From Thermoanaerobaculia bacterium (GTDB taxonomy: Bacteria > Acidobacteriota > Thermoanaerobaculia > UBA5066 > Gp7-AA6): a stretch of DNA of 64,000 bases. The stretch lies in the NCBI GenBank assembly GCA_035506175.1, contig DATJPZ010000103.1, positions 16,579 through 80,578 of the forward strand. The letters are read 5' to 3'. The notes beneath the pieces are model-generated. The model did no database searches and was not told where the DNA came from. It saw nothing but the letters and a program-made list of their open reading frames with translations. This document shows, one piece after another, positions 1-64,000 of this stretch (positions are counted from its first letter, which is position 1; each line of letters starts with the position of its first letter). The translations under genes were made by a program, and so were the position numbers.

Positions 1-374
1 CGAACTCCAGCGCGGGGAAGGCTCTCGCCGACGTTCCGGCCGAGGCGACCCTGCGCAAGGTCGGCTACCGGCCCACGTCGGTCGGGAGCGCCGAGCAGCT
101 CGACCGCGCCCTCGCCGAAGGGCACTGGGACGTGATCCTCGCCGACGAGTCCGAGTGCGAAAAGCTGCGTGGTCGTCTTTCGAGCGACGGCGCCGTCCTC
201 GTGCCGGTCCTCTATCGCGCGACGAGCGAGCAGGTGAAGCAGGCGAAGAAACTCTATCCGTGCGTCCTCGAGTCGCCGGCGAAGAGCCAGGCCCTCCTCG
301 ACGCGATCGACGACGCGCTCGCTCTGCGGCCGCGGCCCGCCGCGCCGTCCGACGCCACCCGGACGACGAGTTGA
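1..374 (+). CDS. 5'-truncated CDS; receiver (CheY-like) domain-like C-terminal part of a protein that starts upstream of the window
   Basis: Open in frame 3 from nt 3 (...LRKVGYRPTSVGSAEQLDRALAEGHWDVILADESECEKLRG...), a pattern reminiscent of response-regulator receivers. Stop is at 372-374. Confidence 0.45.
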   Translation, partial: NSSAGKALADVPAEATLRKVGYRPTSVGSAEQLDRALAEGHWDVILADESECEKLRGRLSSDGAVLVPVLYRATSEQVKQAKKLYPCVLESPAKSQALLDAIDDALALRPRPAAPSDATRTTS

Positions 375-384
375 CGCGCGCGGC

Positions 385-1356
385 TTGAGTCGCGCGCTGC
401 GTTTCGCCAGCCGCTTCGCCAACCCCGTCGCCGCGCCCGCGCTCGTCGCTTTCGCCGCCCACGCCGTCCTCGCCACGGCGCCGGCGTCCGCGCAGGCGTG
501 GGTGCCGCCCGGCAAGACGGGCTCGGTGAGCCTCGGATTTCAGTGGATCGACAACACCGGCCACATCCTGGACAACGGCAAGCCCGACGACCTTCACCCC
601 GGGGCGAGCGTCGATGCGTCGCTCTACCTGACCCTCGAATACGCCTTTTCGGACCGTCTGTCGGCCGAAATCGGCCTGCCTTTTGTCTGGGCCAAGTACA
701 TCGGTCCCGGTCCACCTCCCGGTCCGGTCTTCCCGTCGGTCGACAGCTGCTACTGCTGGAACGGCGGCTTCCAGGACTTCGGAATCATCGCGCGCTACAA
801 CGTCATCGGAGAGCCCGGCGGCGCGTTCGCGCTGACGCCCTCGATCGCGTTCGGCGTGCCGAGCAACGACTACGCTTACCAGGGCGAGGCGGTCGTCGGA
901 CGAAACCTCAAAGAGCTCGCGCTGGCAGTCGACGCCGGACAGCGGCTCGACGCGATCTCGCCCGCGCTCTCCGTGCAGGCGCGATACGCGTACGCCTTCG
1001 TGCAGAAGGTCCAGGACATCTCGACCAACCGCAGCAATTTTGCCGTTCAGGTCGCGTATCAGATCACCCGGCCGCTCGCCGTTCAGGGGTTCGCCTGGTG
1101 GCAATGGACGCATGGGGGCCTTCGCGTGCCGGAGGACCTCATCGGGGCCAGCGACGAAATCTGGGCCCAGCACGACCGCCTTCTCCGCAACGACTATTTC
1201 CACGCCGGCGCCGGCATCACGTACTCGTTTCCGCGCCTCGACCTCTACGCGAACTACATCGGGTTCGTCAGCGGGTCCAACACGCACCAGGGCTGGGCCG
1301 CCTCGGTCGGCGTCAGCTGGCCCTTCGAGCTCGGCGGGAGCGACCCGACGCCTTAG
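385..1356 (+). CDS. Secreted outer-membrane beta-barrel-like protein (hypothetical)
   Basis: TTG start. Signal peptide ending ASAQA. Alternating aromatic/hydrophobic strands, Gly/Tyr/Asn-rich, with ...SVGVSWPFE near the C-terminus. Confidence 0.65.
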   Translation: MSRALRFASRFANPVAAPALVAFAAHAVLATAPASAQAWVPPGKTGSVSLGFQWIDNTGHILDNGKPDDLHPGASVDASLYLTLEYAFSDRLSAEIGLPFVWAKYIGPGPPPGPVFPSVDSCYCWNGGFQDFGIIARYNVIGEPGGAFALTPSIAFGVPSNDYAYQGEAVVGRNLKELALAVDAGQRLDAISPALSVQARYAYAFVQKVQDISTNRSNFAVQVAYQITRPLAVQGFAWWQWTHGGLRVPEDLIGASDEIWAQHDRLLRNDYFHAGAGITYSFPRLDLYANYIGFVSGSNTHQGWAASVGVSWPFELGGSDPTP

Positions 1357-1368
1357 GGCGCCGCGGCG

Positions 1369-2868
1369 TCAGCCGATCCGCACGAAGTCGATGAAGCCCC
1401 GGTCGACGTCGGTCGAGATCAGCTTGACGCGCAGCTTGTCGCCGACCTCGAGGCCGTCGAAGCCGTGGACGAGCTTGCCCTCGGCGGGAGGGTCGAACAC
1501 GCGCACCCAGGTCCCCTTCTCGGAGGCGCCCGTGACGACCGCATTGAACGCCTGGCCGATCCGCTGCTCGAGGAGCAGCGCCGCCGCGGACTTGCGGACC
1601 TGGCGCTCGACCTTGTCGGCGTCGTCCTCCTGCTCCGTACAGTGCGCCGCGAGCGCCTCGAGGTCCGAGGCCGCATAGGGCGTCGCCTGGCTCGCCAGCG
1701 CCGCCTTCAGGAGGCGCTGGGTGATCAGGTCGGGAAACCGGCGGTTCGGCGCGGTCGAGTGCGCGTAGTCGCGCACCGCCAGCCCGAAGTGGCCGATCGG
1801 CGGCTGACCCGGCCTCTCGACCACGTACTCGCCCGAACCCATCAGCTTCACGATCACGAGAGACAGATCCGGGAACCGCAACGGGTCGGCCTTCTGCCGC
1901 TTGACGAGAAACGCCTCCAGCGCGCGTGCGTCGGGCTCGCCCGGCAGGCGCTCGCCGTACTGCGCGGCCACCGACACGATCTTCTGCCAGCGCTCGGGCG
2001 AGCGCACGATCCGGCGCAGCGCCGTCACTTTTCGGTCGGCGAGGTAGCGCGCCGTCACGCCGTTGGCCGCGATCATGAAGTCCTCGATCAGCTGGCGCGC
2101 GCGGTTCTTCGCCTGGATCGCCAGTCCCACGATCGTGTCCCCCTCGAAGACGGCGCGCGGCTCGATCGTCTCGAGGTCGAGCGCGCCTTCCTCGTGCCGG
2201 CGCCGCCGCAGCGCCTGCGCCACGCCGTCCTGCAGGCGCAGCTGCTCGACGATTCCCGGGACCGCCGCCGCCCGCGCGGGAAACGCGCCGCCCTCGAGCC
2301 CGACCGACACCGAGTCGTAGGCGAGCTTCGCCTGGTTCCGGACGGCCGCCCGGTACACGTCCGAGCGGCGCAGGCTCCCGTCCTTCTCGACCGTCAGCTC
2401 CACGACGACCGCGGCGCGGTCCTCGTTCTCGTTCAGGGACGTCAGGTCGGTCGAGAGCTTCTCGGGCAGCATCGGGAAAATCTCGGCGGCCGTGTAGACC
2501 GACGTCGTGTTCGTTCGCGCGTGGGCGTCGAGCGCCGTGTCTTTGGCGACGAGCGCGTCGACGTCGGCCACGGCGACGAAGATCGTCACGGCGCCGTCCG
2601 GCAGCGCCTCCGCGACCGTGAGCTGATCGAGGTCGCGGGAGTCGTCGTTGTCGATCGAGCACCACGCGCGCCCGCGCAGGTCGCGCAGGCCGGATCCCGC
2701 CACCGGCGCGGGCCCGCGGATCGCGGACAGCTCCGCGAGCGCGTCGCGCGGGAAATCCGGCTCGAGCCCGCGCTCGACCATGGCCCGGCGGGCGATGCGC
2801 TTCAAGTCCCCGCGGTCGTGACGGCGCTCCCTCGGCACGGCCGGCAGTCTATGCTGAGACGAACGCAT
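1369..2868 (-). CDS. RNB-domain 3'-5' exoribonuclease (RNase II/R family) with C-terminal S1-like domain
   Basis: SIDNDDSRDLDQL acidic motif, a long RNB-like core, and C-terminal GQAFNAVVTGASEKGTWVRV...VGDKLRVKLISTDVDRGFIDF (S1 fold pattern). Confidence 0.85.
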   Translation of the reverse strand: MRSSQHRLPAVPRERRHDRGDLKRIARRAMVERGLEPDFPRDALAELSAIRGPAPVAGSGLRDLRGRAWCSIDNDDSRDLDQLTVAEALPDGAVTIFVAVADVDALVAKDTALDAHARTNTTSVYTAAEIFPMLPEKLSTDLTSLNENEDRAAVVVELTVEKDGSLRRSDVYRAAVRNQAKLAYDSVSVGLEGGAFPARAAAVPGIVEQLRLQDGVAQALRRRRHEEGALDLETIEPRAVFEGDTIVGLAIQAKNRARQLIEDFMIAANGVTARYLADRKVTALRRIVRSPERWQKIVSVAAQYGERLPGEPDARALEAFLVKRQKADPLRFPDLSLVIVKLMGSGEYVVERPGQPPIGHFGLAVRDYAHSTAPNRRFPDLITQRLLKAALASQATPYAASDLEALAAHCTEQEDDADKVERQVRKSAAALLLEQRIGQAFNAVVTGASEKGTWVRVFDPPAEGKLVHGFDGLEVGDKLRVKLISTDVDRGFIDFVRIG

Positions 2869-2891
2869 CAGCGCGGCCCGAGGCCCGGGAC

Positions 2892-2897
2892 TAGAAT
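2892..2897 (+). promoter_or_regulatory. -10-like box TAGAAT 6 nt upstream of GTG 2904 (leaderless-type geometry)
   Basis: ctagaatcgcgccGTG. No Shine-Dalgarno sequence lies between the box and the start. Confidence 0.35.
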
Positions 2898-2903
2898 CGC
2901 GCC

Positions 2904-4427
2904 GTGATCCCGAAGCCGCCGTTCGCGCGGGACCTCACGCCCGAAGCCGAGATCGCCGAGTTCGAGCGGTTGAAGCCCCGCCTCGACGCCCTCTGGAACG
3001 CGCTGTCGGCCCGCGAAGAGGAGCCGTACACCTCGGTGGTGATCCCCTCGCTGACGCTCGACCAGGCGGAGCTCTCCAAGCTCGACGCCGCGAGCTTTTA
3101 CGAGGAGCGCTTGCTGTTTCTCCTGATCCGGCTGCGCAACCCGCAGGCGCGCATGGTCTACGTCACGTCGCAGCCGGTGCACCCGCTGATCCTCGAGTAC
3201 TACTTCCAGCTCCTGGCGGGGATCCCGGCGAGCCACGCCCGCGCGCGGCTGACGCTGCTGTGCGCGCACGACGCCTCGCCGCGCTCGCTGACCGAAAAGA
3301 TCCTCGAGCGCCCGCGCCTGATTCAGCGGATCCGCTACGGCATTCCGGACCCGTCGCGTTCGTTCATGACGGTCTTCAACTCGACGCCGCTCGAGCGCAA
3401 GCTCTCGGTTCTCCTGGGCATCCCGTTGAACGGCGTCGACCCCGCGCTCTCGCCGCTCGGCTCGAAGTCCGGAAGCCGCAAGGTCTTCCGCGAGGCCGGG
3501 GTCGCGCTGCCGGACGGCGCCGAGGACCTGCGCTCCGAGGACGACCTCGTCGACGCGCTCGGGGAGCTGCGCCGGCGGCGGCCGGGCATCCGGCGGGCCG
3601 TCGCCAAGCTCGACGAGAGTTTCTCCGGCGAAGGCAACGCCGTCGTCCGGTATCCCGACGCCGAGGGGCGGGGCGCGCTGCGCGACGCGCTCGCTCAGGC
3701 GTCGTTCGCGGTCCCGTCGGAAACGGCGCCCCGCTTTCTCGAGAAATTCGCGAGCATGGGCGGCATCGTGGAGGAGTTCCTCGAGCGCCCCGCGTCCGCG
3801 TCGCCGTCGGTCCAGCTCCGGATCGACCCGCACGGCGAGGTCGTTCTCCTCTCGACCCACGACCAGATCCTCGGCGGTCCGACCCAGCAGGTCTACCAGG
3901 GCTGCCGCTTCCCCGCGGACGCGCGCTACCGCGTCGCGATCCAGGAGGCGGCGCGCCGTGTCGGCGACGTCCTCGCGAGGAAAGGCGTCGTGAGCCGCTT
4001 CGGCGTCGACTTCTACGTCGGCTGGTCCGACGGCGCGGCGCCCGAGGCGTTCGCCCTGGAGATCAACCTCCGGATGGGCGGCACGACGCACCCGTATCTG
4101 GCGCTCCAGTTCCTCACCGGCGGCCGGCTCGACCCCGCTTCCGGCGCCTTCCTTTCGCCCGGTGGTCATCCGAAGTTCTACCGCTCGACCGACAACCTGC
4201 GGTCCGCGGCGTACCGCGGCCTCTGCCCGGAAGACCTGATCGACATCACGACGATGAACCGGCTCCACTACAGCCACGGCACCGAGACCGGCGCGCTGTT
4301 CCACATGATCGGCGCGCTCTCGCAGTACGGGAAGCTCGGCCTGACCGCGATCGGGAACAGCCGCGAGGAAGCCGACGCCATCTTCGGCTCCGCGCTGGAG
4401 GCGCTCGACCGCGAATCCGCCCGATGA
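2904..4427 (+). CDS. ATP-grasp family protein (PGM1-like carboxylate-amine/peptide ligase-like)
   Basis: 507 aa. The central and C-terminal region resembles an ATP-grasp fold (GSRKVFREAG..., ...FGVDFYVGW...ALEINLRMGGTTHPY). GTG start. Confidence 0.65.
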   Translation: MIPKPPFARDLTPEAEIAEFERLKPRLDALWNALSAREEEPYTSVVIPSLTLDQAELSKLDAASFYEERLLFLLIRLRNPQARMVYVTSQPVHPLILEYYFQLLAGIPASHARARLTLLCAHDASPRSLTEKILERPRLIQRIRYGIPDPSRSFMTVFNSTPLERKLSVLLGIPLNGVDPALSPLGSKSGSRKVFREAGVALPDGAEDLRSEDDLVDALGELRRRRPGIRRAVAKLDESFSGEGNAVVRYPDAEGRGALRDALAQASFAVPSETAPRFLEKFASMGGIVEEFLERPASASPSVQLRIDPHGEVVLLSTHDQILGGPTQQVYQGCRFPADARYRVAIQEAARRVGDVLARKGVVSRFGVDFYVGWSDGAAPEAFALEINLRMGGTTHPYLALQFLTGGRLDPASGAFLSPGGHPKFYRSTDNLRSAAYRGLCPEDLIDITTMNRLHYSHGTETGALFHMIGALSQYGKLGLTAIGNSREEADAIFGSALEALDRESAR

Positions 4428-5335
4428 CGGCGGCGCCGGCACGCTCGCCGCGCGCCTACGCGGGGCTCTCGATCGGCGCGGCCCTCGTGACGATCGCGAT
4501 GAAGACCGTGGCCTGGAAGCTGACGGGATCCGTCGGCCTTCTGTCCGACGCCGCCGAGTCGGTCGTCAACCTCGCGGCCGCGCTGATCGCCCTCTGGGCG
4601 CTGACGGTCGCCGAGCGGCCGCCCTCGCCGACGCACGACTTCGGCTACTCGAAAGCCGAGTACTTCGCCAGCGGCGCCGAGGGATTCCTGATTCTCGCGG
4701 CCGCGTTCGGCATCGCGATCGCGGCGTGGGAGCGCTGGCAGAACCCGCAGCCGATCGCGGACGCCCGGGCGGGCGTGGCCGTGGCGGCGGCCGCTTCGGC
4801 CGTCAACGGCGTGGTCGCGGCCGCGCTCTTTCGCGCGGCCGCCCGGCTGCGCTCGATCACGCTGCGGGCCGACGCCCAGCACCTCATGGCCGACGTCTGG
4901 ACCTCCGTCGGCGTCGTCGTCGGCATCTCCCTCGTGGCGGCGACCGGCTGGCAGCGCCTGGATCCGCTCATCGCGTTCGCGGTCGCGGTCAACATCGTCT
5001 GGACCGGCTGGAAGCTCGTCCGCGAAACGGGACTCGGCCTCCTCGACACGGCCCTTCCCGAAGACGAGCGCGCCCGCGTCACCGCGGCGATCGCCCCGTT
5101 CCAGGAGGAAGGCATTCTGTTCCACGCGATCCGGTCGCGCGTGGCGGGACGACGCCGGTTCGTGACGATGCACGTTCTCGCGCCGGGGAGCTGGACGATC
5201 CAGCGCGGCCACGATCTCTGCGAGTCGATCGAGAAGGCCGTGCGCGAGACGCTCCCGGACGCCCACGTCTTCACGCACCTCGAGCCGCGCGAAGACCCCG
5301 TGTCCTGGGAGGACCGGGGCCTGGACCGGACCTAG
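4424..5335 (+). CDS. Cation diffusion facilitator (CDF) family metal efflux transporter
   Basis: ATGA overlap with the upstream stop. Six TM segments, SDAAESVVN and HLMADVWTS motifs, and a C-terminal cytoplasmic domain (FHAIRSRVAGRRRFVTMHV). Confidence 0.85.
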   Translation: MTAAPARSPRAYAGLSIGAALVTIAMKTVAWKLTGSVGLLSDAAESVVNLAAALIALWALTVAERPPSPTHDFGYSKAEYFASGAEGFLILAAAFGIAIAAWERWQNPQPIADARAGVAVAAAASAVNGVVAAALFRAAARLRSITLRADAQHLMADVWTSVGVVVGISLVAATGWQRLDPLIAFAVAVNIVWTGWKLVRETGLGLLDTALPEDERARVTAAIAPFQEEGILFHAIRSRVAGRRRFVTMHVLAPGSWTIQRGHDLCESIEKAVRETLPDAHVFTHLEPREDPVSWEDRGLDRT

Positions 5336-5338
5336 GAG

Positions 5339-6682
5339 CTAGGCGGACCTGACGGCCTCGGCGAGGGTGACGACGTCGACGAGGCCGCGGCAGGCGTAGA
5401 GCGCGGGCAGGACCCGGGCGGGCGGGTACCGGCGCCGCAGATCCGCCACGGCCTCGGTGCCGGCGCGGTAGGCGGGCAGGTTCATCCGCCCGAAGAGCGG
5501 GTGCCGGCCCCATGCGCCCGCGAACTTTCCGGCGCGCTCCTCGGAGACGAGGCAGTCGCGGCGCACCGCGGCGGCGACCTCTTCCTTCGGCGCGCCTTCC
5601 TGCCAGGTCAGGTACGACGCCTGATTCTTCGCGTCGTCCTGCAGATGCGCCAGCCACAGGCCGATCTGCAGATCCGTGTCGGGCACCTGCTCGACCTCGG
5701 TCAGGCCGAGCGCGATCAGCACGGCGTTGTTGCCGATGCCTTCGGCGAGGGTGCCCCAGCGCGTGTTCATGGCGAGGATCGTCGCCTCGAACCCGACGCG
5801 GCCGCGGACGTAGAGCCCCTGCACCAGCGCGCTCGTCGTGACGTGGCCGGGCACGACCTCGTGACCGACGAGTTGTTCGAACTCGGGGATCGAGATCTCG
5901 AGCGAGGCGTTGATCTCGTAGGTCGCCTCGTACTGCGGCGAGCCGTCGGCGTGGCGCGCGCGCCCGACGTAGTTCATGAAACCGGAGAACCACGCGTCCT
6001 CGATCGGGACGAACGTCATGTTCGCGCGCGGCACGTTCTGGAGATCGGCCGGGAGGTGCGGGGCGAGGTTTTTCGTCGTGGCGGCGTCGAAGCGGGCGAT
6101 GAACGCGTTGGCGAGCGCGGCGATCGACTTCGACGGCACCAGCCGCTCGCGGCGCCAGGCGTCGACCGCGCCGAGGAGCTCCGCGTCCGTCTTCGACGGG
6201 TGGCCGGCGCGCGCGAGGAGCTCGGCGAGGCGCCGCCGCTTCTCCGCCGGCCGCGACGGCTCGGGCGGCCGCCCGGTGGCCGCGCGGACGCACCGCTCGT
6301 AGGACACGGCGCGGCCCCGGCCGAGGATCTCGAGCGAGAGATCCCACATCACCGAAAGGCACTCGGCCAGGCCGTCGAAGAACGCGCCCCGCAGGCCGGG
6401 GAGCTTCCGCCCTTCCGCCGCGACGAACCCGATGGCGCCCGCGACGTCGACGGCCGCGAGATACGCCTCGACCGCGGCATGGTCGGGCTCCTTCGACGCG
6501 ACGCCCCCCGTGCGGCGCAGCAGGGCCGCCGCCGGGTGCGTGTACGCCTCGGGCATCGGCTCGTCCGAGAACCAGGAGTCCACGATCGCGCGGCCCGTCC
6601 CGGAGGGGTTCATGACGTCGCCGCCCCAGAGGGCGTCGAGGCCGAGCAGCGCCGTCGCGGTCCGTTCGTCGAGCGGAGTCAT
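5339..6682 (-). CDS. DUF885-like putative metallopeptidase-like protein
   Basis: Start chosen at the internal ATG (MTPLDERTA...). The upstream ORF extension is Arg/Pro-rich. HEVVPGH motif resembles the HExxPGH signature of DUF885. Confidence 0.55.
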   Translation of the reverse strand: MTPLDERTATALLGLDALWGGDVMNPSGTGRAIVDSWFSDEPMPEAYTHPAAALLRRTGGVASKEPDHAAVEAYLAAVDVAGAIGFVAAEGRKLPGLRGAFFDGLAECLSVMWDLSLEILGRGRAVSYERCVRAATGRPPEPSRPAEKRRRLAELLARAGHPSKTDAELLGAVDAWRRERLVPSKSIAALANAFIARFDAATTKNLAPHLPADLQNVPRANMTFVPIEDAWFSGFMNYVGRARHADGSPQYEATYEINASLEISIPEFEQLVGHEVVPGHVTTSALVQGLYVRGRVGFEATILAMNTRWGTLAEGIGNNAVLIALGLTEVEQVPDTDLQIGLWLAHLQDDAKNQASYLTWQEGAPKEEVAAAVRRDCLVSEERAGKFAGAWGRHPLFGRMNLPAYRAGTEAVADLRRRYPPARVLPALYACRGLVDVVTLAEAVRSA

Positions 6683-6806
6683 TCGGTTCTGCGGCTCCGG
6701 GGCGCCGGCGCGTTCGCCTTGCGCTCCGGAAGGCCGCCGGAATATACCGCAGGCCGTGCAACCCTCCGGGCCCGCTCGGACACTCAGGGCGACGCAGGAG
6801 GCAGAC

Positions 6807-7325
6807 ATGCGGACCTCGATCCTCGCCGGCGTTCTGATCGGAATCCTGGCGCCGCTTCGGACGGGCGCCGGCCCGGCGCCCTCGGGAGACCAGGCGCGCG
6901 CCGCGTTCGAACGGCTCAAGGGCCTCGCCGGGAGCTGGGAGGGTCGCAGCACGAAGGGCTGGGTCGAGACGCTGCGCTACGACGTCATCGCCGGCGGCTC
7001 GACGGTCCTCGAGACCTCGCAGGGCGCGCACCCGGGCGAGACGATGGCGACGGCCTTCTACCTCGACGGTGACCGCCTGATGCTGACGCACTACTGCGTG
7101 GCGAAGAATCAGCCGCGCCTGGCGGCGACCGAGCTCGACGACGACGGAAAGACGATCGTCTTCACCTTCGTGGACGCCGCCAACCTCCCGTCGCGCGACC
7201 AGGGCCACATGGACAAGGCCGTTCTGCGATTCGAGGGGCCCGACCGCGTCGTGTCGCGCTGGACGTGGTACCAGGACGGCCGGGAGAAGTGGTTCGAGGA
7301 CATCGTGCAGACGCGGGCGCGATGA
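6807..7325 (+). CDS. Small secreted protein, DUF1579-like (hypothetical)
   Basis: AGGAGG 6 nt upstream of ATG 6807. Signal peptide MRTSILAGVLIGILAPL. Stop overlaps the sigma-factor start (ATGA). Confidence 0.6.
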   Translation: MRTSILAGVLIGILAPLRTGAGPAPSGDQARAAFERLKGLAGSWEGRSTKGWVETLRYDVIAGGSTVLETSQGAHPGETMATAFYLDGDRLMLTHYCVAKNQPRLAATELDDDGKTIVFTFVDAANLPSRDQGHMDKAVLRFEGPDRVVSRWTWYQDGREKWFEDIVQTRAR

Positions 7326-7873
7326 CTCCCGACACGCCGGACGCGGAGCTCGTCGCACGATTCCTCGCGGACCGGGACGAAGCGGCGTTTCGCGCGCTCT
7401 ACCGGAGCCACGCGCCGTTTCTCTACCGGTTCCTGCTCCGCTCTACCGGCGGTGAGGCGGAGGCGCAGGAGGGTGTGCAGGAGACGTGGGTCCGGGCGAT
7501 CCGCGGCCTCTCCGCGTTCCGCGGGCAGTCGAGCCTCAGGACGTGGCTCGCGGGTATCGCGATCCGGTGGTCGCGCGAGGACGCGCGCCGGCGCGGCCGG
7601 CTCGTCGCGCTGCCGGACGAGGATCCCGCGGCGGCGCCGTTCCCGGACCGCGTCGAGCGCCTGGACCTCGAGCGGGCGCTCGCGGCCCTGCCCGACGGAT
7701 ATCGCGAGGTCCTGATCCTTCACGACGTGGAGGGCTACACGCACGAGGAGGCGGCCCTCCTCCTCGGCGTCGAGCCGGGGACTTCCAAGAGCCAGCTCTC
7801 GCGGGCGCGTCGGGCGCTGCGGGCGCGATTGACCGGAGGAGACGATGGACGATCGAGACGCGCCGACGGCTGA
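7322..7873 (+). CDS. ECF (sigma-70 family) RNA polymerase sigma factor
   Basis: Region 2 (FRALYRSHAPFLYRFLLR...QETWVRA) and region 4 (YREVLILHDVEGYTHEEAALLLGVEPGTSKSQLSRARRALR). Confidence 0.85.
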   Translation: MTPDTPDAELVARFLADRDEAAFRALYRSHAPFLYRFLLRSTGGEAEAQEGVQETWVRAIRGLSAFRGQSSLRTWLAGIAIRWSREDARRRGRLVALPDEDPAAAPFPDRVERLDLERALAALPDGYREVLILHDVEGYTHEEAALLLGVEPGTSKSQLSRARRALRARLTGGDDGRSRRADG

Positions 7874-8405
7874 CGAGGCGAGGATGCTGCGAGCGCTCGG
7901 CGACGGAGTGGCGCCCCCCGCCGGGCTCGAGGACGCGACCGTCGCGAGGCTCGCGCGGGAGGGGCTCCTCGGGCGGCCGCGGTGGCGGCGCCTCGGCCCG
8001 GGGCTCGCGGCCGCCGCGGCCGTCGCCCTCTTCGCGGCCGGTCTGGCCGTCGGCGAGCGCCGCGGCGGCGTCCGGGCGCCCGACCCGGGGGTCAAGCGCT
8101 ACGTCCTGCTCCTCTACGACGCGCCCGACGAGGGGGCGATGACGTCCTCCGACAGGGAGCGGCGCGTGTCGGAGTACCGGGACTGGGCGCAGGACGTGCG
8201 GCGGCGCGGGGGACGGATCGAGGGAGAGAAGCTCGAGGACGAGGCGCTTCGGCTCGGCCCGGCCGAGCCGGCGCCCGGCCGGCCGATCGGCGGCTACTTC
8301 GTCGTTTCCGCGGCCGACGACGCGGCGGCCCTCGCCATCGCGCGGTCCTGCCCGCACCTGAAGCACGGCGGCGCCATCGAGGTCCGCGCGATCGCGAAGA
8401 CCTGA
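7845..8405 (+). CDS. Putative membrane-anchored anti-sigma factor with extracytoplasmic YCII-like domain
   Basis: 29-nt overlap with the sigma gene. Single TM (LGPGLAAAAAVALFAAGLAV). C-terminal KRYVLLLYDAPDE...GGYFVVSAADDAAALAIARSCPHLKHGGAIEVRAI resembles YCII. Confidence 0.55.
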   Translation: MDDRDAPTADEARMLRALGDGVAPPAGLEDATVARLAREGLLGRPRWRRLGPGLAAAAAVALFAAGLAVGERRGGVRAPDPGVKRYVLLLYDAPDEGAMTSSDRERRVSEYRDWAQDVRRRGGRIEGEKLEDEALRLGPAEPAPGRPIGGYFVVSAADDAAALAIARSCPHLKHGGAIEVRAIAKT

Positions 8406-8424
8406 TCTCGCGGCGCCGACGACG

Positions 8425-10422
8425 TCAGGCCGCCTTCGGCTTCTTCATCGCGCCGAACCAGAGGTAGAGGCAGAGAAGGACGAAGCCGGTGCAGCTGACG
8501 ATCTGCGACACCGGATCGTTGTCGTAGAAGGGCAGCTTGATCCGGTCCTCCCGGTACCAGCTCGTCAGCCGCAGCGCCGCGCCGAAGAGACCGCCGAGCG
8601 CGCCGCCGGCCATCAGGCCCGACGCGATGATGACCGCCCGCTCGCGCATCGAGGCCCCCGCCGCGCCGCCGACGCGGCTCGAACGCCTGGTCACGTAGTG
8701 CGCGATGAATCCGCCGACGAGCGCGCCCGAGTTCAGCTCGAGCGGGAGGTACATGCCGAGCGCCACGATCAGCGCCGGCACCTCGAGCATTTCCATGATG
8801 ACCGCGATCGCCGCGCCCGCGCCGAAGAGCACCCAGGGAACGGGCTGCCGGCTCATGAACCCTTCGACCAGCGCTTTCATGATCGAGGCCTGCGGCGAGA
8901 CGAGAACGGGCCGCGTGTCGCCGGGGGCGGCCTCCCCGAACTGAAACGTCTGCGCGAGCGCCACGATGACCAGGCCGACGACGACCGACGAGGCGATCGC
9001 GCCGTAGAACTTGACCTTCTCCTGCGCCGCGGGTGTCGAGCCCAGCCAGTAGCCGGTCTTCAGGTCCGTGATCGTCTGGCCCGAGACCGAGAGCGCCGTG
9101 CACACCATGCCCGCGATCGCCATCACGAAGAACATCCCGGTGCGGCCGGAGACGCCGAACTCGAGCAGGATGACCGAGGAGATGATGATCGTGAGCATCG
9201 TCATCCCCGAAACCGGGTTGCGCGCCGTCGTCGCGATCGCGTTGGCGGCGACCGACGTGAAGAAGAACGAGAAGACCAGGGTCAGCACGAGGCCGATGAC
9301 GAGCACCAGGGTCGAGGCCCCGAGATTGCCCAGGAAGATCGCGACGGCGACCGACGAGACGACGACGCCGATCAGGATCTTCGTGATCGCGACGTCCCGG
9401 TCGGTCCGCTCGATGCCTTCGCCCTCGCCGTGCTGGAAGGCCCGGGCGGCGATCGAGAACGACCCGACGACGATCTTGAGCGACTTGAGGATCCCGAAGA
9501 TGCCGGCCGTCGCGATCGCGCCGACGCCGACGTAGCGCACGTACCAGCGGTAGATCAGCGCGGCGCTCATCTCCGAGATCGGCATGGGCGCCGGGTAGAC
9601 CGGCGTCGGGATGTGCTGGCCGATCTTCCAGATGATCGGCACCAGCACGAAGTTCGACAGGACGCCGCCCGCGCACAGGAGCGTCGAGGCGCGCAGGCCC
9701 ATGACGTAGCCGAGGCCCAGGATGAACGCGATCGCGTCCATCCGGAGCACCACGCGGGCCTTGTCGGCCACCTCCCGCATCGCGGGGATGAACTGGAAGT
9801 CGACCGTCTCCTTCCAGACCTGGAACGTCGTCACGAAGAAGTCGTAGATCGCGGCGAGACCCGTGGCCTCCAGCAGCAGCTTCGCCTGCGAGCCGCCCTT
9901 CTCGCCGGTGATCAGGACCTCGGTGATCGCGGTCGCCTCGGGATACGGCAGCTTTCCGTGCATGTCGCGGACGAAGTAGCGCCGCAGCGGAATCAGGAAG
10001 AGGATGCCGAGACACGCGCCGGCCAGGCAGATGAAGATGGTCTGCCATGGGTGCGGGTCGAGCTTGAGGATGTAGAGCGCGGGCAGCGTGAAGATCGCTC
10101 CGGCGACGACGGAGCCCGAGACGCCGCCGATTCCCGTGATGATGACGTTCTCGAGCAGGCTCGAACGGCGGGCGTAGAGGCGCGCGAGCCCGATCGCCAG
10201 GATCGAGATCGGGATCGCCGCCTCCATCACCTGGCCGACCTTCAGGCCCGAGTACGCCGACGCGGCGGTGAAGATCGCGCAGAGAAACAGGCCCCAGAAC
10301 ACCGAGCGGGGCGTCGCCTCGGGCAGCGACGCCGAGGCCGGGATCACCGGCGCGTACGCTTCGCCGGGCGAGAGAGGCCGATACGCGTTCTCGGGCAGCG
10401 ACTTCGACTCGGGCGCGTCCAT
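8425..10422 (-). CDS. OPT family oligopeptide transporter
   Basis: About 16 TM segments. LPYPEATAITEVL and other OPT-like blocks. GGGAGGA lies 3 nt upstream of ATG 10422, so the ORF-track start at 10512 is less likely. Confidence 0.85.
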   Translation of the reverse strand: MDAPESKSLPENAYRPLSPGEAYAPVIPASASLPEATPRSVFWGLFLCAIFTAASAYSGLKVGQVMEAAIPISILAIGLARLYARRSSLLENVIITGIGGVSGSVVAGAIFTLPALYILKLDPHPWQTIFICLAGACLGILFLIPLRRYFVRDMHGKLPYPEATAITEVLITGEKGGSQAKLLLEATGLAAIYDFFVTTFQVWKETVDFQFIPAMREVADKARVVLRMDAIAFILGLGYVMGLRASTLLCAGGVLSNFVLVPIIWKIGQHIPTPVYPAPMPISEMSAALIYRWYVRYVGVGAIATAGIFGILKSLKIVVGSFSIAARAFQHGEGEGIERTDRDVAITKILIGVVVSSVAVAIFLGNLGASTLVLVIGLVLTLVFSFFFTSVAANAIATTARNPVSGMTMLTIIISSVILLEFGVSGRTGMFFVMAIAGMVCTALSVSGQTITDLKTGYWLGSTPAAQEKVKFYGAIASSVVVGLVIVALAQTFQFGEAAPGDTRPVLVSPQASIMKALVEGFMSRQPVPWVLFGAGAAIAVIMEMLEVPALIVALGMYLPLELNSGALVGGFIAHYVTRRSSRVGGAAGASMRERAVIIASGLMAGGALGGLFGAALRLTSWYREDRIKLPFYDNDPVSQIVSCTGFVLLCLYLWFGAMKKPKAA

Positions 10423-10523
10423 CGGTCCTCCCGCGGCGCCATGGGCGTATCGTCTCCGGGTCCGGCCGGCCGCGATTTCCGCGGAGTCTACCGGAGTGGC
10501 CGGCGCGGGCAAGGAGGCGGTCG

Positions 10524-10964
10524 ATGACCCTGACGGACCCGACGCGGCGCGCCTGGGCGGTCCTCTTCGCGCGGGGCGTCCTCGGCCTGATCTTCTTCAT
10601 GGCCGGCGTGTACAAGGTCTTCACGCTCACGCCCGCGGGCCACGCCCACAAGTGGTTCGTCGAACCTTACGCGGACACGTTCCTTCCGATGTGGTCGCTC
10701 TGGTTGACCGGCGTGACCATCCCCGTCGTCGAGCTCGTCGCGGGCGGTCTCGTGATCCTCGGCTGGCGCGTCGACGAGGCGCTCGTCGCTCTCGGCGTCG
10801 TCCTCCTGATCGTCACGTTCGGCCACCTCTTGAAAGAGCCGCTCTACGAGTTTCACACCCACGTCATCCCCCGCCTGGCGCTGCTGCTCTTCGTCCTCAT
10901 GGTGCCGCGGGAGGCCGACCGCTTCTCGCTCGACGCCGTCCGCTCCCGCCGGGCGGCCCGTTGA
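10524..10964 (+). CDS. DoxX-family membrane protein
   Basis: AAGGAGG upstream. Four TM segments (ARGVLGLIFFMAGVYK..., VELVAGGLVILGW...). Confidence 0.65.
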   Translation: MTLTDPTRRAWAVLFARGVLGLIFFMAGVYKVFTLTPAGHAHKWFVEPYADTFLPMWSLWLTGVTIPVVELVAGGLVILGWRVDEALVALGVVLLIVTFGHLLKEPLYEFHTHVIPRLALLLFVLMVPREADRFSLDAVRSRRAAR

Positions 10965-11623
10965 CCCGTCGAGCGGCCGCGGCTCTCGCCGCCGGGATCC
11001 TTCTCGCCTCGGCCGCCCGAGCGCAGGAGAGCCCGATCGACATCGCGATCCGCATGGCCGAGGCCCTCGCGAAGACCGCCGCGGCGAATCCCCCGGCGCC
11101 GCCGCTGACGCCGACGCCGCTGCCCTTCAAGGAGCCGAAGCCGCTCGAGGTCCTGCCGGACTGGTCCTCGGTCGACGCGATCGTGACCGCGCTCTACGCG
11201 TCGGTCAGCCACGGCCCGGACTACGAGCCCAACTGGACCCGGCTGCGGGGGCTCTTTCTGCCGCAGGCCATCGTCGTGCCGCCGAAGCCTCCCGACGCCG
11301 AGGCCTTCACCGTCCTCGACGGCGAACAGTTCGAGGCGCGCGTCCGCCGCTACATCGCGAGCCGACGCGAGCGCCACGAGCGCCTCGGATTCACCGAGCG
11401 GGAAATCGCGCGCCGCGAGCGCTGCTTCGGACACGTGTGTCAGGTTTTCTCGACTTACGAGACGCTCTACGCGCCGCGCGATCCGCAGCCGTTCACGCGG
11501 GGCGTCCACTCGATCCAGCTCGTCGACGACGGCCGCCGCTGGTGGATCGCCGCGCTCGTCTGGGACGTCGAGCGCCCCGACAAGCCCATCCCTCGCGCCC
11601 TGCTGCCGACTGAAATACGATGA
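10961..11623 (+). CDS. Secreted NTF2-like (DUF4440-like) protein, paralog A
   Basis: TTG start overlapping the DoxX stop. Signal peptide. Shares CFGxVCQVFSTYE and SIQLVxDGxRWWIA blocks with the next gene. Confidence 0.55.
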   Translation: MTRRAAAALAAGILLASAARAQESPIDIAIRMAEALAKTAAANPPAPPLTPTPLPFKEPKPLEVLPDWSSVDAIVTALYASVSHGPDYEPNWTRLRGLFLPQAIVVPPKPPDAEAFTVLDGEQFEARVRRYIASRRERHERLGFTEREIARRERCFGHVCQVFSTYETLYAPRDPQPFTRGVHSIQLVDDGRRWWIAALVWDVERPDKPIPRALLPTEIR

Positions 11624-11657
11624 CCGCCAGGCTCGTAACGCTCATGAGGAGATCTCG

Positions 11658-12386
11658 ATGAAGAAGCTCTCGTCCACCGCCGGCGCGGCGCTCCTGGTTG
11701 CCGCCGCGTGGCCTCTGTCCGCGCAGGTGATGAACCAGCCGACGCCGCCGCCCGTCAGGAGCACCCTCGGCGTCACGCCCGGGGTGAAGCTGCACGACCC
11801 CAATGCCGAGGCCGAGGCCATGCGGATGCCGACGCCCGGCGGCCCGGTGGACCACCGGCCGGCCGCGCCACGCTCGGCCGCTCATCCCTCCGACAACGAC
11901 GGCGCTTCCGTGGACTCGATCCTCGCCGCCCTGTACGCGTCCGTCTCGCACGACGAGGCGTCGACGCCGAACTGGGAGCGGATGCGGAACATGTTCCTGC
12001 AGGTCGGCATGCTGATCCCGCCGAAGAACCCGAAGAGCGAGCTCTTCACGGTCCTCGACGTCGACGGCTTCGAGGAGCGCGTCAAGCAGGGCATCGCCTC
12101 GACGAAGGCCAAGGGAGACCCGACGTCGTTCTTCGAGAAGGAGATCGCCCGCCGGACCGACTGTTTCGGAAACGTCTGCCAGGTTTTCTCGACCTACGAG
12201 TCGCGCCGCGCGCCCTCCGACGAGAAGCCGTTCGTCCGCGGCATCAACAGCATCCAGCTCGTCAACGACGGGCACCGCTGGTGGATCGCGTCGGTGGCCT
12301 GGGACCAGGAGCGGCCGGACAACCCGATCCCGCCGCAGTACCTGCCGAACAACCCGTTGCCCGCGGAGTACCTGAAGAAAAACTGA
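11658..12386 (+). CDS. Secreted NTF2-like (DUF4440-like) protein, paralog B
   Basis: AGGAG upstream of the ATG. Signal peptide MKKLSSTAGAALLVAAAWPLSA. Clear paralog of 10961-11623. Confidence 0.7.
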   Translation: MKKLSSTAGAALLVAAAWPLSAQVMNQPTPPPVRSTLGVTPGVKLHDPNAEAEAMRMPTPGGPVDHRPAAPRSAAHPSDNDGASVDSILAALYASVSHDEASTPNWERMRNMFLQVGMLIPPKNPKSELFTVLDVDGFEERVKQGIASTKAKGDPTSFFEKEIARRTDCFGNVCQVFSTYESRRAPSDEKPFVRGINSIQLVNDGHRWWIASVAWDQERPDNPIPPQYLPNNPLPAEYLKKN

Positions 12387-12401
12387 AGCCGGCGCGGTCC
12401 T

Positions 12402-13520
12402 CTACCCGAGGGCCTGGGCGAGGTCCTCGACGAGGTCGTCGGGGTGCTCGAGTCCGATCGAGACGCGCAGCAGGTTCTGCGGCGTCGGCGAGCCGGGGCC
12501 CTCGCTCGACGCGCGGTGCTCGATCAGGCTCTCGGTGCCGCCGAGGCTCGTCGCATTGACGAAGACCTTGAGACGCGACGTCGCGCGCAGGGCCGCGTCC
12601 CGGCCGCCGCGCACGCGGAACGAGAGCATCCCGCCGAACGCCGACATCTGACGCCGCGCGATCGCGTGGCCCGGATGCGAGGCGAGGCCGGGATAGTGGA
12701 CCGCCTCGACCGCCGGGTGCGCCTCGAGAGAGCGGGCCACCGCGAGCGCGTTGGCCGACTGCCGCTCCACACGACACGCGAGCGTCCGCACGCCGCGCAG
12801 AACGAGCCACGAGTTGAACGGCGAGGCGACGCCGCCGACGATCTTGCGCACGTGCGCGGCCTTCTCGAAGACCTCGCCGGCTTTCCGAAAGACGAGCGCG
12901 CCGCCCTGGACGTCGCTGTGGCCGCCGAGGTACTTCGTGGTCGAGTGGTGCACGGCGTCGGCGCCGAGCTCGAGCGGCCTCTGGAGCGCCGGCGTCGCGA
13001 AGGTCCCGTCGACCGCCAGCAGCGCGCTGGCGCCGCGCGCGATCTCGGCCAGCGCCGAAAGGTCCGCGATCTGCATCAGCGGGTTCGAGGGCGACTCGGC
13101 CCACAGGAGGCGCGTGCTCGGTCTCACCGCCGCGCGCACCGCGGCGAGATCCGTCATGTCGACCGCGGTCGCCTCGATGCCCCACCGCGGCAGGAACTCC
13201 GTCGCGAGCGCCCGGACGCCGTAATAGACGTCCGAGGGATAGACCACGTGCGCGCCGGGTGGAAGGGCCTGGAAAAACGCCGCCGCGGCGCCCATGCCGG
13301 AGCCGAACGCGAGCGCGGTCTCGCCGCCCTCGAGCGCCGCCAGGGTCTCCTCGAGCCGCGTCTGCGTCGGATTGGCGTCGCGGATGTACATGTAGCCGAG
13401 CGGCGTCTCGGCCGCCGGACCGTGTTCGAACGTCGTGGACAGATGGATCGGCGGTGCGACGGAACCCGTCGCCGCGTCCGGCGTGCCGCCGGCGTGGACC
13501 GCCCGCGTCTCGAATCTCAT
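12402..13520 (-). CDS. PLP-dependent Cys/Met metabolism enzyme (cystathionine gamma-synthase/beta- or gamma-lyase family)
   Basis: AVHAG...PPIHLSTTF...ALAFGSGMGA...ESPSNPL...HSTTKYLGGHSD (PLP lysine motif). Confidence 0.85.
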   Translation of the reverse strand: MRFETRAVHAGGTPDAATGSVAPPIHLSTTFEHGPAAETPLGYMYIRDANPTQTRLEETLAALEGGETALAFGSGMGAAAAFFQALPPGAHVVYPSDVYYGVRALATEFLPRWGIEATAVDMTDLAAVRAAVRPSTRLLWAESPSNPLMQIADLSALAEIARGASALLAVDGTFATPALQRPLELGADAVHHSTTKYLGGHSDVQGGALVFRKAGEVFEKAAHVRKIVGGVASPFNSWLVLRGVRTLACRVERQSANALAVARSLEAHPAVEAVHYPGLASHPGHAIARRQMSAFGGMLSFRVRGGRDAALRATSRLKVFVNATSLGGTESLIEHRASSEGPGSPTPQNLLRVSIGLEHPDDLVEDLAQALG

Positions 13521-13562
13521 GGCCGACCTCCTGCGCCCGGCGCTGCCGCGCCCGCGGCGCCG

Positions 13563-14462
13563 CTACGGGGAAAGGCCCGGCTCGTACTCGTCGACGAACT
13601 CGAGAAACCGGCTGACCTCGACCATGTCCTTGCCCTTGAACCGGATCGCGTGCGCGTCCGTCCGCTCGACGATCGGCAGGTACGCGAGGACTTCGGCCGG
13701 CCGGTAGTTCTTGAAGCGCAGGTCGAGCGTCACCGGCGTCGTCACGACGAAGGGCTTGCGCGCGCGCCGCTCGGCGATCGCCCGCCGGGCGGCCTCGCGA
13801 ATGACGTCGCACGAGGCCTCGGGCGTCAGCGTCCGCGCCGAGTGAAAGCCGTAGTTCCATTTGACCGTCGCGGTCGAAAGCGGGCCGAGCAGCGCCGTCG
13901 CTTCCTTCACGATCGCGTCGTCGCCGGTCAGGAGCACGACCGGCACGCCGAAGCTGCCGGCGATCGCCGCGTTCAACCCCGCCTCGGGCATCGACACGCC
14001 GTTCAAGCGCAGATCCGCCAGATGCGCGGAGGACATCGTGTGGGCGCGGACGCCTTCCGGATTCGTCGTCGAGGCGTGGTAGCCGACGAACATCACGGCG
14101 TCGAAGGTGGCGTCGATGCCCTGCATCATCGCCAGCGGCCGCGGCCACGAGCGGACGATCTGGACGTCCTTCGGAAAACGCTCGATCAGGAGGTTCTCGC
14201 CGTTGCCGTGCGAGTCGGACACCAGGAACTCCGTCGCGCCCGCCGCCCGAGCGCCCTCGATCGCCGCGAGGGCCTCGTTGGTCATGAACCCGCGGAAGCG
14301 CTCGTACTCGAAGCCGGGCGGGCCCAGCTGGTCTCCCGTCACGACGCCGGCGACGCCTTCCATGTCGACCGAGACGTAGACCTTCAGCTTCGGCTGCGCG
14401 GCGGCCGCCCGGGAAACCGCGGCCGCGAGAGCGGCGGCGAGAACGAGCCGGCGGAGCGTCAT
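13563..14462 (-). CDS. D-aminopeptidase DppA-like (peptidase M55)
   Basis: Signal peptide, then KVYVSVDMEGVAGV...SDSHGNG...FVGYHA, which are hallmark M55 blocks. Confidence 0.8.
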   Translation of the reverse strand: MTLRRLVLAAALAAAVSRAAAAQPKLKVYVSVDMEGVAGVVTGDQLGPPGFEYERFRGFMTNEALAAIEGARAAGATEFLVSDSHGNGENLLIERFPKDVQIVRSWPRPLAMMQGIDATFDAVMFVGYHASTTNPEGVRAHTMSSAHLADLRLNGVSMPEAGLNAAIAGSFGVPVVLLTGDDAIVKEATALLGPLSTATVKWNYGFHSARTLTPEASCDVIREAARRAIAERRARKPFVVTTPVTLDLRFKNYRPAEVLAYLPIVERTDAHAIRFKGKDMVEVSRFLEFVDEYEPGLSP

Positions 14463-14478
14463 CGGCGTCTCCCTCGCG

Positions 14479-15249
14479 TCAGCCGACCGTCGGCGTCGGC
14501 GAGAGCTCCTCCGACGGCGAGCGCTTCTTCGGCTGGGGCATCACGAACCGCGAATCGTCGATCGGGACGTTCAGCTCGATCCTGTCGAATTTCAGCGACT
14601 GCGCCTGTCCGCCGCCGCTCGACGTGGCGGTGAAGGAGTGGGGCAGGACGAGCTCCCCCACCTTCCGGTAGTCCCCCACCTCGGACCGGATCTCGAGCTC
14701 GACGCCGCCGATCTTCTTCTTCGTGACCGTGACCGACTGCAGGAACGTCTTCGGGTCGAGATACACGAAGCGCACCTCGCCGGACTTCAGCGTGACCTTC
14801 AGCTTCCAGTCCTCGGTCCGGAAATCCGCGTCGTGGCCGAGCAGCTCCACCTTGCTCCCCTTCTGCTTGTAGTCGACGAGCGGCCCGTCGAGGTCGGCCT
14901 GCTGTTCGGCCTCGGCGCTCTCTTCGGCCGACATGGGCTCGGGCTCGGTCTGGCCCGCGAACGGAATCCACATCCAGCCGGCCTTGCCGTCGAAGGCCTG
15001 GACGGCCGTCTGCCCGTCCACCCGGAACTCCCAGCGGCTCTTGTTCGGGCGCTTCAGCTCCAGGACCGACGGCATCGACTCGTCGCCGCCCGTCATCGTC
15101 CCCGTCAGGCGCATCGTCTGGACGGCCTTGAGGTTTTCGAGTCCCCCGCGCGCCTCGATGTTCTTCGCGATCAGCTCGTCGGCGGTCTCCCCGGCGGCCA
15201 GAGCCGCCGCGGCGAACAATCCCGCCGCCGCCAATCCCCGGATCCCCAT
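14479..15249 (-). CDS. Outer-membrane lipoprotein-sorting (LolA-like) protein
   Basis: Signal peptide. ADELIAKNIEARGGLENLKAVQTMRLTG... is typical of LolA-like 'outer membrane lipoprotein-sorting protein' families. Confidence 0.6.
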   Translation of the reverse strand: MGIRGLAAAGLFAAAALAAGETADELIAKNIEARGGLENLKAVQTMRLTGTMTGGDESMPSVLELKRPNKSRWEFRVDGQTAVQAFDGKAGWMWIPFAGQTEPEPMSAEESAEAEQQADLDGPLVDYKQKGSKVELLGHDADFRTEDWKLKVTLKSGEVRFVYLDPKTFLQSVTVTKKKIGGVELEIRSEVGDYRKVGELVLPHSFTATSSGGGQAQSLKFDRIELNVPIDDSRFVMPQPKKRSPSEELSPTPTVG

Positions 15250-15349
15250 GTCGCCTCCTCGGTCCTCCGTCGGGCGGGACTCTACCGCAGCCGACCTCGC
15301 CGGCCGGGTGTATAAGAGGCCCCACCAGGACGCGCCAAGGAGGTCTCTC

Positions 15350-15634
15350 GTGGACTACAAACCGGCGCCGCGCGACACCTCGAGCGTCCGATTGCCGCGT
15401 GATCTCGCCGAGTTGACCGAGCTCCTCGCCCGCAACACGCACGAAAACTGGGCGCGCCGCCGCATGGACGAGGGCTGGACCTGGGGCCCCGAGCGCGACG
15501 ATTCACGGAAGAAGCACCCGTCGCTCGTCCCCTACGAGCGGCTGTCGGAGTCGGAGAAGGACTACGACCGCACGACCGCGATGGAGACCGTCAAGACGAT
15601 CCTCGCGCTCGGCTACCGGATCGAAAAGCGATGA
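15350..15634 (+). CDS. Stand-alone RyR-domain protein (94 aa)
   Basis: AAGGAGG 6 nt upstream of GTG 15350. LARNTHENWARRRMDEGWTWGPERDDSRKKHPSLVPYERLSESEKDYDR matches the RyR repeat pattern. Confidence 0.75.
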   Translation: MDYKPAPRDTSSVRLPRDLAELTELLARNTHENWARRRMDEGWTWGPERDDSRKKHPSLVPYERLSESEKDYDRTTAMETVKTILALGYRIEKR

Positions 15635-16641
15635 GCGACGCGACGGGCGCCGTCAACGCGGCTTACGACGAAGCGGAGCGCCACGCCTCCCGGTTCCGCC
15701 GCCTCCACATGATCGTCACGTCGATCGCCGTGGTGCTTGGCACCGTCGCTTTGATCATCGCTCTGGCAGGCCTGTCGTTTCCGCCTCCGCCTTCTCCCCC
15801 GCACGGGCCGCCGACGACGATTCCAGAAGCCCCTGCCGCGGACGGCATCTGGCCGACGACGGAATTTGCGCTGGCCCTGGGCTCCGCCTTCCTGGTGGCC
15901 CTCGGGATCGCGACCCGGCTGCAGAAGCGCTGGCTCTTGTATCGATACAAGGCCGAGCGCTACCGCAGCCTCCGCTTCAACGTCACGATCCAGCCGGCCG
16001 TCTGGATCGCCGAGAAGCCCTCGACGAATCCCGCGGAACACCTCACCCGAAAGGAGCTCGACGAAGTCGAACTGCTCGGGCTGGACGATCTGACGGCGAT
16101 CGCGGAATCGGAGGAGCCTCTGGTGATTCCGGACCCCGCCGAATGCGCGAAGGTCGATCCCGCCTGTCTGCCGCCGCTCATCGCGGACTACCTGAAGAAT
16201 CGCCTCAACCCTCAGATCGAGTACCTCGGCAAGCTGAGCAAGCGTCAGGAGAACCTCTGGCTTCCGGGCTCCTCGCTCGCTCCGTTCGCGTTCTTCGTCA
16301 GCGTCGTGTTCGTCGTCCTGCATTACGTCGCCGAGAGCCGCTGGTTTCTGTTCCTGTCGGCGGCGCTGCCGGTGGTCTGGGCCGGCTACCGCACCTGGCG
16401 AAGCGCCAACGAGCAGGAGCGCAACGCCTCGCGGTCGAAGGCCAAGCTCGCCGTCCTTCTGGCGCGCGCGGCGACGCTCGATCGGTGCGCGGACGAGGCG
16501 GACCCGTCGAAATCTCCGGCTGTCACGCGGCGCCCCGACCCCTTCCTCGTCTTCAGCACGCTCGCGATGGCCGAGAATCTGCTGCGCAACGAGCTCCAGG
16601 AATGGCTCAGGCTCATGCTGCCCACCGAGTGGTTCTCGTAA
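15631..16641 (+). CDS. Four-TM membrane protein with two SLATT/DUF4231-like 2TM modules
   Basis: ATGA overlap with the RyR gene. There are two hydrophobic hairpins (LHMIVTSIAVVLGTVALIIALAGL / FALALGSAFLVALGIATRL, and LAPFAFFVSVVFVVLHYV / FLFLSAALPVVWAGY). Each is followed by a charged helix (QKRWLLYRYKAERYRSLRF; RTWRSANEQERNASRSKAKL). Confidence 0.6.
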   Translation: MSDATGAVNAAYDEAERHASRFRRLHMIVTSIAVVLGTVALIIALAGLSFPPPPSPPHGPPTTIPEAPAADGIWPTTEFALALGSAFLVALGIATRLQKRWLLYRYKAERYRSLRFNVTIQPAVWIAEKPSTNPAEHLTRKELDEVELLGLDDLTAIAESEEPLVIPDPAECAKVDPACLPPLIADYLKNRLNPQIEYLGKLSKRQENLWLPGSSLAPFAFFVSVVFVVLHYVAESRWFLFLSAALPVVWAGYRTWRSANEQERNASRSKAKLAVLLARAATLDRCADEADPSKSPAVTRRPDPFLVFSTLAMAENLLRNELQEWLRLMLPTEWFS

Positions 16642-16656
16642 AGGGCGAGGAGCGCG

Positions 16657-17592
16657 ATGGCCGACGTCTTCATCAGCTACGCCCACGCCGACGCGGCGAT
16701 CGCGGCGGCCGTGGCCCACGGCCTCGAGGAGCGCGGCTACACGACCTGGCGCTACGAAGAGAAGAGCCGTCTCGGCGGGTCGTACCTCGAGCGCATCGGA
16801 CGCGAGATCCGGTCCTGCCGCGCGGCGCTCTTCGTGATCTCGCACGCCTCGCTCGCCTCGCCGCAGTGCAAGGGAGAGCTCGTCCGGGCGCACGAGCTCG
16901 ACAAGCCGCTCCTCCCGATGCGACGCGACATTTCCCACGAGGATCTGCTGCGCCTGAGCGACGACTGGGCGATGGCGTTGAAGGGCGCCGTCACGGCCGA
17001 CATCACCGACGCGACCGCGGCGGCCATGGCCGACGAGGCCGTCGCGGTGCTTCGCGAGCAGAACATCGAGCCCCTCGGCGGAGGTCCGCCGCCCGCGGCC
17101 TCGCCGCTCAAGCGCCTCTCGCGGGGCGCGGTGCACGGGCTGCCGCCAAAGGACCTGCCGCTCGGCGCGATGGTCGCCGGCATCGTCGGCGTCCTCGGCG
17201 TCCCCTACACGCTCTACCACTTCGGCCACGCCCTCTGGCCGGGCCAGGATCCCGAGGGCTGGGTCCTGACGCACTTCCACGGGTTCCGCACCGCGACGAT
17301 CCTCGCCAACTTCGTCGGAATCATCCAGAACGGCCTGCTCGTCCGCGGCGCCATGCTCGCGCATCGCGGCGACCCGAAGGGCGGGCCGCTGCTGCGCACG
17401 GTCTCGAAGACCATGCTCATCGCGATCGGCCTCTGGTTTCTCGTCTGCCTGTTCTCCTTCTCGGGACGCAACGTCCCGCCGGGGCTGGTGAGCGGCGCCT
17501 TCAACGCCGCGCTCGTGGCGGCCGTTCCCTCGGCGGCGATTTTCGCGCTCTACCGCAAGAGCGGGCAGGCGCCCGCCCCCGCGAACCCGTGA
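16657..17592 (+). CDS. TIR domain protein fused to a C-terminal four-helix membrane domain
   Basis: GAGGAG upstream. MADVFISYAHADAAIA...RSCRAALFVISHASLASPQCKGELVRAHE forms the TIR core with a candidate catalytic Glu. Four hydrophobic helices follow in the C-terminal half. Confidence 0.85.
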   Translation: MADVFISYAHADAAIAAAVAHGLEERGYTTWRYEEKSRLGGSYLERIGREIRSCRAALFVISHASLASPQCKGELVRAHELDKPLLPMRRDISHEDLLRLSDDWAMALKGAVTADITDATAAAMADEAVAVLREQNIEPLGGGPPPAASPLKRLSRGAVHGLPPKDLPLGAMVAGIVGVLGVPYTLYHFGHALWPGQDPEGWVLTHFHGFRTATILANFVGIIQNGLLVRGAMLAHRGDPKGGPLLRTVSKTMLIAIGLWFLVCLFSFSGRNVPPGLVSGAFNAALVAAVPSAAIFALYRKSGQAPAPANP

Positions 17593-18680
17593 CGGACGTC
17601 GACGCCCTCCCCACGCCCGCCGTCGTCGTGGACCTCGACGTCCTCGAGCGCAACGTCGCGCGGATGCAGGAACGCGCGAGCCGTTCGGGCGTGAAGCTGC
17701 GCCCCCACGCGAAGACGCACAAGTCGCCCGAGGTGGCGCGCCTGCAGCGCTCCGCCGGCGCGAGCGGGCTCACCCTCGCGAAGACCTCGGAGGCGGAGGT
17801 GTTCGCCGACCTCGGCTTCGACGACATCTTCCTCGCGTACCCCGTCGTCGGCGACGACAAGGCCCGGCGCCTGCTGAAGCTCGCCGATCGCGTGCGTCTC
17901 GCCGTCGGCGTCGACAGCCTCGACGGCGCCCGCTCGCTCGGCGGCGCGTTCGCCCGCGCGGGCCGGACGCTCTCCGTGCGCCTCGAGATCGACCCCGGCT
18001 TCCACCGCTCGGGCGTCCTGCCCGAGGACACCGTCGCGCTCGCGCGCGCGGTGGCCGACGTGCCGGGCCTCGAGCTCTCCGCGATCTTCACGCACGCGGG
18101 CCAGGGCTACGCGGCGACGACTCCCGAAGAAGTCGCGCGCGTCGGCGCCGAGGAGGCGCGCCTCGCGGTCGAAACGGCCGAAGCCCTGCGCGCGGCCGGC
18201 CTGCCGATCGCCGAGGTCTCCGTCGGTTCGACGCCCACCGCCGTGGCGGCGATGTCGGGCGCCGGCGTCACCGAGTGCCGTCCGGGAACCTACGTCTTCA
18301 ACGACCGCTCGCAGGTCGCCCTCGGAAGCGCGGCGCCGGAAGACTGCGCCCTGACCGTCATCGCGACCGTCGTCAGCGCTCCGGCCGCCGACCGCGCCGT
18401 CGTCGACGCGGGCTCGAAGACGCTGTCCTCGGACGCCAGCCGCCCGACCGCGGACGGCTACGGGCTCGTCGTGGGGCGACAAACGCGGATCGCCCGCGTC
18501 TCGGAGGAGCACGGCGTCCTCGCGGTCGCGCCCGGCGAGCGATTCCGGGTCGGCGAGCGCGTCCGCCTGCTGCCCAACCATGCCTGCGCCGTCGTCAACC
18601 TGCACGACGCGCTGGTGGCGGTGCGGGGCGGGCGCGTCGAGGGCCGGCTCACCGTCGCCGCGCGCGGCCGCGTCCAGTAG
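17589..18680 (+). CDS. D-threonine aldolase / D-serine dehydratase-like PLP enzyme (alanine racemase N-terminal fold, DSD1 family)
   Basis: GTGA overlap with the TIR stop. LPTPAVVVDLDVLERNVARMQ...KLRPHAKTHK (PLP lysine) ...RPGTYVFND...LLPNHAC. Confidence 0.8.
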   Translation: MTDVDALPTPAVVVDLDVLERNVARMQERASRSGVKLRPHAKTHKSPEVARLQRSAGASGLTLAKTSEAEVFADLGFDDIFLAYPVVGDDKARRLLKLADRVRLAVGVDSLDGARSLGGAFARAGRTLSVRLEIDPGFHRSGVLPEDTVALARAVADVPGLELSAIFTHAGQGYAATTPEEVARVGAEEARLAVETAEALRAAGLPIAEVSVGSTPTAVAAMSGAGVTECRPGTYVFNDRSQVALGSAAPEDCALTVIATVVSAPAADRAVVDAGSKTLSSDASRPTADGYGLVVGRQTRIARVSEEHGVLAVAPGERFRVGERVRLLPNHACAVVNLHDALVAVRGGRVEGRLTVAARGRVQ

Positions 18681-18724
18681 GTCCGGGCCCCGGGACCCCG
18701 AACACGGCGCCTCCCGACAGATAC

Positions 18725-18753
18725 TTGACTAGACAACTATTGCCCGGTAAAGT
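18725..18753 (+). promoter_or_regulatory. Sigma-70-like promoter of marR-like gene: TTGACT - 17 nt - TAAAGT
   Basis: -35 at 18725-18730 and -10 at 18748-18753. ATG 18764 lies only 10 nt after the -10 and there is no SD. An imperfect palindrome TTGaCTAGaCAA overlaps the -35. Confidence 0.5.
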
Positions 18754-18763
18754 TCCGACCCTC

Positions 18764-19267
18764 ATGCCGACGCCCCGCAGCGCCCTCGCCCGCGAGATCC
18801 GGCAGACGAAGCCCTTCCGGTCGAAACGGCAGGAGGCGGCCCTCGCCCTGCTGAAGACGGTCGACCGGCTGCGCCAGCGCACCGGCGAGGTCTTCGAGCC
18901 GTTCGGCGTCACCGACCAGCAGTACAACGTGCTCCGCATCCTGCGCGGCGCCGGTCCGGCCGGCCTGCCGACGCTCGACATCGCGGGGCGGATGATCGAG
19001 CACGCGCCCGGAATCACGCGCCTCGTGGACCGGCTCGAGAAGAAAGGCCTCGTCGTCCGGAAGCGCTGCGCCACCGACCGCCGCCAGGTTTTCTGCGTCC
19101 TTGCCCCCGCCGGCGCGACGCTCCTCGCGCGCATGGACGCCCCCGTCCGGCGCATGGACGGCCTCCTGTCGGCGCTCTCGGAATCGCAGGCCACGACCCT
19201 GGTTCGCCTGCTCGACGCCGTCCGCGCCGGGCTGAATCGTCCTTCCACGTCCCGCCGCAAGGCGTGA
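18764..19267 (+). CDS. MarR family transcriptional regulator
   Basis: VTDQQYNVLRILRGAGPAGLPTLDIAGRMIEHAPGITRLVDRLEKKGLVVRKRCATDRRQV (winged HTH). Confidence 0.85.
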   Translation: MPTPRSALAREIRQTKPFRSKRQEAALALLKTVDRLRQRTGEVFEPFGVTDQQYNVLRILRGAGPAGLPTLDIAGRMIEHAPGITRLVDRLEKKGLVVRKRCATDRRQVFCVLAPAGATLLARMDAPVRRMDGLLSALSESQATTLVRLLDAVRAGLNRPSTSRRKA

Positions 19268-19293
19268 CCCGACTCACCCGAAAGGAGACTCCC

Positions 19294-19899
19294 ATGGTCC
19301 GCCGACTCGCCGCCGTTCTCTTCGTTCTCGCCGCCGCCGCGCCGCTCGCGGCCGCGGACACGTACACGATCGACAAGACGCATTCCGACGTCAGCTTCCA
19401 GATCCGGCACTTCTCCTCGAAGGTGCGCGGCCGCTTCTCGGACTTCGAGGGGACGATCCAGGCCGATCCGGCCAGGCCGACGGCATCCTCGGTGACCTTC
19501 ACGATCAAGACCACCTCGATCGACACGAACAGCTCCAAGCGCGACGACGACCTGCGGTCCGCCAACTTCTTCGACGCCGCGAAGTTCCCCGAGATCTCGT
19601 TCAAGAGCGCGTCGATGACGTCGACCGGCAAGGACACGTACGCGGTGACCGGCACCCTGACGATGCACGGCGTCTCGAAGCAGGTCACGCTGCCCGTGAC
19701 GTTTCTCGGCTCGGCCAAGGATCCCTGGGGCAACGAGCGCGCGAGCTTCGAGCTCAACACGAAGCTCAACCGCAAGGACTTCGGCATCGACTGGAACAAG
19801 ACGCTCGACACGGGCGGCCTGATGCTGTCCGACGACGTCGACGTCACCATCGACCTCGAGACGATCAAGAAGAAGCCCGAAGCGCCGGCCGCGAAGTGA
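19294..19899 (+). CDS. YceI family periplasmic (polyisoprenoid-binding) protein
   Basis: AAGGAG upstream of ATG 19294. Signal peptide. YTIDKTHSDVSFQIRHF...RGRF..F.G...TLTMHGVSKQVTLPV. Confidence 0.85.
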   Translation: MVRRLAAVLFVLAAAAPLAAADTYTIDKTHSDVSFQIRHFSSKVRGRFSDFEGTIQADPARPTASSVTFTIKTTSIDTNSSKRDDDLRSANFFDAAKFPEISFKSASMTSTGKDTYAVTGTLTMHGVSKQVTLPVTFLGSAKDPWGNERASFELNTKLNRKDFGIDWNKTLDTGGLMLSDDVDVTIDLETIKKKPEAPAAK

Positions 19900-19956
19900 G
19901 CGGCGGCGTCCAGGCGGCGGCGGGGGCGCTCCGGCGCGCCCCGGCCCCGTTTCGGG

Positions 19957-19962
19957 TAAAGT
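19957..19962 (+). promoter_or_regulatory. -10-like box TAAAGT 10 nt upstream of ATG 19973 (same geometry as the marR promoter)
   Basis: gggTAAAGTctgcagtgccATG. No SD. Confidence 0.35.
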
Positions 19963-19972
19963 CTGCAGTGCC

Positions 19973-21130
19973 ATGACAACAGACGTTTCCCCGGCCCCCA
20001 AGGCAGTCCTGCGCCCGTCGGCGGTCCTCGGCTTTCTGGCCGTGCACCTGGCCGCGCTCGGCGTCCTCGCGATCGGCTTCTCGTGGAAGGGCGTCGCCCT
20101 TTGCGTCGCGTCCTACTACCTGAGGATGTTCGCCATCACGGCGGGATTCCACCGCTATTTCAGCCACCGCACCTACCGGCTGCACCGGGTGCCCCAGTTC
20201 CTGCTCGCCTTTCTCGGCCAGACCGCGGCGCAGAAGGGCGTCCTCTGGTGGGCCTCGAACCACCGCCACCACCACAAATACTCGGACCGCCCCGAGGACG
20301 TGCACAGCCCGGTTCAGCGCGGGTTCTGGTGGAGCCACATGGGCTGGATCGTCTCCGACGAGTTCGCGGAGTCCGACCACTCGCGCGTGCCCGACCTCGC
20401 GAAGTTCCCGGAGCTCGTCTGGCTCGACCGGCGCCAGTATCTGCCGACGGTCCTCTACGCCGTCGCGCTCTCCCTGGCCTTCGGTTGGGTCGGCCTCTTC
20501 TACGGCTACTTCCTTTCGACCGTCCTTCTCTGGCACGGCACCTTCACCATCAACAGCGTCATGCACCTCTTCGGGCGCCGCGTGTACGCGACGACCGACG
20601 ACTCGCGCAACAGTTTCCTCTTCTCGCTCGTGACGATGGGCGAGGGCTGGCACAACAATCACCACTGGGCGCCGGGCTCGGCCGCCCAGGGCTTCCACTG
20701 GTGGCAGGTCGACGCGAGCTACTACCTGCTCTGGCTCGGCGAAAAGGTCGGCCTCGTCCGCGGACTCCACCGCCGCCCCCGGCACTTCCGCGAGGCCGCG
20801 CACGAGGCGCGGCGCACCGGACGCGCTTTCACGTCGGCGCGCCTGCACGAGCGGGTGCAGCACCTGACGCACCGCTGGGGCGAGCTCCGCCAGTCCGCGC
20901 GCGTGACGGCCCACGAGGCCTTCGTCGAGCTCGAGGCCGCGCGGGTGAGCGCCGCGAAGCGACTCGAGCACCTCCACGACGAGGCGGCGGCCGTCGGCGC
21001 CCGGGCCCACCGTCGCCTCGAGGAGCTCCATGCCGAGATTGAAAAGGCGCGGGCGCATCTGGCCGAGATCCTCGAGCGGCTCGTGACGATCGCCGAATCG
21101 CTCGGCACGCCGGACCCGCAGCCGGCCTGA
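19973..21130 (+). CDS. Acyl-CoA (delta-9-type) fatty acid desaturase with long C-terminal helical extension
   Basis: Histidine boxes HRYFSH, HRHHH and HNNHH. About 95 extra C-terminal residues rich in Ala/Arg/Glu/His. Confidence 0.9.
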   Translation: MTTDVSPAPKAVLRPSAVLGFLAVHLAALGVLAIGFSWKGVALCVASYYLRMFAITAGFHRYFSHRTYRLHRVPQFLLAFLGQTAAQKGVLWWASNHRHHHKYSDRPEDVHSPVQRGFWWSHMGWIVSDEFAESDHSRVPDLAKFPELVWLDRRQYLPTVLYAVALSLAFGWVGLFYGYFLSTVLLWHGTFTINSVMHLFGRRVYATTDDSRNSFLFSLVTMGEGWHNNHHWAPGSAAQGFHWWQVDASYYLLWLGEKVGLVRGLHRRPRHFREAAHEARRTGRAFTSARLHERVQHLTHRWGELRQSARVTAHEAFVELEAARVSAAKRLEHLHDEAAAVGARAHRRLEELHAEIEKARAHLAEILERLVTIAESLGTPDPQPA

Positions 21131-21140
21131 CGGCGCCGCC

Positions 21141-21644
21141 ATGAGCGGCCGCGACTTCCTGCGGCGCAAGATCCGCGACCCCATCCGGCAGCAGCTGACC
21201 CGGGGGCTCTCGCCGGAAAAGATCGCGCTCACCGTCGCCGTGGGCCTGACGATCGCCGTCAACCCGATCGTCGGCACGACGACCATCCTCTGCTTCGGGG
21301 CGGCGTGGGCCCTCGGCCTGAACCAGCCGATCATCCAGGCCATCAACTTCTCGTCGTACGCGCTGCAGCTGCTCCTGATCTTCCCTTTCATCCGCCTCGG
21401 GGAGTGGGTTTTCCGCGCTCCCCGGGAGAATCGCTCCCTCGAGCGCCTGCTCGCGCTGATGCGCGAGGACTTCGGCCGCGCCCTGGCCGACGTCGGCGTC
21501 ACGCTGCTCCACGCGTTCGTCGCCTGGCTCGCCGCCGCGCCCCTGCTCGCCGCGCTCGTCTACGCCGCGGCGCTTCCGGCGGCGCGATCGATGGCGCGGC
21601 GGATCGCGGCCGCGCGCGCGCCGCAGGCCTCCGAGGATCCCTGA
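21141..21644 (+). CDS. DUF2062-like membrane protein
   Basis: GLSPEKIALTVAVGLTIAVNPIVGTTTILC... is typical of the DUF2062 N-terminus. Three TM segments. Confidence 0.6.
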   Translation: MSGRDFLRRKIRDPIRQQLTRGLSPEKIALTVAVGLTIAVNPIVGTTTILCFGAAWALGLNQPIIQAINFSSYALQLLLIFPFIRLGEWVFRAPRENRSLERLLALMREDFGRALADVGVTLLHAFVAWLAAAPLLAALVYAAALPAARSMARRIAAARAPQASEDP

Positions 21645-21693
21645 CGCCCGCGCGCCCTGGAGCGCGGGCGGCGCCTGGAGTACGCTCTCTTCA

Positions 21694-22605
21694 GTGGATC
21701 TGCCCTCACCGCTCGAGCGGGCGCCCGGGGGGCTGTGCGACGGACTCGCGCTCTGGTTGAAGCGCGAAGACCTCCACGAGCTCGGCGCTTTCAAATGGCG
21801 CGGCGCTCTGCCGACCGTCGACGCCTACAAGGGGCGGGGCGCCGCGGCCGTCGTCACGGCCTCGACCGGCAACCACGGCGCGGCGGTCGCCTGGGCGTGC
21901 CGGCGGCTCGGGCTGCGCGCCATGGTCTACGCGCCCGCCGGAGCCTCGCTCGCGAAGCTCGCCTTGATCGACGGTCTCGGCGCCGAGGTCCGCCTGGCCG
22001 GGACCGACCTCGACTTCGCCAAGGAGGAAGGCAAGCGCTTCGCGGCCGACGCCCACGTGCCGTTCTTCGAAGACGGCGTCGAGGCGACGCAGTACGACGG
22101 CTACGGCGTCATCGCCGACGAGATCCTGGACCAGGCGCCCGAACCGCCCGGCGCGGTCGTCGTGCCCGTCGGCAACGGCGCCCTGGTCGGCGGCATCGGG
22201 CGGACGCTGAAGGCCCGCTCCCCCGCGACCCTCGTCGTCGCCGTGGCGGCCAAGGAGGCGCCCGTCATGGCGCTCTCGTTCGAGGCGCGGTATCCCATCG
22301 CGTGCGACCGGATGGCGACGTTCGCCGACGGCCTCGCCGTGCGCGTGGCCATCCCCGAGGCCGTGCAGGCGCTCGACGCCGTCGTCGACCGCTTCCTCCT
22401 CGTCTCCGAGCGTGCGCTGGCCCACGCGGTCGGCGCGTACGCGCGCGCGGGACTTCGCGTCGAAGGCGCGGCGGCGGCGCCGCTCGCCGCGCTCCCGCGC
22501 CTGCGCGACGTCTCGGGACCGGTCGTGGCGATCGTCACGGGCCGCAACATCGACGAGGAGCTTCACCGCCGGGCGGTCGAGCAGCCGGAGACCTTCTCCG
22601 AGTAG
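21694..22605 (+). CDS. PLP-dependent threonine/serine dehydratase-family (PALP fold) enzyme
   Basis: GTG start. LKREDLHELGAFKWRGA (PLP Lys) ...TASTGNHGAAVA...VPVGNGALVGG. Confidence 0.75.
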   Translation: MDLPSPLERAPGGLCDGLALWLKREDLHELGAFKWRGALPTVDAYKGRGAAAVVTASTGNHGAAVAWACRRLGLRAMVYAPAGASLAKLALIDGLGAEVRLAGTDLDFAKEEGKRFAADAHVPFFEDGVEATQYDGYGVIADEILDQAPEPPGAVVVPVGNGALVGGIGRTLKARSPATLVVAVAAKEAPVMALSFEARYPIACDRMATFADGLAVRVAIPEAVQALDAVVDRFLLVSERALAHAVGAYARAGLRVEGAAAAPLAALPRLRDVSGPVVAIVTGRNIDEELHRRAVEQPETFSE

Positions 22606-23655
22606 TCAGTCCTCGTAGCCCTGGCGATAGAGAAGCTTGACGCCGGGCGGTCCCTCGAGCCGGATCTCGTGGAAGCCGTGCTTTGGCAGCGCCGGCGGGC
22701 GGAACACCAGGACGTAATGTCCCTGGATGGCACTCGCCGCCGTCTTCATCGCCCAGCGCGGAAAGTCCCAGGTCGGCAGGTAGTAGCCGCCCGTCTCGAA
22801 GGAGAGCCGTTCGAGCCCGGCCTCGAGGCTGTGGTGGCCACCGCTGACGTCGAGCGCGAAGACCGGCGCCTGCGCGCGGCCGAGAGCGGCAATGGCCCGT
22901 TCGTATTCCGGCGAGTAGCGCATCGTTCCGAGGCCCGCCCCCGGCGCCAGAAAGCTCACGTCCCCGACGCCCCAGCCGAGAAAGAGGATCGCCTTCGAGC
23001 CGGGAAGCGGGCGCAGCGCGTCGCCGAGGGCGATGAACGCCTTCTCGATCGACGTCACGCCGTCGCGGCCGCGCACGATCCCTTCGAGCGACGGCGGCTC
23101 GGGCGAGGCCGGCGCGTTCTCGAGCACGAGCGCCTTCTTGATGGCGGCGCGCGCCCGCGCGCGATCGCGCGTGAAATCCTGACGCAGCCACAGGCTCGAC
23201 CCGAACGTCACGACGGCGACCTCGTCGTCGGGCTGCAGCGTGTCGAGAAACTCGAGGGCCTGTCGCGACATGCGCAGGTGCCCCTCGATCTTCACGGCCT
23301 CGATGTGCCACTGGAAGAAGAAGACGATCAGGCGGCCCGTCGGCGTCGCGTCGGCGGCGGCGGGCGGCGCCGCGGGCCCGGGCGCGGTCGTCCGCGGCGG
23401 GGGCTCCGTCTCGGCCCGGCGCTCGTTCGAGACCCAGTCGAGGCTCTCGATCGGCACGTCGCGTCCGTCGACGTAGAGCCGCAGGTCGCGCGGCCCGAGG
23501 CCGCGGACGGGCTCGCCGGTGCGGTCCGCCGCGTGGAGCGTCACTTCGACGACCGTGACGTGGACCTGCTCCTGCACGGGCTGCTGGACGGTCTGCGGCC
23601 AGAGCAGCGCGGGCGCGAGGAAACCCGCGGCGAACGGTCCCGAAGCGCGCTTCAC
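22606..23655 (-). CDS. VWA-domain protein (acidobacterial-type secreted VWFA-related)
   Basis: GTG start. Signal sequence. ...DLRLYVDGRDVPI... then LIVFFFQ...VAVVTFGSSL...ILFLGWG is VWA-like. Confidence 0.65.
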   Translation of the reverse strand: MKRASGPFAAGFLAPALLWPQTVQQPVQEQVHVTVVEVTLHAADRTGEPVRGLGPRDLRLYVDGRDVPIESLDWVSNERRAETEPPPRTTAPGPAAPPAAADATPTGRLIVFFFQWHIEAVKIEGHLRMSRQALEFLDTLQPDDEVAVVTFGSSLWLRQDFTRDRARARAAIKKALVLENAPASPEPPSLEGIVRGRDGVTSIEKAFIALGDALRPLPGSKAILFLGWGVGDVSFLAPGAGLGTMRYSPEYERAIAALGRAQAPVFALDVSGGHHSLEAGLERLSFETGGYYLPTWDFPRWAMKTAASAIQGHYVLVFRPPALPKHGFHEIRLEGPPGVKLLYRQGYED

Positions 23656-23695
23656 GACGTCCGCAACGAGGCTCGCTCCGCCGCGATTCCCGGTG

Positions 23696-25348
23696 TCAGC
23701 CGGCCGCGAGATCCGCCGTCGCCAGAAACTTCGGCGGTCGGCGGTGCCGCGTCGCCCGCTCGTACGCGTACGCGATGCGCAGCAGCGTCGGCTCGCTCCA
23801 GGGCCGCCCGAAGATCGACAGGCCGACGGGCAGGCCGAACTTCGCGCCGCATGGGACGGTCACGTCCGGATAGCCGGCGATCGCGGGGAACGACGAGCTG
23901 CCGCCCGGACCGTAGTCGCCGTTGACGAGATCGATCAGGCTCGCCGGGCCGCTCGTCGGCGCGACGAGCGCGTCGAGACGGTGCTCGTCCATGGTCCTGT
24001 CGATGCCCTCCGCGCGCGTCAACTTGAGGTCCTTCTCGAGCGCGTCGAGGTACGCTTTCTCGGTCAGCGGTCCCTTCGCCTCGGCCTTCTCGAAGATCTC
24101 CTGCCCGAAGTACGGCATTTCGCGCGCCCGGTTCTCCTCGTTGAAGCGGATCAGGTCCCTCAGAGACTTGTACGGGTTCTTCGGCCCGAGGCCCGCGAGG
24201 TACGCGTTCAAGTCGGCCTTGAACTCGTAGAGCAGAACCTCGAACTCGCTGTCGTCGGTCTCGCCGACGGTCGCGATGTCGGCCGGATCGACGACGACCG
24301 CGCCGAGCTTGCGGAAGTCGGACAGCGCCGCCTCGACGAGGGCGTCGGCCGCCGGGCTCTGCCCGAAGAGCTTCTTGCGCGGCACGCCGATCCGGAGACC
24401 CTCGAGCGTCTTCGGCCCCGTTTCGAGGAGCCTCGCGTAGTCGACCGGCGCTTTGCCCGCGAGCGCCTTCGTCGCCGGATCCGCGGGGTCGAAGCCCGAA
24501 AGCGCCGTCAGCAGGATCGCCGCGTCCATCACCGTGCGGCACATCGGTCCGGCCGTATCCTGGCTGTGCGCGATCGGCACGATGCCCGCGCGCGAGACGA
24601 GGCCGAGCGTGGGCTTGACGCCGACCAGGCCGCCGTTGTTCGACGGCGACACGATCGAGCCGTCGGTCTCGCTGCCGACCGCGACCGCACACAGGCTCGC
24701 GGCAATCGCCGCGCCGGAGCCCGAGCTCGACCCCGACGGACTGCGGTCGAGCGCGTACGGGTTGCGGCACTGGCCGCCCCGCCCGCTCCAGCCGCTCGAC
24801 GAGTGGGTCGAGCGGAAGTTCGCCCACTCCGAAAGGTTCGTCTTCCCGAGGACGACGGCGCCGGCGTCGCGCAGCCGCTTGACGAGAAACGCGTCGGCGG
24901 CGGGCGTGATGCCGAGCAGCGCGAGGGATCCGGCCGTCGTGTTCAGACGATCCGCCGTGCCGATGTTGTCCTTCAACAGCACCGGGATGCCGTGGAGCGG
25001 GCCGCGGACCTTGCCGGCGCGGCGCTCGGCGTCGAGCCCGTCGGCGATCGAGGCGGCGTCGGGGTTGACCTCGAGCACGGCGTAGAGCTCCGGTCCCTTC
25101 CGGTCGAGCGCTTCGATCCGCGCCGAGTACTTCGCCACGAGGGAGCGCGCGGTCTCGGCGCCGGAGGACAGCCGCTTCTGCAGGTCGGCGATCGTGGCCT
25201 CGTCGAGCTCGAAGGCGGGTACCGGGGCGGGCGCCACGGGCGGCGGCGGCGTTTCGGCCCGCGCCGGCAGCGGCCCGGCGACGGCGGCGGCGGCTCCTCC
25301 GAGAGCGCCGTAGCGGATCAGCGACCTCCGGGTCAGACGGCCGTTCAT
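23696..25348 (-). CDS. Amidase (amidase-signature family) with Tat-type signal
   Basis: RRSLIRYGALGG twin-arginine leader. GIPVLLKDNI...GGSSSGSGAAIAA...GSETDGSIVSPS (AS signature). Confidence 0.9.
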   Translation of the reverse strand: MNGRLTRRSLIRYGALGGAAAAVAGPLPARAETPPPPVAPAPVPAFELDEATIADLQKRLSSGAETARSLVAKYSARIEALDRKGPELYAVLEVNPDAASIADGLDAERRAGKVRGPLHGIPVLLKDNIGTADRLNTTAGSLALLGITPAADAFLVKRLRDAGAVVLGKTNLSEWANFRSTHSSSGWSGRGGQCRNPYALDRSPSGSSSGSGAAIAASLCAVAVGSETDGSIVSPSNNGGLVGVKPTLGLVSRAGIVPIAHSQDTAGPMCRTVMDAAILLTALSGFDPADPATKALAGKAPVDYARLLETGPKTLEGLRIGVPRKKLFGQSPAADALVEAALSDFRKLGAVVVDPADIATVGETDDSEFEVLLYEFKADLNAYLAGLGPKNPYKSLRDLIRFNEENRAREMPYFGQEIFEKAEAKGPLTEKAYLDALEKDLKLTRAEGIDRTMDEHRLDALVAPTSGPASLIDLVNGDYGPGGSSSFPAIAGYPDVTVPCGAKFGLPVGLSIFGRPWSEPTLLRIAYAYERATRHRRPPKFLATADLAAG

Positions 25349-25382
25349 CGCTTCCTCCTTCGGTCCGGTGGCGCCGTTGATA

Positions 25383-26819
25383 TCACGCCGGCCCGTCCGC
25401 CCCCGGCGCGAACAGGTGCGCGATCGAGTTGGCGTAGTACGCCAGCAGCGGCCGCTCGTCCGGCCGGGCGCGGTACAGGCCGTCTTCCCCGGACGGCTCG
25501 ACCAGGCGCCGCAGCGTCAGCATCCGCAGGCCCACCGCGATCGCATAATCCTGATCGCCGCGCGGGACGTAGACGTGAGCGCCCCGGACCTCGAGCGCCT
25601 CGACCAGCGCCAGCACCGCGGCCTTGAGCTCGAGCTCGCTGAAGGCCCGTTCCGGCTCGCGGGTGAAAACCGTCGCGACGAGCGAAACCGGCAGCGCGGG
25701 GATGACGCGCGCGACCGCCGCCATCAGGTCGGCCGCGAGTTCCCCGAGCCGGCGCGAACGCTCCTCCCGCGAGAGCGTCGGGAAGTCCACGCCGCGGCGG
25801 CCGACCCAGGCGCGCAGCGACACCGGGGAGCCGAAGTTCACGCACGCGTAGCCGAAGCGATGCCAGCGGTTCGTCGCCATCTGCCGCAGGTTCCGCCCGA
25901 CGAAGCCGAGCGTCGTCGCCGCGGCGCCGAGAGCTCCCGGGCGCTCGAAGTCCGGATCGCGCCCGGCGAGCAGCGTTCGATCCTCGAGGGTCCGGTCGTA
26001 GTTGATCCCGGCCGGCACGAACACGATGTCCCGTCCGCGCGCCGGATCGAACGCGCGAACCATGTAGTCGAGGATGCCGAGCTTCGGCGGCCGCAGCCTG
26101 CCGTCGCGCGAGAGACCGCCCTCCGGAAACAGGGCCTGCGTCACGCCCCCGGCCGTCGCCATGCCGACGTATCGCTCGAGCACCTTGCGGTAAAGCGGGT
26201 CCTTCGAGTCGCGCCGCACGAAATACGCGCCCATCGCGCGGATGAGCGTCTGGAGCGGCCAGATTCGCGCCCACTCCCCGACGGCGTAGGAGAGCGCGGC
26301 CTTCTCGGCCGCGAGGTACGACACGAGAACGTAGTCCATGTTCGAGCGGTGGTTGATCAGGAAGACCACCGTCGCGTCGGGCGCGATCGCGGCAAGGCCG
26401 CGCTCGTCCGAGTACCCGAGCCGCACCCGGTAGAGAGACCGCGCGACGTTGCGCGCGAGCCAGTAGCCGAGACGGAAGTAGGCGTACGCGTTGAATGCCG
26501 GCACGATCTCGCGCGCGTCCCGCTCGACGCGCCGCAGCGCGGCCTCCCTCGAGACGCCCTGCGCGCGCGCCTCCGCTTCGGCCGCCTGCTGGACCTGCGG
26601 ATCGTCGAGGAGGCGGTCGATCAGGACCTCGCGCCGGGTGAGCTTGAACGGCGGGATGCGGATCTTCAGCCGCGTGTTGATCTCCTCGAGCACGCGCTGG
26701 ACCCGCCGCCGCAGGAGCCAGCGTCCGAGCGGGAGGACCAGACGGGCGGCCACGGTCCAGGCCGCGAGCAGAATCAGGAGGAAAGCGAGCCAGGACGGCA
26801 GCGAGACGGTGCCCCGCAT
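25383..26819 (-). CDS. Glycerol-3-phosphate/lysophospholipid acyltransferase-like (PlsB-like)
   Basis: N-terminal TM. HRSNMD (HX4D) and FPEGGLSRDG acyltransferase blocks. Confidence 0.8.
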   Translation of the reverse strand: MRGTVSLPSWLAFLLILLAAWTVAARLVLPLGRWLLRRRVQRVLEEINTRLKIRIPPFKLTRREVLIDRLLDDPQVQQAAEAEARAQGVSREAALRRVERDAREIVPAFNAYAYFRLGYWLARNVARSLYRVRLGYSDERGLAAIAPDATVVFLINHRSNMDYVLVSYLAAEKAALSYAVGEWARIWPLQTLIRAMGAYFVRRDSKDPLYRKVLERYVGMATAGGVTQALFPEGGLSRDGRLRPPKLGILDYMVRAFDPARGRDIVFVPAGINYDRTLEDRTLLAGRDPDFERPGALGAAATTLGFVGRNLRQMATNRWHRFGYACVNFGSPVSLRAWVGRRGVDFPTLSREERSRRLGELAADLMAAVARVIPALPVSLVATVFTREPERAFSELELKAAVLALVEALEVRGAHVYVPRGDQDYAIAVGLRMLTLRRLVEPSGEDGLYRARPDERPLLAYYANSIAHLFAPGADGPA

Positions 26820-26914
26820 GGTCTACGCGACGAGCATAGGACAGGAACCGTCCTGCCGAGCCATCCGGACACGCCAGGGGTCCGTCGCCGGCGGCCCAGG
26901 CGACCTCGGCCGCC

Positions 26915-27120
26915 GCGGCGGGGTGGCGCACCTCGTCGACGTCGGCGTCGCGCATCCCGCGACCGCGACGAAGGCCTGCCGGGAAGCGCGCGCCGACGCG
27001 GAACGGGAGATCGCGGCGAAGGGCCCGAACGCGACGATCCGGCGACCCCGGCACATCCTCGGGCCGGGGCACCGGTGGCCGTACCTCCTCAACACGCTCG
27101 ACCAGATGGCAGCCGCCCCG
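26915..27120 (+). pseudogene. Fragment resembling the C-terminal part of an NAD(P)H-binding SDR/NmrA-like protein
   Basis: Frame of ORF 26491..27219: ...VAHLVDVGVAHPA...AEREIAAKGPNATIRRPRHILGPGHRWPYLL... resembles the ...ATILRPWYVLGPGHxWP... block of atypical SDRs. There is no N-terminal Rossmann part, because the upstream DNA is occupied by the opposite-strand acyltransferase gene. Confidence 0.35.
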
Positions 27121-27206
27121 TGCGGGCCGTCGAAAGCTCCGTGTCGTCGAGGTCCCGAAGATCCGGCGCGCGGCGCTCTGACACGCCGCGCGTCGGACCG
27201 GCCGAC

Positions 27207-28007
27207 TCAGTTCGGATAGTGCAGACCGAGCGCCTTCGAGAGAAACGCCGCCATTTGACCGCGCGTGACCGGGTTGTTCGGGCAGTAGTTCCCGCCGCCG
27301 CAGCCGCCCGTGATCCCCGAGGCCGCGAGCGCCTCGACGTACTGGAAGAATTGATTGTTCGCCGGCACGTCGCCGAACGTCGGCGTCGCGGGCGGCGGGC
27401 TGACCTGGAGCTTGTAGTGCACCCGCGCGGTGGTGAAGCCGAGACTGGTGCCCGGCTGGACGTTCACGTCGAAAACCAGCTTCTCGGCAGCGTTGTTCAC
27501 CGTACGGGTCATGATCACCGGAAAGACGGCGCAGCCCGGGGTCGCCCCGGAGGCGAACACCGGCGAGACGAACGTGCCGGTCTGAACCGGCACACTGAAC
27601 TGCGCGACCGCGAAGCCGAACTGACCGACGGCGTCGCCGTCGCAGGCCTCGAGGTCGACGCTGGTGATCAGAGCTCCGGAGGACAGGTTGATCGTCGCCA
27701 GGAACACGCAGGACCCTTGCGACCCGGCGACGGCACACGTGCGTCCGGTGTTGTCGAGGTCCGGCGGGTTCTCGGCCCCCGATGCCAGCTCGAACGCGTC
27801 GGCGCCGATCACGAGAAGCGATTCGGACGCCGTTCCGTAGGACGGCGCCTCCGGCGACGCTCCCGGGCCGACGAGATCGGTGCGCCCGAGAAGCGTGCTC
27901 AGCAGCTGTCCGGACCCGGGCGCGGGAAGGACGATCGTTGCGACGACGACGATTCCGAGCACGAGAAGCGTTCGACCGGGGCGCGGGACCGAGAGGCCTG
28001 CGTTCAT
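27207..28007 (-). CDS. Secreted protein with C-terminal SLH-like motif
   Basis: AAGGAGAG upstream of ATG 28007. Signal/TM LLVLGIVVVATIVL. C-terminal FGDVPANNQFFQYVEALAASGITGGCGGGNYCPNNPVTRGQMAAFLSKAL. Confidence 0.55.
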   Translation of the reverse strand: MNAGLSVPRPGRTLLVLGIVVVATIVLPAPGSGQLLSTLLGRTDLVGPGASPEAPSYGTASESLLVIGADAFELASGAENPPDLDNTGRTCAVAGSQGSCVFLATINLSSGALITSVDLEACDGDAVGQFGFAVAQFSVPVQTGTFVSPVFASGATPGCAVFPVIMTRTVNNAAEKLVFDVNVQPGTSLGFTTARVHYKLQVSPPPATPTFGDVPANNQFFQYVEALAASGITGGCGGGNYCPNNPVTRGQMAAFLSKALGLHYPN

Positions 28008-28073
28008 ACGCTCTCCTTGCGTTCTGGCGCAGTATATGGGCCTCCCGCCAAACGGCGGGATCCAGGGAGAATC

Positions 28074-28511
28074 ATGGAAGTTGCGCGCGGGAACCTGACG
28101 ATCTCGGACGACGCCTCGCGGCTCGACCGCGACGCGATTCACGCGTTTCTGACGACGAGCTATTGGGCGCCCGGGATTCCGCGGGAGGTCGTCGACCGCT
28201 CGATCGAGAACTCGCTGCCCTTCGGGCTCTACGAAGGCGCCCGTCAGGTCGGCTTCGCCCGCGTCATCAGCGACCGCGCGACGTTCGCGTACCTGGCGGA
28301 CGTGTTCGTCCTCGAGTCGCACCGCGGCCGCGGCCTCGCCCGATGGCTCCTGGAGACGATCCGCGCGCACCCCGACCTCCAGAACCTGCGCCGCTGGCTG
28401 CTCTTCACGCGCGACGCCCATCCGCTCTACCGGCTGGTCGGCTTCAAGGCTCCGGAGTTCCCGGACCGCGTCATGGAGATCGTCGACCGCAACGCCCATA
28501 CCCGGCGCTGA
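28074..28511 (+). CDS. GNAT family N-acetyltransferase
   Basis: AGGGAGA upstream. ...ARQVGFARVISDRATFAYLADVFVLESHRGRGLARWLLE... (acetyl-CoA-binding motif A). Confidence 0.8.
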   Translation: MEVARGNLTISDDASRLDRDAIHAFLTTSYWAPGIPREVVDRSIENSLPFGLYEGARQVGFARVISDRATFAYLADVFVLESHRGRGLARWLLETIRAHPDLQNLRRWLLFTRDAHPLYRLVGFKAPEFPDRVMEIVDRNAHTRR

Positions 28512-28521
28512 CGCCCCCGCC

Positions 28522-28705
28522 GACTGGCGGGAAACCTTCTTTTCGGGGCTCGCGGTCGAGCTCCGGGACGCCGCCATCCCCGAGAGCGCGGCCGCCGAGG
28601 ACGCCGCGTTTCTCCGGGAGCACCTCGAACTCGTGCGAGGGTCCCGCGTCCTCGACGTGCCGTGCGGGTCGGGCCGCCTGACCGGCCCGCTCGCGGCGGG
28701 CGGCT
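28522..28705 (+). pseudogene. Truncated N-terminal fragment of a class I SAM-dependent methyltransferase
   Basis: Frame 1: DWRETFFSGLAVELRDAAIPESAAAEDAAFLREHLELVRGSRVLDVPCGSGRLTGPLAAGG (motif I VLDxxCGxGR). The frame then degenerates (SSPPKRPADRR...). It has no start codon and no motifs II-III. Confidence 0.45.
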
Positions 28706-28739
28706 CCTCGCCTCCAAAAAGGCCGGCAGACCGACGCGC

Positions 28740-28982
28740 CTACGTTCGGCGCGCGAGCACGGCCCGGCCGAGCGACCCGAAGCTGATCACCGCCCACGAG
28801 CCCTCGAGCACGATGAGGCCGAGATTGCGGGCCTGGTAGGCGAAATAGGCGAGGATCGCCGCCCCGAGAAAGTTGAGCACGAGATAGGGCAAGTCCGTCG
28901 GCCGGAGCCGGCCTGCCTGCTGCGCGGCGAAAGCCGCGAGGATCATCGCCGCACCGGCCAGAGATACCGCCTGTCCGATCAT
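28740..28982 (-). CDS. Small two/three-TM membrane protein (hypothetical)
   Basis: 80 aa, hydrophobic (MIGQAVSLAGAAMILAAFAA...LVLNFLGAAILAYFAY...), with coding-like codon bias. Confidence 0.5.
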   Translation of the reverse strand: MIGQAVSLAGAAMILAAFAAQQAGRLRPTDLPYLVLNFLGAAILAYFAYQARNLGLIVLEGSWAVISFGSLGRAVLARRT

Positions 28983-29015
28983 GCGCTCGCCTCCTCCGGT
29001 TCCGTTTCGGCCACT

Positions 29016-29654
29016 TCAGCGCTCCCCCGCCTCGGACGCCGGCACCGGGTAGCACGCCAGGACGAGGCGGTACGGGCGGCCGCGTCCCGGGCGACCGTTC
29101 TCCAGCCGGCTCGGCGAGCTGTGCCGGGCGATGACGCCGACGACCGCGTCCCGGACCGCCGCGGCGAACTCGGCGCGCTGCGCCGGGCTCTCGAAGCGGA
29201 ACTGGGACTTCAGCGACAACGTCGCCAGGCGCTTGCCCTCGGCCGAGGCCTCCGAGGAGGCCAGCTCGAGGTCGCGGCGCACCTGTTCCGACAGCGCGAG
29301 GAGGTAGTCGGCCGAAGCCGTGTCGGGGATATCCCGCCAGTCAGCGCCGAGCGGCCCCAGCAGGTCCGGCGAGAGGACGAAGGAGCGCGCGGCCGCGACG
29401 TACCGCTGCTCGACCATGTTGCGCCGCCGCTGCCGCCCGGCCGGACGCAGGAGCCCGGCCCGTTCGAGCGCCCGGACGTGGTAGTTCACGCGCTGTCTGG
29501 GAAGTCCGAGCGTCCGCGCCATCTCGGCCGCCGAGACCGGGCGCCGCGCGAGCGACATGACGCGCAACCGGAGCGGATGGAGCAATGCCGAGGCGCGGCC
29601 CGGGCTCGAGATCGTCGCGACCTCCCGTTCAGGCTCAATTGCTGGCATTTCCAT
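29016..29654 (-). CDS. ArsR-type HTH transcriptional regulator
   Basis: LLHPLRLRVMSLARRPVSAAEMARTLGLPRQRVNYHVRALERAGLL (winged HTH). Confidence 0.75.
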   Translation of the reverse strand: MEMPAIEPEREVATISSPGRASALLHPLRLRVMSLARRPVSAAEMARTLGLPRQRVNYHVRALERAGLLRPAGRQRRRNMVEQRYVAAARSFVLSPDLLGPLGADWRDIPDTASADYLLALSEQVRRDLELASSEASAEGKRLATLSLKSQFRFESPAQRAEFAAAVRDAVVGVIARHSSPSRLENGRPGRGRPYRLVLACYPVPASEAGER

Positions 29655-29692
29655 TGACAGTATTATTTGTCCAGTAATATTAATTTGTCAAT
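29653..29692. promoter_or_regulatory. AT-rich divergent control region with perfect inverted repeat ATTGACA-N26-TGTCAAT
   Basis: ATTGACA at 29653-29659 and TGTCAAT at 29686-29692. TTGACA hexamers are present on both strands. TAATAT/TATTAA (+) and TAATAC (-) -10-like boxes lie between them. Confidence 0.5.
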
Positions 29693-29809
29693 AAAGTCGA
29701 CCGGAGCCACTTTGGCCGCTTCCGGCGTATTTCGAGGCGTGCCCGACGTTTTCGTCCGCCCGATTTCGACCCCATACAATCCGTCCGTGTCAGACAGAGG
29801 AGTGGGCTG

Positions 29810-31765
<1,956 letters not shown>

Positions 31766-31809
31766 CCCTCGCCCGCGGCGTTTTGGTGCTCGGCGCGCCG
31801 GGCGCGCCA

Positions 31810-31815
31810 TAGAAT
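31810..31815 (+). promoter_or_regulatory. -10-like box TAGAAT 7 nt upstream of ATG 31823
   Basis: caTAGAATccgcaccATG. No SD. Confidence 0.35.
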
Positions 31816-31822
31816 CCGCACC

Positions 31823-33451
31823 ATGCGAACCACGCTGACTCTCGCAATCGCGGTGTGCCTCGGGATGGCGGCGGCACGGTCCGGCGCCACGCCGTCCGGC
31901 TCGTACGACGACCTGGTCGCCTTTTTCCGACAGTGGCGCGCGTTCCAGAAGCCGAAGGTCGTGGACGGCGTCCCGGACTACGGCGCCGCGGCGATGGCCG
32001 CGCAGCAGCGCGCCCTCGAGGACATGCGGCGGCGCCTCGCGGCGATCGACCCGAGCGGCTGGCCGATCCCGCAGCAGGTCGACTACCACGTCGTCCGCGC
32101 GGAGCTTTCCGGCCTCGACTTCGACCACCGCGTCCTGAAGCCGTGGGCCAACAACCCCGGCTTCTACGTCACCGTTTTCAACGAGGAGAGCGACCAGCCG
32201 GCGCGGGAAGGGCCGTTCGCTCTCGGCGCGGTCGAGCTCTGGAGCTACGCGTTTCCGCTTTCGCCGGCGGACGCCGAGCGGATCTCGGCGGGCTTGAAGC
32301 CGATCCCGCGCCTGCTCGCCCAGGCGAAAACGAATCTGACCGGGAACGGCCGCGATCTCTGGGTCTTCGGAACGAAGGCGCTGCGGCGCCAGAGCACCGA
32401 CCTCTCCGAGCTCATCACGAAGCTTTCCCCGTCGCAGAGCGCGCTGCGGGTCGATGCCGACGCGGCGCGCCGCGCGACCGACGACCTCGTCGCCTGGCTC
32501 GACGCCCGCGCCGCCGGAAAGACCGGACCGTCGGGCGTCGGCGTCGAAAACTTCGACTGGTACCTCAAGCACGTCCAGCTCGTGCCCTACACGTGGGCCG
32601 AGGAGGTCGCGCTGATGCAGCGCGAGCTCGCGCGGTCTCGGGCGCTCCTCGCGATGGAGGAGATTCGCAACGCCGGCCTGCCCCAGCCGGCGCCGATTTC
32701 GAGCGCTCAGGAATACGACGCGCGCTTCAACGCCGCCGTCACCGAGTACATGGCGTTCCTGCGCGACCGCGAAATCCTGACGATCACCGACGATCTCGAC
32801 CCGGCCCTGCGCGCCCGGATCGGGAGCTACCGCGCCGGCCCGCGCGAGTTCTTCTCCGAGGTCGACTACCGCGACCCGGAGGTCATGCGGACGCACGGCT
32901 ATCACTGGTTCGACAAGGCGCAGATGGCGCACCGGCCGCACCCGAGCCCGATCCGCCGCGACGCGCTCCTCTACAACATCTTCAACACGCGCACCGAGGG
33001 GCACGCCACCGGCTGGGAAGAGCTGATGATGGAAGCCGGCATGTTCGACGCGCGGCCGCGCACGCGCGAGCTCGTCTACATCCTCGTCGCCGAACGTGCG
33101 GCGCGGGCCCTGGGCGAGCTCTTCATGCAGGCCAACCTGATGACGCTCGAGCAGGCGGCCGCCTTCGCGTGCGCGAACACGCCGCGCGGCTGGCTGCGGA
33201 TGGACGGCGAGCTCGTCCGCAGCGAGCAGCACCTCTATCTGCAGCAGCCGGGCTACGGGCCGAGCTACCTCGTCGGCAAGATCGAGATCGAGAAGCTCCT
33301 CGCCGAGCGCCGCGCGCAGCAGGGAGACGCCTTCCGGATGAAGGCGTTCATGGACGAGTTCAACGCCGCCGGCCTCGTCCCCGCTTCCCTTCTGCGCTGG
33401 GAGCTGACGGGGCAGCAGCCGGCGGAAGTGAAGAAGATGCTCGGACCCTAG
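31823..33451 (+). CDS. DUF885 family secreted protein
   Basis: Signal peptide. 542 aa with DUF885-like organisation (...YHVVRAELSGLDF..., ...GYGPSYLVGKIEIEKL...). Confidence 0.7.
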   Translation: MRTTLTLAIAVCLGMAAARSGATPSGSYDDLVAFFRQWRAFQKPKVVDGVPDYGAAAMAAQQRALEDMRRRLAAIDPSGWPIPQQVDYHVVRAELSGLDFDHRVLKPWANNPGFYVTVFNEESDQPAREGPFALGAVELWSYAFPLSPADAERISAGLKPIPRLLAQAKTNLTGNGRDLWVFGTKALRRQSTDLSELITKLSPSQSALRVDADAARRATDDLVAWLDARAAGKTGPSGVGVENFDWYLKHVQLVPYTWAEEVALMQRELARSRALLAMEEIRNAGLPQPAPISSAQEYDARFNAAVTEYMAFLRDREILTITDDLDPALRARIGSYRAGPREFFSEVDYRDPEVMRTHGYHWFDKAQMAHRPHPSPIRRDALLYNIFNTRTEGHATGWEELMMEAGMFDARPRTRELVYILVAERAARALGELFMQANLMTLEQAAAFACANTPRGWLRMDGELVRSEQHLYLQQPGYGPSYLVGKIEIEKLLAERRAQQGDAFRMKAFMDEFNAAGLVPASLLRWELTGQQPAEVKKMLGP

Positions 33452-33531
33452 GTCCCCTCAGACCGGCCCGGAAAGGGATCCCTGGCTCCGCGAAGCGACG
33501 AGGGATCCCCCGGGCGCGTTTTGGGGAGACT

Positions 33532-34248
33532 TCAGTCGCGGCGGCCGCCGAAGAAGCGCAGCAGGAACAGGAACAGGTTGATGAAATCGAGGTAGAGCGC
33601 GAGCGCTCCGACGACGGAGTAGGAGCCGTAGCGCTCCTCGGGGACCGCCGCCGCCATGACCTTCAGCTTCTGCGCGTCCCAGGCCGTCAAGCCGGTGAAC
33701 ACGATCACGCCGACGATCGAGATGACGAACTGGAGGCCGGCGGATTTCCAGAACATCCCGACGATCGAGGCGAGGATCAGGCCGATCAGGCCCATGAAGA
33801 CGAACTGGCCGACGCCCGCGAGGCTGCGCTTCGTCGTCGTGCCGTAGAGCGCGAGCGCCCCGAACATCCCCGCGGTCACGACGAACGTCGACGCGATCGA
33901 CGTCCGGGTGTACGCGAGGAAGATGAAGGCGAGCGTCGCGCCGTTGAGCGCCGAATAGAGCAGGAAGAGCCCGGCGGCCGCGTTCGCCGTCAGCGTCTGG
34001 ACGCGCGCCGAGAGGTAGAAGACGAGACCGAGCTCGCCGATCACGAGCGCGAAGAAGAGGAGCCTGTTGCCGAATATCATCTGCGCGATCTGAGGCGAGC
34101 TCGACACCCCGAGCGCCACCGTCGCGGTCACGCCGAGGCCGACGCACATCCACCCGTAGACCTTCTTCAGAAACGCCGTGACCCGCTCCGCCGGAAGGGT
34201 GCTGCCGGCGCCGAACGCGGACGCGGGTGTCATCGGGAACTGTTCCAT
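33532..34248 (-). CDS. BAX inhibitor-1/YccA family membrane protein
   Basis: Seven TM segments. FLKKVYGWMCVGL...ALALYLDFINLFLFLLR C-terminus is typical of the BI-1 family. Confidence 0.85.
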   Translation of the reverse strand: MEQFPMTPASAFGAGSTLPAERVTAFLKKVYGWMCVGLGVTATVALGVSSSPQIAQMIFGNRLLFFALVIGELGLVFYLSARVQTLTANAAAGLFLLYSALNGATLAFIFLAYTRTSIASTFVVTAGMFGALALYGTTTKRSLAGVGQFVFMGLIGLILASIVGMFWKSAGLQFVISIVGVIVFTGLTAWDAQKLKVMAAAVPEERYGSYSVVGALALYLDFINLFLFLLRFFGGRRD

Positions 34249-34283
34249 GCTCTAACCTCCGAGGGGCCGGATTCTATCTCCGG

Positions 34284-34775
34284 CTAGTTGACCTTGTAGC
34301 GAAGCTGCTCGAGCAGCCGGGTGGCGAGCGGGTCGCCCGGGTTCTCGGCAAGCGCGCCTTCGAGCTCGGCGATCGCCTCCGCCACCTCGCCGCGGGCCGC
34401 CCGCAGGCGCCCGAGGTTCAGGTACGGAAAGTGCCGCGGCTCGTAGCGAGGCGCGGCCTTGGCACGTTCGAACCACGGGATCGCCTCGTCCCATCGTCCC
34501 TGCTCCATCAGGTAACAGCCGATGTCGTTGTAGGGATTCCCGAAACGCGGGTCGGTGGCAATCGCCTTCCGGCACTCCACGATCGCGTCCTCGAGGCGTC
34601 CCGCGAAGGAATAGGCCCAGCCGCGGAAGGTGTAGGCCTCCGCCGTCGGCCGCGTCTCGAGCGAGCGCGTGAAGAGCGCGATCGCCTCGTCGACCTGGCC
34701 GTCGAGCAGGCGCGCGGTTCCTTCGCGCCAGAGCTCCAGGGCCCGGTCCGCTTCGTCCGCCATCGGGCAGACCAT
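34284..34775 (-). CDS. TPR-repeat protein
   Basis: Repeated A..Y...G.ay....l.eAi helices (EAYTFRGWAYSFAGRLEDAIVECRKAIATDP...). An alternative start is at 34763 (MADEAD). Confidence 0.7.
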   Translation of the reverse strand: MVCPMADEADRALELWREGTARLLDGQVDEAIALFTRSLETRPTAEAYTFRGWAYSFAGRLEDAIVECRKAIATDPRFGNPYNDIGCYLMEQGRWDEAIPWFERAKAAPRYEPRHFPYLNLGRLRAARGEVAEAIAELEGALAENPGDPLATRLLEQLRYKVN

Positions 34776-34790
34776 TATCCTCCCGCGGGC

Positions 34791-34796
34791 TAGAAT
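34791..34796 (+). promoter_or_regulatory. -10-like box TAGAAT 11 nt upstream of ATG 34808
   Basis: gcTAGAATtccttcccgacATG. No SD. Confidence 0.3.
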
Positions 34797-34807
34797 TCCT
34801 TCCCGAC

Positions 34808-35236
34808 ATGAGCGACGACCGCAAGTACCGCCACCGCGGCTACCAGGACTCCGGCAACGACGGCGGCGTACGGCGCCCCGCGGGGCCGCGCCCCCCGAAG
34901 GAGGGCCCCCGCGGGCGGGGCGTGGATCAGGACAAGGCGGTCGTGTTCCGCTGCAAGCACTGCGGCGAACGCGTCCTCGACCTCGACTCGATCGTCGTCG
35001 GCGCCACCTGCCGAAAGTGCGGCGCGGCGCTGCACGCGTGCAGCCAGTGCTCGCACTTCGACACGTCGGCCCGGTTCGAGTGCACGCAGCCGATCCCGGC
35101 GCGGATCGCCTCGAAGAAGGCTGCCAATGACTGCCCCTTCTACGCGCCGGCGAAGACCTTCGACTTAACCGGCAGCCGCGGGACCGCCACGCCCGACGAC
35201 GCCCGCGCCGCCTTCGACGCGCTGTTCAAGAAGTGA
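34808..35236 (+). CDS. Zinc-ribbon-containing conserved hypothetical protein
   Basis: CKHCGERV...CRKCGAALHACSQCSHFD...FECTQP...CPFY. Multiple CxxC pairs and a basic low-complexity N-terminus. Confidence 0.5.
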   Translation: MSDDRKYRHRGYQDSGNDGGVRRPAGPRPPKEGPRGRGVDQDKAVVFRCKHCGERVLDLDSIVVGATCRKCGAALHACSQCSHFDTSARFECTQPIPARIASKKAANDCPFYAPAKTFDLTGSRGTATPDDARAAFDALFKK

Positions 35237-35344
35237 CCCTGCGGCGACAGAACGCCATCACGAGGGCGTGAGGCCCGAGGGATCCCCTTCTTCACGACGT
35301 CGAGACCACGGACAGGGATTCCTCGCTTCCCTCGGGATCACGAC

Positions 35345-36004
35345 CTATCCCCTCTCCGCCTCCCGCTTCGCTCGCCGCAGCACGTCCCGGAGCATCCGCG
35401 GCGTCAGCACGCCCGTGAACGTGTTCTGCTGGCTCGGGTGATAGCTCGCGAAGAGGAGATCGTCGCCCACGCGCACGCGCACGCCATGCCCGAAGCGCGG
35501 CCGAGGGCGCGGGATCTCGGCGCCTTCCTCGGCGAGCACGCGCAGGCACGCGTCGAAAGCGAGCGCCCCCAGCGCCACGAGGACGCGCGGCCGTGTCGCG
35601 CGACGGAGGTCGCGGGCGAGATAGCCGCGGCAGTTGTCGAGCTCCCCGGGCAGCGGCCGGTTCGCCGGCGGCGCGCAGCGGCAGGCGGCCGTCAGCAGCG
35701 CGCCCGAGAGCACGAGCCCGTCGTTTCGGTCGACCGACGTCGGCTGGCTCGCGAGCCCGACCGCGTGCAGCGCGCGAAAGAGGAAGTCGCCCGACGCGTC
35801 GCCCGTGAACAGACGGCCGGTCCGGTTGGCGCCGTTGGCCGCGGGGGCGAGCCCCACGAGAACCAGCCGCGCGCCGCGCTCGCCGAACGCGGGGACGGGC
35901 CTGGACCAGTAACGCTCTCCCGCGAAGCGCCGCGGCGGCCGGCGTCCCGCCGCCTCGCGCCATTCGACCAGACGAGGGCAGCGGCGGCAGGAGAGGAGGT
36001 TCAC
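35345..36004 (-). CDS. Uracil-DNA glycosylase, family 5 (UdgB-like) with Fe-S cysteines
   Basis: CRRCPRLVEW..., GLAPAANGANRTGRLFTGD (family 5-type motif), HPSQQN. Confidence 0.8.
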   Translation of the reverse strand: MNLLSCRRCPRLVEWREAAGRRPPRRFAGERYWSRPVPAFGERGARLVLVGLAPAANGANRTGRLFTGDASGDFLFRALHAVGLASQPTSVDRNDGLVLSGALLTAACRCAPPANRPLPGELDNCRGYLARDLRRATRPRVLVALGALAFDACLRVLAEEGAEIPRPRPRFGHGVRVRVGDDLLFASYHPSQQNTFTGVLTPRMLRDVLRRAKREAERG

Positions 36005-36183
36005 TTCTTGGCGGGAAGGCCCTTCGGGACGCCCATCGAGCGCCAGCGCTTCTTGTTTTCTTCCCAGGTCTTCTCGGCGCGCTTGCGGTTGGCCGCGGCC
36101 GCCGCCGCGCGGCGATCGTCCTCGGTGCCGGCCGCCGGTGCCGCGCCGCCTTCGGCGGCGTCCTTTTCGTTCGTCTCGGTCAC
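36001..36183 (-). CDS. Small basic hypothetical protein (60 aa)
   Basis: GTG start. Its stop overlaps the UDG start by 4 nt. Lys/Arg-rich C-terminus (KRAEKTWEENKKRWRSMGVPKGLPAKK). Weak support. Confidence 0.35.
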   Translation of the reverse strand: MTETNEKDAAEGGAAPAAGTEDDRRAAAAAANRKRAEKTWEENKKRWRSMGVPKGLPAKK

Positions 36184-36211
36184 GCGGACATTCTACCGGG
36201 GTCCGCGGCGA

Positions 36212-36655
36212 TCACTGAACGATGACGGTGCCCTGCATCATCGTCCCGTGGACGCGGCAGAAGTACGGGTAGCTGCCCGCCGAGGGGAACGTGTGCTGGA
36301 ACGTCGCGCCCGACTCGACTCCCGAGTCCCAGGTGCCGTCCGGGATGCAGCCGTTCGGGCAGATTCCCGAGGTCGTCGAATGGGTTCCCGACAGCCAGTT
36401 CCACTGCACCGTGTCGCCGACGTGGATCGTGGTCGTCGAGGTCCCGCTGGCCTGGTCCACGAAGACGTTCAACCGATTGCCCGACTGGTCCTGGCCGACG
36501 AAGACGATGTGCGGGGCGCTCGGCGTGGGCGTCGGGCCGGACGGCGTCGGCGTCGCCGAGGGTCCGCTCACCGTGTTGCCGCAGCCGGCCGACACGGAAA
36601 GGGTGAGCGCGAGGACCGCGGCGCGCGCGGCGGGTTCGAACCTCATCTCCCGCAT
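36212..36655 (-). CDS. Cupredoxin (plastocyanin/azurin-like) lipoprotein
   Basis: Lipobox LSVSAGC. Type-1 Cu ligand pattern ...GTHS... and YFCRVHGTMMQG. Confidence 0.75.
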   Translation of the reverse strand: MREMRFEPAARAAVLALTLSVSAGCGNTVSGPSATPTPSGPTPTPSAPHIVFVGQDQSGNRLNVFVDQASGTSTTTIHVGDTVQWNWLSGTHSTTSGICPNGCIPDGTWDSGVESGATFQHTFPSAGSYPYFCRVHGTMMQGTVIVQ

Positions 36656-36677
36656 GCTAACGCGCGGAAGCGGCCCT

Positions 36678-36683
36678 TATAAT
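36678..36683 (+). promoter_or_regulatory. Consensus -10 box TATAAT 11 nt upstream of GTG 36695 (tyrS)
   Basis: ccctTATAATccccgcccaccGTG. No SD. Confidence 0.4.
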
Positions 36684-36694
36684 CCCCGCCCACC

Positions 36695-37906
36695 GTGCCC
36701 GACACCTCCGCGATGCTCCAACGGCTGCGCCGCGGCGCCGTCGACCTGATCGACGAAGCCGACCTGTCCCGCAAGCTCGCGCGCGGGCCGGTGACGGTCA
36801 AGGTGGGATTCGACCCGTCCGCCCCCGACATCCACCTCGGCCACACCGTGATCCTGAGGAAGATGCGGCACTTCCAGGACGCGGGGCACCGGGTGATCTT
36901 CGTCATCGGCGACTTCACGGGCTTGATCGGCGACCCGTCCGGCAAGAAGGCGACGCGGCCTCAGCTGACGCCGAAGGAGATCGAGGTCAACGCGGCGACC
37001 TACACGAAGCAGGCCTTCAAGATCCTCGACGCCGGGAAGACCGTCATCGAGTTCAACAACAAGTGGCTCTCCGCCCTCGGATCCGCCGGCTTCGTGCGGC
37101 TGGCCTCGCGCGTCACGGTCGCGCGGATTCTCGAGCGCGACGACTTCCAGAAACGCTGGAGGGCCCAGCAGCCGATCGCCCTGCACGAGCTGCTCTACCC
37201 GCTCGCCCAGGGCTACGACTCGGTCGCCCTCAAGGCGGACGTCGAGCTCGGCGGCACGGACCAGCTCTTCAACCTCCTCGTCGGCCGCGACCTGATGCGC
37301 GCCGAGGGTCTCGAGCCGCAGGTCGTGATGACCCTGCCGCTGCTCGTCGGAACCGACGGCGTGGAGAAGATGTCGAAGTCGCTCGGCAACGCGATCGGCG
37401 TTCTCGACCCGCCCGGCGACATGTTCGGCAAGGTCATGTCGATCCCCGACGCGCTGCTCTGGAACTGGTACGAGCTGCTGACCGACGAACCGCTGCCCGA
37501 GGTTGCCGCGCGGCGCCGGCGCGTCGAGGAAGGCGCGGAGAACCCCCGCGACGCCAAGGCGCATCTCGGGCGAACGATCGTGGCGCAGTTCCACGGGGCC
37601 GACGCCGCCGGGCGCGCCGAGGAGGGCTTCCGCAAAGCGTTCTCCCGCGGCGAGGTTCCGGAGGACGTCGCAACCAGGAGCCTTCCCGTCTCCTCCGGCG
37701 GCGCCGCGAAGGCGATCGTGGGGCTCGGTCTCGCCGCCTCGATGCGCGAAGCGCGCCGCAAGATCGCCGAGGGAGCGCTGAAGGTCTACGCCGACCGAGC
37801 GGCCGAGCCGCGCGACGTCCGGGATCCCGAGGAAGATCTGTCGGCCGCCGGAGACGCCGTGCTCCGCCTCGGCCGGCGGTTCATCCGCGTGGCCTGGACG
37901 AAATAG
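36695..37906 (+). CDS. tyrS: Tyrosine--tRNA ligase
   Basis: HIGH-type motif DIHLGH, KMSKS present, LYPLAQGYDS, and a C-terminal S4-like domain. Confidence 0.95.
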   Translation: MPDTSAMLQRLRRGAVDLIDEADLSRKLARGPVTVKVGFDPSAPDIHLGHTVILRKMRHFQDAGHRVIFVIGDFTGLIGDPSGKKATRPQLTPKEIEVNAATYTKQAFKILDAGKTVIEFNNKWLSALGSAGFVRLASRVTVARILERDDFQKRWRAQQPIALHELLYPLAQGYDSVALKADVELGGTDQLFNLLVGRDLMRAEGLEPQVVMTLPLLVGTDGVEKMSKSLGNAIGVLDPPGDMFGKVMSIPDALLWNWYELLTDEPLPEVAARRRRVEEGAENPRDAKAHLGRTIVAQFHGADAAGRAEEGFRKAFSRGEVPEDVATRSLPVSSGGAAKAIVGLGLAASMREARRKIAEGALKVYADRAAEPRDVRDPEEDLSAAGDAVLRLGRRFIRVAWTK

Positions 37907-38387
37907 GCACCGGGACCGGCGCCCCGGCCTCCAGCCGCGCCGCGCCCGCCTTCGAACGCGGCCGGCAGCGCTTGCAGATCCCGCGCATCTGGTGGTTGTG
38001 GGACAGCAGCAGGAATCCGTGGCGCGACGCGACCTCGTCCTGCAGCGCCTCGATGCGGGGCTCGAAGAACTCGATGACCTTGCCGCACTGGTCGCAGATC
38101 AGGTGGTCGTGGTGGTCCCCGGCGTGGAGCCGCTCGTAGCGGTAGCCGGCCTCGCCGATGCGGAGCTTGCCGACCACGCCCGCTTCGACCAGGAGCTCGA
38201 GCGTCCGGTAGATCGTCGCGCGCGAGATCTTCTTGTGCTGCGATCTGAGCCGAACGAGCAATTCGTCCGCTTCGACGTGTTCGTGCTTGCTGAACACTTC
38301 GTCGAACAGCGCCTGCCTCTCGGCGGTGAGCTTGAGGCCCCGCCGTTCCAGGTACTTGCGAAAAATCTGCAGCTCGCGGCGGTTCAT
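37881..38387 (-). CDS. Fur family transcriptional regulator
   Basis: LKLTAERQALFDEVF...ISRATIYRTLELLVEAGVV...HHDHLICDQCGKVIEF...CKRC. Start taken at ATG 38387 (the ORF-track TTG is at 38408). The 3' end overlaps tyrS by 26 nt. Confidence 0.85.
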   Translation of the reverse strand: MNRRELQIFRKYLERRGLKLTAERQALFDEVFSKHEHVEADELLVRLRSQHKKISRATIYRTLELLVEAGVVGKLRIGEAGYRYERLHAGDHHDHLICDQCGKVIEFFEPRIEALQDEVASRHGFLLLSHNHQMRGICKRCRPRSKAGAARLEAGAPVPVPISSRPRG

Positions 38388-38467
38388 GGGATTGCGACTC
38401 TGTCTCAATTGGGATACTCTGCCCTCTCCCGGCCGATGTCAAGAGCCGGCGAGGAAGGGCTTCCACC

Positions 38468-39259
38468 ATGTGGCAGGGCTTCACGATCGCGCTGCGCGAG
38501 GGCATCGAGGCGTTTCTCATCGTCGCGCTGACGCTCGCCTACCTGCGCCGGACCGGGCGCGGGAACCTCGCGCGGGCCGTCTGGGCCGCCGTCGCCGTCT
38601 CCGTCGTCACCTGCACCGGCGCCGGCCTGCTCTTCTCGAAGGCCGCCAACCAGTCCCTCTGGGAAGGCATCCTGGCGCTGGCCGCCGCCGCGCTCGTCGG
38701 CAGCCTCCTCGTCTACATGAAGCGCATCTCGAAACACCTGAAATCGGACATCGAGCATCGTCTCGAGGAAAGAGCCGCGGCCTCAAACCCGCGCCGCGCC
38801 TTCTGGGGCGTCTTCGCCTTCGCGCTGCTGATGATCACGCGCGAGGGGATGGAGACGGCCCTGCTGATCGCGACGGCGCTCTTTCAGTTGAAGTCCGCGA
38901 CCGTCGTCGCCGGGCTCGCGCTCGGCCTGCTCGGCGCCGCGGCGATCGGCTTCTCGTGGACGCGGCTCGGCAAGCACGTGGACGTCCGCGCGATCCTGAG
39001 CGTCTCCTCGATCTTTCTCGCGATCTTCCTGGTCCAGCTGGTGCTCTACGGCGTCCACGAGCTCGCCGAGGCGCGCGTCTTCCCGTCCTCGCAGGCGATT
39101 CACGACGCCACCGAGATCCTGGGTCCCGACGGCTTGATCGGGCACCTGCTCGCCTACGCGCTCGCGGTCGTCCCGACGGTGTGGCTCGCGGGCGTGTGGT
39201 GGAAGCGGCGGCGCGCGGCCTCGGCCGGGGCCGGCGACCGGCACATCAGCGCGGCGTAG
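38468..39259 (+). CDS. FTR1-family high-affinity iron permease
   Basis: Two REGxE motifs (REGIEAF, REGMETA). Seven TM segments. Confidence 0.85.
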   Translation: MWQGFTIALREGIEAFLIVALTLAYLRRTGRGNLARAVWAAVAVSVVTCTGAGLLFSKAANQSLWEGILALAAAALVGSLLVYMKRISKHLKSDIEHRLEERAAASNPRRAFWGVFAFALLMITREGMETALLIATALFQLKSATVVAGLALGLLGAAAIGFSWTRLGKHVDVRAILSVSSIFLAIFLVQLVLYGVHELAEARVFPSSQAIHDATEILGPDGLIGHLLAYALAVVPTVWLAGVWWKRRRAASAGAGDRHISAA

Positions 39260-39989
39260 CCGTCACTCGAGCCGCGGGCGTGCGCCCCGAGCGCAGCATC
39301 GCCTCGACGACCTTCTCGGAAACTCCCGCCGCGCGCAGCTGCTGGATCTCCGGCGTCGACAGCGAGTAGACGATTTTCTCGCGCTCGACGCGGGCGAGGA
39401 GCTCGTCGTCGGTCGCCCCCGCTTCCTTCGCGGCCACGATCGCGCGGTAGGGCTTCTCGACGGGCCGCGGGGTTCCGACGTAGGGCTGGTCGGGAATCGC
39501 ACCCCGGGGGCCCGGCGTCGCCGACGGCGCTCCGATCTTCCGCAGGTATCCGGCCGGATGGGCGCCGCCCGGACCACACGACCCGTCGGCCGGGTGCGTG
39601 AAGTGAATCAGGTCGCCGCCCTTCGGCACGTGGACGTACTCGCCGGCGATCGCGACGCGATCGCCCGGGGCCAGGTGGAGCGCCGCGCCGCCGCACGAAA
39701 GATCGTGGACCACTTTCACGCGCGCCGTCGTGTCGATCTCGAGATTCCGGTCGGCGCCCGCCGGCTGGTCGTCGGCCACGCGCGCGCTCGACAGCACGAT
39801 CTCGAACTCGAGGAAGCGGCGCCCGTTCTTGTGCTTCGTTTCGCGCGGCGCGCTCGCGACGGTGCCCTCGCCCACGATCTCGACGTGCGGGCTCTTGCGC
39901 GAAGCGCCAGACGCCGGCGCGCCGGCGAGCAGCGCGAGACCCGCGGCCAGGGCGAGCAGAACGGGACGACGGAAACGCCGGCGGAGCAC
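39246..39989 (-). CDS. Secreted DUF3465-like protein
   Basis: Signal peptide. ...GDRVAIAGEYVHVPKGGDLIHFTHPADG... resembles the DUF3465 core. Helical C-terminal part. Confidence 0.5.
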   Translation of the reverse strand: MLRRRFRRPVLLALAAGLALLAGAPASGASRKSPHVEIVGEGTVASAPRETKHKNGRRFLEFEIVLSSARVADDQPAGADRNLEIDTTARVKVVHDLSCGGAALHLAPGDRVAIAGEYVHVPKGGDLIHFTHPADGSCGPGGAHPAGYLRKIGAPSATPGPRGAIPDQPYVGTPRPVEKPYRAIVAAKEAGATDDELLARVEREKIVYSLSTPEIQQLRAAGVSEKVVEAMLRSGRTPAARVTATPR

Positions 39990-40078
39990 GGCGCATTATG
40001 GGTCGAAACGGCAAACCCCATCGGTTCAATGGCTTGGATGCCCTCGAACACGTCCCCCGAAACCGCGGGTTTTCCGTC

Positions 40079-40108
40079 TTGACGAAGCCGCGGGCCTGAG
40101 CCTATCTT
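40079..40108 (+). promoter_or_regulatory. Candidate promoter TTGACG - 18 nt - TATCTT upstream of the dihaem peroxidase-like operon
   Basis: -35 at 40079-40084 and -10 at 40103-40108, followed directly by the inverted repeat at 40112-40132. Confidence 0.35.
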
Positions 40109-40111
40109 TGC

Positions 40112-40132
40112 GATTGAGACTGAATCTCAATC
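40112..40132. promoter_or_regulatory. Candidate operator: inverted repeat GATTGAGA-N5-TCTCAATC
   Basis: Perfect 8-bp arms at 40112-40119 and 40125-40132, immediately downstream of the -10-like box. The ATTGAGAC 8-mer also occurs in the fur/FTR1 intergenic region (38402-38409, minus strand). Confidence 0.4.
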
Positions 40133-40161
40133 TGAGTTGCAGCGGGATCCGGGAGGCGCGC

Positions 40162-41880
40162 GTGGCAAAACGGTCCTCGGAGACGACGGGAACGACGGCG
40201 ATCGTGGCCCTGGCGCTCGGCGCCGTGGGCCTCTTCGCGAGCCTCGGTGCCCGCGACGTCGCGACGCGCTCCACGCGCCTCGCCGCCGCGACGCATCCAA
40301 TTTCGCGATCGGGCCGGCCGACGCCGCGCCTGCGTCCCCGCGGGGACGACGTCGATCCGCCCGAGGTGCAGATCGGCGAGCGCCTCTTTCTCGAGACGCG
40401 CTTTTCCCAGTACTTCGCCGCGCACATGACGTCGGTCAACGCACCGCTGCTTCAGGGCGACCCGACGCTCGACACGCTGCCGACGTCGAACGGGCCGCTG
40501 CCCGGGCCCTTCGCCGGCAAGTCCATGAACTGCCGCAACTGTCACCTCGTCGACGACACCGCCGGGGCTCCGACGCGCACGTACTGCGACTACAGCCGCA
40601 AGAGCCTCGTGCCGGCGCGCGAGGACGGGCAGGTCCAGACGCCGCGCAATTCGCCCACGCTCGTCAACGCGCTGCTCCCCCGCTCCGGGCCGACCTTCCT
40701 CCACTTCGACGGCGAGTTCACGACGCCGGAGGATCTCGCCGTGGGCACCATGACCGGGCGCAACTTCGGCTGGCTGCCGCTCGAAGGCGAGACGGCGATC
40801 GCGCACATCGCCCGCGTCGTCCGCGAAGACGACGGCACGGGAGATCTCGGGCAGCAGTACGGCGACCTTTCGTATCGCGTCCTGCTCGCGGGCATGGATC
40901 CCTCGATTCCGCTCGAGCTTCGACTCCCGCCCGAGTACCGGATCGACGTCACGGCCGCGAGCGACGCCGACGTCGTCCTCGCCGTCGCGAGGCTCATGAC
41001 GGCCTACATGCGGTCGCTGACGTTCGCCAACGCGTCGCCCTACGACGTCTTCCTCGCGAAGAACGGGCTGCCGGCAGGGCCCGACCCGGGCGAGACCGAT
41101 CTCGACTACAGCCGGCGTCTCCGGGCCGCCGTCAACGCGCTGGCGAATCCCGTTTTCGTCGGCCCCGAGGACGGCACGTTCTCCGAGCACGACCAGGAGT
41201 TCGTCTTCGGCCAGACCGAGTTGACGGGCCTGAAGATCTTCCTGCGCGAGCCCCTGCCGCAGACGCTTGCCGGGGATTCGCGATTCCTCTCGACGCGCAC
41301 CGGCAACTGCATCGCCTGTCACCCGGCGCCGAACTTCACCGACTTCTCCTTCCACAACATCGGGGCGACCCAGGAGGAGTACGACGCCGCCAACGGCGAC
41401 GGCGCCTTTCGCCGTCTCTTCATCCCGGACCTCGACTACCGCAACGCCCGCTACGACCAGTACCTGCCGCCGACGCCGCAGCACCCGTCGGCGACCGGCG
41501 TCTTCAAGACGGCGCCGCTCGACCTCGGCGTCTGGAACGTCTACGCCAACCCCGACTTTCCCGCGCCGCAGGACGGCTTGAACGCGCTCCTGAATCCCGG
41601 CGGCCGCGCCCCGGCCGACGCGCTCCGCGGCCTGATCGGCTACTTCAAGACGCCGACGCTGCGCGACCTCGGCCAGTCCGGCCCTTATCTCCACACCGGG
41701 CGCATGCGCACGCTCGAAGAGGTCCTCGAGCTCTACGACACGATGTCGGACATGCAGCGGGATGGCCGCGTGCGCAACGGCTCCTCCGAGCTCGCGGGCA
41801 TCTTCTTCGCCGAGGATCCGGGCGCGGACAAGGAACCGGTCGTGGCGTTCCTGAAGTCGTTGAACGAGGACTACAACTGA
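40162..41880 (+). CDS. Dihaem cytochrome c peroxidase family (CCP/MauG-like) protein
   Basis: GGGAGG upstream of GTG. Signal/TM. Two CxxCH sites (CRNCH, CIACH). PTLRDLGQSGPYLHTGRMRTLEEV is a CCP-type block. Confidence 0.85.
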   Translation: MAKRSSETTGTTAIVALALGAVGLFASLGARDVATRSTRLAAATHPISRSGRPTPRLRPRGDDVDPPEVQIGERLFLETRFSQYFAAHMTSVNAPLLQGDPTLDTLPTSNGPLPGPFAGKSMNCRNCHLVDDTAGAPTRTYCDYSRKSLVPAREDGQVQTPRNSPTLVNALLPRSGPTFLHFDGEFTTPEDLAVGTMTGRNFGWLPLEGETAIAHIARVVREDDGTGDLGQQYGDLSYRVLLAGMDPSIPLELRLPPEYRIDVTAASDADVVLAVARLMTAYMRSLTFANASPYDVFLAKNGLPAGPDPGETDLDYSRRLRAAVNALANPVFVGPEDGTFSEHDQEFVFGQTELTGLKIFLREPLPQTLAGDSRFLSTRTGNCIACHPAPNFTDFSFHNIGATQEEYDAANGDGAFRRLFIPDLDYRNARYDQYLPPTPQHPSATGVFKTAPLDLGVWNVYANPDFPAPQDGLNALLNPGGRAPADALRGLIGYFKTPTLRDLGQSGPYLHTGRMRTLEEVLELYDTMSDMQRDGRVRNGSSELAGIFFAEDPGADKEPVVAFLKSLNEDYN

Positions 41881-42926
41881 TGCCGTCGTGGCTCGCCGCG
41901 CTCGTGCTGGGCGCCGCGCTCGCCTACGAGCCGACGGTCGCGACCGTCGAACGCCGCGTGGCGTCGATGGGCACGACGCTCGATCTCGTCGTCCGCATGA
42001 AGTACCGCGCGCAGGCCCTCGACGCATCCGAGGCCGCGCTCGCGGAGGTCGTCCGCGTCGAGAGCCTTCTGACCACGTGGAAGCGGGGCGGCGAGCTCGA
42101 CCGGATCGACACCGCTCCCCCGGGGCAGTCCGTGGCCGTCTCTCGCGAGCTCGTCGACCTGCTCGCCAATGTCTTCGACTGGGTCCCGCGGACCGGCGGC
42201 GCCTTCGACCCGACGGTGGCGCCGCTGATGCGCGCGTGGGACCTGCGCGGCAAGGGCCGGATCCCGGCGGCGGCGGAGCTTTCGGCCGCGCGCGCCGCCG
42301 TCGGCGTCGCGAAGTTCCGACTGGACCCGTCGCGGGCGACGGTGACGCGTCTCGAGGCTGCCGCCGGGATCGACGAGGGCGCCTGGGGCAAGGGCTACGG
42401 CCTCGACCGCGCGGGCGCGGTGCTGGCGAAGGCGGGGGTCCGCAGCGCGCTCCTCGACCTCGGCGGTCAGGTGCTCGCGATCGGGTCGGACTCCGGCGAG
42501 AAACCCTGGCGCGTGCCGGTGGCCGACCCGCGCGACCGCGCGCGCACGGTCGCCGAGCTCGGCCTCGCCGACCGCTCCGCGGCGACCTCCGGCGACTCGG
42601 AGCGGTTTCGCGAGGTCGACGGCCGGCGGATCGGCCACATCCTCGATCCCGCGACGGGCGAGCCCGCCCGCGACTTCGGCTCGGTCACGGTCGTGGCCTC
42701 CTCGGGCCTCCTCGCCGACGTCCTGTCGACCGCGCTCTTCGTGCTCGGTCCCGAAAAGGGCCTCGCCCTCTCGGAGAGCCTGCGCCGCCAGGGAGTGGAC
42801 AACGAGGTTCTCTTCCTCGTCGTCGGCCGCGAGGGCCTCGAGGCCGCGGCCAGCCCCGGCCTGTCTTCGTTCGTCCTCTCGGCCAACACCCGCGCGGTGC
42901 GCGGCCTCCAGCCGTCCACGCCCTGA
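41880..42926 (+). CDS. ApbE-family FAD:protein FMN transferase
   Basis: TGATG overlap with the upstream stop. MGTTLDLVV...GGAFDPTVAPL...AWGKGYGLDRA...SGDSERF...HILDPATG. Confidence 0.85.
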   Translation: MPSWLAALVLGAALAYEPTVATVERRVASMGTTLDLVVRMKYRAQALDASEAALAEVVRVESLLTTWKRGGELDRIDTAPPGQSVAVSRELVDLLANVFDWVPRTGGAFDPTVAPLMRAWDLRGKGRIPAAAELSAARAAVGVAKFRLDPSRATVTRLEAAAGIDEGAWGKGYGLDRAGAVLAKAGVRSALLDLGGQVLAIGSDSGEKPWRVPVADPRDRARTVAELGLADRSAATSGDSERFREVDGRRIGHILDPATGEPARDFGSVTVVASSGLLADVLSTALFVLGPEKGLALSESLRRQGVDNEVLFLVVGREGLEAAASPGLSSFVLSANTRAVRGLQPSTP

Positions 42927-42955
42927 CCCCCGCAACCGAGGAGGAAAAAACCGAA

Positions 42956-44398
42956 ATGCGATCCCTGTCACGGTTCCTTCTGTCCCTGGTCCTCGCTCTC
43001 GCCGCCGCGGCGGCCGCGCACGCGCAGGCTCCCGCCGCGCCTTCGCCGGACCCGTCGACCCTGTCGCCCGAGGAACGCCTGAAGACGCTCGAACGGCTGC
43101 TCGCCGACACGCGGGCCGAGCTCGAGAAGCTCAAGGCCTCGTCCACGGCGGCCGACACCAACGCGAAGCTCGAGGAGCTCTCCCGCCGCATCGACATCCT
43201 GGCCAGGGAGATCGAGAGCCTCAAGATCGGCGAGGCCGCCCCCGAGATCGAGGCGGGCTCCAGGTCCGGCGAAAAGTCGGTCGAGAAGTACGGCATCGGT
43301 CCCGCCGCGGCCCGCGTCTACGGGATCAAGAAGGGTCTCTCGATCGGCGGCTACGGCGAAATCCTCTACAGCAACTACGCGTCGAAGGACCAGAGCGGCG
43401 CGCCTTCCAGCGGCGAGGACGTCATCACGGACCTGCGGGCGGTGCTGTATCTCGGCTACAAGTTCGACCAGCACTTCGTCCTGAACACGGAGATCGAATA
43501 CGAGAACGCGGTGGTGGCCTCCGACAAGGGCGGCGAGGCCGAGGTCGAGTTCGCGTACATCGACTACATGAACTCGCCGGCGTTCAACGTCCGCACCGGC
43601 CTTGTCCTGATCCCTTCGGGCCTCGTCAACCAGCTCCACGAGCCGACCGCGTTTCTGGGAGCACGCCGCCCGGACGTCGACGAAGTGATCATCCCGACGA
43701 CGTGGCGCGAGATCGGCACCGGCTTCTACGGCACGTACGGCCCGGTCTCGTACCAGTTCTACGGGGTCAACGGCCTGAACGCGGCCGGGTACACGGCGGA
43801 CGGCGGCATCCGAGAAGGGTCCGGCGAGGGCTCCGAGGCGCTCGCGAAGAGCTGGGCCTTCGCGGGCCGCGTCGACCTCACCGCGGTGCCGGGCCTGCTC
43901 GTCGGCGCCTCCGTCTTCTCCGGCGACGCGGGCCAGGGACAGTTCACGCCGTCGGGCGAGAAGATCAGCGCGCTCACGACCCTCGTCGAAGGGCACCTCG
44001 ACTGGCGCTGGCGCGGCCTGTGGCTGCGGGGCCTTTACGCGCACACGACGATCGACCAGGCCGAGCTCATCAACCAGCTGAACAACTTCGAAGGCGACGA
44101 ATCGGTCGGCAGCAGGCAGGAAGGCTGGTACGGCCAGCTCGGCTTCGACGTTCTCTCCCTGGTATCCGGTTCCCGGATGAACCTGATCCCGTTCGCGCGC
44201 TACGAGCAGTACGATACGCAGGCTCAGGTTCCCGTCGGTTACGAGCGAAATCCCGAAAACGACGTCCACGGCTGGACCCTCGGCGCCGTCTTCCAGCCGA
44301 TTCCGCAGCTGGTTCTCAAGGCCGATTGGCAGCAGCGTCACAACGCCGCGCAGACCGGAGTCAATCTTTGGAACGTCTCGCTCGGGTACGTTTTCTAG
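42956..44398 (+). CDS. Outer-membrane porin-like beta-barrel with N-terminal coiled coil
   Basis: GAGGAGGA upstream. Signal peptide. Coiled-coil LKTLERLLADTRAELEKLK.... C-terminal ...NLWNVSLGYVF. Confidence 0.7.
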   Translation: MRSLSRFLLSLVLALAAAAAAHAQAPAAPSPDPSTLSPEERLKTLERLLADTRAELEKLKASSTAADTNAKLEELSRRIDILAREIESLKIGEAAPEIEAGSRSGEKSVEKYGIGPAAARVYGIKKGLSIGGYGEILYSNYASKDQSGAPSSGEDVITDLRAVLYLGYKFDQHFVLNTEIEYENAVVASDKGGEAEVEFAYIDYMNSPAFNVRTGLVLIPSGLVNQLHEPTAFLGARRPDVDEVIIPTTWREIGTGFYGTYGPVSYQFYGVNGLNAAGYTADGGIREGSGEGSEALAKSWAFAGRVDLTAVPGLLVGASVFSGDAGQGQFTPSGEKISALTTLVEGHLDWRWRGLWLRGLYAHTTIDQAELINQLNNFEGDESVGSRQEGWYGQLGFDVLSLVSGSRMNLIPFARYEQYDTQAQVPVGYERNPENDVHGWTLGAVFQPIPQLVLKADWQQRHNAAQTGVNLWNVSLGYVF

Positions 44399-44403
44399 GG
44401 AGC

Positions 44404-44937
44404 GTGCGCTTCGTCGTCGCGGCGGTGGGCCTGCTCGCCGCGGCGGCCGCCGGCGCCAGGGTCTTCCTCACGCGGGAGGAAGCGCTGAGGCTCGCCTTCC
44501 CCGGCGCCGCCGTCGAGCGCCACACCGCGTACCTGACCGAGGCGCAGCAGAAGGCGGCGCAGAAGCTCTCGGGCGACGCCGAGCCACCTTCGGCGCTCGC
44601 GTCGTACGACACGGGGACGAAGGACGGCCGCCTCGTCGGTACGGCCTACTTCGATACGCACACCGTCCGGACGATGCCCGAGACGATCATGGTCGTCGTC
44701 GATCCCTCGGGCGCGATCGCCCGCATCGAAGTGCTCTCCTTCTCCGAGCCCGAGGAGTACCTGCCGAAGGCGCACTGGTACGAGCAGTTCCAGGGCAAGC
44801 CCCTCGACGACGAGCTCTCGATGAAGCGCGGCATCCGCGCCGTCACGGGAGCGACGCTGACGGCGCGCGCGACGACCGACGCCGCCCGGCGCGTCCTCGC
44901 CCTCCACAGGGTTCTCCAGGGAGACGCGAAGCCATGA
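44404..44937 (+). CDS. FMN-binding domain protein (NqrC/RnfG-like, membrane anchored)
   Basis: N-terminal anchor. ...IRAVTGATLTARAT contains the [ST]GAT flavinylation-type motif targeted by ApbE. Confidence 0.7.
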   Translation: MRFVVAAVGLLAAAAAGARVFLTREEALRLAFPGAAVERHTAYLTEAQQKAAQKLSGDAEPPSALASYDTGTKDGRLVGTAYFDTHTVRTMPETIMVVVDPSGAIARIEVLSFSEPEEYLPKAHWYEQFQGKPLDDELSMKRGIRAVTGATLTARATTDAARRVLALHRVLQGDAKP

Positions 44938-45371
44938 AGCGGTGGGAGGCCTGGTGGAATCACGCCGCGCTCGCGGCAATCTCGCTGACTGGCCTCGCTT
45001 ACGGCGTCTTCAAGTACTGGATCCCGAGCCCCGATCCGGACTCCCGGGCAGGACATCCCCTGCAGCCGGGCTTGATGAAGGCCCACCTGCTGGTGGCGCC
45101 CTTCGCGGTCCTCGGCATCGGGCTCCTGCTCCGCCGACATGCCCTGGCGCGCCTCGAGCGCGGCGAGCAGAGCGGCCGGCAAAGCGGCCTGACGATGTTG
45201 TGGATCTTCCTTCCCCTGGTGCTGACCGGCTACCTGCTCCAGGTCTTCGTCGCGCCGGGCGCCGTCCACGTCACCGGCTGGATCCACGCCGGCCTCGGCC
45301 TCGTCTTCGCCCTCGGCTACGTCTTCCACCCCAAGCGGAAGGCGGCGGCCAACGGCAACGGCGAGGACTGA
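44934..45371 (+). CDS. Four-TM His-containing membrane protein (possible b-type cytochrome-like, DUF4405-like)
   Basis: ATGA overlap with the FMN-binding gene. Four hydrophobic helices with His in or near the helices (KAHLLV, WIHAGL). Confidence 0.55.
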   Translation: MKRWEAWWNHAALAAISLTGLAYGVFKYWIPSPDPDSRAGHPLQPGLMKAHLLVAPFAVLGIGLLLRRHALARLERGEQSGRQSGLTMLWIFLPLVLTGYLLQVFVAPGAVHVTGWIHAGLGLVFALGYVFHPKRKAAANGNGED

Positions 45372-45387
45372 GTCTCCCGCCGCTCGC

Positions 45388-46557
45388 TCACTTCACGGCG
45401 AAGGCCTCCGGCCGCTGCTGGAAACGGTCGCGGCAGGCCGGGCTGCAGAAGTAGTAGATGCGGCCCGCATAGAGCTGTCTCAGGGGGTTCGCGTCGGCGA
45501 CGACGGCCATGCCGCAGACCGGATCGACGGCAGCCTCCGCTTTCGCGCCGCCGGGCGAGGCTCCCGCAGAAGGCGCCTCGGGCTTCATCGTTTCGATGTA
45601 GGCCGCCAGCTGCGTGACCTGCGCGTCCGTCAGTTGTCCGCGATAGGACGGCATCATGCGCGGATAGCCGGCGGCGATTTTTGCGTTCGGATCGAGGATC
45701 GACTCGCGCACGTAGGCATCGTCGAAGACGGCCGATCCGCCGCCCTCGAGGGCGACCCGGCCGCCCATGCGGCCTCCCAGGGCGGGCGCCACGCGCGCCT
45801 GGCTATGGCAGGCCGCGCAGCCGGCGGATACGAAGAGGACCCGGCCCGGCCGGCCCGTCTCGTCGGCCGCCTCGGGGACCGCCGGCTCTGAGGCGAGCCG
45901 GGGAATCTCGGCGCCCGGCGCTCCATCCAGGCTCAGGGCGTCCCGGACCAGCCGCTGCAGCGACTCGGTCTCTCCGCTGTCGTACACGCCGCGCACGCGC
46001 CCCTCCTGGTCGGTCAGGACGAAGAGCCCGGAGTGCTGTACCGAACCGTCCGGGTCCGGCGGTTTCACGAAGACCTTCATCCCCTTCGCCGTCGCCATCA
46101 GGCCGTCGGCGTCGGTGCGGAGAAGGCGCCAGCGCGAGCCGTCCACGGCCCAGAGGTCGGCGTATTGCCGCAGGATGGCCTGGGTGTCCCGGCCGGGGTC
46201 GACCGAGAACGACACGAATCGAACGCCCGGACGCGCGATGGTTCGGGCGAGCTCGCGCATCCGGGCCGTCATCATCGGGCAGATCGACGTGCAGCTGGTG
46301 AAGAAGAAGTCGGAGATCCAGACGTGCCCGCGCAGCTGGTCGCTGCCGAACGGGCGCCCGTCCTGGTCCGTGAAGGCGAAGGCCGGAGCGTCCCAGAGCA
46401 CCGGGAGCTCTCGAGGACCCGGCGGCTGCGGATTGTGCGCGGCCCGCTCGGCCTCGCCGAATCCGCTCTCCTGGCGATCCGATCGGACGATGACCACGAT
46501 GCAGACGGCGGCCAGCACGACGAGCCCGATACCGGCCGCGAGATGTTTCATGGGCAC
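45388..46557 (-). CDS. Sco1/SenC copper chaperone fused to a cytochrome c domain and a C-terminal YHS/TRASH-like domain
   Basis: TM anchor. Sco1 CTSIC (CxxxC) and ...HSGLFVL. CAACH haem site. C-terminal DPVCGMAV...YYFCSPACRDRF. Confidence 0.8.
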   Translation of the reverse strand: MPMKHLAAGIGLVVLAAVCIVVIVRSDRQESGFGEAERAAHNPQPPGPRELPVLWDAPAFAFTDQDGRPFGSDQLRGHVWISDFFFTSCTSICPMMTARMRELARTIARPGVRFVSFSVDPGRDTQAILRQYADLWAVDGSRWRLLRTDADGLMATAKGMKVFVKPPDPDGSVQHSGLFVLTDQEGRVRGVYDSGETESLQRLVRDALSLDGAPGAEIPRLASEPAVPEAADETGRPGRVLFVSAGCAACHSQARVAPALGGRMGGRVALEGGGSAVFDDAYVRESILDPNAKIAAGYPRMMPSYRGQLTDAQVTQLAAYIETMKPEAPSAGASPGGAKAEAAVDPVCGMAVVADANPLRQLYAGRIYYFCSPACRDRFQQRPEAFAVK

Positions 46558-46761
46558 GCGAAGCCCTCCATGAGCGGTCCTCCCCGGAGCAGCCGCTCAG
46601 AACACGTACGTCAGTCCGGCGCCGCAGGCGGGCTGGATGTCCTTGCATGCCGGTTCCAGGCCGAAACCAGAGTCGAACACGGCGGCGGCGAGCCGCCGCC
46701 GAGCGTGTCGGCAGTTCAAGACGAAGCCCCCTTCTCGAGTGATCGAAGGACGAGGACGCGA

Positions 46762-47127
46762 TCAGCCGAGGAGGGGGACCTTGTCGGGAATGAGGGCGGG
46801 AGGAAGCGGGAGCACGGAGTCCAGGACGAGCGCGTGACGCCCCGAGAGCGCGGGTAGAGTCAGCAGCAGGCCGGCGCACAGGAGCATCGGCAGCGCGGCC
46901 GGAAGCGGCACCGCGTCGCCGTCGTGGGCGCAGGACGAGAGAGTCGGCAGGGCGGCTCCGTGCCCCATCGGGCAGCAGGCGGCGCCCTTCTCGGCGGCCA
47001 TGCCGGCGCGCGCGCAGGCGAGCGCACACGTTGTCGCTGCCGTGTCGGCGGATGCGGCCGCGGCGAGCCTTGTCCCGAGCGCCGCCCCGAAGACGAGCAG
47101 CCCGAGAAGGGCAGCATTCCGACGCAT
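46762..47127 (-). CDS. Cys/Met/His-rich putative metal-binding membrane-anchored protein, paralog A (121 aa)
   Basis: Signal peptide. CALACARAGM, CCPMGHG, SSCAHDGDA and a C-terminal hydrophobic segment. Start at ATG 47127, chosen by alignment with paralog B. Confidence 0.6.
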   Translation of the reverse strand: MRRNAALLGLLVFGAALGTRLAAAASADTAATTCALACARAGMAAEKGAACCPMGHGAALPTLSSCAHDGDAVPLPAALPMLLCAGLLLTLPALSGRHALVLDSVLPLPPALIPDKVPLLG

Positions 47128-47181
47128 CGTGGCCATTCTATGGGTCAGGCCCAAGCGCCACGCCGGACGAGACGGAGCGGA

Positions 47182-47706
47182 TCACGGTGCGGTGCTCGAT
47201 TCCCGATGGCGTAGCAGCGGAGCGACGGTATCTTCCAGCTGCTGCATGGTGACGGGCGCGCCGGCCGCCAGTCGCGCGCGCACGATTCCCTCCCGGTCGA
47301 TCACGTAAGTCACCGGGAGCAGGCGCACCGCTCCGAAGCCGTTGCTCGACGCCTCGGCCGCGATCGCGACCGGATACGTCACCCCCTGCATGGACTTCTG
47401 GATGGCACCCCTCTCCCGAGGACGGTTGACGGAGAGTCCGACGATTTCCAGGCCGTTGTCGTGCTGGGCCCTGTAGAACTCCTCCAGGATCGGCGCTTCC
47501 TGACGGCACGGCTCGCACCAGGTCGCCCAGAAGTTGACGAGAACGACCTTGCCGAGCTGCTGCTTCAGGTCGAAGGTCTTGCCGTCGAGCTCGGACACCA
47601 CGAGCGCGGGAGCGGGCTGCCCCACTTCGATCGTGGCCGCCCCGAGCGGGGCGGCCACGACAGCTACAGCCAGAGCGAACCATCCCCGAGCAGCGTGCGT
47701 CTTCAT
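47182..47706 (-). CDS. TlpA-family thiol:disulfide oxidoreductase (thioredoxin fold)
   Basis: Signal peptide. VLVNFWATWCEPCRQE (CxxC). Confidence 0.85.
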   Translation of the reverse strand: MKTHAARGWFALAVAVVAAPLGAATIEVGQPAPALVVSELDGKTFDLKQQLGKVVLVNFWATWCEPCRQEAPILEEFYRAQHDNGLEIVGLSVNRPRERGAIQKSMQGVTYPVAIAAEASSNGFGAVRLLPVTYVIDREGIVRARLAAGAPVTMQQLEDTVAPLLRHRESSTAP

Positions 47707-47715
47707 CGCGGGCTC

Positions 47716-48666
47716 CTAGAAACTGTAGCCGATCGAGAACTTGTAGTACTCCTTGGACACGAGCTGGTTCCCGTTCATGTTCTGGTAGACCGGAAATCCA
47801 ACCTGCGCGAACACCTGGATGTCGGAATACGTGAATTGGATCGCCGGCGCGATGAGCACGCGCGTGAAACCCGTGTTGTCCGGGTCGGCTTCGTCCCCGG
47901 TGTCCCGCCAGCGCTGCGAGAAGAGGACCGTCAGAACCGGTGCGATCGACGACTTGCTCGAAAGCTGGCCGGCGTTGAAATAGACCCCGGCCGCGAGGTC
48001 GACTTCGTCGCCCGGGCGATACCCGTTGCGCCACGTGAGTGCGTTGTCCCACAAGACCTGAGCGAACCACGCCCAGCTGTTGTCCCTGGTCAGGCTCCCC
48101 TGGTGATAGCCGCCGACCAGCGAGTTGACGCTTCCCGTCCCGATTTGATTGTCCCGGTCGGGTCCGGGGTAGGTGTAGTCCCCGGTTGGGAGCTTGAGTC
48201 CGAACGTGACCCCGGTGCACATGTCTTCCGAGAAACCGGAATAGACACCGGTCAACCGGATGTCGCCGAGGCTGGTGTAGTGATAGGCGGCAAGTTCCCC
48301 GTCGTCGGCGGTCAGAAAATAGCGATTCCAGACCGGCACGTTGGCCAGCACGCCCCACTTCGTGTTGAACATGTACTGGAAGTTGGCATTGTAGAAGTTC
48401 GTCCGGATCTGCTTGTCGTCGTTGTCTTCGGCGGGGGCCTTGGAAGTGCCGCTCCAATTCTGGTTCTGGTTCATGTAGTCGTACTCGAAGGAAGCGAACC
48501 CTCCGACCTGGATCGGACGCATGAGCCCCGATCCGACTTCGAACACGCCGCACCCGCAGGCGCAGGCCTTCGCCCGATCCGGGAAGGCGATGAAGGCTAC
48601 GAGACCGAGGATCATTCCGACGCAAACGGCGACACGGCGCCGCCCGAAACGCGATGGACTCTTCAA
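47716..48666 (-). CDS. Outer-membrane beta-barrel protein with N-terminal CACGCG cysteine motif
   Basis: Signal/TM, then AKACACGCGVFEVG. Tyr/Asn/Gly-rich strands. C-terminal ...KFSIGYSF. Confidence 0.7.
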   Translation of the reverse strand: MKSPSRFGRRRVAVCVGMILGLVAFIAFPDRAKACACGCGVFEVGSGLMRPIQVGGFASFEYDYMNQNQNWSGTSKAPAEDNDDKQIRTNFYNANFQYMFNTKWGVLANVPVWNRYFLTADDGELAAYHYTSLGDIRLTGVYSGFSEDMCTGVTFGLKLPTGDYTYPGPDRDNQIGTGSVNSLVGGYHQGSLTRDNSWAWFAQVLWDNALTWRNGYRPGDEVDLAAGVYFNAGQLSSKSSIAPVLTVLFSQRWRDTGDEADPDNTGFTRVLIAPAIQFTYSDIQVFAQVGFPVYQNMNGNQLVSKEYYKFSIGYSF

Positions 48667-48704
48667 GATGCGCTCCTTTCTCTTTGCCGACCGGAGTGAC
48701 CGAG

Positions 48705-49070
48705 TCAGCAGGGTCGGAGCGGCACCTTGTCGAGCAGCCGGGAGGGAGGGAACAGGATCGCGAGAGGCGCGCCGGACGGGCGGCGGCGCGTGAGAGACGG
48801 CAGCGGAAGCACCAGTGCCGCGAGCAGGAGCATCGGCCCGATCGCGGCGGGAACCGGCGCGGCGTCACCGTCCCGGGCGCACGAGGAGAACGACGGGCCG
48901 CCGCCGTGCCCCATCGGGCAGCAGGAGGCACCCGGCCCGACTCCCATGCCGGCGCGGGCACAGGCTAGCGCGCACCGCGCGGTCGGCGAGTCGCCGGCGG
49001 AAACCGCCAAACCCGCCGCGAGCGGCGCGACGAAGGCGATCAGGGCGAGCAGACCGGCTTTTCGGCGCAT
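48705..49070 (-). CDS. Cys/Met/His-rich putative metal-binding membrane-anchored protein, paralog B (121 aa)
   Basis: ATG 49070 (MRRKAGLLALIAF...). Same CALACARAGM / CCPMGHG / SSCARDGDA / DKVPL blocks as paralog A. Confidence 0.6.
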   Translation of the reverse strand: MRRKAGLLALIAFVAPLAAGLAVSAGDSPTARCALACARAGMGVGPGASCCPMGHGGGPSFSSCARDGDAAPVPAAIGPMLLLAALVLPLPSLTRRRPSGAPLAILFPPSRLLDKVPLRPC

Positions 49071-49086
49071 TCGGATCGATTCTACC

Positions 49087-49140
49087 GGGGTCAGGTCTCT
49101 CAAAGAGCGTTCTTGAATCACCGTTGAGAGACCTGACCCC
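49087..49140. repeat. Perfect 17-bp inverted repeat (hairpin) with 20-nt loop
   Basis: GGGGTCAGGTCTCTCAA (49087-49103) and TTGAGAGACCTGACCCC (49124-49140). It lies between the adenosyltransferase stop and the start of paralog B. No flanking U-tract on either strand. Confidence 0.85.
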
Positions 49141-49144
49141 GAGG

Positions 49145-49708
49145 TTAGGCCCGGCTGTCCCACAGGATGTCGCGGACTCCGCGACTCCGGTTCTCGTGGC
49201 GCGCCATGACGAAGAGCGCGTCGGAGAGGCGGTTCAAGTACCGCACCGTCCAGGCGCCGACGGCCTCCTTCCGCGACAACGCGACGACGAGCCGCTCGGC
49301 GCGCCGGCACACCGTCCGCGCGACATGGAGCTGCGCCGCGCCGGGCGACCCGCCGGGGAGGATGAAATTCTCCAGCGGCGCGAGCTTTTCGGAGAGCCGG
49401 TCCATGAGCTTCTCGAGCGCCACGACGTGGCGCTCCTCGATCCGCGGCACCGGCCTCTTCGCCTTGTCCTCTTCCGGCATGCAGAGGTCCGAGCCGAGGT
49501 GAAAGAGCTCGTTCTGGATCGTCGCGAGAGGCCCCGCGAGCGCCTCGCTCAACCCCGACGCGAGCGCGACGCCGACGACGCTGTTCAGCTCGTCGACCGT
49601 GCCGTAGGCCTCGATGCGGAGCGCGTCCTTGCCGACGCGCTGGCCGCCGCCGAGGCCCGTCGTCCCGTCGTCGCCCGTGCGCGTGTAGACCTTCGTGATG
49701 CGCGGCAT
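49145..49708 (-). CDS. PduO-type ATP:cob(I)alamin adenosyltransferase
   Basis: [14 protein letters not shown]...[13 protein letters not shown]...NFILPGGS...[12 protein letters not shown]. Confidence 0.9.
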
Positions 49709-49718
49709 GCTCTTCCGG

Positions 49719-52028
49719 CTAGAACTTTACGTCCAATCCCGCCGAGACCAGGCGCCCGGCCGCCGGATACCCCGCCGCCTCCTCGTAGGCGTGGTTGGTT
49801 AGGTTGATCGCCCGCAGGTACGGCGCGAGGAGGGTCGTGATCTGCCAGCGCGCGACGAGATCGACGCGCAGGTACGACGGGTCCGTGATCGGCGCGCCGG
49901 TTCCCGGGTCCGCGTCAGCGCGCGAGCCGACGTAAATCAGGCGCGGCGACAGGTTCAGCGCCGGAATCGGCATCCAGCTGAACCCGAGCGAGGCGCCGTT
50001 GTTCGGCCGGCGCAGGAGCGGGCCGCCGGTCTCGAGGTCCTCGGTCTTCAGGTACATGTACGTGACGTTGACCGCGAGCTCGGGGAGGACCGACTGCTGC
50101 CAGCCGAGCTCCGCGCCGTACGTGCGCGCGCGCCCGACGTTGTAGTTCCGCTGGGTCGTGAAGTCGTAGACGATCAGGTCCTTCAGGTCGTTCCAGAACA
50201 CCGAAACCTCGGCCTTGCCATTGCCGAAATAGCGCTCGGCGCCCACCTCCGCCGAGACCGACTTTTCCGGCTGCAGGTCGGGGTTGCCCGAGAACGGGTA
50301 GTAGAGCTCGCCGAGCGAGGGTGCGCGGAAGCCCGTGCCGCCCGAGGCCCGCACCTTCCAGAGCTTGTCCGCCGACAGCCAGCTCACCGTGCCCCGCGGG
50401 CTCCACGCGTCGCCGTAGGTCGTGTAGTGGTCGTAACGCAGGCCCGCCGTCACCGTGAGCGCTCCGAGCGCGACGGTGTCCTGCGCGCCGAGACCCCAGA
50501 GCGTCGTCCGCGCGTCGTCGAGGTTGATCCCGAAGTTCGACGCGTCGTCGACCTTCCAGCGCTGCCATGACCCGAAGGCGGTCAGCGTGTGGTCGCCGAG
50601 CCTGGCCGTGTCGGACAGCGTCGCCTGGAAAGTGCGCGCGTCGGTCTGGGACTCGAAGCCGCCCGCCGTGTCGCGGTACGCCGGCTCGGATTGGACGCCG
50701 GCGAGGACGACGTCGAGATGGTTGTCCTCGGACAGCGTGAAGTTGCCGGGCACCGAGACGCGCGACTCGTGCGTGAAGCCGCGCGCCGACGAGGGATAGC
50801 CAAAGCCGCCGATCGCGCCGGGGTTCCCGACCTCGCCGTCGTCGAGTCCCCACTCGACGCCGACCCGGCCGACGTCGCCGAGGCGCGCCTGGAGCGAGGC
50901 CGAAGCGTTGCGCTCGCGCCAGTCGGTGTTGGGCCCCACGCCGTTGTAGGCCATGTACCGATAGCTGGCGGACGCCGAGAACGGCCCCTCGCCCGCGGAC
51001 ACGAACGCCGAGCCCTGGCCCTGACCCTGGTTGCCGGCGTCCCCGGTCAGCCGCGCCGACGCGCCCTCGGAGCCGGGGCGCGTGAAGATCTGGACGACGC
51101 CGCCGATCGCGTCGGAGCCGTAGAGGGCCGAGTAGGGACCGCGGGCGATCTCGATGCGGTCGATGTTCTGCGTGGTCATGCCCGCCCAGTCGTAGCCCGA
51201 GAAGTACGGCGAGTTCATCCGCACGCCGTCGACGAGCACGAGCGTCTGCGTCGAGTTCGTGCCGCGCGTGAAGAGCGACGTGAGCGACCCCGGCGTTCCG
51301 TACTGCGTCACGTCGAGCCCCGGCACCGAGCGCAGGACGTCGGACACGACGGTGGTCTCGTGCTTCTCGAGCTCCTCGCGCGTGATCACCGTGATCGCGG
51401 AGCCGACGTCCTTCTCGTCTTCGGGCACCGAGGTCGCCGTGACGACGACGCTCTCGGAGGCCGGCGGAGGCTGTTGCGCGGACGCGGGGAAGGCGAGGAG
51501 CAGGAGCGCCGCGCCGAGGACCGCCGCCGAGAGCACGCGCTCGCGCCGCGAAAGCGCGTCGAGGCCGAAGAGCACCGCCGTGCCGAGCAGATCCGCGAAC
51601 AGGGTGTTCCAGAAGAACGGCACCCCGGCGACGTAGCACGCGACGAGCCCCGCCGGCGTCTTGGGGTACGGAAGAGAGAGCCAGGCCATGAAATTCGACG
51701 TGAGGAAAAAGCCGACCGCGGCTCCAACCGAAAAAGCCGCCAGGCGCGGCGCGCCGGCCCGGGGCGAAAGGAAACGGCCGGCGAAGACGATCGCGGCGAA
51801 CGTCAGATAGATGACGACGCGGCCGGCCGAGAATGCGGGGCGGCCGGTGCCGAAATCGAGAAAGAAGTCCGACAGCGCCATCGCGCCGAGCGGCACGGCC
51901 CACGCCCACCGGCGCGGCAGCCGTGCTCCGGAGTAGAGCGCGATCGCGCCGAGGGCGACGAAATTCGGAGGATGGGGAATCAGGCGGGAAAGAGCGCCGA
52001 GAAGGACCAGCAGAACCGCGGTCGCCAT
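49719..52028 (-). CDS. Single ORF: DUF6580-like polytopic membrane domain fused in frame to a BtuB-like TonB-dependent receptor
   Basis: GGGAGG upstream of ATG 52028. Residues 1-160 are hydrophobic ([19 protein letters not shown]...). Then a receiver-type signal peptide ([20 protein letters not shown]; candidate internal GTG at 51536), a TonB box/plug (SVVVTATS...), a 22-strand-like barrel, and terminal ...SAGLDVKF. No stop codon separates the two parts. Confidence 0.8.
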
Positions 52029-52134
52029 TCGAACCTCCCGTTCGATCCGACGAAGATCTCGGGCAGTTCGAAAGGCGTCCCGCGCTCCGGAAAGTCGGAA
52101 GACGCGCCCCTCTCGTGGAACCCCGTCCGAGAAG

Positions 52135-52310
52135 CGTGTCGTCCGGCAGGTCTCCTGGCTTCCGGATCTTCCGCCTTCGGGCTCCTTCCCGGGAGCGCGA
52201 CCGGCTCTTGCCGATCTCTCGCGCCCAGTGGATTGCCGCCCGAGGCGTCCCCGGTGACAGTGGCGGGGGCCGCGCGGGATTTTCACCCGCTTCCCTTGGC
52301 CGAACGAATC
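52135..52310 (-). promoter_or_regulatory. Cobalamin (B12) riboswitch aptamer
   Basis: Minus strand reads GGGAAGCGGGTGAAAATCCCGCGCGGCCCCCGCCACTGT...CCACTGGG...CGGGAAGG...AGCCAGGAGACCTGCC (B12 box at 52145-52160). A closing helix forms between TCGTTCGGC (52299-52307) and GCCGGACGA (52139-52147). Confidence 0.88.
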
Positions 52311-52380
52311 AAAGAGCCGATTGAGGAGCCGAACCATAACTCCGCCGCAGTCGGCGATCAAGGGCGTTCGTGCCAGCGGA

Positions 52381-52386
52381 TACAAT
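52381..52386 (+). promoter_or_regulatory. -10-like box TACAAT 9 nt upstream of ATG 52396 (larB-like)
   Basis: gaTACAATccgctggccATG. No SD. Confidence 0.3.
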
Positions 52387-52395
52387 CCGCTGGCC

Positions 52396-53178
52396 ATGCG
52401 CGGCCCCGACTACACGCTCGACCTCGACCGCAAGCGGCGCGTCGGTTTCCCGGAGGTCGTGCTCGCGCAGGGTAAGACCGCCGAGCAGATCGTCGAGATC
52501 TGCCGCCAGCTCTCGAAGGCCCACGACGTGCTCGTGACGCGCCTGCCGCCGGAGACGTGGGAGGAAGTCGCGCTCTCGCCGCTCCCGGGCCGCGCCGACT
52601 ACGACCCGCGCTCGGGGACGCTGCACGTCTCGGTCGGCAAGCCCATGCCGCGGGTGGACGCCTCGGTCGTCGTCGTCACGGCCGGCACGGCCGACACCGC
52701 CATCGCCGAGGAAGCGCGGCGCACGCTCGAGTACCTCGGCGTCGCCTCGACGCTCGTGCCGGACGTGGGGGTCGCGGGGCTGCTGCGCCTGCTGTCGCGC
52801 CTGGAGGAGATCGAGCGCGCCGACGTCCTCATCGTCTGCGCCGGCATGGAAGGATCACTCTTCTCGGTCCTCGGCGGACTCGTCGGCCGGCCGATCGTCG
52901 CCGTGCCGACCTCGCGCGGCTACGGCGCGGCGTTTTCCGGTCTCGCGTCGCTCCTCTCCGCGGTCAACTCGTGCGCCAACGGGGTGACGGCGGTCAACAT
53001 CGACTCCGGGTACGCCGCCGCGATGGCGGCCTACCGCATTCTTTCAGGAGGACCCCGCCGATGGGATCGAAAGGAAAGCGCTCGCCCCACACCGCCGACG
53101 AGTACGTCCACGCCGCGGCGGTCGGCGTCGACCGCAAGAGGAAGAGGGCGCTCCTCGGCAAGCCGACGACGCCGGTAA
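52396..53178 (+). CDS. larB: LarB-like (PurE-related) nickel-pincer cofactor biosynthesis carboxylase/hydrolase
   Basis: VVVVTAGTADTAIAEEA...DVGVAGLLRLL...IVCAGMEGSLFSVLGGLVGRPIVAVPTSRGYGAAF...NSCANGVTAVNIDSGY. The last 40 codons are Arg/Ser/Pro-rich and overlap the next gene. Confidence 0.75.
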   Translation: MRGPDYTLDLDRKRRVGFPEVVLAQGKTAEQIVEICRQLSKAHDVLVTRLPPETWEEVALSPLPGRADYDPRSGTLHVSVGKPMPRVDASVVVVTAGTADTAIAEEARRTLEYLGVASTLVPDVGVAGLLRLLSRLEEIERADVLIVCAGMEGSLFSVLGGLVGRPIVAVPTSRGYGAAFSGLASLLSAVNSCANGVTAVNIDSGYAAAMAAYRILSGGPRRWDRKESARPTPPTSTSTPRRSASTARGRGRSSASRRRR

Positions 53179-54182
53179 AGGTCGGCAAGCGGACCACGGT
53201 CTCCGAGCTCCTCGACGCCTATCGCGAGGCTTCCTTCCAGGCGCGCGCGCTCGCCAAGGCAGCCCGCGTCTTCGACGCCATGATCCGCGACCGGCAGCGG
53301 CCGACGATCATGCTCGGCATGGCGGGCTCGCTCATCGCGGCGGGGATGCGCCAGGTCATCGTCGACCTGATCGAGAACAACATGGTCGACGTCGTCGTCT
53401 CGACGGGCGCCATCATTTCGCAGGACTACTACCAGGTCCGCGGCGGGCGCCATTACCACGGGCACCCGGAGGCCGACGACAAGGAGCTTCGCGACCTCTA
53501 CATCGACCGGCTCTACGACACGTTCATCGACGAGGAGAAATACTGGGAGACCGACCTCGCCGTGTCGCGGTTCGCCGACGCGCTCGGGGGCACGAGCCTT
53601 TCCTCGCGCGCGTTTCTGGCGCTGCTCGCCCAGGGCTGCAGGCACGACAGGGGCTCGATCCTCGGCGCGTGCGCGCGGCGCGGCGTGCCGCTCTTCGTCC
53701 CGGCGCTGAACGACTCGTCGATCGGCATCGGGCTGACCGAGCACTACCACCGCGCGCGCAAGGCCGGGAAGAAGCCGTTCGAGATTTCCTCGATCCGCGA
53801 CAACTACGAGCTCACCCAGATCGTCGTGCAGAGTCCGGCGACGGCGGCCGTCTACGTCTCCGGCGGCGTCCCGAAGAACTACATCAACGACTCGATCGTG
53901 ATGTCGTACATCTTCGGGATCGACACCGGCGGCCACAAGTACGCGCTGCAGGTCACGACGGACGCGCCGCACTGGGGCGGGCTCGGCGGCTCGACACTCT
54001 CCGAGGCCACTTCGTGGGGCAAGGTGTCCAAGAAGGCGACCCACGAGATGGCTTTCGTCGAGACCTCCGTAGCCCTGCCGATGATCTACGGCTACGCGCT
54101 CCAGAAGAACGCCGCCCGAGGGCGCAAGCGCCTGAAGTACGCCTGGAACGGCGACCTTCTCGAGAAGATCACGCGGGTCTGA
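53061..54182 (+). CDS. Deoxyhypusine synthase family protein
   Basis: CAGGAGGA upstream. ...TIMLGMAGSLIAAGMRQVIVDLIENNMVDVVVSTGA...NDSSIGIGL...SGGVPKNY...SEATSWGKV. Confidence 0.85.
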   Translation: MGSKGKRSPHTADEYVHAAAVGVDRKRKRALLGKPTTPVKVGKRTTVSELLDAYREASFQARALAKAARVFDAMIRDRQRPTIMLGMAGSLIAAGMRQVIVDLIENNMVDVVVSTGAIISQDYYQVRGGRHYHGHPEADDKELRDLYIDRLYDTFIDEEKYWETDLAVSRFADALGGTSLSSRAFLALLAQGCRHDRGSILGACARRGVPLFVPALNDSSIGIGLTEHYHRARKAGKKPFEISSIRDNYELTQIVVQSPATAAVYVSGGVPKNYINDSIVMSYIFGIDTGGHKYALQVTTDAPHWGGLGGSTLSEATSWGKVSKKATHEMAFVETSVALPMIYGYALQKNAARGRKRLKYAWNGDLLEKITRV

Positions 54183-56748
54183 CGGACCCCGCCCCTTCCA
54201 GCCACCGGCCGAGCTCGCCGCGCGGCAGCGCCGGAGCGACGTAGCGCCCCTGCGCGAGGTCGCAGCCGTACTCGGCGAGCATCTGCCAGGCGGCCTCGTC
54301 CTCGACGTCCTGCGCCACGACGTCGCGGCCGAGCCGGTGGCCGAGCTCGATCAGGCTGCGCACGATGGCCGCGTCCTGCGCGTCGCGCCCCATCCCGCGG
54401 ACGAAGGCGCCCGCGATCTTGATCTCGTCGACCGGGAGCCGCTTGAGCGACAGCAGCGACGACTCGCCGCCGCCGAAGTCGTCGACCGCGAGCCGCACGC
54501 CGGCGCCCTTGATCCGCTGCAGCGCCGCGATCGCCCCGTGCGGATCGCCGACGAGACTGTCCTCCGAGATCTCGAGCTTCAGGTACGCGGGGTCGACGCG
54601 CGATTCGCCGAGAAGGCGCGAGAGCCGCTCGAGCATCAGCGGGTCGCGCAGGTTCCTTCCCGACACGTTGACCGCCACGCGGACGGGCCGGCCCGCCTCG
54701 TGCCAGCCGCGGCAATGCCCGAGCGCCGTCTCGAGCGCCCAGTCGCAGACCGGCTTGATCGCGCCCGTGCGCTCGGCAGCCGGCAGGAACTGGCCCGGCA
54801 TCAGGAGGCCGCGGCGCGGGTGCTGCCAGCGCACGAGCGCCTCGAAGGAGGCCGCGCGGCGGCTGCGCAGGTCCACCTGCGGCTCGTAGTCGAGGCGGAG
54901 CTGCTCGCCGTCGACCCCGGACCGGAGCTCGCGGATGAGCGTCAGGCCGGTCTCGCCGAACGCGTCCCGGCCGGCCGAGTAGATGACGTAGCCCTCGCTC
55001 GACTGCTTGGCCGCGTACATCGCGACGTCGGCGCAGCGCAGCAGCGTCGTCCAGTCGTCGCCGTCCTGCGGGCAGAGCGCGATGCCGATCGACGCCGAGA
55101 CGTCGAGGTTCTGACCCTCGACGACGAAAGGCCGGGCGAGGGCCGCCAGGATCTTCTCGGCCAGGAGCGCCGCGTCCTCGGCCGCGCCCGCCGAAGGCAT
55201 CAGCACCGCGAACTCGTCGCCGCCCAGGCGCGCCACGGTGTCGACGGCCCGGAGCGCCCCACGCAGGCGCTCGCCGAACTCCTTCAGGAGGACGTCGCCG
55301 AACTGGTGACCGAACGTGTCGTTGATTTCCTTGAACCGGTCGATGTCCATCACCGCCAGCGCCAGCGAGGCGCGCTCGCGGCCGACGCTCCGGATCGCCT
55401 GGTCGAGTCGGTCGCGCAGCAGCGACCGGTTGGGCAGGCCGGTCAGCGCGTCGTAGAGGGCCTGGTGCTCGAGGACCTCGAGGTGCGCCGCGCGAACCGT
55501 CACGTCGCGCACGACGCCCACCCAGTGGCTCGGCGTCGCTGCGCCTTCCGGCACCGGCATCAGCTGCATCTCGAGGACGGCCGGCGTCCCGTCCGCCCGC
55601 CGCATGCGGACACTCTCGGACTGGAACCGCTCGCCGGCGTACAGCGCCCGGCGCAGCCGGGCGACCTTTTCGGCATCGTCCTCCGCGAGCGGCAGGACGG
55701 TGGCCGGCTCGCCGAGAACGTCCTCGGCCGAAAGCCCGGTGATCCGCCGAAAGCCTTCGTTGACGAACGTGACCCGCGGCATCCCGCGCGAACGGTCCGG
55801 CGTGAGGATAAAGATGCCTTCGGCCGCGGTGTCCACGGCCGACTCGAGCAGCGCGAGCGACTCCTGGATCCGGCGGCGCTCGGCGACGACGGCGGCGAGC
55901 GCGGTCGTCGTCAGCGCGACGACGCCGATGAAGGCCTGGAGGAGCAGCAGCGACTCGTTGCGCGAGTCTCGCTTGAAAGGCCCCAGGCCCGCGAGCGTGC
56001 CCCAGATCGCGACCGCCGACAGGAGGAGGCTCGCGAGCGCGGCGTCGCGCCGCCCGAGGCGAAAAGCGGCCCAGAGCAGCAGGGGCAGGCAGACGAACTC
56101 GAGGGGATAGTTCTGCGACAGCGCCGGCAGGAGTCCGCCGAAAACGACGCCGCCGACGCCGAGCAGCAGCGCGAAGAGAAACGCGCCTTCGAGCGCGCGC
56201 CGTTCCTTCCAGGGACGCAGCGGCTTCGCGGTCCAGAGAAGCAGCACGGGTGTCACGACCAGCGCGCCCACGGCGTCCCCGAACCACCAGGTCAGCCAGA
56301 TCGAGCCGACGTCGTCGGGCCGCGCCAGGTGCGCGAAAGAGAGGCACGCGACGCCGATCGTCGCGCTGAGCGCCGTCGCGATGACCGCGCCGAAAAGCGC
56401 GAACTTGAACACGTCGCGCGCGCGGTCGAACGCGCGGCGTCCGCCGGCGAAATGCCCGACGAGCCAGGCGCCGGCGACGGCCTCGAGCGCGTTGCCGGCG
56501 GCGATGCCGATCGACGACGGGACGTGGCCGGTCGTCGTCACGTTGACGAGGAAGGCGCCGACGAGAACGGCGGGCCACGCGCGGAGGCCGAGGATCAGGA
56601 GCGCCGCGAGCGCGATGCCGGTCGGCGGCCACACGGGCGTGGCGCTGGCGTTGAAGAACGCGAGGGCGAGGCCGAGTTTGCCGGCGACGAAGTAGACGAC
56701 GATCAGCGCCGCGGGCGCGGCCAGAGAAGCGGGGCGCCGGGACGACAT
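54169..56748 (-). CDS. MASE1-PAS-GGDEF-EAL signalling protein (c-di-GMP turnover)
   Basis: N-terminal polytopic MASE1-like domain, a PAS-like segment, RLGGDEFAVL (GGDEF), and FEALVRW...DDFGGGESSL (EAL). Confidence 0.9.
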   Translation of the reverse strand: MSSRRPASLAAPAALIVVYFVAGKLGLALAFFNASATPVWPPTGIALAALLILGLRAWPAVLVGAFLVNVTTTGHVPSSIGIAAGNALEAVAGAWLVGHFAGGRRAFDRARDVFKFALFGAVIATALSATIGVACLSFAHLARPDDVGSIWLTWWFGDAVGALVVTPVLLLWTAKPLRPWKERRALEGAFLFALLLGVGGVVFGGLLPALSQNYPLEFVCLPLLLWAAFRLGRRDAALASLLLSAVAIWGTLAGLGPFKRDSRNESLLLLQAFIGVVALTTTALAAVVAERRRIQESLALLESAVDTAAEGIFILTPDRSRGMPRVTFVNEGFRRITGLSAEDVLGEPATVLPLAEDDAEKVARLRRALYAGERFQSESVRMRRADGTPAVLEMQLMPVPEGAATPSHWVGVVRDVTVRAAHLEVLEHQALYDALTGLPNRSLLRDRLDQAIRSVGRERASLALAVMDIDRFKEINDTFGHQFGDVLLKEFGERLRGALRAVDTVARLGGDEFAVLMPSAGAAEDAALLAEKILAALARPFVVEGQNLDVSASIGIALCPQDGDDWTTLLRCADVAMYAAKQSSEGYVIYSAGRDAFGETGLTLIRELRSGVDGEQLRLDYEPQVDLRSRRAASFEALVRWQHPRRGLLMPGQFLPAAERTGAIKPVCDWALETALGHCRGWHEAGRPVRVAVNVSGRNLRDPLMLERLSRLLGESRVDPAYLKLEISEDSLVGDPHGAIAALQRIKGAGVRLAVDDFGGGESSLLSLKRLPVDEIKIAGAFVRGMGRDAQDAAIVRSLIELGHRLGRDVVAQDVEDEAAWQMLAEYGCDLAQGRYVAPALPRGELGRWLEGAGSVRPA

Positions 56749-56830
56749 GCCGGTGGCTCCTCGGGGAAGGACTCTAGACTAAACCCTCTTCCACAGACGC
56801 CGTCTGCCGGGGAAAGGTGCACGCGCGCCC

Positions 56831-56864
56831 AAAAAGAAAAACGCCCCGGTTTCCCGGGGCGTTT
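56831..56864 (-). terminator. Rho-independent terminator downstream of the DUF1573 gene
   Basis: Minus strand reads AAACGCCCCGG-gaaa-CCGGGGCGTTT followed by TTCTTTTT. Confidence 0.75.
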
Positions 56865-56885
56865 CGACGATCGATGTGACGGACG

Positions 56886-57968
56886 TTACAAGGCCTCGCC
56901 CTTCAGCGGAATCTCGATCTTCTCTTTCTCCTTGTCGGAGGTGTAGAGCGTGACTTTCCCGTCCACCGCGCCCTTCTTGACCTTGTCGTTGGCCTTGACG
57001 ACGACCGTGTAGGAAACGCCTTCCTGCGTCGGCACGACGTCGGTGACGAAGCCCGGCACGTTGACCTCGGCCTTGGTGACCTTGATCGGCGTGGCCGGCT
57101 TGTTGTTGGTCACGACGATGTTGCGGGTGATGGGATCCTTGCCCGGGGTGAAGTTGCCGAAGTTGACGGTGATCGGCGTGACCGAGATGCGCGGCCGGAC
57201 GATCCCGGAGACCGGAACCTCGAGCGTCGGCTGCTGGGTGACGCCGGTGTTGACCCGGATGGGCGCGTTCAACAGTCCCTCGGGCGCGTCGCCGGTGACG
57301 TTGACCGCGAGCTTGAACTGCTCGCCCGGACGTCCCGCGATCTTGTCCTTGTCGCCGGCCGGGGAGATCTCGGCCTTCACGTACGGCTGCGAGACCTCCG
57401 CGACCGTCGGCTTGAAGCCCTTCTCCTCGGAGATCAGGATCACGTCCTGCGTCGCCGCGTCGCCCTTGACGACCGAGAAGCGGACGTACGCCTGCGGCGC
57501 CACGTCGACGAACGGCTTGACCACCGCCTTGACGAAGAGGTTCATCTGCGGACGGTCGGGGTCGTTCGAGACCACCAGGACCGACTTCGAGATCGGGCCC
57601 GAGAAGCTCTTGGTGTCGACGCTCGCGTGGACCTTGCCGTCGGCGCCGGCCTTGATCACCTTGTCGAAGGAAGAGACCGTGCAGCCACAGGAGGGACGCG
57701 CGTCGGTAATGACGAGGTCCGACCCGCCCGCGTTGTGGATGATGAAGTCGGTCTCGATGACCTGTCCCTTAGGGACCGTCCCCATGTCCTTGGTTTCCTG
57801 GCTGATGTCGATCTTGGGCGCGGCGACCTTGCCGGCCTGGGACTTGGCGGCCTGCCCCGGCGCAGCCGACGCGGCGGGCTTGGTCTCCGCCGGCTTCTGA
57901 GCCAGCGCGGCGCCCGCGACGAGGAGGGCGGCGGCCGACAACCGGCCGATTTTCAGGACATGACGCAT
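56886..57968 (-). CDS. DUF1573 repeat protein (secreted, three Ig-like DUF1573-type modules)
   Basis: AGGAGG upstream of ATG 57968. Signal peptide. ...DMGTVPKGQVIETDFIIHNAGGSDLVITDARPSCGCTV... is a hallmark of DUF1573. Confidence 0.8.
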   Translation of the reverse strand: MRHVLKIGRLSAAALLVAGAALAQKPAETKPAASAAPGQAAKSQAGKVAAPKIDISQETKDMGTVPKGQVIETDFIIHNAGGSDLVITDARPSCGCTVSSFDKVIKAGADGKVHASVDTKSFSGPISKSVLVVSNDPDRPQMNLFVKAVVKPFVDVAPQAYVRFSVVKGDAATQDVILISEEKGFKPTVAEVSQPYVKAEISPAGDKDKIAGRPGEQFKLAVNVTGDAPEGLLNAPIRVNTGVTQQPTLEVPVSGIVRPRISVTPITVNFGNFTPGKDPITRNIVVTNNKPATPIKVTKAEVNVPGFVTDVVPTQEGVSYTVVVKANDKVKKGAVDGKVTLYTSDKEKEKIEIPLKGEAL

Positions 57969-58069
57969 CTTCGGTTTCCTCCTAATAGACGAATCAAATG
58001 CGGTAAACCCTCGGAAAACGAGGCCTATTTCCGAAAACGACTCCATTAGACCAAACTCCCGAGCGAAAG

Positions 58070-59473
58070 ATGAGCGAAATCCGGCGTTTTCACCTCGTGC
58101 CCGTCGGGGGGACCGCCATGGTGCCGCTGGCAGCGCTGCTGCTCGAGGAGGGACACCGAGTCACGGGCAGCGACGGACCGCTCTATCCGCCCATGTCGAC
58201 GCTGCTCGAGAAGCTCGGCATCCCGGTCGCCGAAGGATTCGCGCCCGAGCACGTGCCGGCCGACTGCGACGCGGTGATCGTCGGCAACGCCGCGTTGAAG
58301 GACAACGTCGAGGCCGCCGAGGCGGCGCGCCGCGGGTTGCCCGTCCTCTCGCTCCCGCAGGCGGTGCGCCAGCACCTGCTGCCCGGCAAGCGGTCGATCG
58401 TCATTGCGGGGACGCACGGCAAGACGACGACCTCGGCGCTGACCGCGTGGCTGCTGCTGGATTCGGGGCGCGATCCGGGCTTCCTCGTCGGCGGCGAGAT
58501 GAAGAACCTCGGGCGCGGCTATCGCCGGGGGCGCGGTCCTCACTTCGTTCTCGAGGGCGACGAGTACAACGCGGCGTTCTTCGACCGCGGCCCGAAGTTT
58601 CTCCACTACGAGCCCAGGCACCTCTTCGTCGGCAACATCGAATTCGACCACGCGGACCTCTATCCGGATCTCGACGCGGTCATCGCCGCTTTCCGCGCCG
58701 TGGTCCGGCTCGTCCCGAAGGACGGCGTCATCGTGATCAACGCCGACGATCCCCGCGTCGCGGCGCTCGCCGCCGACGCCGACGCCACGGTCGTGCGCGT
58801 CTCGCTTGACGATCCCGGCGCCGATTTCTCCGCGCGGGACGTCGTCTTCGGTCCCGAAGGCACCACGTTCACGCTCCTCGAAGCGGGGCTGCCCGCGGCG
58901 CGGCTGTCCTCGCCGCTGCCCGGTGCGCACAACGTGCGCAACGCCCTCGGCGCGATCGCTCTCGTCCGCGGCCTCGGGCTCTCGACGAGCGAAATCGCGC
59001 GGAGTCTCCCCCGCTTCGAGGGCGTCCGGCGGCGGCTCGACGTGCGCGGCGAGAAGAACGGCATCCTCGTCGTCGACGATTTCGCGCATCATCCGACTGC
59101 CGTCCGCAGCACGCTCCAGGCGGCGCGCGCTCGGTTTCCCGGCCGCCGCCTCTGGGCGCTCTTCGAGCCGCGCTCGAACACGGCCGGGCGCAAGATGTTC
59201 GAGGAGGAGTACGCCGACGCGTTCGCCGCCGCCGACGCGCTCGTCGTCGCGCCGGTGTTCCACGCGCGGCGCCTTTCGCCCGACAACCAGATCGACCGCG
59301 CCGCGCTCGTCCGCCGCTTCGCGGACGGCAGCGCGCGCCCGGCCTTCGCCCCCGACACGATCGCCGAGATCCCCGCGATCCTGCGCCGCCAGGCGCGTCC
59401 CGGCGACGTCCTGCTGCTGATGTCCTCGGGCGCCTTCGGCGGACTGCCCGAGTCCCTGCTCGATGCCTTGTGA
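58070..59473 (+). CDS. mpl: UDP-N-acetylmuramate:L-alanyl-gamma-D-glutamyl-meso-diaminopimelate ligase
   Basis: GGTAMVPLAALLLEEGHRVTGSD...IAGTHGKTTTSAL...EGDEYNAAFFD...DDFAHHPTAV. Confidence 0.9.
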   Translation: MSEIRRFHLVPVGGTAMVPLAALLLEEGHRVTGSDGPLYPPMSTLLEKLGIPVAEGFAPEHVPADCDAVIVGNAALKDNVEAAEAARRGLPVLSLPQAVRQHLLPGKRSIVIAGTHGKTTTSALTAWLLLDSGRDPGFLVGGEMKNLGRGYRRGRGPHFVLEGDEYNAAFFDRGPKFLHYEPRHLFVGNIEFDHADLYPDLDAVIAAFRAVVRLVPKDGVIVINADDPRVAALAADADATVVRVSLDDPGADFSARDVVFGPEGTTFTLLEAGLPAARLSSPLPGAHNVRNALGAIALVRGLGLSTSEIARSLPRFEGVRRRLDVRGEKNGILVVDDFAHHPTAVRSTLQAARARFPGRRLWALFEPRSNTAGRKMFEEEYADAFAAADALVVAPVFHARRLSPDNQIDRAALVRRFADGSARPAFAPDTIAEIPAILRRQARPGDVLLLMSSGAFGGLPESLLDAL

Positions 59474-61056
59474 ATCGACGCGCCGGGTACGCCTTCCTCG
59501 CCGCGCTCGGCCTCGTCGTCTACCTCCTTCCGGCGCTTCGGGCGCCCGTCGTGCTGTGGTCCGACAGCCTGCGCGATCTCGAGTGGGCGCGCGCCGGCAT
59601 CGGCATCCTCTCGCCCGCGCCGATTCCCGCCGTTCCCCATCCCGCCAAGCCCTTCTACATCCTGTTTCTCCAGACCGTGGCGAAGGCCGCCCCCGGGGAG
59701 AAATCCGGGCGCGCGATCGTCGTCGTTCAATCCGTTCTCGTCTGGCTCGCGCTCGGCCTCGCCGCGCTCGCCGTCGCCCGCAGGGTCTCGCCCGGACGCG
59801 GCGCGCTGCTCTACGTCGTGCTGCTCCTGCTGCTGCGCGTGCGCGACGCCTCGAGCGCGGTCATGTCCGAGGCGCCGGCCACCGCGCTCTTCCTGGTGCT
59901 CGCCGCCGCGCTGCTCGACCCGCCCGAGGGAATCGCGGGCCCGGCGGTCTTCGGCCTCGGCGCGGGCGTTCTCTTCCTCGTCCGGCCCAACGAGGGCGCC
60001 GCGGCCGTAGCGCTCGCGATGCTCACGTGGGCCACTTGCCGTCGCGGGCGGGCGGCGGCGGTCAGCGTCGTCGTCTTTGCCGCTCTGGTCCTGCCGATCT
60101 GGCTGGCGACGGCCCCGAAAGGGGACTTCTGGCGCGGCCTGTCCCCGGCCTTCCGGGCCGCCGAAGCCGACTACGGCTGGACGCCGGCGGAAGGACTGCC
60201 CTCCCCGGCCGTGGCCGCCGACGCGCGGCGCGAGCTGCTGTGGCGGGCGCTCCATGGCGTGTTCGGCACCGAGTTCTACGACGCGCGCTGGTCGCCGGCA
60301 TACCGTGCGGCGAGCGAGCTGTCGCGCCTGCTGACGCCGTGGCTCGTGCTCGGGGCGATCGCGGCGCTCGCCGCGGCGCCAAGGAACCCGGCGAGCCCCG
60401 CGCGCCTTCTCGGCCTCGGCCTCGCCGCGATTCTCGTGGCCCAGAGCTTCGTGCTCGGGGCGCTGCCCCGCTTCGCGCTGCCGATGCTGCCGGCGCTCCT
60501 CCTGTTCGCGTTCGCCGCGCCGCCGGCGAAAGGCGCGTTGGGAACGGGACGGCTGGCAATCGCCGCCGCGGTGTTCGGAGCCCTGACCGCGCTGCTCGTC
60601 GCGCAGCGCGACGTCCTCGACTGGGAGTGGGGCAAAGTCGAAGGCCTCGGAGTCCGCCTCGTGCAGCCGATTCCCCGCGGCGCGCTGCCCGAGACGGCGC
60701 CGGCCACGCTCCACCTGCGGATCGCCGCGCCCGAGCTGCCGACGGGCGCCGGCGTTTCCGTGCGCGGGCCGGACGGCGCGTTGCTCTACGAGTCGACCCC
60801 GTCCTCCGAGAAACGCCGGCCCTTCCTCACCGTGCCGCTGCCCCAGACGCTTCTCGACCGCGGCCGGAGTGAGCCCGTCGTTCTCACGATCGAGGCCGTT
60901 GGCTCCTACGACCCCGCGCACTTTCTGCTCTTTCCCGTGGTGCCCCCGCCGTGGGGCGCGGCGGCCCGCCGCGAAGGAAGCCGCGAGATCTCGCCCGATT
61001 CGGGGGTCACCCGCGGCGGCTTCGACTGGTGGGCGCATCCGGGGACGGACCCGTGA
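59470..61056 (+). CDS. Polytopic membrane protein, glycosyltransferase family 39/ArnT-like fold suspected, paralog 1
   Basis: GTGA overlap with the mpl stop. About 9-11 TM segments and a soluble C-terminal domain (...FLLFPVVPPPW...WWAHPGTDP). Confidence 0.6.
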   Translation: MNRRAGYAFLAALGLVVYLLPALRAPVVLWSDSLRDLEWARAGIGILSPAPIPAVPHPAKPFYILFLQTVAKAAPGEKSGRAIVVVQSVLVWLALGLAALAVARRVSPGRGALLYVVLLLLLRVRDASSAVMSEAPATALFLVLAAALLDPPEGIAGPAVFGLGAGVLFLVRPNEGAAAVALAMLTWATCRRGRAAAVSVVVFAALVLPIWLATAPKGDFWRGLSPAFRAAEADYGWTPAEGLPSPAVAADARRELLWRALHGVFGTEFYDARWSPAYRAASELSRLLTPWLVLGAIAALAAAPRNPASPARLLGLGLAAILVAQSFVLGALPRFALPMLPALLLFAFAAPPAKGALGTGRLAIAAAVFGALTALLVAQRDVLDWEWGKVEGLGVRLVQPIPRGALPETAPATLHLRIAAPELPTGAGVSVRGPDGALLYESTPSSEKRRPFLTVPLPQTLLDRGRSEPVVLTIEAVGSYDPAHFLLFPVVPPPWGAAARREGSREISPDSGVTRGGFDWWAHPGTDP

Positions 61057-62813
61057 GCGAAGAGCCGGGTGGATCTCCGGTTCGGATCCTCCTCCGGGCG
61101 ACCCTGGTTTCGATCGGCCTTCTGCTCTGTCTCGGTCCCGCCCTTCGCGCCCCTGTCGTGCTGGGAGCCGACGGCCGAACCGATCTCGGCTGGGCCCGGG
61201 AGGGCACCGGCCTCTGGAAGCCTCTGCAGATCGCCCCGGGAGAAGCGCCGCATGCCCTCAAACCGGGGTATCTGCTGTTTCTCCGACTCGCGACGGCGGC
61301 GCTCCCGGCGGTGGGAGAACCGCGCGCCGTCGTCGTCGTTCAGACGCTGCTTCTCTGGCTCGCCGTCGCCGGAGCCGCCCTCGCCGTCGCGCGGCGCCAC
61401 GGAGGCCCGGCGGGGATTTCCGTATGGCTGGTTCTGCTGTCCTTCCTTCCGCTGCACATCGCGGCCGCGAACGTCCTGCCCGAGGCGATCGCCTCCGCGG
61501 TCGTCCTCGTGCTCGTCTTCGTCGTGAGCGACGGCAAGCCGACCACGCCCGTCGCCGCGACGACGGCCTTGCTGCTGACACTTCTCTTCTGGATCCGGCC
61601 CAACTCCGCGGGAATCGTCGGACTCGTCCTCCTCGTCCGGTGGCTGACCCGACGAGAGGCACGCACAGCCTTCGTGTTCGCCGGCGTCGCGCTCGGAGCC
61701 ATCACCGCGACGTGGCTCGCGACGCGCAGCGTCGCCGGCCCCGACGCGGCTCGCGCGCTTCCGGATGCCGTGCTCTTCGGCAGCGCCGAGTACTCCTGGA
61801 CGCCCACGCTCGACGGTTGGGTCGCGGGCGCCTCCCCGAAAGGGATCTCGAAGCTCGAGGGCGCCGCCGAGAATTGGTCGCGATGGTGGCACTCGCCTCC
61901 GACCGACCGCGACCGCGAGCTCGTCTGGCGGATGTTTCACGGAATCCTGGGGCTGGAGTACGACGACCCGCGCTGGTCCGCGGCGTGGCGGCTCTTCGAT
62001 CACGCGGGCCGCGTTCTCGCCCCACTGCTCGTTCTCGCCGCGTTCGCCATTCTCCTGACCGCGGCCGATCGCGAGGCACGGCTGCTCGGATGGCTCGGCC
62101 TCGCCGCGCTGGTCCTGCAGGACCTGGCCGTCGGCTCCGGACCCCGTTATGCCGTTCCGATTCTGCCGGTCTTCCTGTCGCTCGCGGCGATCCAGCTCTT
62201 TGCTCGCGAAGGCCGCGGCCTTCGCCCGCGGGCGATCGCTCTCTTTCTCGTCTTCGTCGGCGCCGTGGCGATCTGGCCACAGGCGGCCAGCCTGGAGTGG
62301 GGCGTGATCGAAAGAGCGGGCGTCGTCATCGAGGAGCGCATCCCCCGGCGCGCGCTGCCTTCCGCGGCGCCGGCCACCCTCCACGTGCGCATCGCCCCGC
62401 CGGAGCCTCACATGGACGCCGGACTCGCCATCGAGCTCGGCGGTCGCGTGCGGTATCGGAGCGCGCCGGGCGAGATTCGCCGCCGTCCCGTTCTGACCAT
62501 CCCGCTGACCGCCGAAGATCTCGCGGCGGATTCGGCCGGCCCGCTGACGCTCCGCCTGGTTTCGGACGGAGTCTACGGACCTTTTTCGTTCCTGCTGTTT
62601 CCCGTCGTGCCGACGCCGTGGAGGCGTGGCGCGCGCCGCGCCGACTCCCCGGAGCTTTCGCCGGAGTCGGACATCCCGGCCGGAGGGCTCGTCTGGTGGG
62701 CCCATGCAGGCTCGGACGACATCAGCCGCGCCGCGAGCACGAGCGTCAGGGCCGGAAAGAGCGTCGTCGCGATCCGCGAGAACGCGGCGTCGACCGCGTA
62801 CGCCGGCCCGTAG
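61053..62813 (+). CDS. Polytopic membrane protein, paralog 2 of 59470-61056
   Basis: GTGA overlap with paralog 1. Shared blocks LRAPVVL, APATLHxRIAxPE, FLLFPVVPxPW, WWAHxGxD. The last 30-plus codons lie antisense to a TM helix of the convergent gene. Confidence 0.6.
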   Translation: MSEEPGGSPVRILLRATLVSIGLLLCLGPALRAPVVLGADGRTDLGWAREGTGLWKPLQIAPGEAPHALKPGYLLFLRLATAALPAVGEPRAVVVVQTLLLWLAVAGAALAVARRHGGPAGISVWLVLLSFLPLHIAAANVLPEAIASAVVLVLVFVVSDGKPTTPVAATTALLLTLLFWIRPNSAGIVGLVLLVRWLTRREARTAFVFAGVALGAITATWLATRSVAGPDAARALPDAVLFGSAEYSWTPTLDGWVAGASPKGISKLEGAAENWSRWWHSPPTDRDRELVWRMFHGILGLEYDDPRWSAAWRLFDHAGRVLAPLLVLAAFAILLTAADREARLLGWLGLAALVLQDLAVGSGPRYAVPILPVFLSLAAIQLFAREGRGLRPRAIALFLVFVGAVAIWPQAASLEWGVIERAGVVIEERIPRRALPSAAPATLHVRIAPPEPHMDAGLAIELGGRVRYRSAPGEIRRRPVLTIPLTAEDLAADSAGPLTLRLVSDGVYGPFSFLLFPVVPTPWRRGARRADSPELSPESDIPAGGLVWWAHAGSDDISRAASTSVRAGKSVVAIRENAASTAYAGP

Positions 62814-64000
62814 GCCGAGAGCGTGAACGCGGCGACGTAGCCGAGAAGCTGCAGGGCCAGCACGCCGAGGAGCCAGTCCACCGCGCCGCGCTCGGTCGCG
62901 ATCAGCAGGACCACGATCGCGAGAAGGGGAACGGACGCCGGCAGCACGTCGGCCGACAGCAGACGCGCAAGCGCCGTCCCGAAACGCGCGGGCAGCTCGC
63001 CCCAGCGCCCGGGCGAAAGCAGCGCGAGGTCGAAGTCCCGCGAGGGCCGGTGCCCGCGGAGCACGACTTGGAGCAGGCCGTGGAGCGCGACCGGAAGCAC
63101 GAGCGCGAGCGCGCCGTTTCGGGCGCGCCGCGCCTCCGTGGTTCGCAGCTTCCCCCACACCGCCGCCGCGAGCAGCACCGAGAGCAGCGCCCCCTCCTGC
63201 TTGACCGATGCCGCGAAGAGCGCGGCCGCCGCCAGGCGCGCCGTTTCGCCCGCGGAGGCCTCGAGCACGAAATCCGACGCCGCGACCGCCGCGAGGACGG
63301 CGGCGAGCGCGAAGGGAATCTCCGCCGTGCCGACGTTCGACGGCCGGTAGAGAAAGAAGCAAAGCGCCGAGAGCGCCGCGGCGAGTGCGCCGGCCGGTCG
63401 CGAAACGCGCCGGGCGAGAAATCCCCAGAGGGCGAGAAGCGTCGCCAGGGCGCACGCGGGATAGAAGAGCGCGAGCGCGGGCTCGTTCCAGCGCCCCGCG
63501 GCGACCCCGAGCGCGGACAGCGACAGCGGCACCAGCAGCGGGTATTCCGGATGCGCGAAGTCGAGCGCCGGGTCGGCGAAGAGACGCCGCGGCACCGAAC
63601 CGGCCCCGTAGACGATCTTCGCCTTGTAGCCCCAGACCGCGAAGAAGTCCGTGGCCCAGGGGGCGTCGGCGATCGCCGTCAGCAGGAAGAGAGCCCACGC
63701 CGCTCCCGCGACGGCGGCGAGCGCGAAAGCCAGCGCGTCGAACTTCCGGCCGGCCGGAAACCAGCCCGGGGCGGCGCGCCGCCGGAGGATCCCGGCGAGA
63801 AGAGCCGCGATCCCGATGCCCGCCTCGATGCCCAAAAGCGCGGCGGTGGTCGGCCGGGCCCCGACGGCGACGACGACGAGCAGCGCGAGCGCCTGGACCA
63901 TCAACCCGATCGCGAAGCTCCACGCGAACTTCTCGCGGCCCGTCAAGCCGGCCATGAACATCCGCCCGATCGTCCAGCCGCAGAGCGTCGCGACGCCGAG
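62573..64000 (-). CDS. Polytopic membrane protein (GT39/ArnT-like suspected), 5' end probably outside the window
   Basis: The frame stays open to nt 64000 (...LGVATLCGWTIGRMFMAGLTGREKF...). More than 10 hydrophobic helices. Confidence 0.6.
   Translation of the reverse strand, partial: LGVATLCGWTIGRMFMAGLTGREKFAWSFAIGLMVQALALLVVVAVGARPTTAALLGIEAGIGIAALLAGILRRRAAPGWFPAGRKFDALAFALAAVAGAAWALFLLTAIADAPWATDFFAVWGYKAKIVYGAGSVPRRLFADPALDFAHPEYPLLVPLSLSALGVAAGRWNEPALALFYPACALATLLALWGFLARRVSRPAGALAAALSALCFFLYRPSNVGTAEIPFALAAVLAAVAASDFVLEASAGETARLAAAALFAASVKQEGALLSVLLAAAVWGKLRTTEARRARNGALALVLPVALHGLLQVVLRGHRPSRDFDLALLSPGRWGELPARFGTALARLLSADVLPASVPLLAIVVLLIATERGAVDWLLGVLALQLLGYVAAFTLSAYGPAYAVDAAFSRIATTLFPALTLVLAARLMSSEPAWAHQTSPPAGMSDSGESSGESARRAPRLHGVGTTGNSRNEKGP

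Follow-up and report, generated by a model that had tools for sequence, protein, structure and literature searches.

An RyR-domain, tandem-SLATT and membrane-anchored TIR operon of Thermoanaerobaculia appears to encode a so far undescribed variant of NAD-signal immunity of the Thoeris type

Three genes packed on one strand, here called g1, g2 and g3, form the locus that we analyzed within the window, the whole 64-kb stretch of DNA. Their coordinates and those of the surrounding features are as follows.

15337..15343, + strand: AAGGAGG, a Shine-Dalgarno-like motif 6 nt 5' of the g1 GTG at 15350 (sequence reading)
15350..15634, + strand: g1, RyR-domain protein, GTG start, 94 aa (ORF calling)
g1 residues His31, Trp34, His56 and Asp73: pocket residues (alignment to RyDEP)
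15631-15634, + strand: ATGA stop/start overlap of g1 and g2 (sequence reading)
15631..16641, + strand: g2, tandem-SLATT membrane protein, 336 aa, stop codon TAA at 16639-16641
16647..16652, + strand: GAGGAG, a ribosome-binding-like motif inside the 15-nt g2-g3 spacer (sequence reading)
16657..17592, + strand: g3, TIR-4TM protein, ATG start, 311 aa (ORF calling)
16657..17061, + strand: TIR domain of g3, residues 1-135 (TIR_2, AF2)
16876-16878, + strand: codon of g3 Glu74, the catalytic position
17155..17565, + strand: four-helix TM module of g3, residues 167-303 (AF2)
17589..18680, + strand: gene for a D-Ser-dehydratase-like PLP enzyme, with a GTG start that overlaps the stop codon of g3 (GTGA)

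The preliminary description read the trio as a single same-strand translational unit, and each Shine-Dalgarno, overlap and spacer detail that it gave agrees with the sequence. Because orthologues of g1 are 93-97 aa long, its GTG start is supported. The PLP enzyme gene, whose orthologues are annotated Ala_racemase_N and D-ser_dehydrat, is probably co-transcribed with the trio but is probably not a component of the system; it is absent beside the module in loci outside Thermoanaerobaculia. Scanning for promoters and terminators was uninformative in this 70% GC genome, where the sole promoter-like site precedes a MarR gene.

The product of g1 is a full-length RyR domain (PF02026, E 5.4e-37, 126.4 bits where the cut-off is 27.4, the match spanning all 91 model positions), which bears out its initial assignment as one RyR repeat. 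Its PDB matches are RyR Repeat12 and the Bacteroides thetaiotaomicron protein 3NRT (E 1e-33), and the RyR2 repeats align with it at a per-repeat E of 1e-19. RyDEP-family phage proteins, which contain an RyR domain, bind or cleave 2'/3'cADPR and are sponges or glycosidases, the sponge-type homologues having the same residues and no catalysis (PMC13232231). BLASTP against the DyoEdafos RyDEP (gp78) placed g1 residues 30-70 on residues 74-114, pairing His31 with His75, Trp34 with Trp78, and His56 with His100, while a MAFFT alignment put Asp73 of g1 opposite Asp117 of RyDEP. By alignment, the RyDEP catalytic dyad is preserved in g1 as His31/Asp73. Across 65 distinct RyR domains linked to g2-like genes, His31 is present in all 65, Trp34 in 63, His56 in 51, and Asp73 in 58. 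These four conserved pocket residues, together with the natural RyR-SLATT fusions described below, favor the earlier suggestion that the RyR domain may be a nucleotide sensor. Compared with phage RyDEP, g1 has in common PF02026, a single repeat, and all four ligand/catalytic residues, but it is host-encoded, lacks the 44-residue N-terminal extension, and is either coupled in translation to a SLATT membrane protein or fused with one; presumably its role is pro-system, as a sensor or regulator, rather than anti-defense. The stand-alone bacterial RyR proteins (B. thetaiotaomicron 3NRT/6UAG) likewise consist of a single repeat of ~100 aa (E 1e-33 to g1), but the Bacteroides-type copies that we examined (L018 and L019) have no SLATT neighbor. 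Those two contigs had been considered as phage contigs with close RyR homologues but are unverified, Bacteroides-like fragments that lack a SLATT gene.

Recognition of g2 rests more on its family than on the single sequence. Residues 13-111 match DUF4231 marginally (25.4 bits against a cut-off of 24.7), and the score against NCBIfam SLATT_1, 24.5 bits, is under the cut-off of 41. Among 78 g2-family members, SLATT_1 matches 32, DUF4231 18, and SLATT_3 12; single members exceed the cut-offs for both modules, DUF4231/SLATT_3 matching the N-terminal and SLATT_1 the C-terminal half. The AF2 model of g2 is all-helical (pLDDT 86.8), with four TM helices arranged as two TM hairpins. Thus the DUF4231 match, the family-level SLATT matches, and the modeled hairpins all agree with the double-SLATT layout that was proposed at the outset. 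The two modules are recognized via Pfam SLATT-clan matches only and not by mutual similarity: an internal duplication, which we considered, was rejected at an hhalign probability of only 3.6% between the N- and C-terminal halves of the family. When the g2 family was aligned by hhalign with a 289-aa SLATT_3+SLATT_1 plasmid protein, the match had a probability of 90.5% and an E of 1.4e-6 and spanned the N-module and linker only, the comparator being a type VII-like protein found via a 62%-identical ThsB and not a tested ThsH. On these sequence comparisons, g2 and the tandem SLATT_3+SLATT_1 effector type of type VII Thoeris appear to be distantly homologous. A Foldseek search of the PDB revealed no solved relative, its best match being to ABC-exporter helices with an E of 0.025 and a TM of ~0.2. 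The SLATT (g2) family comprises 674 clusters at 50% identity.

The third protein combines a TIR domain with four TM helices, as the preliminary description had it. Residues 4-96 match TIR_2 (E 4.8e-19) and also match TIR, and the AF2 model (pLDDT 82.8) contains a TIR fold (1-135), a disordered linker (142-166), and TM helices (167-303). The glutamate noted earlier at the catalytic position is Glu74: it is invariant in 19 g3 homologues and, in a profile alignment, lies on the Glu of AbTir DWTNYEL and BtTir NWTEYEL. A single-sequence PDB search gave an ambiguous alignment around Glu74, and the profile search resolved the position. The family departs from the WxxxE motif in having Gln70 in place of Trp. 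The best Foldseek match of the TIR domain is AbTir (7uxu, TM 0.72), so that the modeled fold matches NAD-processing TIRs; ThsB_TIR (PF08937) gave no match to g3 at E<=1. The TM module, for which no Pfam family match was found, is conserved across the g3 family and is confined to Thermoanaerobaculia-type loci and to L032, L036 and L039. For g2, topology prediction places the N-terminus, the inter-hairpin region, and the C-terminal EWLRLML helix in the cytoplasm, and for the trio as a whole all soluble domains are predicted to be cytoplasmic. Because g1 is soluble, the proposal that all three products act at the membrane applies to it only if it is docked on, or fused to, a membrane partner.

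The trio recurs with its order unchanged in at least 10 independent contigs, among which g3 is as little as 42% identical, and the gene order and coupling are conserved in L001-4, L012-17, and L020-25. The cross-genome synteny test suggested at the outset thus gave a strongly positive result, and recurrence of the trio is far above chance. Linkage is tightest between the first two genes. An RyR gene lies directly 5' of the g2-like gene in six of six genome matches (Thermoanaerobaculia, Acidobacteriaceae, and Dongiaceae), and of the 65 metagenomic loci with sequence 5' of g2, 57 have it, as do 34 of 41 clusters. Around g2, 60 RyR matches fall within 2.5 kb and 6 beyond (p 6e-7). In at least four clusters (P0069, P0080, P0123, and P0166) the RyR and SLATT proteins are fused; the P0080 fusion was seen on 6 contigs, and one further contig carries a second protein of its cluster, 442 aa long. 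We conclude that the obligatory, conserved core is the pair of RyR and double SLATT. The distribution of the pair is patchy, and gene orders vary.

TIR genes are frequent but less constant partners of this pair. A TIR gene is present in 21 of the 33 loci having at least 1.5 kb on both sides, TIR matches around g2 number 36 within 2.5 kb and 4 farther away (p 2e-4), and of these 40 matches 32 share the g2 strand. Genes predicted to encode NAD-cleaving-type TIR or TIR-like proteins adjoin the pair in ~25 of 41 clusters. Most are on the strand of the pair and either overlap the neighboring gene or lie 0-170 nt from it, and their architectures include TIR-TM, SIR2-TIR next to nSTAND1, TIR-PDZ, and DUF4062-STAND-TPR. 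In the remaining 16 of 41 clusters (~40%), the available sequence yielded no TIR or TIR-like gene, although some of these contigs are too short for a decision. DUF4062 has been described as a TIR-like NADase making ADPR (bioRxiv 10.64898/2026.05.01.722283); our own comparison of the DUF4062 N-domain with the PDB matched TEP1 only, and the label of TIR-like NADase is that of the preprint. A low-GC branch of the family has DUF4062-STAND-TPR in place of TIR-TM beside RyR-SLATT. Swarozyc, the DUF4062 system, is described as NAD-depleting and not signaling (bioRxiv 10.64898/2026.05.01.722283), and no such gene occurs in this window.

The TIR-4TM gene occurs in only part of the g2 family, and in L007 and L008, two close relatives, the TIR gene is deleted while RyR-SLATT is intact. 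Because the TIR is missing or deleted at such loci, the RyR-SLATT pair can persist without a linked generator. The same dispensability would suit a scheme of two adjacent but independent units with no signal in common, the TIR-4TM protein depleting NAD as an effector in its own right beside a two-gene RyR-SLATT unit; many bacterial TIRs are NAD-depleting effectors (bioRxiv 10.64898/2025.12.03.692087). Yet RyR-SLATT recurrently has a TIR or TIR-like gene beside it, usually on its own strand, across architectures and gene orders that are unrelated, and chance adjacency would not outlast such divergence. We regard functional independence of the two units as very improbable.

The known system closest in layout is type VII Thoeris, which consists of a ThsB TIR and a ThsH SLATT protein and defends via canonical cADPR (Yirmiya et al., bioRxiv 10.64898/2025.12.03.692087). 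Both systems have a TIR gene operonic with a tandem-SLATT effector (here g2 and g3 are 15 nt apart, an arrangement that is conserved), and the g2 family has the same module order as the 289-aa SLATT_3+SLATT_1 comparator, which lies beside a ThsB-type TIR in the type VII-like plasmid locus L102. The two differ in several respects. The present locus has a third conserved gene, RyR, sometimes fused to the effector, rather than two genes; g3 is a TIR_2 protein with a 4-TM anchor rather than a soluble ThsB_TIR (PF08937); g2 is so diverged that Pfam thresholds are barely reached; and the locus is chromosomal and core-like. RyR is absent from the text of the type VII paper and from the accessible parts of its Tables S1-S3 (bioRxiv 10.64898/2025.12.03.692087), and none of the papers searched pairs SLATT with RyR. 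The initial view that the trio matches no known architecture must be narrowed: TIR with tandem SLATT is the type VII Thoeris arrangement. The SLATT effectors of CBASS and other nucleotide-centered systems (SLATT_1-6 and DUF4231) also have a 2-TM hairpin followed by a cytoplasmic helix and are predicted to breach membranes, but here there is no CD-NTase, SMODS or SLOG partner and the input domain is RyR.

Our preferred reading, to which we give about even chances of being correct, is that the trio is a three-component Thoeris-like NAD-signaling module. Upon a trigger, g3, an enzyme of the TIR type that its four helices anchor in the inner membrane, would turn NAD+ into an ADP-ribose-derived signal, candidates being cADPR, 2'cADPR, 3'cADPR or ADPR. 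This nucleotide would be bound by g1 in the His/Trp/His/Asp pocket, g1 probably dimerizing as RyDEP and the B. thetaiotaomicron protein do. Physical coupling of g1 to g2 would then cause g2 to open or to oligomerize into a membrane-breaching assembly, and depolarization, growth arrest or abortive infection would follow. The RyR domain may also cleave the signal and thereby reset the switch, since the RyDEP catalytic dyad is retained in g1. The domain identities, the conserved pocket and catalytic residues, the cytoplasmic placement of the soluble domains, the close RyR-SLATT linkage with its fusions, and the recurrent TIR or TIR-like neighbors come out of the analysis itself; what we infer beyond this are the ligand, the direction of signaling, the formation of a pore, the trigger, and the role in the cell.

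Strictly speaking, such a system could do without a dedicated sensor, because unaided binding of cADPR is predicted for type VII ThsH. In a second version of the same Thoeris-like system, RyR is a brake: the tandem SLATT would itself sense what the TIR makes, in line with the ThsH prediction, and the host RyR would sequester or hydrolyze basal signal, setting a threshold, preventing self-killing and allowing reset, by analogy with the ring nucleases of type III CRISPR. The retained and, within the family, highly conserved His31/Asp73 dyad is consistent with such a role, as are the sponge or glycosidase activities of phage RyR proteins (PMC13232231) and the working of type VII Thoeris without RyR (bioRxiv 10.64898/2025.12.03.692087; L102). 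A brake needs neither translational coupling nor covalent fusion to the effector, though, and both are seen; moreover, RyR-SLATT persists without a linked TIR, where there would be nothing to buffer. We consider this version unlikely but credible. The sensor and brake roles of RyR are not mutually exclusive.

The genomic setting bears on whether the module is immune at all. In many Thermoanaerobaculia the trio occupies a fixed housekeeping slot of the chromosome, between Peptidase_M55/LolA-like genes and D-Ser-dehydratase/YceI/desaturase genes; the surroundings in syntenic relatives are also housekeeping, and their flanking proteins are ~52-85% identical. The operon is therefore vertically inherited and core-like in this lineage and is not in a defense island here, a setting atypical for phage-defense systems. 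No defense genes were found near the trio in the 64-kb window. PADLOC, which the preliminary description had called for, gave only generic TIR matches on the trio and only generic matches (mad3, Csa3-like, and mad8) on the whole window. In agreement with what had first been read, PADLOC and Pfam detected no cyclase, CD-NTase, SLOG, Macro, STAND or nuclease partner in the window; for CBASS/Pycsar, neither the trio nor the 64-kb window contains a CD-NTase or pyrimidine cyclase.

Such surroundings could fit a non-immune module, in which RyR and tandem SLATT form a channel gated by a nucleotide (ATP, ADP, ADPR or NAD-linked) that serves Thermoanaerobaculia physiology or stress signaling, with the membrane TIR as a local NAD-turnover enzyme. 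Pointing the same way are the fixed syntenic position, the window free of defense genes, the probable co-transcription with the PLP enzyme, the absence of the g2 family from IMG/VR viral contigs, where none was found, and the binding of adenine nucleotides by animal RyR Repeat12 (PMC13232231). Outside the lineage, however, the pair adjoins typical conflict genes, namely SIR2-TIR with nSTAND1, DISARM, DUF4062-STAND-TPR, caspase, and NUDIX-RelA/SpoT-TPR-S; defense-rich surroundings occur only in some of these other lineages (e.g., L009 and L010). Against a housekeeping channel also stand the patchy distribution, the variable gene orders, and the divergence of g2, whose identity to the window protein in relatives is ~25-41%, compared with 71-83% for g1 and ~52-85% for the flanks; by this sequence comparison, g2 evolves much faster than the neighboring genes. 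We judge the non-immune explanation to be quite unlikely.

Under the Thoeris-like reading that we prefer, this host-side locus joins two facts from 2025-26 preprints, the cADPR Thoeris built of TIR and SLATT and the action of phage RyR proteins on cADPR isomers. A wider proposal, which we put forward tentatively and which is less than likely to hold, is that host RyR repeats are native receptors of TIR-derived ADP-ribose signals that gate a SLATT pore, a prokaryotic counterpart or possible source of animal cADPR-RyR logic; phage RyDEP proteins would be captured copies, and the locus would represent a new Thoeris type with a separate or fused sensor and a membrane-anchored synthase. If the mechanism that we prefer is right, RyR repeats gain a native prokaryotic role, either as nucleotide receptors or in regulating a pore in the membrane, the origin of phage RyDEP is explained, the Thoeris repertoire gains a variant with its sensor in trans and its TIR anchored in the membrane, and a simple bacterial model becomes available for how cADPR is linked to ryanodine-receptor domains, a matter of long debate. 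In the animal ryanodine receptor, with its cADPR-modulated Ca2+ release, as in the pair described here, a nucleotide-binding RyR repeat would be attached to a membrane-permeabilizing protein, but the pore parts are unrelated (a six-TM cation channel versus SLATT), and the likeness is one of functional analogy. Thermoanaerobaculia also show that a module of this type can belong to the stable chromosomal complement of a whole lineage, passed on vertically, and need not be a mobile island gene.

The RyR gene (g1), the tandem-SLATT gene (g2), and the gene encoding a TIR domain with four transmembrane (TM) helices (g3) are arranged as listed here, and the ribosome-binding site, ATGA overlap, and GAGGAG spacer of the preliminary description proved exact to the single base.

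15337–15343, plus strand: Shine–Dalgarno-like AAGGAGG, 6 nt 5′ of GTG 15350 (from sequence)
15350–15634, plus strand: g1, 94 aa, GTG start at 15350 (ORF list, corrected start)
15631–15634, plus strand: ATGA, overlap of g1 and g2 (from sequence)
15631–16641, plus strand: g2, 336 aa (ORF list)
g2 stop to ATG 16657, plus strand: 15-nt spacer carrying GAGGAG (from sequence)
16657–17592, plus strand: g3, 311 aa, ATG start at 16657 (ORF list)
17589–18680: D-Ser-dehydratase-like PLP enzyme gene, whose GTG start shares GTGA with the g3 stop

The mechanical ORF list begins g1 at ATG 14933 (233 aa; 14933–15634), overlapping an opposite-strand LolA-like gene; we rejected this start in favor of GTG 15350 because of the ribosome-binding site and because orthologs are 93–97 aa long. 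In Thermoanaerobaculia, the PLP enzyme gene and the module probably share a transcript, because the 4-nt GTGA overlap recurs in two other loci (L001 and L014) and because the dehydratase gene directly follows g2 in L007, a syntenic relative in which the TIR gene is absent. Outside Thermoanaerobaculia, this linkage is absent.

Pfam upheld the RyR, SLATT-like, and TIR assignments: g1 consists of one full RyR repeat (PF02026, E 5.4e-37), residues 4–96 of g3 are TIR_2 (E 4.8e-19), and residues 13–111 of g2 match DUF4231 marginally, barely passing with 25.4 bits against a threshold of 24.7 (the NCBIfam SLATT_1 match is below threshold). AF2 gave confident predictions for g2 and g3. The g2 model (pLDDT 86.8, pTM 0.81) is made up entirely of helices and shows two TM hairpins (residues ~27–49 with 70–95, and 213–234 with 237–259), each followed by long cytoplasmic helices, while the g3 model (pLDDT 82.8) comprises a TIR fold (1–135), a disordered linker (142–166), and four TM helices (167–303). 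The charge distribution places the Lys/Arg-free loops outside and the N-termini, TIR domain, and SLATT cytoplasmic helices inside; therefore, every soluble part is predicted to lie on the cytoplasmic side, where NAD+ resides. A structure search of the PDB found no solved relative of g2, and hhalign of the N-terminal half of the family against the C-terminal half detected no repeat between them.

The preliminary description's reading of the trio was largely right, but the core is RyR plus SLATT. A g2-family profile search of 1.84 billion representatives returned 674 clusters (50% identity), of which 281 reach E ≤ 1e-30, with members almost all 340–390 aa long and matched over their full length. 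The N-terminal module of the family is DUF4231/SLATT_3 and the C-terminal module is SLATT_1 by Pfam (SLATT_1 matched 32, DUF4231 18, and SLATT_3 12 of 78 members). A RyR gene is immediately 5′ of the g2-like gene in all six matches from species-representative genomes (three Thermoanaerobaculia, two Acidobacteriaceae, and one Dongiaceae). A metagenome scan yielded 80 loci with GC contents of 41–71%, only about 12 of them syntenic with the window; RyR is present in 57 of the 65 with at least 350 nt 5′ of g2, mostly overlapping g2 or at most 700 nt away. Overall, 34 of 41 clusters carry RyR, and 60 RyR matches lie within 2.5 kb of g2 versus 6 farther away (p 6e-7). Four clusters contain fusions with RyR N-terminal to the tandem SLATT; one fusion (P0080) occurs on six contigs, with a second, 442-aa protein of its cluster on one further contig, and the fusion linkers look natural. 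Because of these Rosetta-stone fusions, we consider a physical RyR–SLATT partnership the best-supported single inference.

Several loci depart from the simple pair. Two or three tandem double-SLATT paralogs follow one RyR gene in L005 (381–2449), L048, and L029, where no TIR was found within the available sequence. A protein with two tandem RyR repeats, resembling the eukaryotic Repeat12 arrangement, is encoded 3′ of the SLATT gene in L035 (8167–8670), L074 (8652–9164), L078 (7781–8299), L085, and L088. Lone RyR genes, 50–58% identical to g1 and with no SLATT neighbor, occur in two human fecal sequences deposited as ‘UNVERIFIED Bacteriophage sp.’ (L018 and L019; GenBank MT836850 and MT837259), which may be pieces of Bacteroides-like cellular DNA and not phage.

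A PDB search showed g1 to be alignable to animal RyR Repeat12 and to a B. thetaiotaomicron RyR-like protein. We also retrieved DyoEdafos gp78 (RyDEP), of a phage RyR-domain family acting on cADPR isomers. In a direct alignment of the two proteins, g1 His31, Trp34, His56, and Asp73 fall exactly on RyDEP His75, Trp78, His100, and Asp117; these RyDEP residues touch the ligand derived from 3′cADPR, and the catalytic His/Asp dyad is among them (PMC13232231). Across the 65 distinct RyR domains linked to g2, His31 is conserved in 65, Trp34 in 63, His56 in 51, and Asp73 in 58. In g3, Glu74 is invariant in the homolog alignment and aligned with the Glu at the catalytic position in AbTir and BtTir, Gln70 replaces the motif Trp, and the fold resembles AbTir, SPARTA, SARM1, and plant TIRs in structure comparison. 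In the most likely model, which we hold with moderate confidence, the membrane TIR would produce an ADPR-derived signal, a SLATT-bound RyR dimer would sense this signal and possibly cleave it too, and g2 would then permeabilize the membrane. That RyR is instead a threshold or reset brake is rather unlikely as a replacement for sensing, although RyR could play both parts. The RyDEP paper covers viral members alone (PMC13232231), and our literature search found no publication connecting SLATT with RyR; our finding would supply the host-side setting so far missing for the recognition of cADPR-type signals by RyR domains.

NCBI lists the g3 protein under a Thermoanaerobaculia (Acidobacteriota) MAG. 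In the window, the 5′ flank encodes, on the opposite strand, a cystathionine lyase, a Peptidase_M55, and the LolA-like protein, and the 3′ flank encodes the PLP enzyme, MarR, YceI, and a fatty-acid desaturase. Pfam content across the 64 kb comprises a tRNA synthetase, RNase II/R, TonB receptors, Fur, ABC transporters, and a GGDEF-EAL protein, and PADLOC found nothing specific there. The locus has housekeeping surroundings and is not a defense island, which answers in the negative, for the window, the question of defense-island enrichment. On the trio itself, PADLOC called no system and returned generic TIR similarities only. Cross-genome synteny was clear: every full-length g3 homolog with context examined (L001–4, L012, L013, L014, L015, and L016/17) belongs to a RyR–g2–TIR operon in the identical chromosomal slot, with g3 identities to the window of 42–75%. 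Identity to the window is ~52–85% for flanking proteins (71–83% in L001), 71–83% for g1, 42–75% for full-length g3 (79% over the TIR part in L001), and ~25–41% for g2 (syntenic counterparts including L001 and L012–L016). Thus, the shared slot and per-gene pattern indicate an old, vertically inherited operon in which g2 evolves unusually fast. In L008 (6902–7045), like L007 a syntenic relative, a deletion has cut the TIR-4TM gene to its first 32 codons, and this remnant (72% identical to the homologs P0021 and P0022) shows that the TIR was lost recently from an ancestral trio. Such stable housekeeping synteny would suit a nucleotide-gated channel with no immune function, a reading that we consider unlikely and that is opposed by the conflict-gene neighborhoods of other lineages.

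Using a home-made TIR HMM, we detected a TIR domain in 21 of 33 loci with at least 1.5 kb on both sides of g2. Matches number 36 within 2.5 kb of g2 versus 4 farther away (14.0 versus 2.8 per 100 kb, p 2e-4). The g2 strand carries 32 of these 40, and gene orders include ryr-g2-tir, tir-ryr-g2, and g2-ryr-tir. Most partners combine an N-terminal TIR with C-terminal TM segments; the g3-type 4-TM module occurs only in Thermoanaerobaculia-like loci, and other lineages have different TM modules. A TIR-PDZ partner in L067 went undetected by the HMM, and the seemingly TIR-less low-GC branch has a DUF4062-AAA/nSTAND-TPR giant directly 3′ in every sufficiently long locus. DUF4062 is reported to be a TIR-like NADase whose product is ADPR (bioRxiv 10.64898/2026.05.01.722283). 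With these included, a putatively NAD-cleaving neighbor of TIR or TIR-like type is found in about 25 of 41 clusters, and this recurrence across architectures argues against an independent TIR effector that is adjacent by coincidence, which we regard as highly improbable.

In two Acidobacteriaceae MAGs (L009 and L010), SIR2-TIR proteins paired with nSTAND1-Lcl_C-FGE-sulfatase NTPases flank RyR-SLATT, and L009 has a DISARM-like DrmA/DrmB/DrmC set nearby; this context is a genuine defense island, unlike the window. Further neighbors (a caspase, a weak SLOG match, and NUDIX-RelA/SpoT-TPR-S) fall into the same nucleotide-conflict set, and no constant fourth gene emerged from the survey of RyR-SLATT loci. 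The last of these, an 822-aa protein in L083 (5524–7989), is encoded directly 3′ of the RyR gene; because NUDIX and RelA/SpoT families act on nucleotides, it may produce or process nucleotide signals in this version of the system.

The claim that the trio matches no known architecture needs revising: among known systems, the closest is type VII Thoeris, which combines a TIR with the SLATT effector ThsH and signals with canonical cADPR (bioRxiv 10.64898/2025.12.03.692087). From a type VII ThsB sequence (Table S1 of bioRxiv 10.64898/2025.12.03.692087), we found a comparator on Neorhizobium petrolearium plasmid NZ_CP123001 (L102, 221001–226414), where two ThsB_TIR genes flank a 289-aa SLATT_3+SLATT_1 protein; another TIR gene and an IS630 transposase are in the vicinity. 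The g2 family matched this type VII-like effector over the N-module and linker only (hhalign probability 90.5%, E 1.4e-6), so g2 appears to be a distant, longer ThsH-like protein. The most fitting place for the window system is among Thoeris-like variants. What sets it apart from type VII lies in adding a conserved RyR subunit, in having a membrane-anchored TIR_2-type TIR rather than a soluble ThsB_TIR, in its highly diverged effector, and in residing in the core genome.

Follow-up and report, generated by a model that had tools for sequence, protein, structure and literature searches.

Cyclic ADP-ribose (cADPR) signals derived from TIR domains are common to bacterial, plant, and animal immunity. 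The ryanodine receptor (RyR) channels of animals are modulated by cADPR, and whether cADPR acts directly on the ryanodine-receptor repeats is an old question of animal physiology. In 2025-26, the use of canonical cADPR by TIR+SLATT systems and the binding or cleavage of cADPR isomers by phage RyR proteins were both reported. TIR+SLATT pairs and ligand-binding phage RyR proteins are thus published knowledge.

Type VII Thoeris consists of a TIR protein (ThsB) and a SLATT effector (ThsH), with canonical cADPR as the signal (bioRxiv 10.64898/2025.12.03.692087), and SLATT proteins, the SMODS- and SLOG-associating 2TM effectors, have been predicted to be pores regulated by ADP-ribose (ADPR) derivatives (PMC9503650). 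Phage RyR-domain proteins show nanomolar binding of 2'/3'cADPR, or cleave it; in RyDEP, H75, W78, H100, and D117 are the ligand-binding and catalytic residues, and conserved RyDEP homologues can be sponges instead of enzymes (PMC13232231). Proteins of the AbTir, BtTir, and PdTIR type are bacterial TIR NADases and cADPR-isomer cyclases (PDB 7uxu, 7uxr, and 3h16). A survey of Thoeris lists 'TIR + SLOG and 4TM' operons as candidate systems, two tested examples of which gave no defence in E. coli. The text of the type VII report (bioRxiv 10.64898/2025.12.03.692087) and the accessible part of its tables contain neither RyR nor PF02026, and the RyDEP paper (PMC13232231) makes no mention of SLATT.

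The window, namely the whole 64,000-nucleotide stretch of Thermoanaerobaculia DNA analysed here, carries one small host operon that joins a membrane-embedded TIR protein, a RyR repeat, and a pore-family protein. The three genes are tightly coupled in the order RyR (94 aa), tandem SLATT, and TIR-4TM, the last being a TIR domain fused to four transmembrane (TM) helices. We found no description of this host trio or of the 4-TM domain in the searchable literature. The features are as follows.

14479..15249, minus strand: LolA-like gene, divergent neighbour
15250..15349, no strand: intergenic region between the LolA-like and RyR genes, presumed promoter region of the operon, read from the sequence
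15350..15634, plus strand: gene 1, RyR-domain protein, single repeat (R12-type), 94 aa, GTG start (Pfam, PDB)
15631..16641, plus strand: gene 2, tandem SLATT-like membrane protein, 336 aa, 2 + 2 TM (DUF4231 and SLATT profiles)
16657..17592, plus strand: gene 3, TIR-4TM, 311 aa, ATG start (Pfam, AlphaFold2, homologues)
16657..17058, plus strand: TIR domain, aa 1-134 (TIR_2, AlphaFold2 secondary structure, Foldseek)
16876..16878, plus strand: codon of E74, predicted catalytic glutamate, in the motif S-P-Q-C-K-G-E-L (profile alignment)
17059..17154, plus strand: linker rich in Pro, Gly, and Arg, aa 135-166, with predicted disorder and cytoplasmic location (pLDDT, Lys/Arg counts)
17155..17565, plus strand: four-helix membrane domain, aa 167-303 (hydrophobicity, AlphaFold2, conservation, charge)
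17589..18680, plus strand: Ala_racemase_N / D-ser_dehydrat-type (DSD-like) enzyme, GTG start, a flanking gene outside the system

As in Thoeris generally, the TIR gene shares its operon with a putative signal-activated effector. The closest likeness is to type VII, in which the genes for a TIR protein and a SLATT membrane effector also form one operon and a TIR-made signal is likewise expected to activate the SLATT pore. There are, however, several differences. Type VII has two genes, whereas here a third, RyR, is translationally coupled to SLATT. The TIR protein here is predicted to span the membrane through a 4-TM domain private to its family, whereas no membrane location is reported for the ThsB proteins described so far. 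The TIR domain of the window protein is of the AbTir-like TIR_2 clade, with no detectable similarity to the three listed type VII TIRs; the SLATT protein is a tandem form (2x2 TM); and the cassette sits among housekeeping genes and not in an evident defence island.

TIR domains joined to transmembrane helices are also part of nucleotide-signalling immunity of the CBASS/Pycsar type. The sequence-only reading of this DNA had noted that such fusions usually sit next to a cyclase; this does not apply here, since the neighbours are the RyR and SLATT genes. No CD-NTase, Pycsar cyclase, SAVED, or other cyclic-nucleotide-sensing (cNMP-binding) domain was found in the operon or its flanks, either in the window or at the syntenic loci, and the Pycsar TIR model matched TIR-4TM below its threshold (E=0.013; 15.9 bits vs 24.7). 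A cyclase-linked effector was therefore ruled out.

The TIR half of gene 3

The window has a GC content of approximately 70 %, long spurious open reading frames are frequent, and many overlapping frames are listed. The frame at 16657..17592 is nevertheless confirmed as a real, conserved gene, because aa 4-96 score 69.5 bits with Pfam TIR_2 (E=4.8e-19; cut-off 28 bits), an identical protein annotated from a Thermoanaerobaculia MAG is present in public databases, and approximately 20 full-length homologues (300-317 aa, 42-75 % identical) share conserved columns in both halves. A gap of 15 nt separates its start from the SLATT stop codon, and GGGCGAGGAG stands ahead of the start. The TIR_2 domain occupies aa 1-134, the Pro/Gly linker aa 135-166, and the four hydrophobic helices, all of them long, aa 167-303. 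The anatomy proposed from the sequence alone, approximately 135 aa of TIR followed by a Pro/Gly linker and four hydrophobic segments, agrees with the sequence itself, the Kyte-Doolittle profile, and the AlphaFold2 model (full-length pLDDT 82.8).

The TIR half was confidently modelled, with the flavodoxin-like order of strands and helices from βA to αE that is expected of the fold (βA-αA-βB-αB-βC-αC-βD-αD-βE-αE), and TIR_2 (PF13676) was matched by 19/19 members of the TIR-4TM family. The best Foldseek matches were all TIR domains (AbTir 7uxu, SPARTA, SARM1, PdTIR, and BtpA), headed by AbTir 7uxu with a TM-score of 0.72 normalised to the target; since the list is led by NAD-cleaving TIRs, the earlier suggestion of a NADase-like domain is upheld as regards the fold. 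In the family profile alignment A1, E74 is aligned with the Glu in the W-T-N-Y-E-L motif of AbTir and with the corresponding Glu of BtTir and PdTIR, and both E74 and Q70 are invariant in 19/19 members. Enzymatic TIRs carry this glutamate in helix αC. Retention of the catalytic Glu, on which the sequence-only reading had made its NADase proposal depend, is thus found, and the comparison with AbTir that it had proposed for the BB-loop gave a conserved G-x-S region, shared with BtTir and PdTIR as well.

The AbTir, BtTir, and PdTIR structures are the best matches to the TIR half by both sequence profile and structure. They are, however, soluble proteins with a coiled coil or no extra domain, whereas TIR-4TM is tethered to a 4-TM bundle. 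In addition, Q70 stands where the AbTir-type TIRs have Trp, four residues before the catalytic Glu, and the activity or product of TIR-4TM could therefore differ from theirs. From the alignment and the model, the TIR half apparently resembles the NAD-cleaving TIRs and is predicted to be a NADase/cyclase; TIR-4TM would then be a NAD-cleaving-type TIR, apparently catalytically intact, fused to a previously undescribed four-helix membrane domain.

PADLOC recognised the generic TIR part alone, with similarity to TIR effector-type models (SAVED_TIR, E=6.5e-8). No significant similarity was detected to the three type VII ThsB TIR domains listed in Table S1 (blastp E of at least 1.4, profile E of at least 0.12), and membership in these ThsB clusters was ruled out on that comparison. 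The canonical-cADPR assignment is therefore not transferable to TIR-4TM.

The membrane half of gene 3

The linker, which includes the stretch EPLGGGPPPAASPLKRL at aa 138-154, has pLDDT values below 50 for aa 142-166. Beyond it, the Kyte-Doolittle profile shows four hydrophobic cores. The segments quoted in the sequence-only reading (aa 167-187, 210-229, 253-268, and 281-299) correspond to the AlphaFold2 helices TM1 (167-193), TM2 (208-236), TM3 (242-267), and TM4 (277-303), with a short additional helix (199-206) within the first outer loop. Modelled in isolation, the membrane domain forms a compact, closed bundle (pLDDT 90.4, pTM 0.81). Over 19 homologues, the three predicted cytoplasmic segments contain approximately 10 Lys/Arg residues, vs approximately 1.5 in the two outer loops; the segment before TM1 (scored as aa 140-168) has a mean of 3.9. 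This charge distribution supports an N-in/C-in topology with four passes and a cytoplasmic TIR domain. Hydrophobicity, model, and charge all favour the view that the C-terminal half is an integral four-helix bundle rather than a soluble domain. Thus, of the two approaches suggested earlier for this half, topology prediction pointed to a four-pass N-in/C-in arrangement, and the structural search gave no homologue, the best Foldseek match to the isolated domain in the PDB having E=0.19 and the hits being generic four-helix bundles throughout.

No Pfam model matched the membrane half in any of the 19 members even at E<=1, and among 1.84 billion (1.84e9) representative proteins only 8 relatives were found, all of the same family. 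These searches, together with Foldseek against the PDB, ruled out a known membrane module, and a cryptic tandem SLATT was ruled out by an hhalign probability of 0.2 %. The membrane half defines a new membrane domain family without detectable relatives. Its conserved residues are A174, G178, L180, G181, P195, F207, R211, N218, G221, N225, R237, R247, W260, P291, and R300. They include two glycines in TM1 (G178 and G181) and a polar stripe on TM2 (R211, N218, and N225 at heptad spacing), and this pattern lends indirect support to the bilayer-controlled oligomerisation proposed in the sequence-only reading, which is plausible.

The RyR and SLATT partners and the distribution of the cassette

Gene 1 is preceded by a Shine-Dalgarno sequence (AAGGAGG, 15337-15343). 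No sigma-70 consensus site was found in 15250..15349, such a scan being uninformative in this high-GC genome. Its product matches Pfam RyR (PF02026) with E=6.6e-36 and, in the PDB, 3NRT with E=1e-33 as well as the repeats of RyR1/2/3. The repeat is approximately 40-45 % identical (estimated by eye from the alignments) to those of the animal RyR channels, a likeness to the animal cADPR-ryanodine-receptor axis. Like RyDEP, it is a small stand-alone protein with a single RyR repeat, and its H31, W34, H56, and D73, which are invariant across all trio loci, have spacing identical to that of the RyDEP residues H75, W78, H100, and D117. Since every ligand-contacting residue of RyDEP is kept, gene 1 is predicted to encode a nucleotide-binding component. 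RyDEP, however, is a phage-encoded anti-Thoeris protein, whereas gene 1 is on the host chromosome inside a TIR operon. This location implies that the RyR protein would act for the system, as a receptor or as a threshold-setting buffer. A scan with the TIR-4TM family found no relatives on viral contigs. A phage or prophage origin is accordingly disfavoured, the flanking genes being of housekeeping type.

The ATG of the SLATT gene overlaps the RyR stop codon (ATGA), and this 4-nt overlap is kept in 8/8 loci examined. The family assignment of the window SLATT protein is borderline by single profiles: DUF4231 is just over its cut-off (25.4 vs 24.7 bits), and NCBIfam SLATT_1, at E=2e-5, falls short of its own. 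In alignment A2 of 11 SLATT members, SLATT_1 is matched by 9/11 and SLATT_3 by 5/11, and the relatives P0040 and P0037 show DUF4231 followed by SLATT_1, both over the Pfam thresholds. The protein is thus assigned to the SLATT family of membrane proteins and is a putative pore; it ends in the motif EWLRLMxxxEW. Word-indexed searches returned few relatives because SLATT diverges fast. The contigs of distant relatives were mostly too short to show gene context, and the L163 relative had no RyR gene directly upstream within the approximately 300 nt available on its short contig. The tandem-SLATT relative P0040 has a fused N-terminal domain, for which the sole Pfam hint is SLOG-like (E=0.12) and which had no match in the PDB. 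The window tandem SLATT (4 TM) is homologous to P0040, whose architecture, as far as this weak hint goes, resembles the surveyed 'TIR + SLOG and 4TM' operons, with the difference that the putative ligand-binding module here is a separate RyR protein and not a fused SLOG.

RyR and SLATT genes are present at 9/9 TIR-4TM loci with enough context (the window, L001-L005, L011, L083, and L165). The sequence-only reading had treated TIR-4TM as a stand-alone effector, and this view is not supported, since at all nine loci TIR-4TM is the third gene of the operon. On the Planctomycete-type contigs L010, L166, and L167, a TIR-1TM-TPR gene is followed by RyR and then tandem SLATT; the gene order and the TIR architecture differ from those in the window, and the TIR protein is again membrane-anchored.

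Even closely related Thermoanaerobaculia differ in whether they carry the cassette at its single fixed site on the chromosome. The flanks consist of housekeeping genes (peptidase M55, LolA-like, D-Ser-dehydratase-like, YceI, and fatty-acid desaturase) without a defence island. In the trio-less relatives L084-L087, whose flanking genes are as similar to those of the window as are the flanks of trio-bearing lineages, the three genes have been lost together, and the DSD-like gene directly abuts a LolA-like or M55 gene; in L084, a gap of approximately 120 nt alone joins the LolA-like to the DSD-like gene. The DSD-like gene is thus the downstream edge of the cassette. In the window it begins with a GTG that shares bases with the TIR-4TM stop codon (GTGA), and it is probably co-transcribed with the cassette; no terminator-like site was found between the two genes, although such a scan is uninformative at high GC. 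The overlap is not conserved, the gap to the downstream gene being 30-39 nt in L001 and L002.

The flanking genes are conserved down to 44 % TIR-4TM identity and no mobile-element genes were seen adjoining the cassette, which appears to be mostly inherited vertically. Among the Acidobacteria loci, identities are 79-94 % for RyR, 42-75 % for TIR-4TM, 28-41 % for SLATT, and 66-94 % for the flanking DSD-like gene. SLATT and TIR-4TM thus diverge far more rapidly than the genes at their flanks. The presence or absence at a fixed site and the sharply unequal rates suggest that the cassette behaves as an accessory, conflict-like element.

A proposed signalling route and its alternatives

These results suggest a bacterial module in which a signal made by a TIR protein passes through a RyR domain to a membrane pore. 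We place the probability of a membrane-centred, Thoeris-like module of three genes, in which TIR-4TM is the enzyme that makes the signal, at approximately 0.5, and consider the TIR protein more likely to be a signal-making enzyme than a terminal effector. A membrane trigger, for example perturbation of the envelope or membrane in phage attack, would alter how the 4-TM bundles pack or oligomerise, and this change would gather the TIR domains so that a composite active site forms. The active TIR would turn NAD+ into a signal derived from ADP-ribose, probably one of the cyclic ADPR isomers. The signal would act on the RyR/SLATT pair, and SLATT would open or oligomerise to form a pore, resulting in growth arrest or abortive infection.

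The 94-aa RyR protein would be the nucleotide-binding component of this route, in one of two roles: (a) a receptor subunit gating SLATT, which we slightly favour, or (b) a sponge or glycosidase supplied by the host to fix the threshold of activation and return the system to rest. Ring nucleases play such a resetting role in type III CRISPR. The two roles are not separable by sequence. We lean toward the receptor because the STAND NTPase proteins of L012 and L078 have RyR as their C-terminal part, because the tandem SLATT of P0040 carries its fused SLOG-like domain, and because the Thoeris survey lists P0040-like operons. A narrower version, which we advance tentatively and regard as rather less probable than the general scheme, makes RyR the ligand-binding gate subunit of the tandem-SLATT pore, the membrane TIR the supplier of the ligand, and the 4-TM (or TM-TPR) TIR a sensor in the style of a Toll-like receptor.

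If this narrower version is true, the cassette would be a minimal prokaryotic pathway from TIR through a cADPR-type signal and a RyR domain to a membrane channel, and would correspond in bacteria to the animal cADPR/ryanodine-receptor axis, of which it might be an antecedent. The resemblance to Toll-like receptors, namely a TIR in the cytoplasm whose membrane helices connect it with a sensor in the membrane or on the non-cytoplasmic side, is clearest in the TIR-TM-TPR proteins of L010 and L166. In contrast to the animal proteins, there is no LRR ectodomain here, the TIR is probably enzymatic, and the channel partner is SLATT and not of the RyR type; an evolutionary link to either animal system is speculative. 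If the general model holds, the cassette would offer a genetically tractable three-gene system in which to study the reading of an ADPR-derived ligand by a RyR repeat and the control of a channel by that repeat, a way to ask whether RyR proteins serve their hosts as receptors or as inbuilt quenchers of the signal, and a route to how a transmembrane domain switches a TIR enzyme in a Toll-like-receptor-type topology in bacteria.

Two other readings assign the killing step to TIR-4TM itself. It may be a self-contained, membrane-anchored effector or toxin that depletes NAD+, in line with the principal proposal of the sequence-only reading, with 4-TM oligomerisation triggering hydrolysis and the RyR-SLATT pair separate or accessory, RyR for example mopping up ADPR products. 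Many bacterial TIR proteins, SPARTA and AbTir among them, do act chiefly through NAD+ consumption, and the intact catalytic Glu, the NADase-like fold, the PADLOC likeness to effector-type models (SAVED_TIR), and the TM2 polar stripe, which could drive oligomerisation, are all compatible with such a protein. The co-occurrence and translational coupling of RyR and SLATT are, however, strict at every locus of the family, and the trio recurs with a different TIR architecture; moreover, a TIR effector would leave the operon without an upstream signal generator or sensor gene, while a pore-type effector is already encoded. We therefore regard a self-contained NADase as unlikely. The sequence-only reading had alternatively proposed that the 4-TM bundle disrupts the membrane and that the TIR domain is a mere assembly scaffold. 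TIR domains are oligomerisation scaffolds in animal signalling, and the conserved Asn and Arg along one face of TM2 could line a polar path. This proposal has lost ground because a dedicated pore-family partner, SLATT, exists in the same operon, and the invariant catalytic Glu and other residues of the active-site region would be needless in a pure scaffold. The model of the bundle, which is of very high confidence, shows it compact and closed, and members of the same TIR subfamily in L010 and L166 have a single TM and TPR, incapable of forming a pore. A membrane-disrupting bundle is thus highly improbable.

The remaining readings concern the module as a whole. With its fixed chromosomal site, housekeeping flanks conserved to 44 % TIR-4TM identity, and lack of viral-contig relatives and adjoining mobile-element genes, the cassette might serve non-antiviral membrane signalling in Thermoanaerobaculia, for example by coupling envelope stress or the redox/NAD state to RyR-regulated ion flux through SLATT; the overlap of the window stop codon with the start of the downstream D-amino-acid enzyme, with no terminator between, fits this as well. 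Yet the cassette is dispensable, being absent at the same site in L084-L087 despite equally similar flanks, SLATT and TIR-4TM outpace the flanking genes in divergence, and the downstream overlap is not kept in L001 and L002. Furthermore, in the papers cited here, the experimentally characterised TIR+SLATT and RyR proteins of prokaryotes or phages all function in phage-host conflict (bioRxiv 10.64898/2025.12.03.692087; PMC13232231). We give this physiological role the same low standing as the self-contained NADase.

The least probable reading, which we consider very doubtful, is that TIR-4TM and RyR-SLATT are coincidental neighbours sharing an ancestral position in one bacterial order. The seven Acidobacteria-type loci are all syntenic, so that their co-occurrence amounts to a single phylogenetic event, and the local enrichment of RyR near TIR genes was not significant (3/76 vs 0/79 control loci, one-sided p=0.12). 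Coincidence is nevertheless difficult to reconcile with the independent trio on the Planctomycete-type contigs, with its other gene order and TIR architecture, with the joint loss of the three genes in L084-L087, or with the published biochemistry in which RyR-domain proteins as well as SLATT effectors are tied to TIR products. TIR and RyR genes also lie near each other in L012 (a Dojkabacteria MAG) and on a Priestia plasmid. RyR genes without these companions were seen at L168 and L169. In 7.3 Gb of plasmid sequence, RyR was found in 2 records only (E<=1e-8), one of them approximately 1.4 kb from a TIR gene.

A TIR domain joined to a four-helix membrane domain

In the ORF listing of the window, the ORF 16657..17592 (+) has a coding capacity of 311 aa. 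Long spurious ORFs are frequent in the window because of its G+C content (~70%). This ORF is a genuine gene, because aa 4–96 match Pfam TIR_2 (E=4.8e-19), public databases contain an identical protein annotated from a Thermoanaerobaculia MAG, and ~20 full-length homologs (300–317 aa, 42–75% identity) conserve both halves. An AlphaFold2 model of the product, TIR-4TM, built on the family alignment (pLDDT 82.8) contains the following segments.

aa 1–134: TIR fold
aa 142–166: disordered linker
aa 167–193: TM1
aa 199–206: short outer-loop helix
aa 208–236: TM2
aa 242–267: TM3
aa 277–303: TM4

The sequence-only reading had described a TIR domain joined through a linker to a four-helix membrane domain; this description is borne out as a whole, with the linker and the four hydrophobic stretches found where it had placed them. 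P0021, a 176-aa predicted protein with D-ser_dehydrat (PF14031) and TIR Pfam matches and 80% identity over 30% of the TIR-4TM query, probably reflects a gene call or frameshift that spans the junction between TIR-4TM and the downstream D-Ser-dehydratase-like (DSD-like) gene on a short contig.

A Foldseek search of the PDB with TIR-4TM matched TIR domains almost exclusively, and the top matches of the TIR half are NAD-cleaving (AbTir, SPARTA TIR-APAZ, SARM1, PdTIR, and BtpA), with a TM-score, normalised to the target, of 0.72 for AbTir bound to 3AD. In the family-profile alignment, E74 (S-P-Q-C-K-G-E-L), which is invariant in the TIR-4TM family, falls in the same column as the catalytic Glu residues of AbTir (W-T-N-Y-E-L), BtTir, and PdTIR, and the catalytic Glu required by the earlier proposal of a membrane-tethered NADase is thus kept. 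Whereas these three enzymes have a Trp four residues before the catalytic Glu, the TIR-4TM family has an invariant Gln there, which by eye is also present in its closest TIR relatives. The closest relatives outside the family (loci L006–L009) belong to the same TIR subfamily (MADVFISY...GYxTWxYE...VRAHE) and carry very different C-terminal modules: PEGA and WD40 domains together with a single TM helix (L006, by Pfam) and, by eye, an NB-ARC-like P-loop region (L007), an FGE-sulfatase/SUMF1-like domain (L008), and a receiver-like domain (L009). This diversity of modules on one TIR subfamily suggests a modular sensor-TIR family.

Modelled by itself, the membrane half forms a compact four-helix bundle (pLDDT 90.4, pTM 0.81). 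In 19 homologs, ~10 Lys/Arg residues lie in the predicted cytoplasmic segments versus ~1.5 in the two outer loops, and by the positive-inside rule this distribution supports a predicted N-in/C-in topology with a cytoplasmic TIR domain. The membrane half is private to this family. It had no Pfam match in any of 19 members; when aa 146–311 were compared exhaustively by HMMER with 1.84 billion representative proteins, only eight were found, all from the same family or fragments of it, and Foldseek with this half alone gave generic four-helix bundles throughout (best E=0.19). A cryptic SLATT domain was ruled out (hhalign probability 0.2%). The conserved residues include G178 and G181 in TM1, the outer-loop residues P195 and F207, R237 and R247 in the turn on the cytoplasmic side, and W260, P291, and R300; in TM2, R211, N218, and N225 form a conserved polar stripe on one face with heptad spacing. 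A conserved intramembrane Asn is a classic driver of helix–helix association, and those of TM2 would be in keeping with, rather than prove, the bilayer-controlled assembly proposed earlier.

RyR and SLATT partners in the operon

TIR-4TM is the third gene of a tightly packed operon, about which the sequence-only reading had said nothing. The first two genes are as follows.

15350..15634 (+): gene 1, 94-aa RyR-repeat protein (PF02026, E=6.6e-36)
15631..16641 (+): gene 2, tandem SLATT membrane protein (2+2 TM helices)

The RyR gene begins with GTG, 6 nt downstream of AAGGAGG, and its product strongly matches the animal RyR1/2/3 repeats as well as 3NRT, the 'putative ryanodine receptor' of B. thetaiotaomicron (E=1e-33). 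The ATG of the SLATT gene overlaps the RyR stop codon, 15 nt separate the SLATT stop codon from the TIR-4TM start, and the start of the DSD-like gene overlaps the TIR-4TM stop codon; no terminator-like site was found between the latter two genes.

The window SLATT protein is at the threshold for DUF4231 and below that for SLATT_1. In the SLATT family alignment, NCBIfam SLATT_1 is matched by nine and SLATT_3 by five of the 11 members, and two distant relatives found by a family-profile search contain DUF4231/SLATT_3 followed by SLATT_1, above the Pfam thresholds. Because the family members and distant relatives match SLATT models, the predicted product of gene 2 is a divergent tandem SLATT. Most of its orthologs possess an N-terminal extension of ~50 aa that contains a conserved DDDMHDP-like motif; the window protein (15631-16641) lacks this extension, and its reading frame cannot be longer, as a stop codon directly precedes it. 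One of the two distant relatives, P0040 (563 aa; L164:204-1895), has an N-terminal Rossmann-like domain of ~270 aa (GITGHR...AEGADR...GGTAEIV), for which Pfam gives no hint other than the SLOG-family model YAcAr (E=0.12).

A 2025 preprint (bioRxiv 10.64898/2025.12.03.692087) describes, in its text and tables (two tables in part), type VII Thoeris as a TIR protein with a SLATT effector (ThsH) and canonical cADPR as the signal, and 'TIR + SLOG and 4TM' operons as unverified Thoeris candidates; the same portions mention neither RyR nor PF02026. P0040 resembles the 'SLOG and 4TM' effector. Since the window TIR shows no detectable similarity to three of the listed type VII ThsB TIR domains, canonical cADPR cannot be assumed to be the signal here. 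According to a 2026 preprint (PMC13232231), which does not mention SLATT, phage RyR-domain proteins (RyDEP) cleave 2'/3'cADPR or bind it with nanomolar affinity, acting via H75, W78, H100, and D117. Residues H31, W34, H56, and D73 of the window RyR have exactly this spacing and are invariant across all trio loci. The Aravind-lab surveys noted TIR–SLATT neighbourhoods, without mention of RyR, and predicted SLATT to be a pore regulated by ADPr derivatives (PMC9503650). Judged by its genes, the operon is a Thoeris-like TIR–SLATT system of presumed activity, in which the membrane-embedded TIR and a host RyR-domain protein as the third component are novel.

Recurrence of the trio and a proposed signalling model

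RyR and SLATT genes lie directly upstream in every TIR-4TM locus with context (window, L001–L005, L011, L083, and L165), and the 4-nt overlap between the RyR stop and the SLATT start is kept in eight of eight loci examined. The Acidobacteria loci by themselves are one evolutionary event, because they are syntenic. Judging from the predicted proteins, independent support for the association is provided by three Planctomycete-type operons.

L010:2270-5960
L166:3432-7119
L167:3432-7119

In these operons, a TIR of the same subfamily is joined to a single TM helix and continues into TPR repeats and two repeated C-terminal domains (756–757 aa in total); an RyR gene (99 aa) and then a gene for the same kind of tandem SLATT (372 aa) come next. 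The gene order and the TIR architecture differ from those of the TIR-4TM trio, but the TIR is membrane-anchored in both. Here the topology is in the style of a Toll-like receptor, the TIR lying in the cytoplasm and a large part of the protein being predicted as extracytoplasmic. In a small comparison, RyR was found in 3 of 76 TIR-anchored loci and 0 of 79 control loci, a difference that is not significant (p=0.12). That the three genes are coincidental neighbours seems to us scarcely credible.

We propose, with a probability of about 0.5, a model in which every activity is inferred. The 4-TM bundle would hold the cytoplasmic TIR domains apart or inactive until a membrane-level trigger changes its packing or oligomerisation, allowing active TIR oligomers to assemble. 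These would convert NAD+ into an ADPR-derived signal, which the RyR/SLATT pair would read, and SLATT would then permeabilise the membrane. RyR may be either a receptor subunit or a buffer; as a buffer, it would be a sponge or glycosidase encoded by the host and would set the threshold. Three observations argue for the receptor: the translational coupling to SLATT is conserved, STAND NTPases (L012 and L078) carry RyR in their C-terminal part, and in one SLATT relative a fused N-terminal domain, weakly SLOG-like, takes the expected place of RyR. For the buffer, sequestration and cleavage are the only activities demonstrated for such proteins (PMC13232231).

Of the sequence-only interpretation, the membrane-embedded TIR and its intact catalytic residue survive. 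The protein is not a lone, cyclase-linked effector and shares an operon with RyR and SLATT; TIR-4TM as a stand-alone NADase effector is unlikely. It is similarly improbable that the trio serves physiological signalling other than defence. Identities among the Acidobacteria loci are 79–94% for RyR, 42–75% for TIR-4TM, and 28–41% for SLATT, and these rate differences would fit a conserved small-ligand binder accompanied by fast-evolving conflict-type membrane proteins. In the proposed model SLATT would permeabilise the membrane, and we consider it highly improbable that the 4-TM bundle itself is the pore.

Genomic site and other RyR contexts

The presence of the trio was scored in loci anchored on the downstream DSD-like enzyme (80 metagenomic loci fetched).

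Trio presence and identity of the DSD-like enzyme to the window copy
L083, 94%, present
L005, 81%, present
L084, 75%, absent
L085, 73%, absent
L086, 72%, absent
L087, 72%, absent
L011, 71%, present
L001, 70%, present
L003, 69%, present
L004, 68%, present
L002, 66%, present

In L084–L087, an M55 or LolA-like gene directly abuts the DSD-like gene. Because the flanking genes are directly joined in these relatives, the cassette is dispensable and has been acquired or lost as a whole, at a single fixed site within a housekeeping neighbourhood. The flanks in the window are as follows.

13563-14462 (-): peptidase M55, of the D-aminopeptidase DppA family; with a LolA-like gene on the same side
17589-18680 (+): D-Ser-dehydratase/D-Thr-aldolase-like gene

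Since these flanking genes are adjacent in relatives without the trio, the cassette looks like an interruption of a D-amino-acid-related neighbourhood. A scan of viral contigs with the TIR-4TM family found no relative.

Stand-alone RyR genes (97–100 aa; 50–58% identical to the window RyR) occur on two human-gut 'Bacteriophage sp.' contigs (L168:4980-5282 and L169:4992-5285). Because no SLATT or TIR neighbours these genes, the RyR–SLATT pairing is lineage-specific, not universal. RyR is rare on plasmids, with only two records matching at E<=1e-8 in 7.3 Gb of plasmid sequence. Plasmid NZ_CP128553.1 of Priestia aryabhattai (L170:659-8868) carries, in order, a Pycsar effector, two hypothetical genes, an adenylate/guanylate cyclase, and an RyR-domain protein (94 aa, 55% identical to the window RyR), with a convergent gene for a 743-aa TIR protein ~1.4 kb from the RyR gene. 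Small RyR proteins may go together with several types of defence operon that use nucleotide signalling. In a Candidatus Dojkabacteria MAG (L012:1536-9676), a TIR-WD40 protein (939 aa) adjoins two RyR-containing multidomain proteins, one a STAND-type NTPase (885 aa) whose RyR lies close to the C-terminus and the other (614 aa) combining TrkA_N (RCK/NAD-binding) with RyR; RyR also occurs in an AAA_16/STAND protein (1278 aa) encoded by L078.

Elsewhere in the window, 11100-11623 (+) and 11658-12386 (+) are adjacent hypothetical paralogs sharing a conserved C-terminal region (…LYASVSH…FTVLD…CFGxVCQVFSTYE…SIQLVxDGxRWWI…WDxERPDxPIP).

Follow-up and report, generated by a model that had tools for sequence, protein, structure and literature searches.

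The 64,000-nucleotide stretch of Thermoanaerobaculia DNA analysed here (hereafter the window) carries two paralogous Cys-rich ORFs, designated smallA and smallB, close to the genes of a Sco1 fusion and of a TlpA-like redoxin. In the initial annotation, a role in copper trafficking was suggested for them. This raises the question of whether they encode stable metal-handling proteins or regulate the genes that follow them.

Two Cys-rich ORFs and their family

The ORF calls confirmed that smallA (46762-47127) and smallB (48705-49070) are located on the minus strand and that each encodes a protein of 121 amino acids. They are indeed paralogues, as had been proposed (BLASTP, 53% identity over 120 aa, E=2e-21), and all of the blocks that had been described, CALACARAGM, CCPMGHG, SSCA(H/R)DGDA, a hydrophobic stretch and DKVPL near the C-terminus, were found. 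A protein identical to smallA is present at NCBI (P0150). In smallB, the Cys residues are arranged as C33xxxC37, C50C51 and C64, and the motif D114-K-V-P-L118 is followed by three residues and the stop codon. The equivalent positions in smallA are C34xxxC38, C51C52, C66 and D115-K-V-P-L119. The C-terminal ends are ...PLPPALIPDKVPLLG for smallA and ...FPPSRLLDKVPLRPC for smallB. At the N-terminus, each protein has a putative signal peptide, with the residues MRR(K/N), a hydrophobic stretch of about 18 residues and an A-x-A-like site; AlphaFold2 places a helix at residues 2-26. A globular fold was not predicted by AlphaFold2 for the small protein (pLDDT 62, pTM 0.28).

The initial annotation did not recognise the family and saw conservation outside this genome as a test of its proposal. 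Scans of smallA, smallB and 16 family members against Pfam and NCBIfam indeed gave no meaningful match, and a family of about 74 members was found (90% clustering). Every member that carries a source name derives from the Thermoanaerobaculia. The proteins are 79-156 residues long, mostly 116-125, and a search for related loci seeded with the family alignment A1 returned 10 loci. Five invariant Cys residues are arranged as CxxxC (72/74 members), CC (73/74) and C. The strongest conservation was observed for the C-terminal [D/E]xVPL motif, which is present as [DE]x[VI]P[LI] in 72 of the 74 members. Exactly four residues separate its invariant Pro from the stop codon in 63/69 members, and in 68 of 69 the fifth Cys precedes this Pro by 53±1 residues (range 51-54). 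The linker between the last Cys and the motif has kept its length, whereas its sequence has diverged. Moreover, the pairwise dN/dS of the small ORFs is about 0.3, the invariant Pro is encoded by CCG, CCC, CCT and CCA, and the Val of the motif by GTG, GTC and GTT. Because of the size of the family, the dN/dS ratio and the use of all four synonymous Pro codons, the small ORFs are more than chance ORFs. Likewise, the varying synonymous codons for Pro and Val, together with the dN/dS ratio, indicate that the [D/E]xVPL motif is under selection as a peptide.

The hydrophobic C-terminal segment is present in both window ORFs, but it does not hold as a feature of the family because it is weak in distant relatives. 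The maximum 19-residue Kyte-Doolittle mean drops from about 2.0 in close relatives of smallA and smallB to 0.6-1.4 in distant ones, and the TM-like segment has been lost in two of three subfamilies. In the close relatives, this segment would equally suit a membrane-anchored protein. MYXO-CTERM sorting signals have a C-terminal Cys-containing motif, a TM helix and a basic cluster at the very C-terminus. This name, given by JGI to P0015, was rejected: there is no NCBIfam match (TIGR03901), and the hydrophobic stretch lacks conservation and is followed by about 25 residues that are conserved. A RiPP or bufferin-type precursor, judged by the features of those systems, was also rejected, as the annotated neighbourhood is devoid of a DUF692/MNIO or DUF2063 gene. 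The 667-aa repeat protein P0016, which was matched by phmmer, was discarded as a compositional or repeat artefact.

The binding of a thiophilic metal by the small proteins is plausible because the five Cys residues are invariant. Together with Met and His, they lie within about 35 residues, and in close relatives the TM-like helix is followed by Arg residues. Given that Sco, TlpA and PCuAC genes occur in the neighbourhood, the small proteins could be stable Cu(I) chaperones, located in the periplasm or anchored in the inner membrane, that pass copper between the barrel, TlpA and Sco, with DKVPL as a docking motif. However, the lack of a predicted fold, the absence of the TM-like segment from two subfamilies and a linker that is kept in length only all speak against a chaperone, and we consider this explanation unlikely.

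The outer-membrane barrel and its gene neighbourhood

As described initially, a gene for a 316-aa barrel protein (47716-48666, minus strand, TTG start) and the gene for a TlpA/ResA-like redoxin are located between the small ORFs, and a Sco1 fusion is encoded downstream of smallA. According to AlphaFold2, the 316-aa protein forms a 12-stranded β-barrel (pLDDT 79.5, pTM 0.74), which is predicted to reside in the outer membrane. Its N-terminus contains the invariant CxCGCG motif (C-x-C-G-C-G-V-F; C35-x-C37-G-C39-G in the window). The barrel family comprises more than 1800 homologues that share about 50% identity across phyla and are not covered by a Pfam family. The FapF amyloid-secretion channel (5o65, 5o67) was among the best matches in the structure comparison (TM 0.6-0.68), and the COG4313 uptake channel 4rl8 fits equally well; a profile search of the PDB sequences with the barrel alignment yielded nothing below E=0.08. 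The barrel is like the COG4313/FapF-type channels (4rl8, 5o65) in having 12 predicted strands, about 290 residues and an N-terminal segment placed to plug the lumen. However, it shares only 13-16% identity with them, matches neither PF13557 nor another Pfam model and is distinguished by its unique invariant C-x-C-G-C-G-V-F segment and by its genetic coupling to a TlpA-like reductase and copper genes. A literature search on COG4313 and copper gave nothing relevant. The barrel probably serves as a channel for copper in the outer membrane.

The redoxin (47182-47706, minus strand) is a TlpA/ResA-like periplasmic thiol-disulfide oxidoreductase with a WCEPC motif (AhpC-TSA match, 7.5e-21). In many loci and phyla its gene directly follows the barrel gene. 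Among the partners of the barrel, the TlpA-like reductase is the one most conserved. The comparison of gene neighbourhoods, which the initial annotation had suggested, revealed that TlpA, Sco, PCuAC and CusF genes recur near barrel orthologues in other phyla, where PCuAC, CusF, Sco and DUF2946 genes directly adjoin them. Thus, the proposed copper role can be retained as a link by context, through Sco1 and the TlpA-like redoxin in the window and these four genes elsewhere, but not in the form of a stable copper-trafficking protein.

For all 15 small ORFs with downstream sequence, the next feature on the same strand, 38-46 nt away, is a barrel gene, of which only a remnant is left in the case of smallA; the pairing of small ORF and barrel is strictly 1:1. 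This strict pairing and the structural match with FapF would also be in line with the small protein being the cargo of the barrel, for instance an unmodified Cys-rich copper scavenger that is secreted via a FapF-like channel with DKVPL as the secretion signal. Such a function appears very improbable to us: an uptake channel fits the barrel just as well, barrel orthologues in other phyla are paired with DUF2946 regulators and the barrel has an invariant Cys motif of its own. Moreover, it would leave unexplained the 53-residue ruler and the pairing of the motif codons with a Shine-Dalgarno (SD) sequence described below.

The first intact gene 3' of smallA is now that of the Sco1-cytochrome c-YHS fusion (45388-46557, minus strand; SCO1-SenC, 9.6e-22; YHS, 4.6e-12). 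Between the two, a remnant of a second barrel paralogue, designated barrel2, was found (46597-46719, minus strand; MNCRHARRRLAAAVF...DIQPACGAGLTYVF*), 40 codons that are left after an in-frame deletion. The first 50 nt of the remnant are 90% identical to the intact barrel2 of locus L001, and two independent assemblies, L028 and L029, carry the remnant with exactly the same sequence. On this comparison, barrel2 is the former target gene of smallA, which has been lost by deletion. The layout in which two small ORFs flank a barrel and a TlpA-like gene is therefore real as observed but partly accidental, as the barrel belonging to smallA has since been deleted.

Start signals, predicted mRNA pairing and a putative mechanism

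Both small ORFs are preceded by the -10-like hexamer TAGAAT, 8 nt upstream of the ATG of smallB (49079-49084, minus strand) and 7 nt upstream of that of smallA (47135-47140, minus strand), and both lack an SD sequence. Likewise, all 16 family starts lack an SD and are preceded by a hexamer resembling TAnAAT at a distance of 6-10 nt. The sequence TA[GC]AAT occurs only 10 times in 128 kb (both strands), mostly 7-9 nt before an ATG or GTG. Because of the position of the -10-like box and the missing SD, the transcripts of the small ORFs are probably leaderless.

These start signals also bear on a possible relation to cobalamin. A B12 riboswitch is located at 52128-52319 on the minus strand (93 bits), and in most of the Thermoanaerobaculia loci examined the small ORF directly follows PduO or PduO and a BtuF-like gene. 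The unit could thus be part of a cobalamin or cobalt uptake operon behind the riboswitch, a TonB-dependent receptor and PduO, and sense or carry cobalt or a corrinoid. However, a near-perfect 19-bp hairpin (49087-49140, minus strand; -40.2 kcal/mol, z=-6.6) is located between the PduO stop codon and the smallB promoter with its separate -10 box. It is terminator-like, has no U-tract and is kept in the loci L001, L030, L032, L035 and L037. To judge by its position, this hairpin sets the riboswitch operon apart from the smallB unit; given the hairpin and the separate -10 box, control of this unit by the riboswitch is unlikely. Furthermore, outside the Thermoanaerobaculia the barrel adjoins copper genes and never B12 genes, and the CutF-like proteins linked to Co or Ni are His-rich rather than Cys-rich (PMC9973294). 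We therefore give hardly any credence to a role in cobalt or corrinoid uptake.

At the 3' end of smallB, a stem-loop (48664-48728, minus strand; z=-2.87) is predicted in which the K-V-P-L codons (48728-48717) pair with the SD sequence GGAG (48676-48673) and the TTG start codon (48666-48664) of the barrel gene, while an inner hairpin spans the smallB stop codon. The consensus RNA structure is identical for both barrel types. In 15/15 units, the predicted P(unpaired) of the barrel SD is 0.00 and its partner is mostly the P-L codons. For comparison, the median P(unpaired) of 20 window genes with a GGAG SD is 0.31, and only the barrel gene has a value below 0.01. The mRNA structure is thus predicted to occlude the downstream ribosome-binding site (RBS) and to overlap the putative arrest site. 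The covariation of the stem is weak (1-3 compensatory pairs), both arms being constrained by coding sequence or the SD, and in silico masking with a ribosome footprint freed the SD only partly (0.01-0.63).

The explanation that we favour, and hold to be reasonably likely, is that both small ORFs encode exported leader peptides that sense a metal, most likely copper, and that work in the manner of CutF and CruR. The analysis shows their anatomy, conservation, synteny and predicted RNA pairing; that the ribosome arrests, what the ligand is and in which direction regulation runs are inferred. Each small ORF would be transcribed from its own promoter into a leaderless mRNA, and its product would be exported co-translationally through Sec. 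When the ribosome reaches [D/E]-x-V-P-L, four to five codons before the stop, the five-Cys cluster would lie at least 53 residues back. A length of 53 or more residues approximately spans the ribosomal tunnel and SecYEG, and thus the cluster would just have emerged in the periplasm. Its state, which could be metal-free, Cu(I)-bound or oxidised, would alter the dwell time of the ribosome on the motif. As the K-V-P-L codons make up the 5' strand of a predicted helix, and the SD and start codon of the downstream gene its 3' strand, a dwelling ribosome would melt the helix and permit translation of that gene. The regulated gene would encode the FapF/COG4313-like 12-stranded barrel with its N-terminal CxCGCG motif, a probable copper channel whose thiols may be kept reduced by the co-encoded TlpA-like reductase. 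In the window, smallB would control the intact barrel-TlpA unit, whereas smallA, having lost its barrel, is now positioned upstream of the Sco fusion.

A regulatory nascent peptide is preferred over a chaperone because no globular fold is predicted, the linker is kept in length only, the [D/E]xVPL motif is conserved, its codons are predicted to pair with the RBS and the same slot is occupied by CruR-type regulators in other phyla. Also against a chaperone are that the small ORFs are probably leaderless and always the first gene of the unit, and that the motif codons are predicted to serve also as an anti-SD. Moreover, proteomics failed to detect the CruR protein (PMC9426467), and CutF is quickly broken down once it has been exported (PMC9973294). 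The small proteins might nevertheless conceivably combine both functions, chaperone and sensor. The anatomy of a metal-sensing leader would be the same if the peptide sensed the thiol-redox state of the periplasm, with a disulfide in the emerging Cys cluster generating a force that releases or prolongs the arrest and thereby tunes the barrel and the TlpA-like reductase, its most conserved partner. We regard this as quite unlikely, since the wider context (Sco, PCuAC, CusF and DUF2946) is copper-specific and CxxxC, CC, Met and His make up a typical Cu(I) ligand set. Metal and redox sensing may, however, be coupled because copper binding needs reduced thiols.

The D-x-V-P-L motif does not belong to the known arrest motifs, and it contains neither RAPP nor a poly-proline run. 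More tentatively, the small ORFs could represent a convergent class of arrest peptides with a [D/E]-x-V-P-L-x3-stop motif, a five-Cys sensor 53 residues away and motif codons acting as anti-SD, which would gate a widespread, hitherto unrecognised family of Cys-plugged 12-stranded copper-channel barrels in the outer membrane, working with a dedicated TlpA-like reductase; we see this as a possibility rather than an expectation. To our knowledge, copper-sensing exported uORFs such as CutF and CruR have been described only in 2022-2025, almost all in Proteobacteria and Bacteroidota and with RAPP or poly-Pro motifs. If the leader-ORF explanation is true, a sequence-unrelated family of Acidobacteria has the same anatomy with another motif, which would mean that this regulatory logic evolves repeatedly, and ribosome biochemistry would gain a new candidate arrest sequence. 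The large, unannotated and highly conserved barrel family also offers a specific candidate for the passage of copper through the outer membrane independently of TonB, a route that is poorly understood. In synteny surveys of DUF2946, AhpC_TSA genes were reportedly recorded in the operons and neighbours were counted by Pfam domain; the barrel would have escaped such surveys because it has no Pfam family.

Comparison with CutF, CruR and other arrest peptides

Experiments have characterised CutF and CruR (DUF2946) as uORFs that respond to copper and encode a signal peptide, a Cys motif and an arrest motif at the C-terminus (PMC9426467; PMC9973294; PMC12992588). The filter for CutF-like proteins selects proteins of fewer than 150 aa that have a signal peptide, PP among their last 15 residues and a neighbour on the same strand less than 1000 nt away (PMC9973294). 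Both smallA and smallB have the length (121 aa), the PP and the neighbour, and the signal peptide was judged from their sequences; PP in the last 15 residues is found in 50/74 members, so the whole family would pass the filter only in part. The text portion of the supplementary lists of that study contains no Acidobacteria entries and no matching motif. Like CutF from Rhodobacter capsulatus (cutFOG; PMC9973294; bioRxiv 10.1101/2025.02.05.636593), the small proteins are shorter than 150 aa, have a putative Sec signal peptide, a CxxxC and a conserved Pro-containing motif at the extreme C-terminus. Also alike are the position as first gene of a copper-related unit, here a barrel linked to TlpA, Sco, PCuAC and CusF genes, and a short intergenic region (38-46 nt in 15/15 units), where a stem-loop, predicted in the case of the small ORFs, sequesters the SD of the following gene. 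However, there is no detectable sequence similarity, CutF has one Cys block instead of three (CxxxC, CC and C) and PPP instead of [D/E]xVPL-x3-stop, and its anti-SD arm is intergenic rather than inside the motif codons. Moreover, CutF regulates a multicopper oxidase, whereas the gene regulated by the small ORFs would be that of an outer-membrane barrel. Further differences are the probably leaderless mRNA of the small ORFs and their host phylum, Acidobacteriota.

SecM, VemP, MifM and ApdA/ApdP are also exported nascent chains with a C-terminal arrest motif and a defined spacer, and their arrest exposes an RBS (PMC10987492; PMC10951233). Non-RAPP arrest motifs near the stop codon are already known, such as NSP-stop, NAP-stop and DGMK-stop (PMC10987492; PMC10951233). 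In contrast to the small ORFs, these peptides monitor translocation activity and not a periplasmic ligand, lack a Cys cluster and precede other downstream genes.

For the DUF2946 protein CruR (Bp2923) from Bordetella, arrest has been shown in vitro (PMC12992588). The small-ORF family does not belong to Pfam DUF2946 and has no RAPP: PF11162 matched neither smallA or smallB at E<=1 nor 16 family members at E<=10, and hhalign of the family against a DUF2946-type alignment, which with only 7 sequences has limited power, gave a probability of 1.3% over 24 columns. Where CruR is defined by CXXC and RAPP about 45 residues apart (PMC9426467), the family has CxxxC/CC/C, [D/E]xVPL and a spacing of 53±1. 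Furthermore, CruR has a 162-nt intergenic region with Rho-dependent termination, compared to 38-46 nt and putative SD sequestration here. The two are alike as exported uORFs with a fixed distance between the Cys residues and the C-terminal motif (45 aa in DUF2946 and 53 aa here), which is located 3-4 residues before the stop codon (PMC9426467). Both also head copper-acquisition operons including Sco, PCuAC and AhpC_TSA-type genes. Indeed, in MAGs of Alphaproteobacteria and other Proteobacteria, the ORFs located 5' of barrel orthologues match DUF2946 (E 2e-9 to 0.15) and have a RAPP-like C-terminus (RAPP, RGPP or QAPP). The position that smallB takes before its barrel in the window is thus filled by DUF2946-type ORFs at these orthologues.

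A family of cysteine-rich ORFs with a C-terminal motif

The paralogous ORFs smallA (46762-47127, minus strand) and smallB (48705-49070, minus strand) lie in a window with a G+C content of 70%. Both encode 121 amino acids and the products share 53% identity (E=2e-21). NCBI assigns proteins identical to them to a Thermoanaerobaculia (Acidobacteriota) MAG. The conserved blocks named in the initial annotation were all found in the two sequences. The annotation had not recognised the family, and indeed neither protein matches a Pfam or NCBIfam model. Word-indexed, exhaustive phmmer and profile searches together yielded about 74 distinct proteins of 79-156 amino acids, mostly 116-125, and those with a named source come without exception from Thermoanaerobaculia. 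One phmmer match, the 667-aa repeat protein P0016, was rejected as a compositional or repeat artefact. The family comprises three subfamilies, which carry CALACARAGM...CCPMGHG...SSCA...DKVPLLLG, CAIACGHA...CCPMS...KTC...LDHVPLLFG and CAMACHRG...CCLLGAD...ASC...PDPVPLALS, respectively. Five Cys residues (CxxxC, CC, C) and a C-terminal V-P-L are invariant: CxxxC occurs in 72/74 members, CC in 73/74 and a C-terminal [DE]x[VI]P[LI] in 72/74. The hydrophobic C-terminal segment described earlier is present in the two window ORFs and is missing in two of the three subfamilies, and is thus not a family trait.

The spacing of these elements is strikingly constant. Exactly four residues follow the motif Pro in 63 of 69 members, and the fifth Cys lies 51-54 residues before it (53±1 in 68/69), while the sequence of the intervening linker is weakly conserved. 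Pairwise dN/dS within the family is about 0.3, and the motif uses all four synonymous codons for Pro, three for Val and two for Asp. These patterns argue that the ORFs are translated and that selection acts on the motif at the peptide level. Some members (smallA residues 71-76, window ~46900-46917; P0010; L032) also have an internal D-(A/G)-V-P-L-P right after the fifth Cys, which resembles the C-terminal D-x-V-P-L. AlphaFold2 with the family alignment gave no globular fold (pLDDT 62, pTM 0.28); the only helices modelled are the signal peptide, a short one over CxxxC and a hydrophobic one. That the small proteins are stable copper chaperones, which would be compatible with a sensor role, is unlikely.

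The barrel gene and its copper neighbours

On the minus strand, a cobalamin riboswitch (52128-52319, 93 bits) is followed by a TonB-dependent receptor gene (49719-52028), a PduO-type adenosyltransferase gene (49145-49708), smallB, a gene for a predicted outer-membrane barrel of 316 amino acids (47716-48666), a TlpA/ResA-like redoxin gene (47182-47706), smallA and a Sco1-cytochrome c-YHS fusion gene (45388-46557). Matches to the family HMM occur only in Thermoanaerobaculia or Acidobacteriota loci, each immediately 5' of a barrel gene, and in each of the 15 non-redundant units for which downstream sequence is available the barrel start lies 38-46 nt past the small-ORF stop. The barrel has two paralogues, type 1, to which the window barrel belongs, and barrel2, with about 28% identity to it; the N-terminus of barrel2 bears ACSMCRCSDPVF. 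smallA is an apparent but not a real exception to this pairing because what follows it, a 42-nt spacer and then a 40-codon ORF (46719-46597, minus strand), is what an in-frame deletion has left of barrel2. Over its first 50 nt, the remnant is 90% identical to the intact gene of the related locus L001, and its C-terminus ...DIQPACGAGLTYVF matches ...DIKPAYTAGLTYVF. About 15 amino acids are retained per terminus and roughly 270 have been lost relative to intact barrel2 (L001 10414-11343; L003 6636-7553). The identical remnant is present in L028 and L029, two independent metagenome assemblies. Of the two units in the window, smallB-barrel-TlpA is thus intact and smallA-Δbarrel2, with Sco behind it, has decayed.

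The barrel family has more than 1831 matches and lacks a Pfam model, and its Acidobacteriota and Proteobacteria members are about 50% identical. Among 40 aligned members, C35-x-C37-G-C39-G-x-F-x-V is invariant just past the predicted signal-peptide cleavage site. AlphaFold2 predicts 12 strands (pLDDT 79.5, pTM 0.74), the Cys-rich N-terminus being modelled with low confidence. In the PDB, FapF and the COG4313 channel 4rl8 match it best (TM about 0.6-0.7, 13-16% identity). FapF is a secretion channel, and it is highly improbable that the small proteins are the cargo of such a channel. In a survey of 23 loci from other organisms, a TlpA-like redoxin gene was very often found directly 3' of the barrel gene, as in Acidobacteriota, Gemmatimonadales, Binataceae, Anaeromyxobacteraceae, delta-proteobacterial and Magnetospirillum loci, among others. 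Moreover, Sco-like genes lie 3' of it in L014, L024 and L007, PCuAC adjoins it in L005 and L019, and a CusF-like gene in L016. These neighbours support the copper link that had been proposed for the locus. The barrel (47716-48666; L005-L027) is a candidate for a new outer-membrane copper channel with a predicted FapF/COG4313-like fold. The barrel family, together with its TlpA-like partner, seems not to have been characterised so far and could prove a more valuable lead than the small ORFs.

A convergent conserved cluster (window ~41900-45371, plus strand; L003 9530-15034) accompanies the barrel locus in several relatives. Its products are ApbE, an FMN_bind protein, a multi-pass membrane protein of 145 amino acids and a porin-like protein of ~478 amino acids that starts with a coiled coil; the relatives' version additionally has CCP_MauG and TIG-domain genes. 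The cluster may act as a flavin reductase system in the periplasm or envelope, and any tie to copper reduction is speculative.

Probable leaderless starts and a predicted masking of the ribosome-binding site

All 16 small-ORF starts examined lack a Shine-Dalgarno (SD) sequence, and in all 16 a hexamer TAGAAT, TACAAT, TAGATT or TGGAAT ends 6-10 nt 5' of the start, as would fit the first gene of a transcription unit. The two strands of the window together contain only 10 TA[GC]AAT hexamers (2892, 29775, 31810, 36195, 52381 and others), mostly 7-9 nt 5' of an ATG or GTG without SD, so that leaderless mRNAs seem common in the host. A near-perfect 19-bp hairpin without a U-tract (49087-49140, minus strand; -40.2 kcal/mol, z=-6.6) follows the PduO stop and precedes the smallB -10 box; its stem is kept in L001, L030, L032, L035 and L037 while the loops vary. 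It could be a terminator or insulator. Since the hairpin sets the smallB promoter apart from PduO, control of the smallB unit by the B12 riboswitch is improbable, and it is highly improbable that the unit belongs to a B12/cobalt system. Relatives have additional Diphthami_syn_2-like and BtuF-like genes at this site, absent from the window, and the TonB-dependent receptor orthologue of L003 has an N-terminal DUF6580 membrane domain.

The smallB K-V-P-L codons (AAGGUGCCGCUCC) are predicted to pair with GGAGCGCAUCUU(G), which comprises the SD and TTG start of the barrel gene (z=-2.87). The anti-SD arm would thus sit inside the motif codons of the small ORF. RNAalifold gave the same architecture for type-1 and barrel2 units, and the barrel-gene SD has P(unpaired)=0.00 in 15/15 units. 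As a control, 20 window genes with a GGAG SD have a median P(unpaired) of 0.31, and the barrel gene alone is below 0.01. The stem shows little covariation, as both arms are under other constraints. When a ribosome footprint was masked around the Pro codon, SD accessibility rose only partly, to 0.01-0.63.

From the anatomy of the units, we infer the following mechanism. The small ORF, probably leaderless, would be translated with co-translational export. While [D/E]xVPL is decoded, the five-Cys cluster, at least 53 residues back, would have just arrived in the periplasm, since roughly this many residues span the exit tunnel together with SecYEG. Cu(I) binding or thiol oxidation at the cluster would alter how strongly the nascent chain is pulled and hence how long the ribosome dwells on the motif; a dwelling ribosome would keep the helix open and expose the barrel SD and start codon. 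That the small proteins are thiol-redox sensors is quite unlikely. Our guess is that the barrel system serves copper acquisition and is expressed under copper scarcity. Acquisition is favoured on account of the genes that accompany the barrel, namely TlpA, Sco and PCuAC, whose products function in the assembly of cuproenzymes.

Relation to CutF and CruR

In non-Acidobacterial loci, the slot immediately 5' of the barrel gene holds an ORF for a small, exported, Cys-containing protein that ends in a Pro-rich motif (RAPP, RGPP or QAPP). Pfam DUF2946, which is the CruR family (PMC9426467), is matched by seven of these slot ORFs (E from 2e-9 to 0.15), and others, those of L014, L016, L024, L025 and L027 have Cys and a C-terminal PP. 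In Bordetella, the CXXC and C-terminal RAPP of the uORF Bp2923 give copper control of the downstream transporter; RAPP lies three residues before the stop and 45 residues past CXXC (PMC9426467). Arrest of CruR at RAPP was demonstrated in vitro (PMC12992588). Thus, the Thermoanaerobaculia family fills the slot of a known regulator class. Further slot ORFs, for example those of L025 (3474-3839, Candidatus Xenobia; ...CSCCSKGGCCCG...RPPNLFPL) and L016 (4896-5369, Gemmatimonadales; ...CQCRGMMGNGHHVCFCPLC...SPPPRSRRS), are Cys-rich and unclassified, which suggests that the sensor peptide has been replaced more than once among lineages.

By sequence, the small-ORF family falls outside DUF2946: hhalign against a DUF2946-like alignment of only seven sequences gave a probability of 1.3%, and a PF11162 scan of 16 members returned no match at E<=10. 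smallA and smallB agree with CutF-like rules in length, PP in the last 15 residues (50/74 family members) and a same-strand neighbour, and by eye alone they seem to begin with a signal peptide. Arrest motifs near the stop other than RAPP are already known, such as NSP-stop and DGMK-stop (PMC10987492), and the C-terminal [D/E]xVPL is unreported among arrest sequences. In CutF, a stem-loop masking the cutO Shine-Dalgarno is melted (PMC9973294; bioRxiv 10.1101/2025.02.05.636593). Stalling is increased by copper in CutF and relieved by it in CruR. The small-ORF family differs from CruR by failing the DUF2946 sequence tests and from both systems in its Cys architecture; however, by the proposed mechanism, it would work like CutF and CruR.
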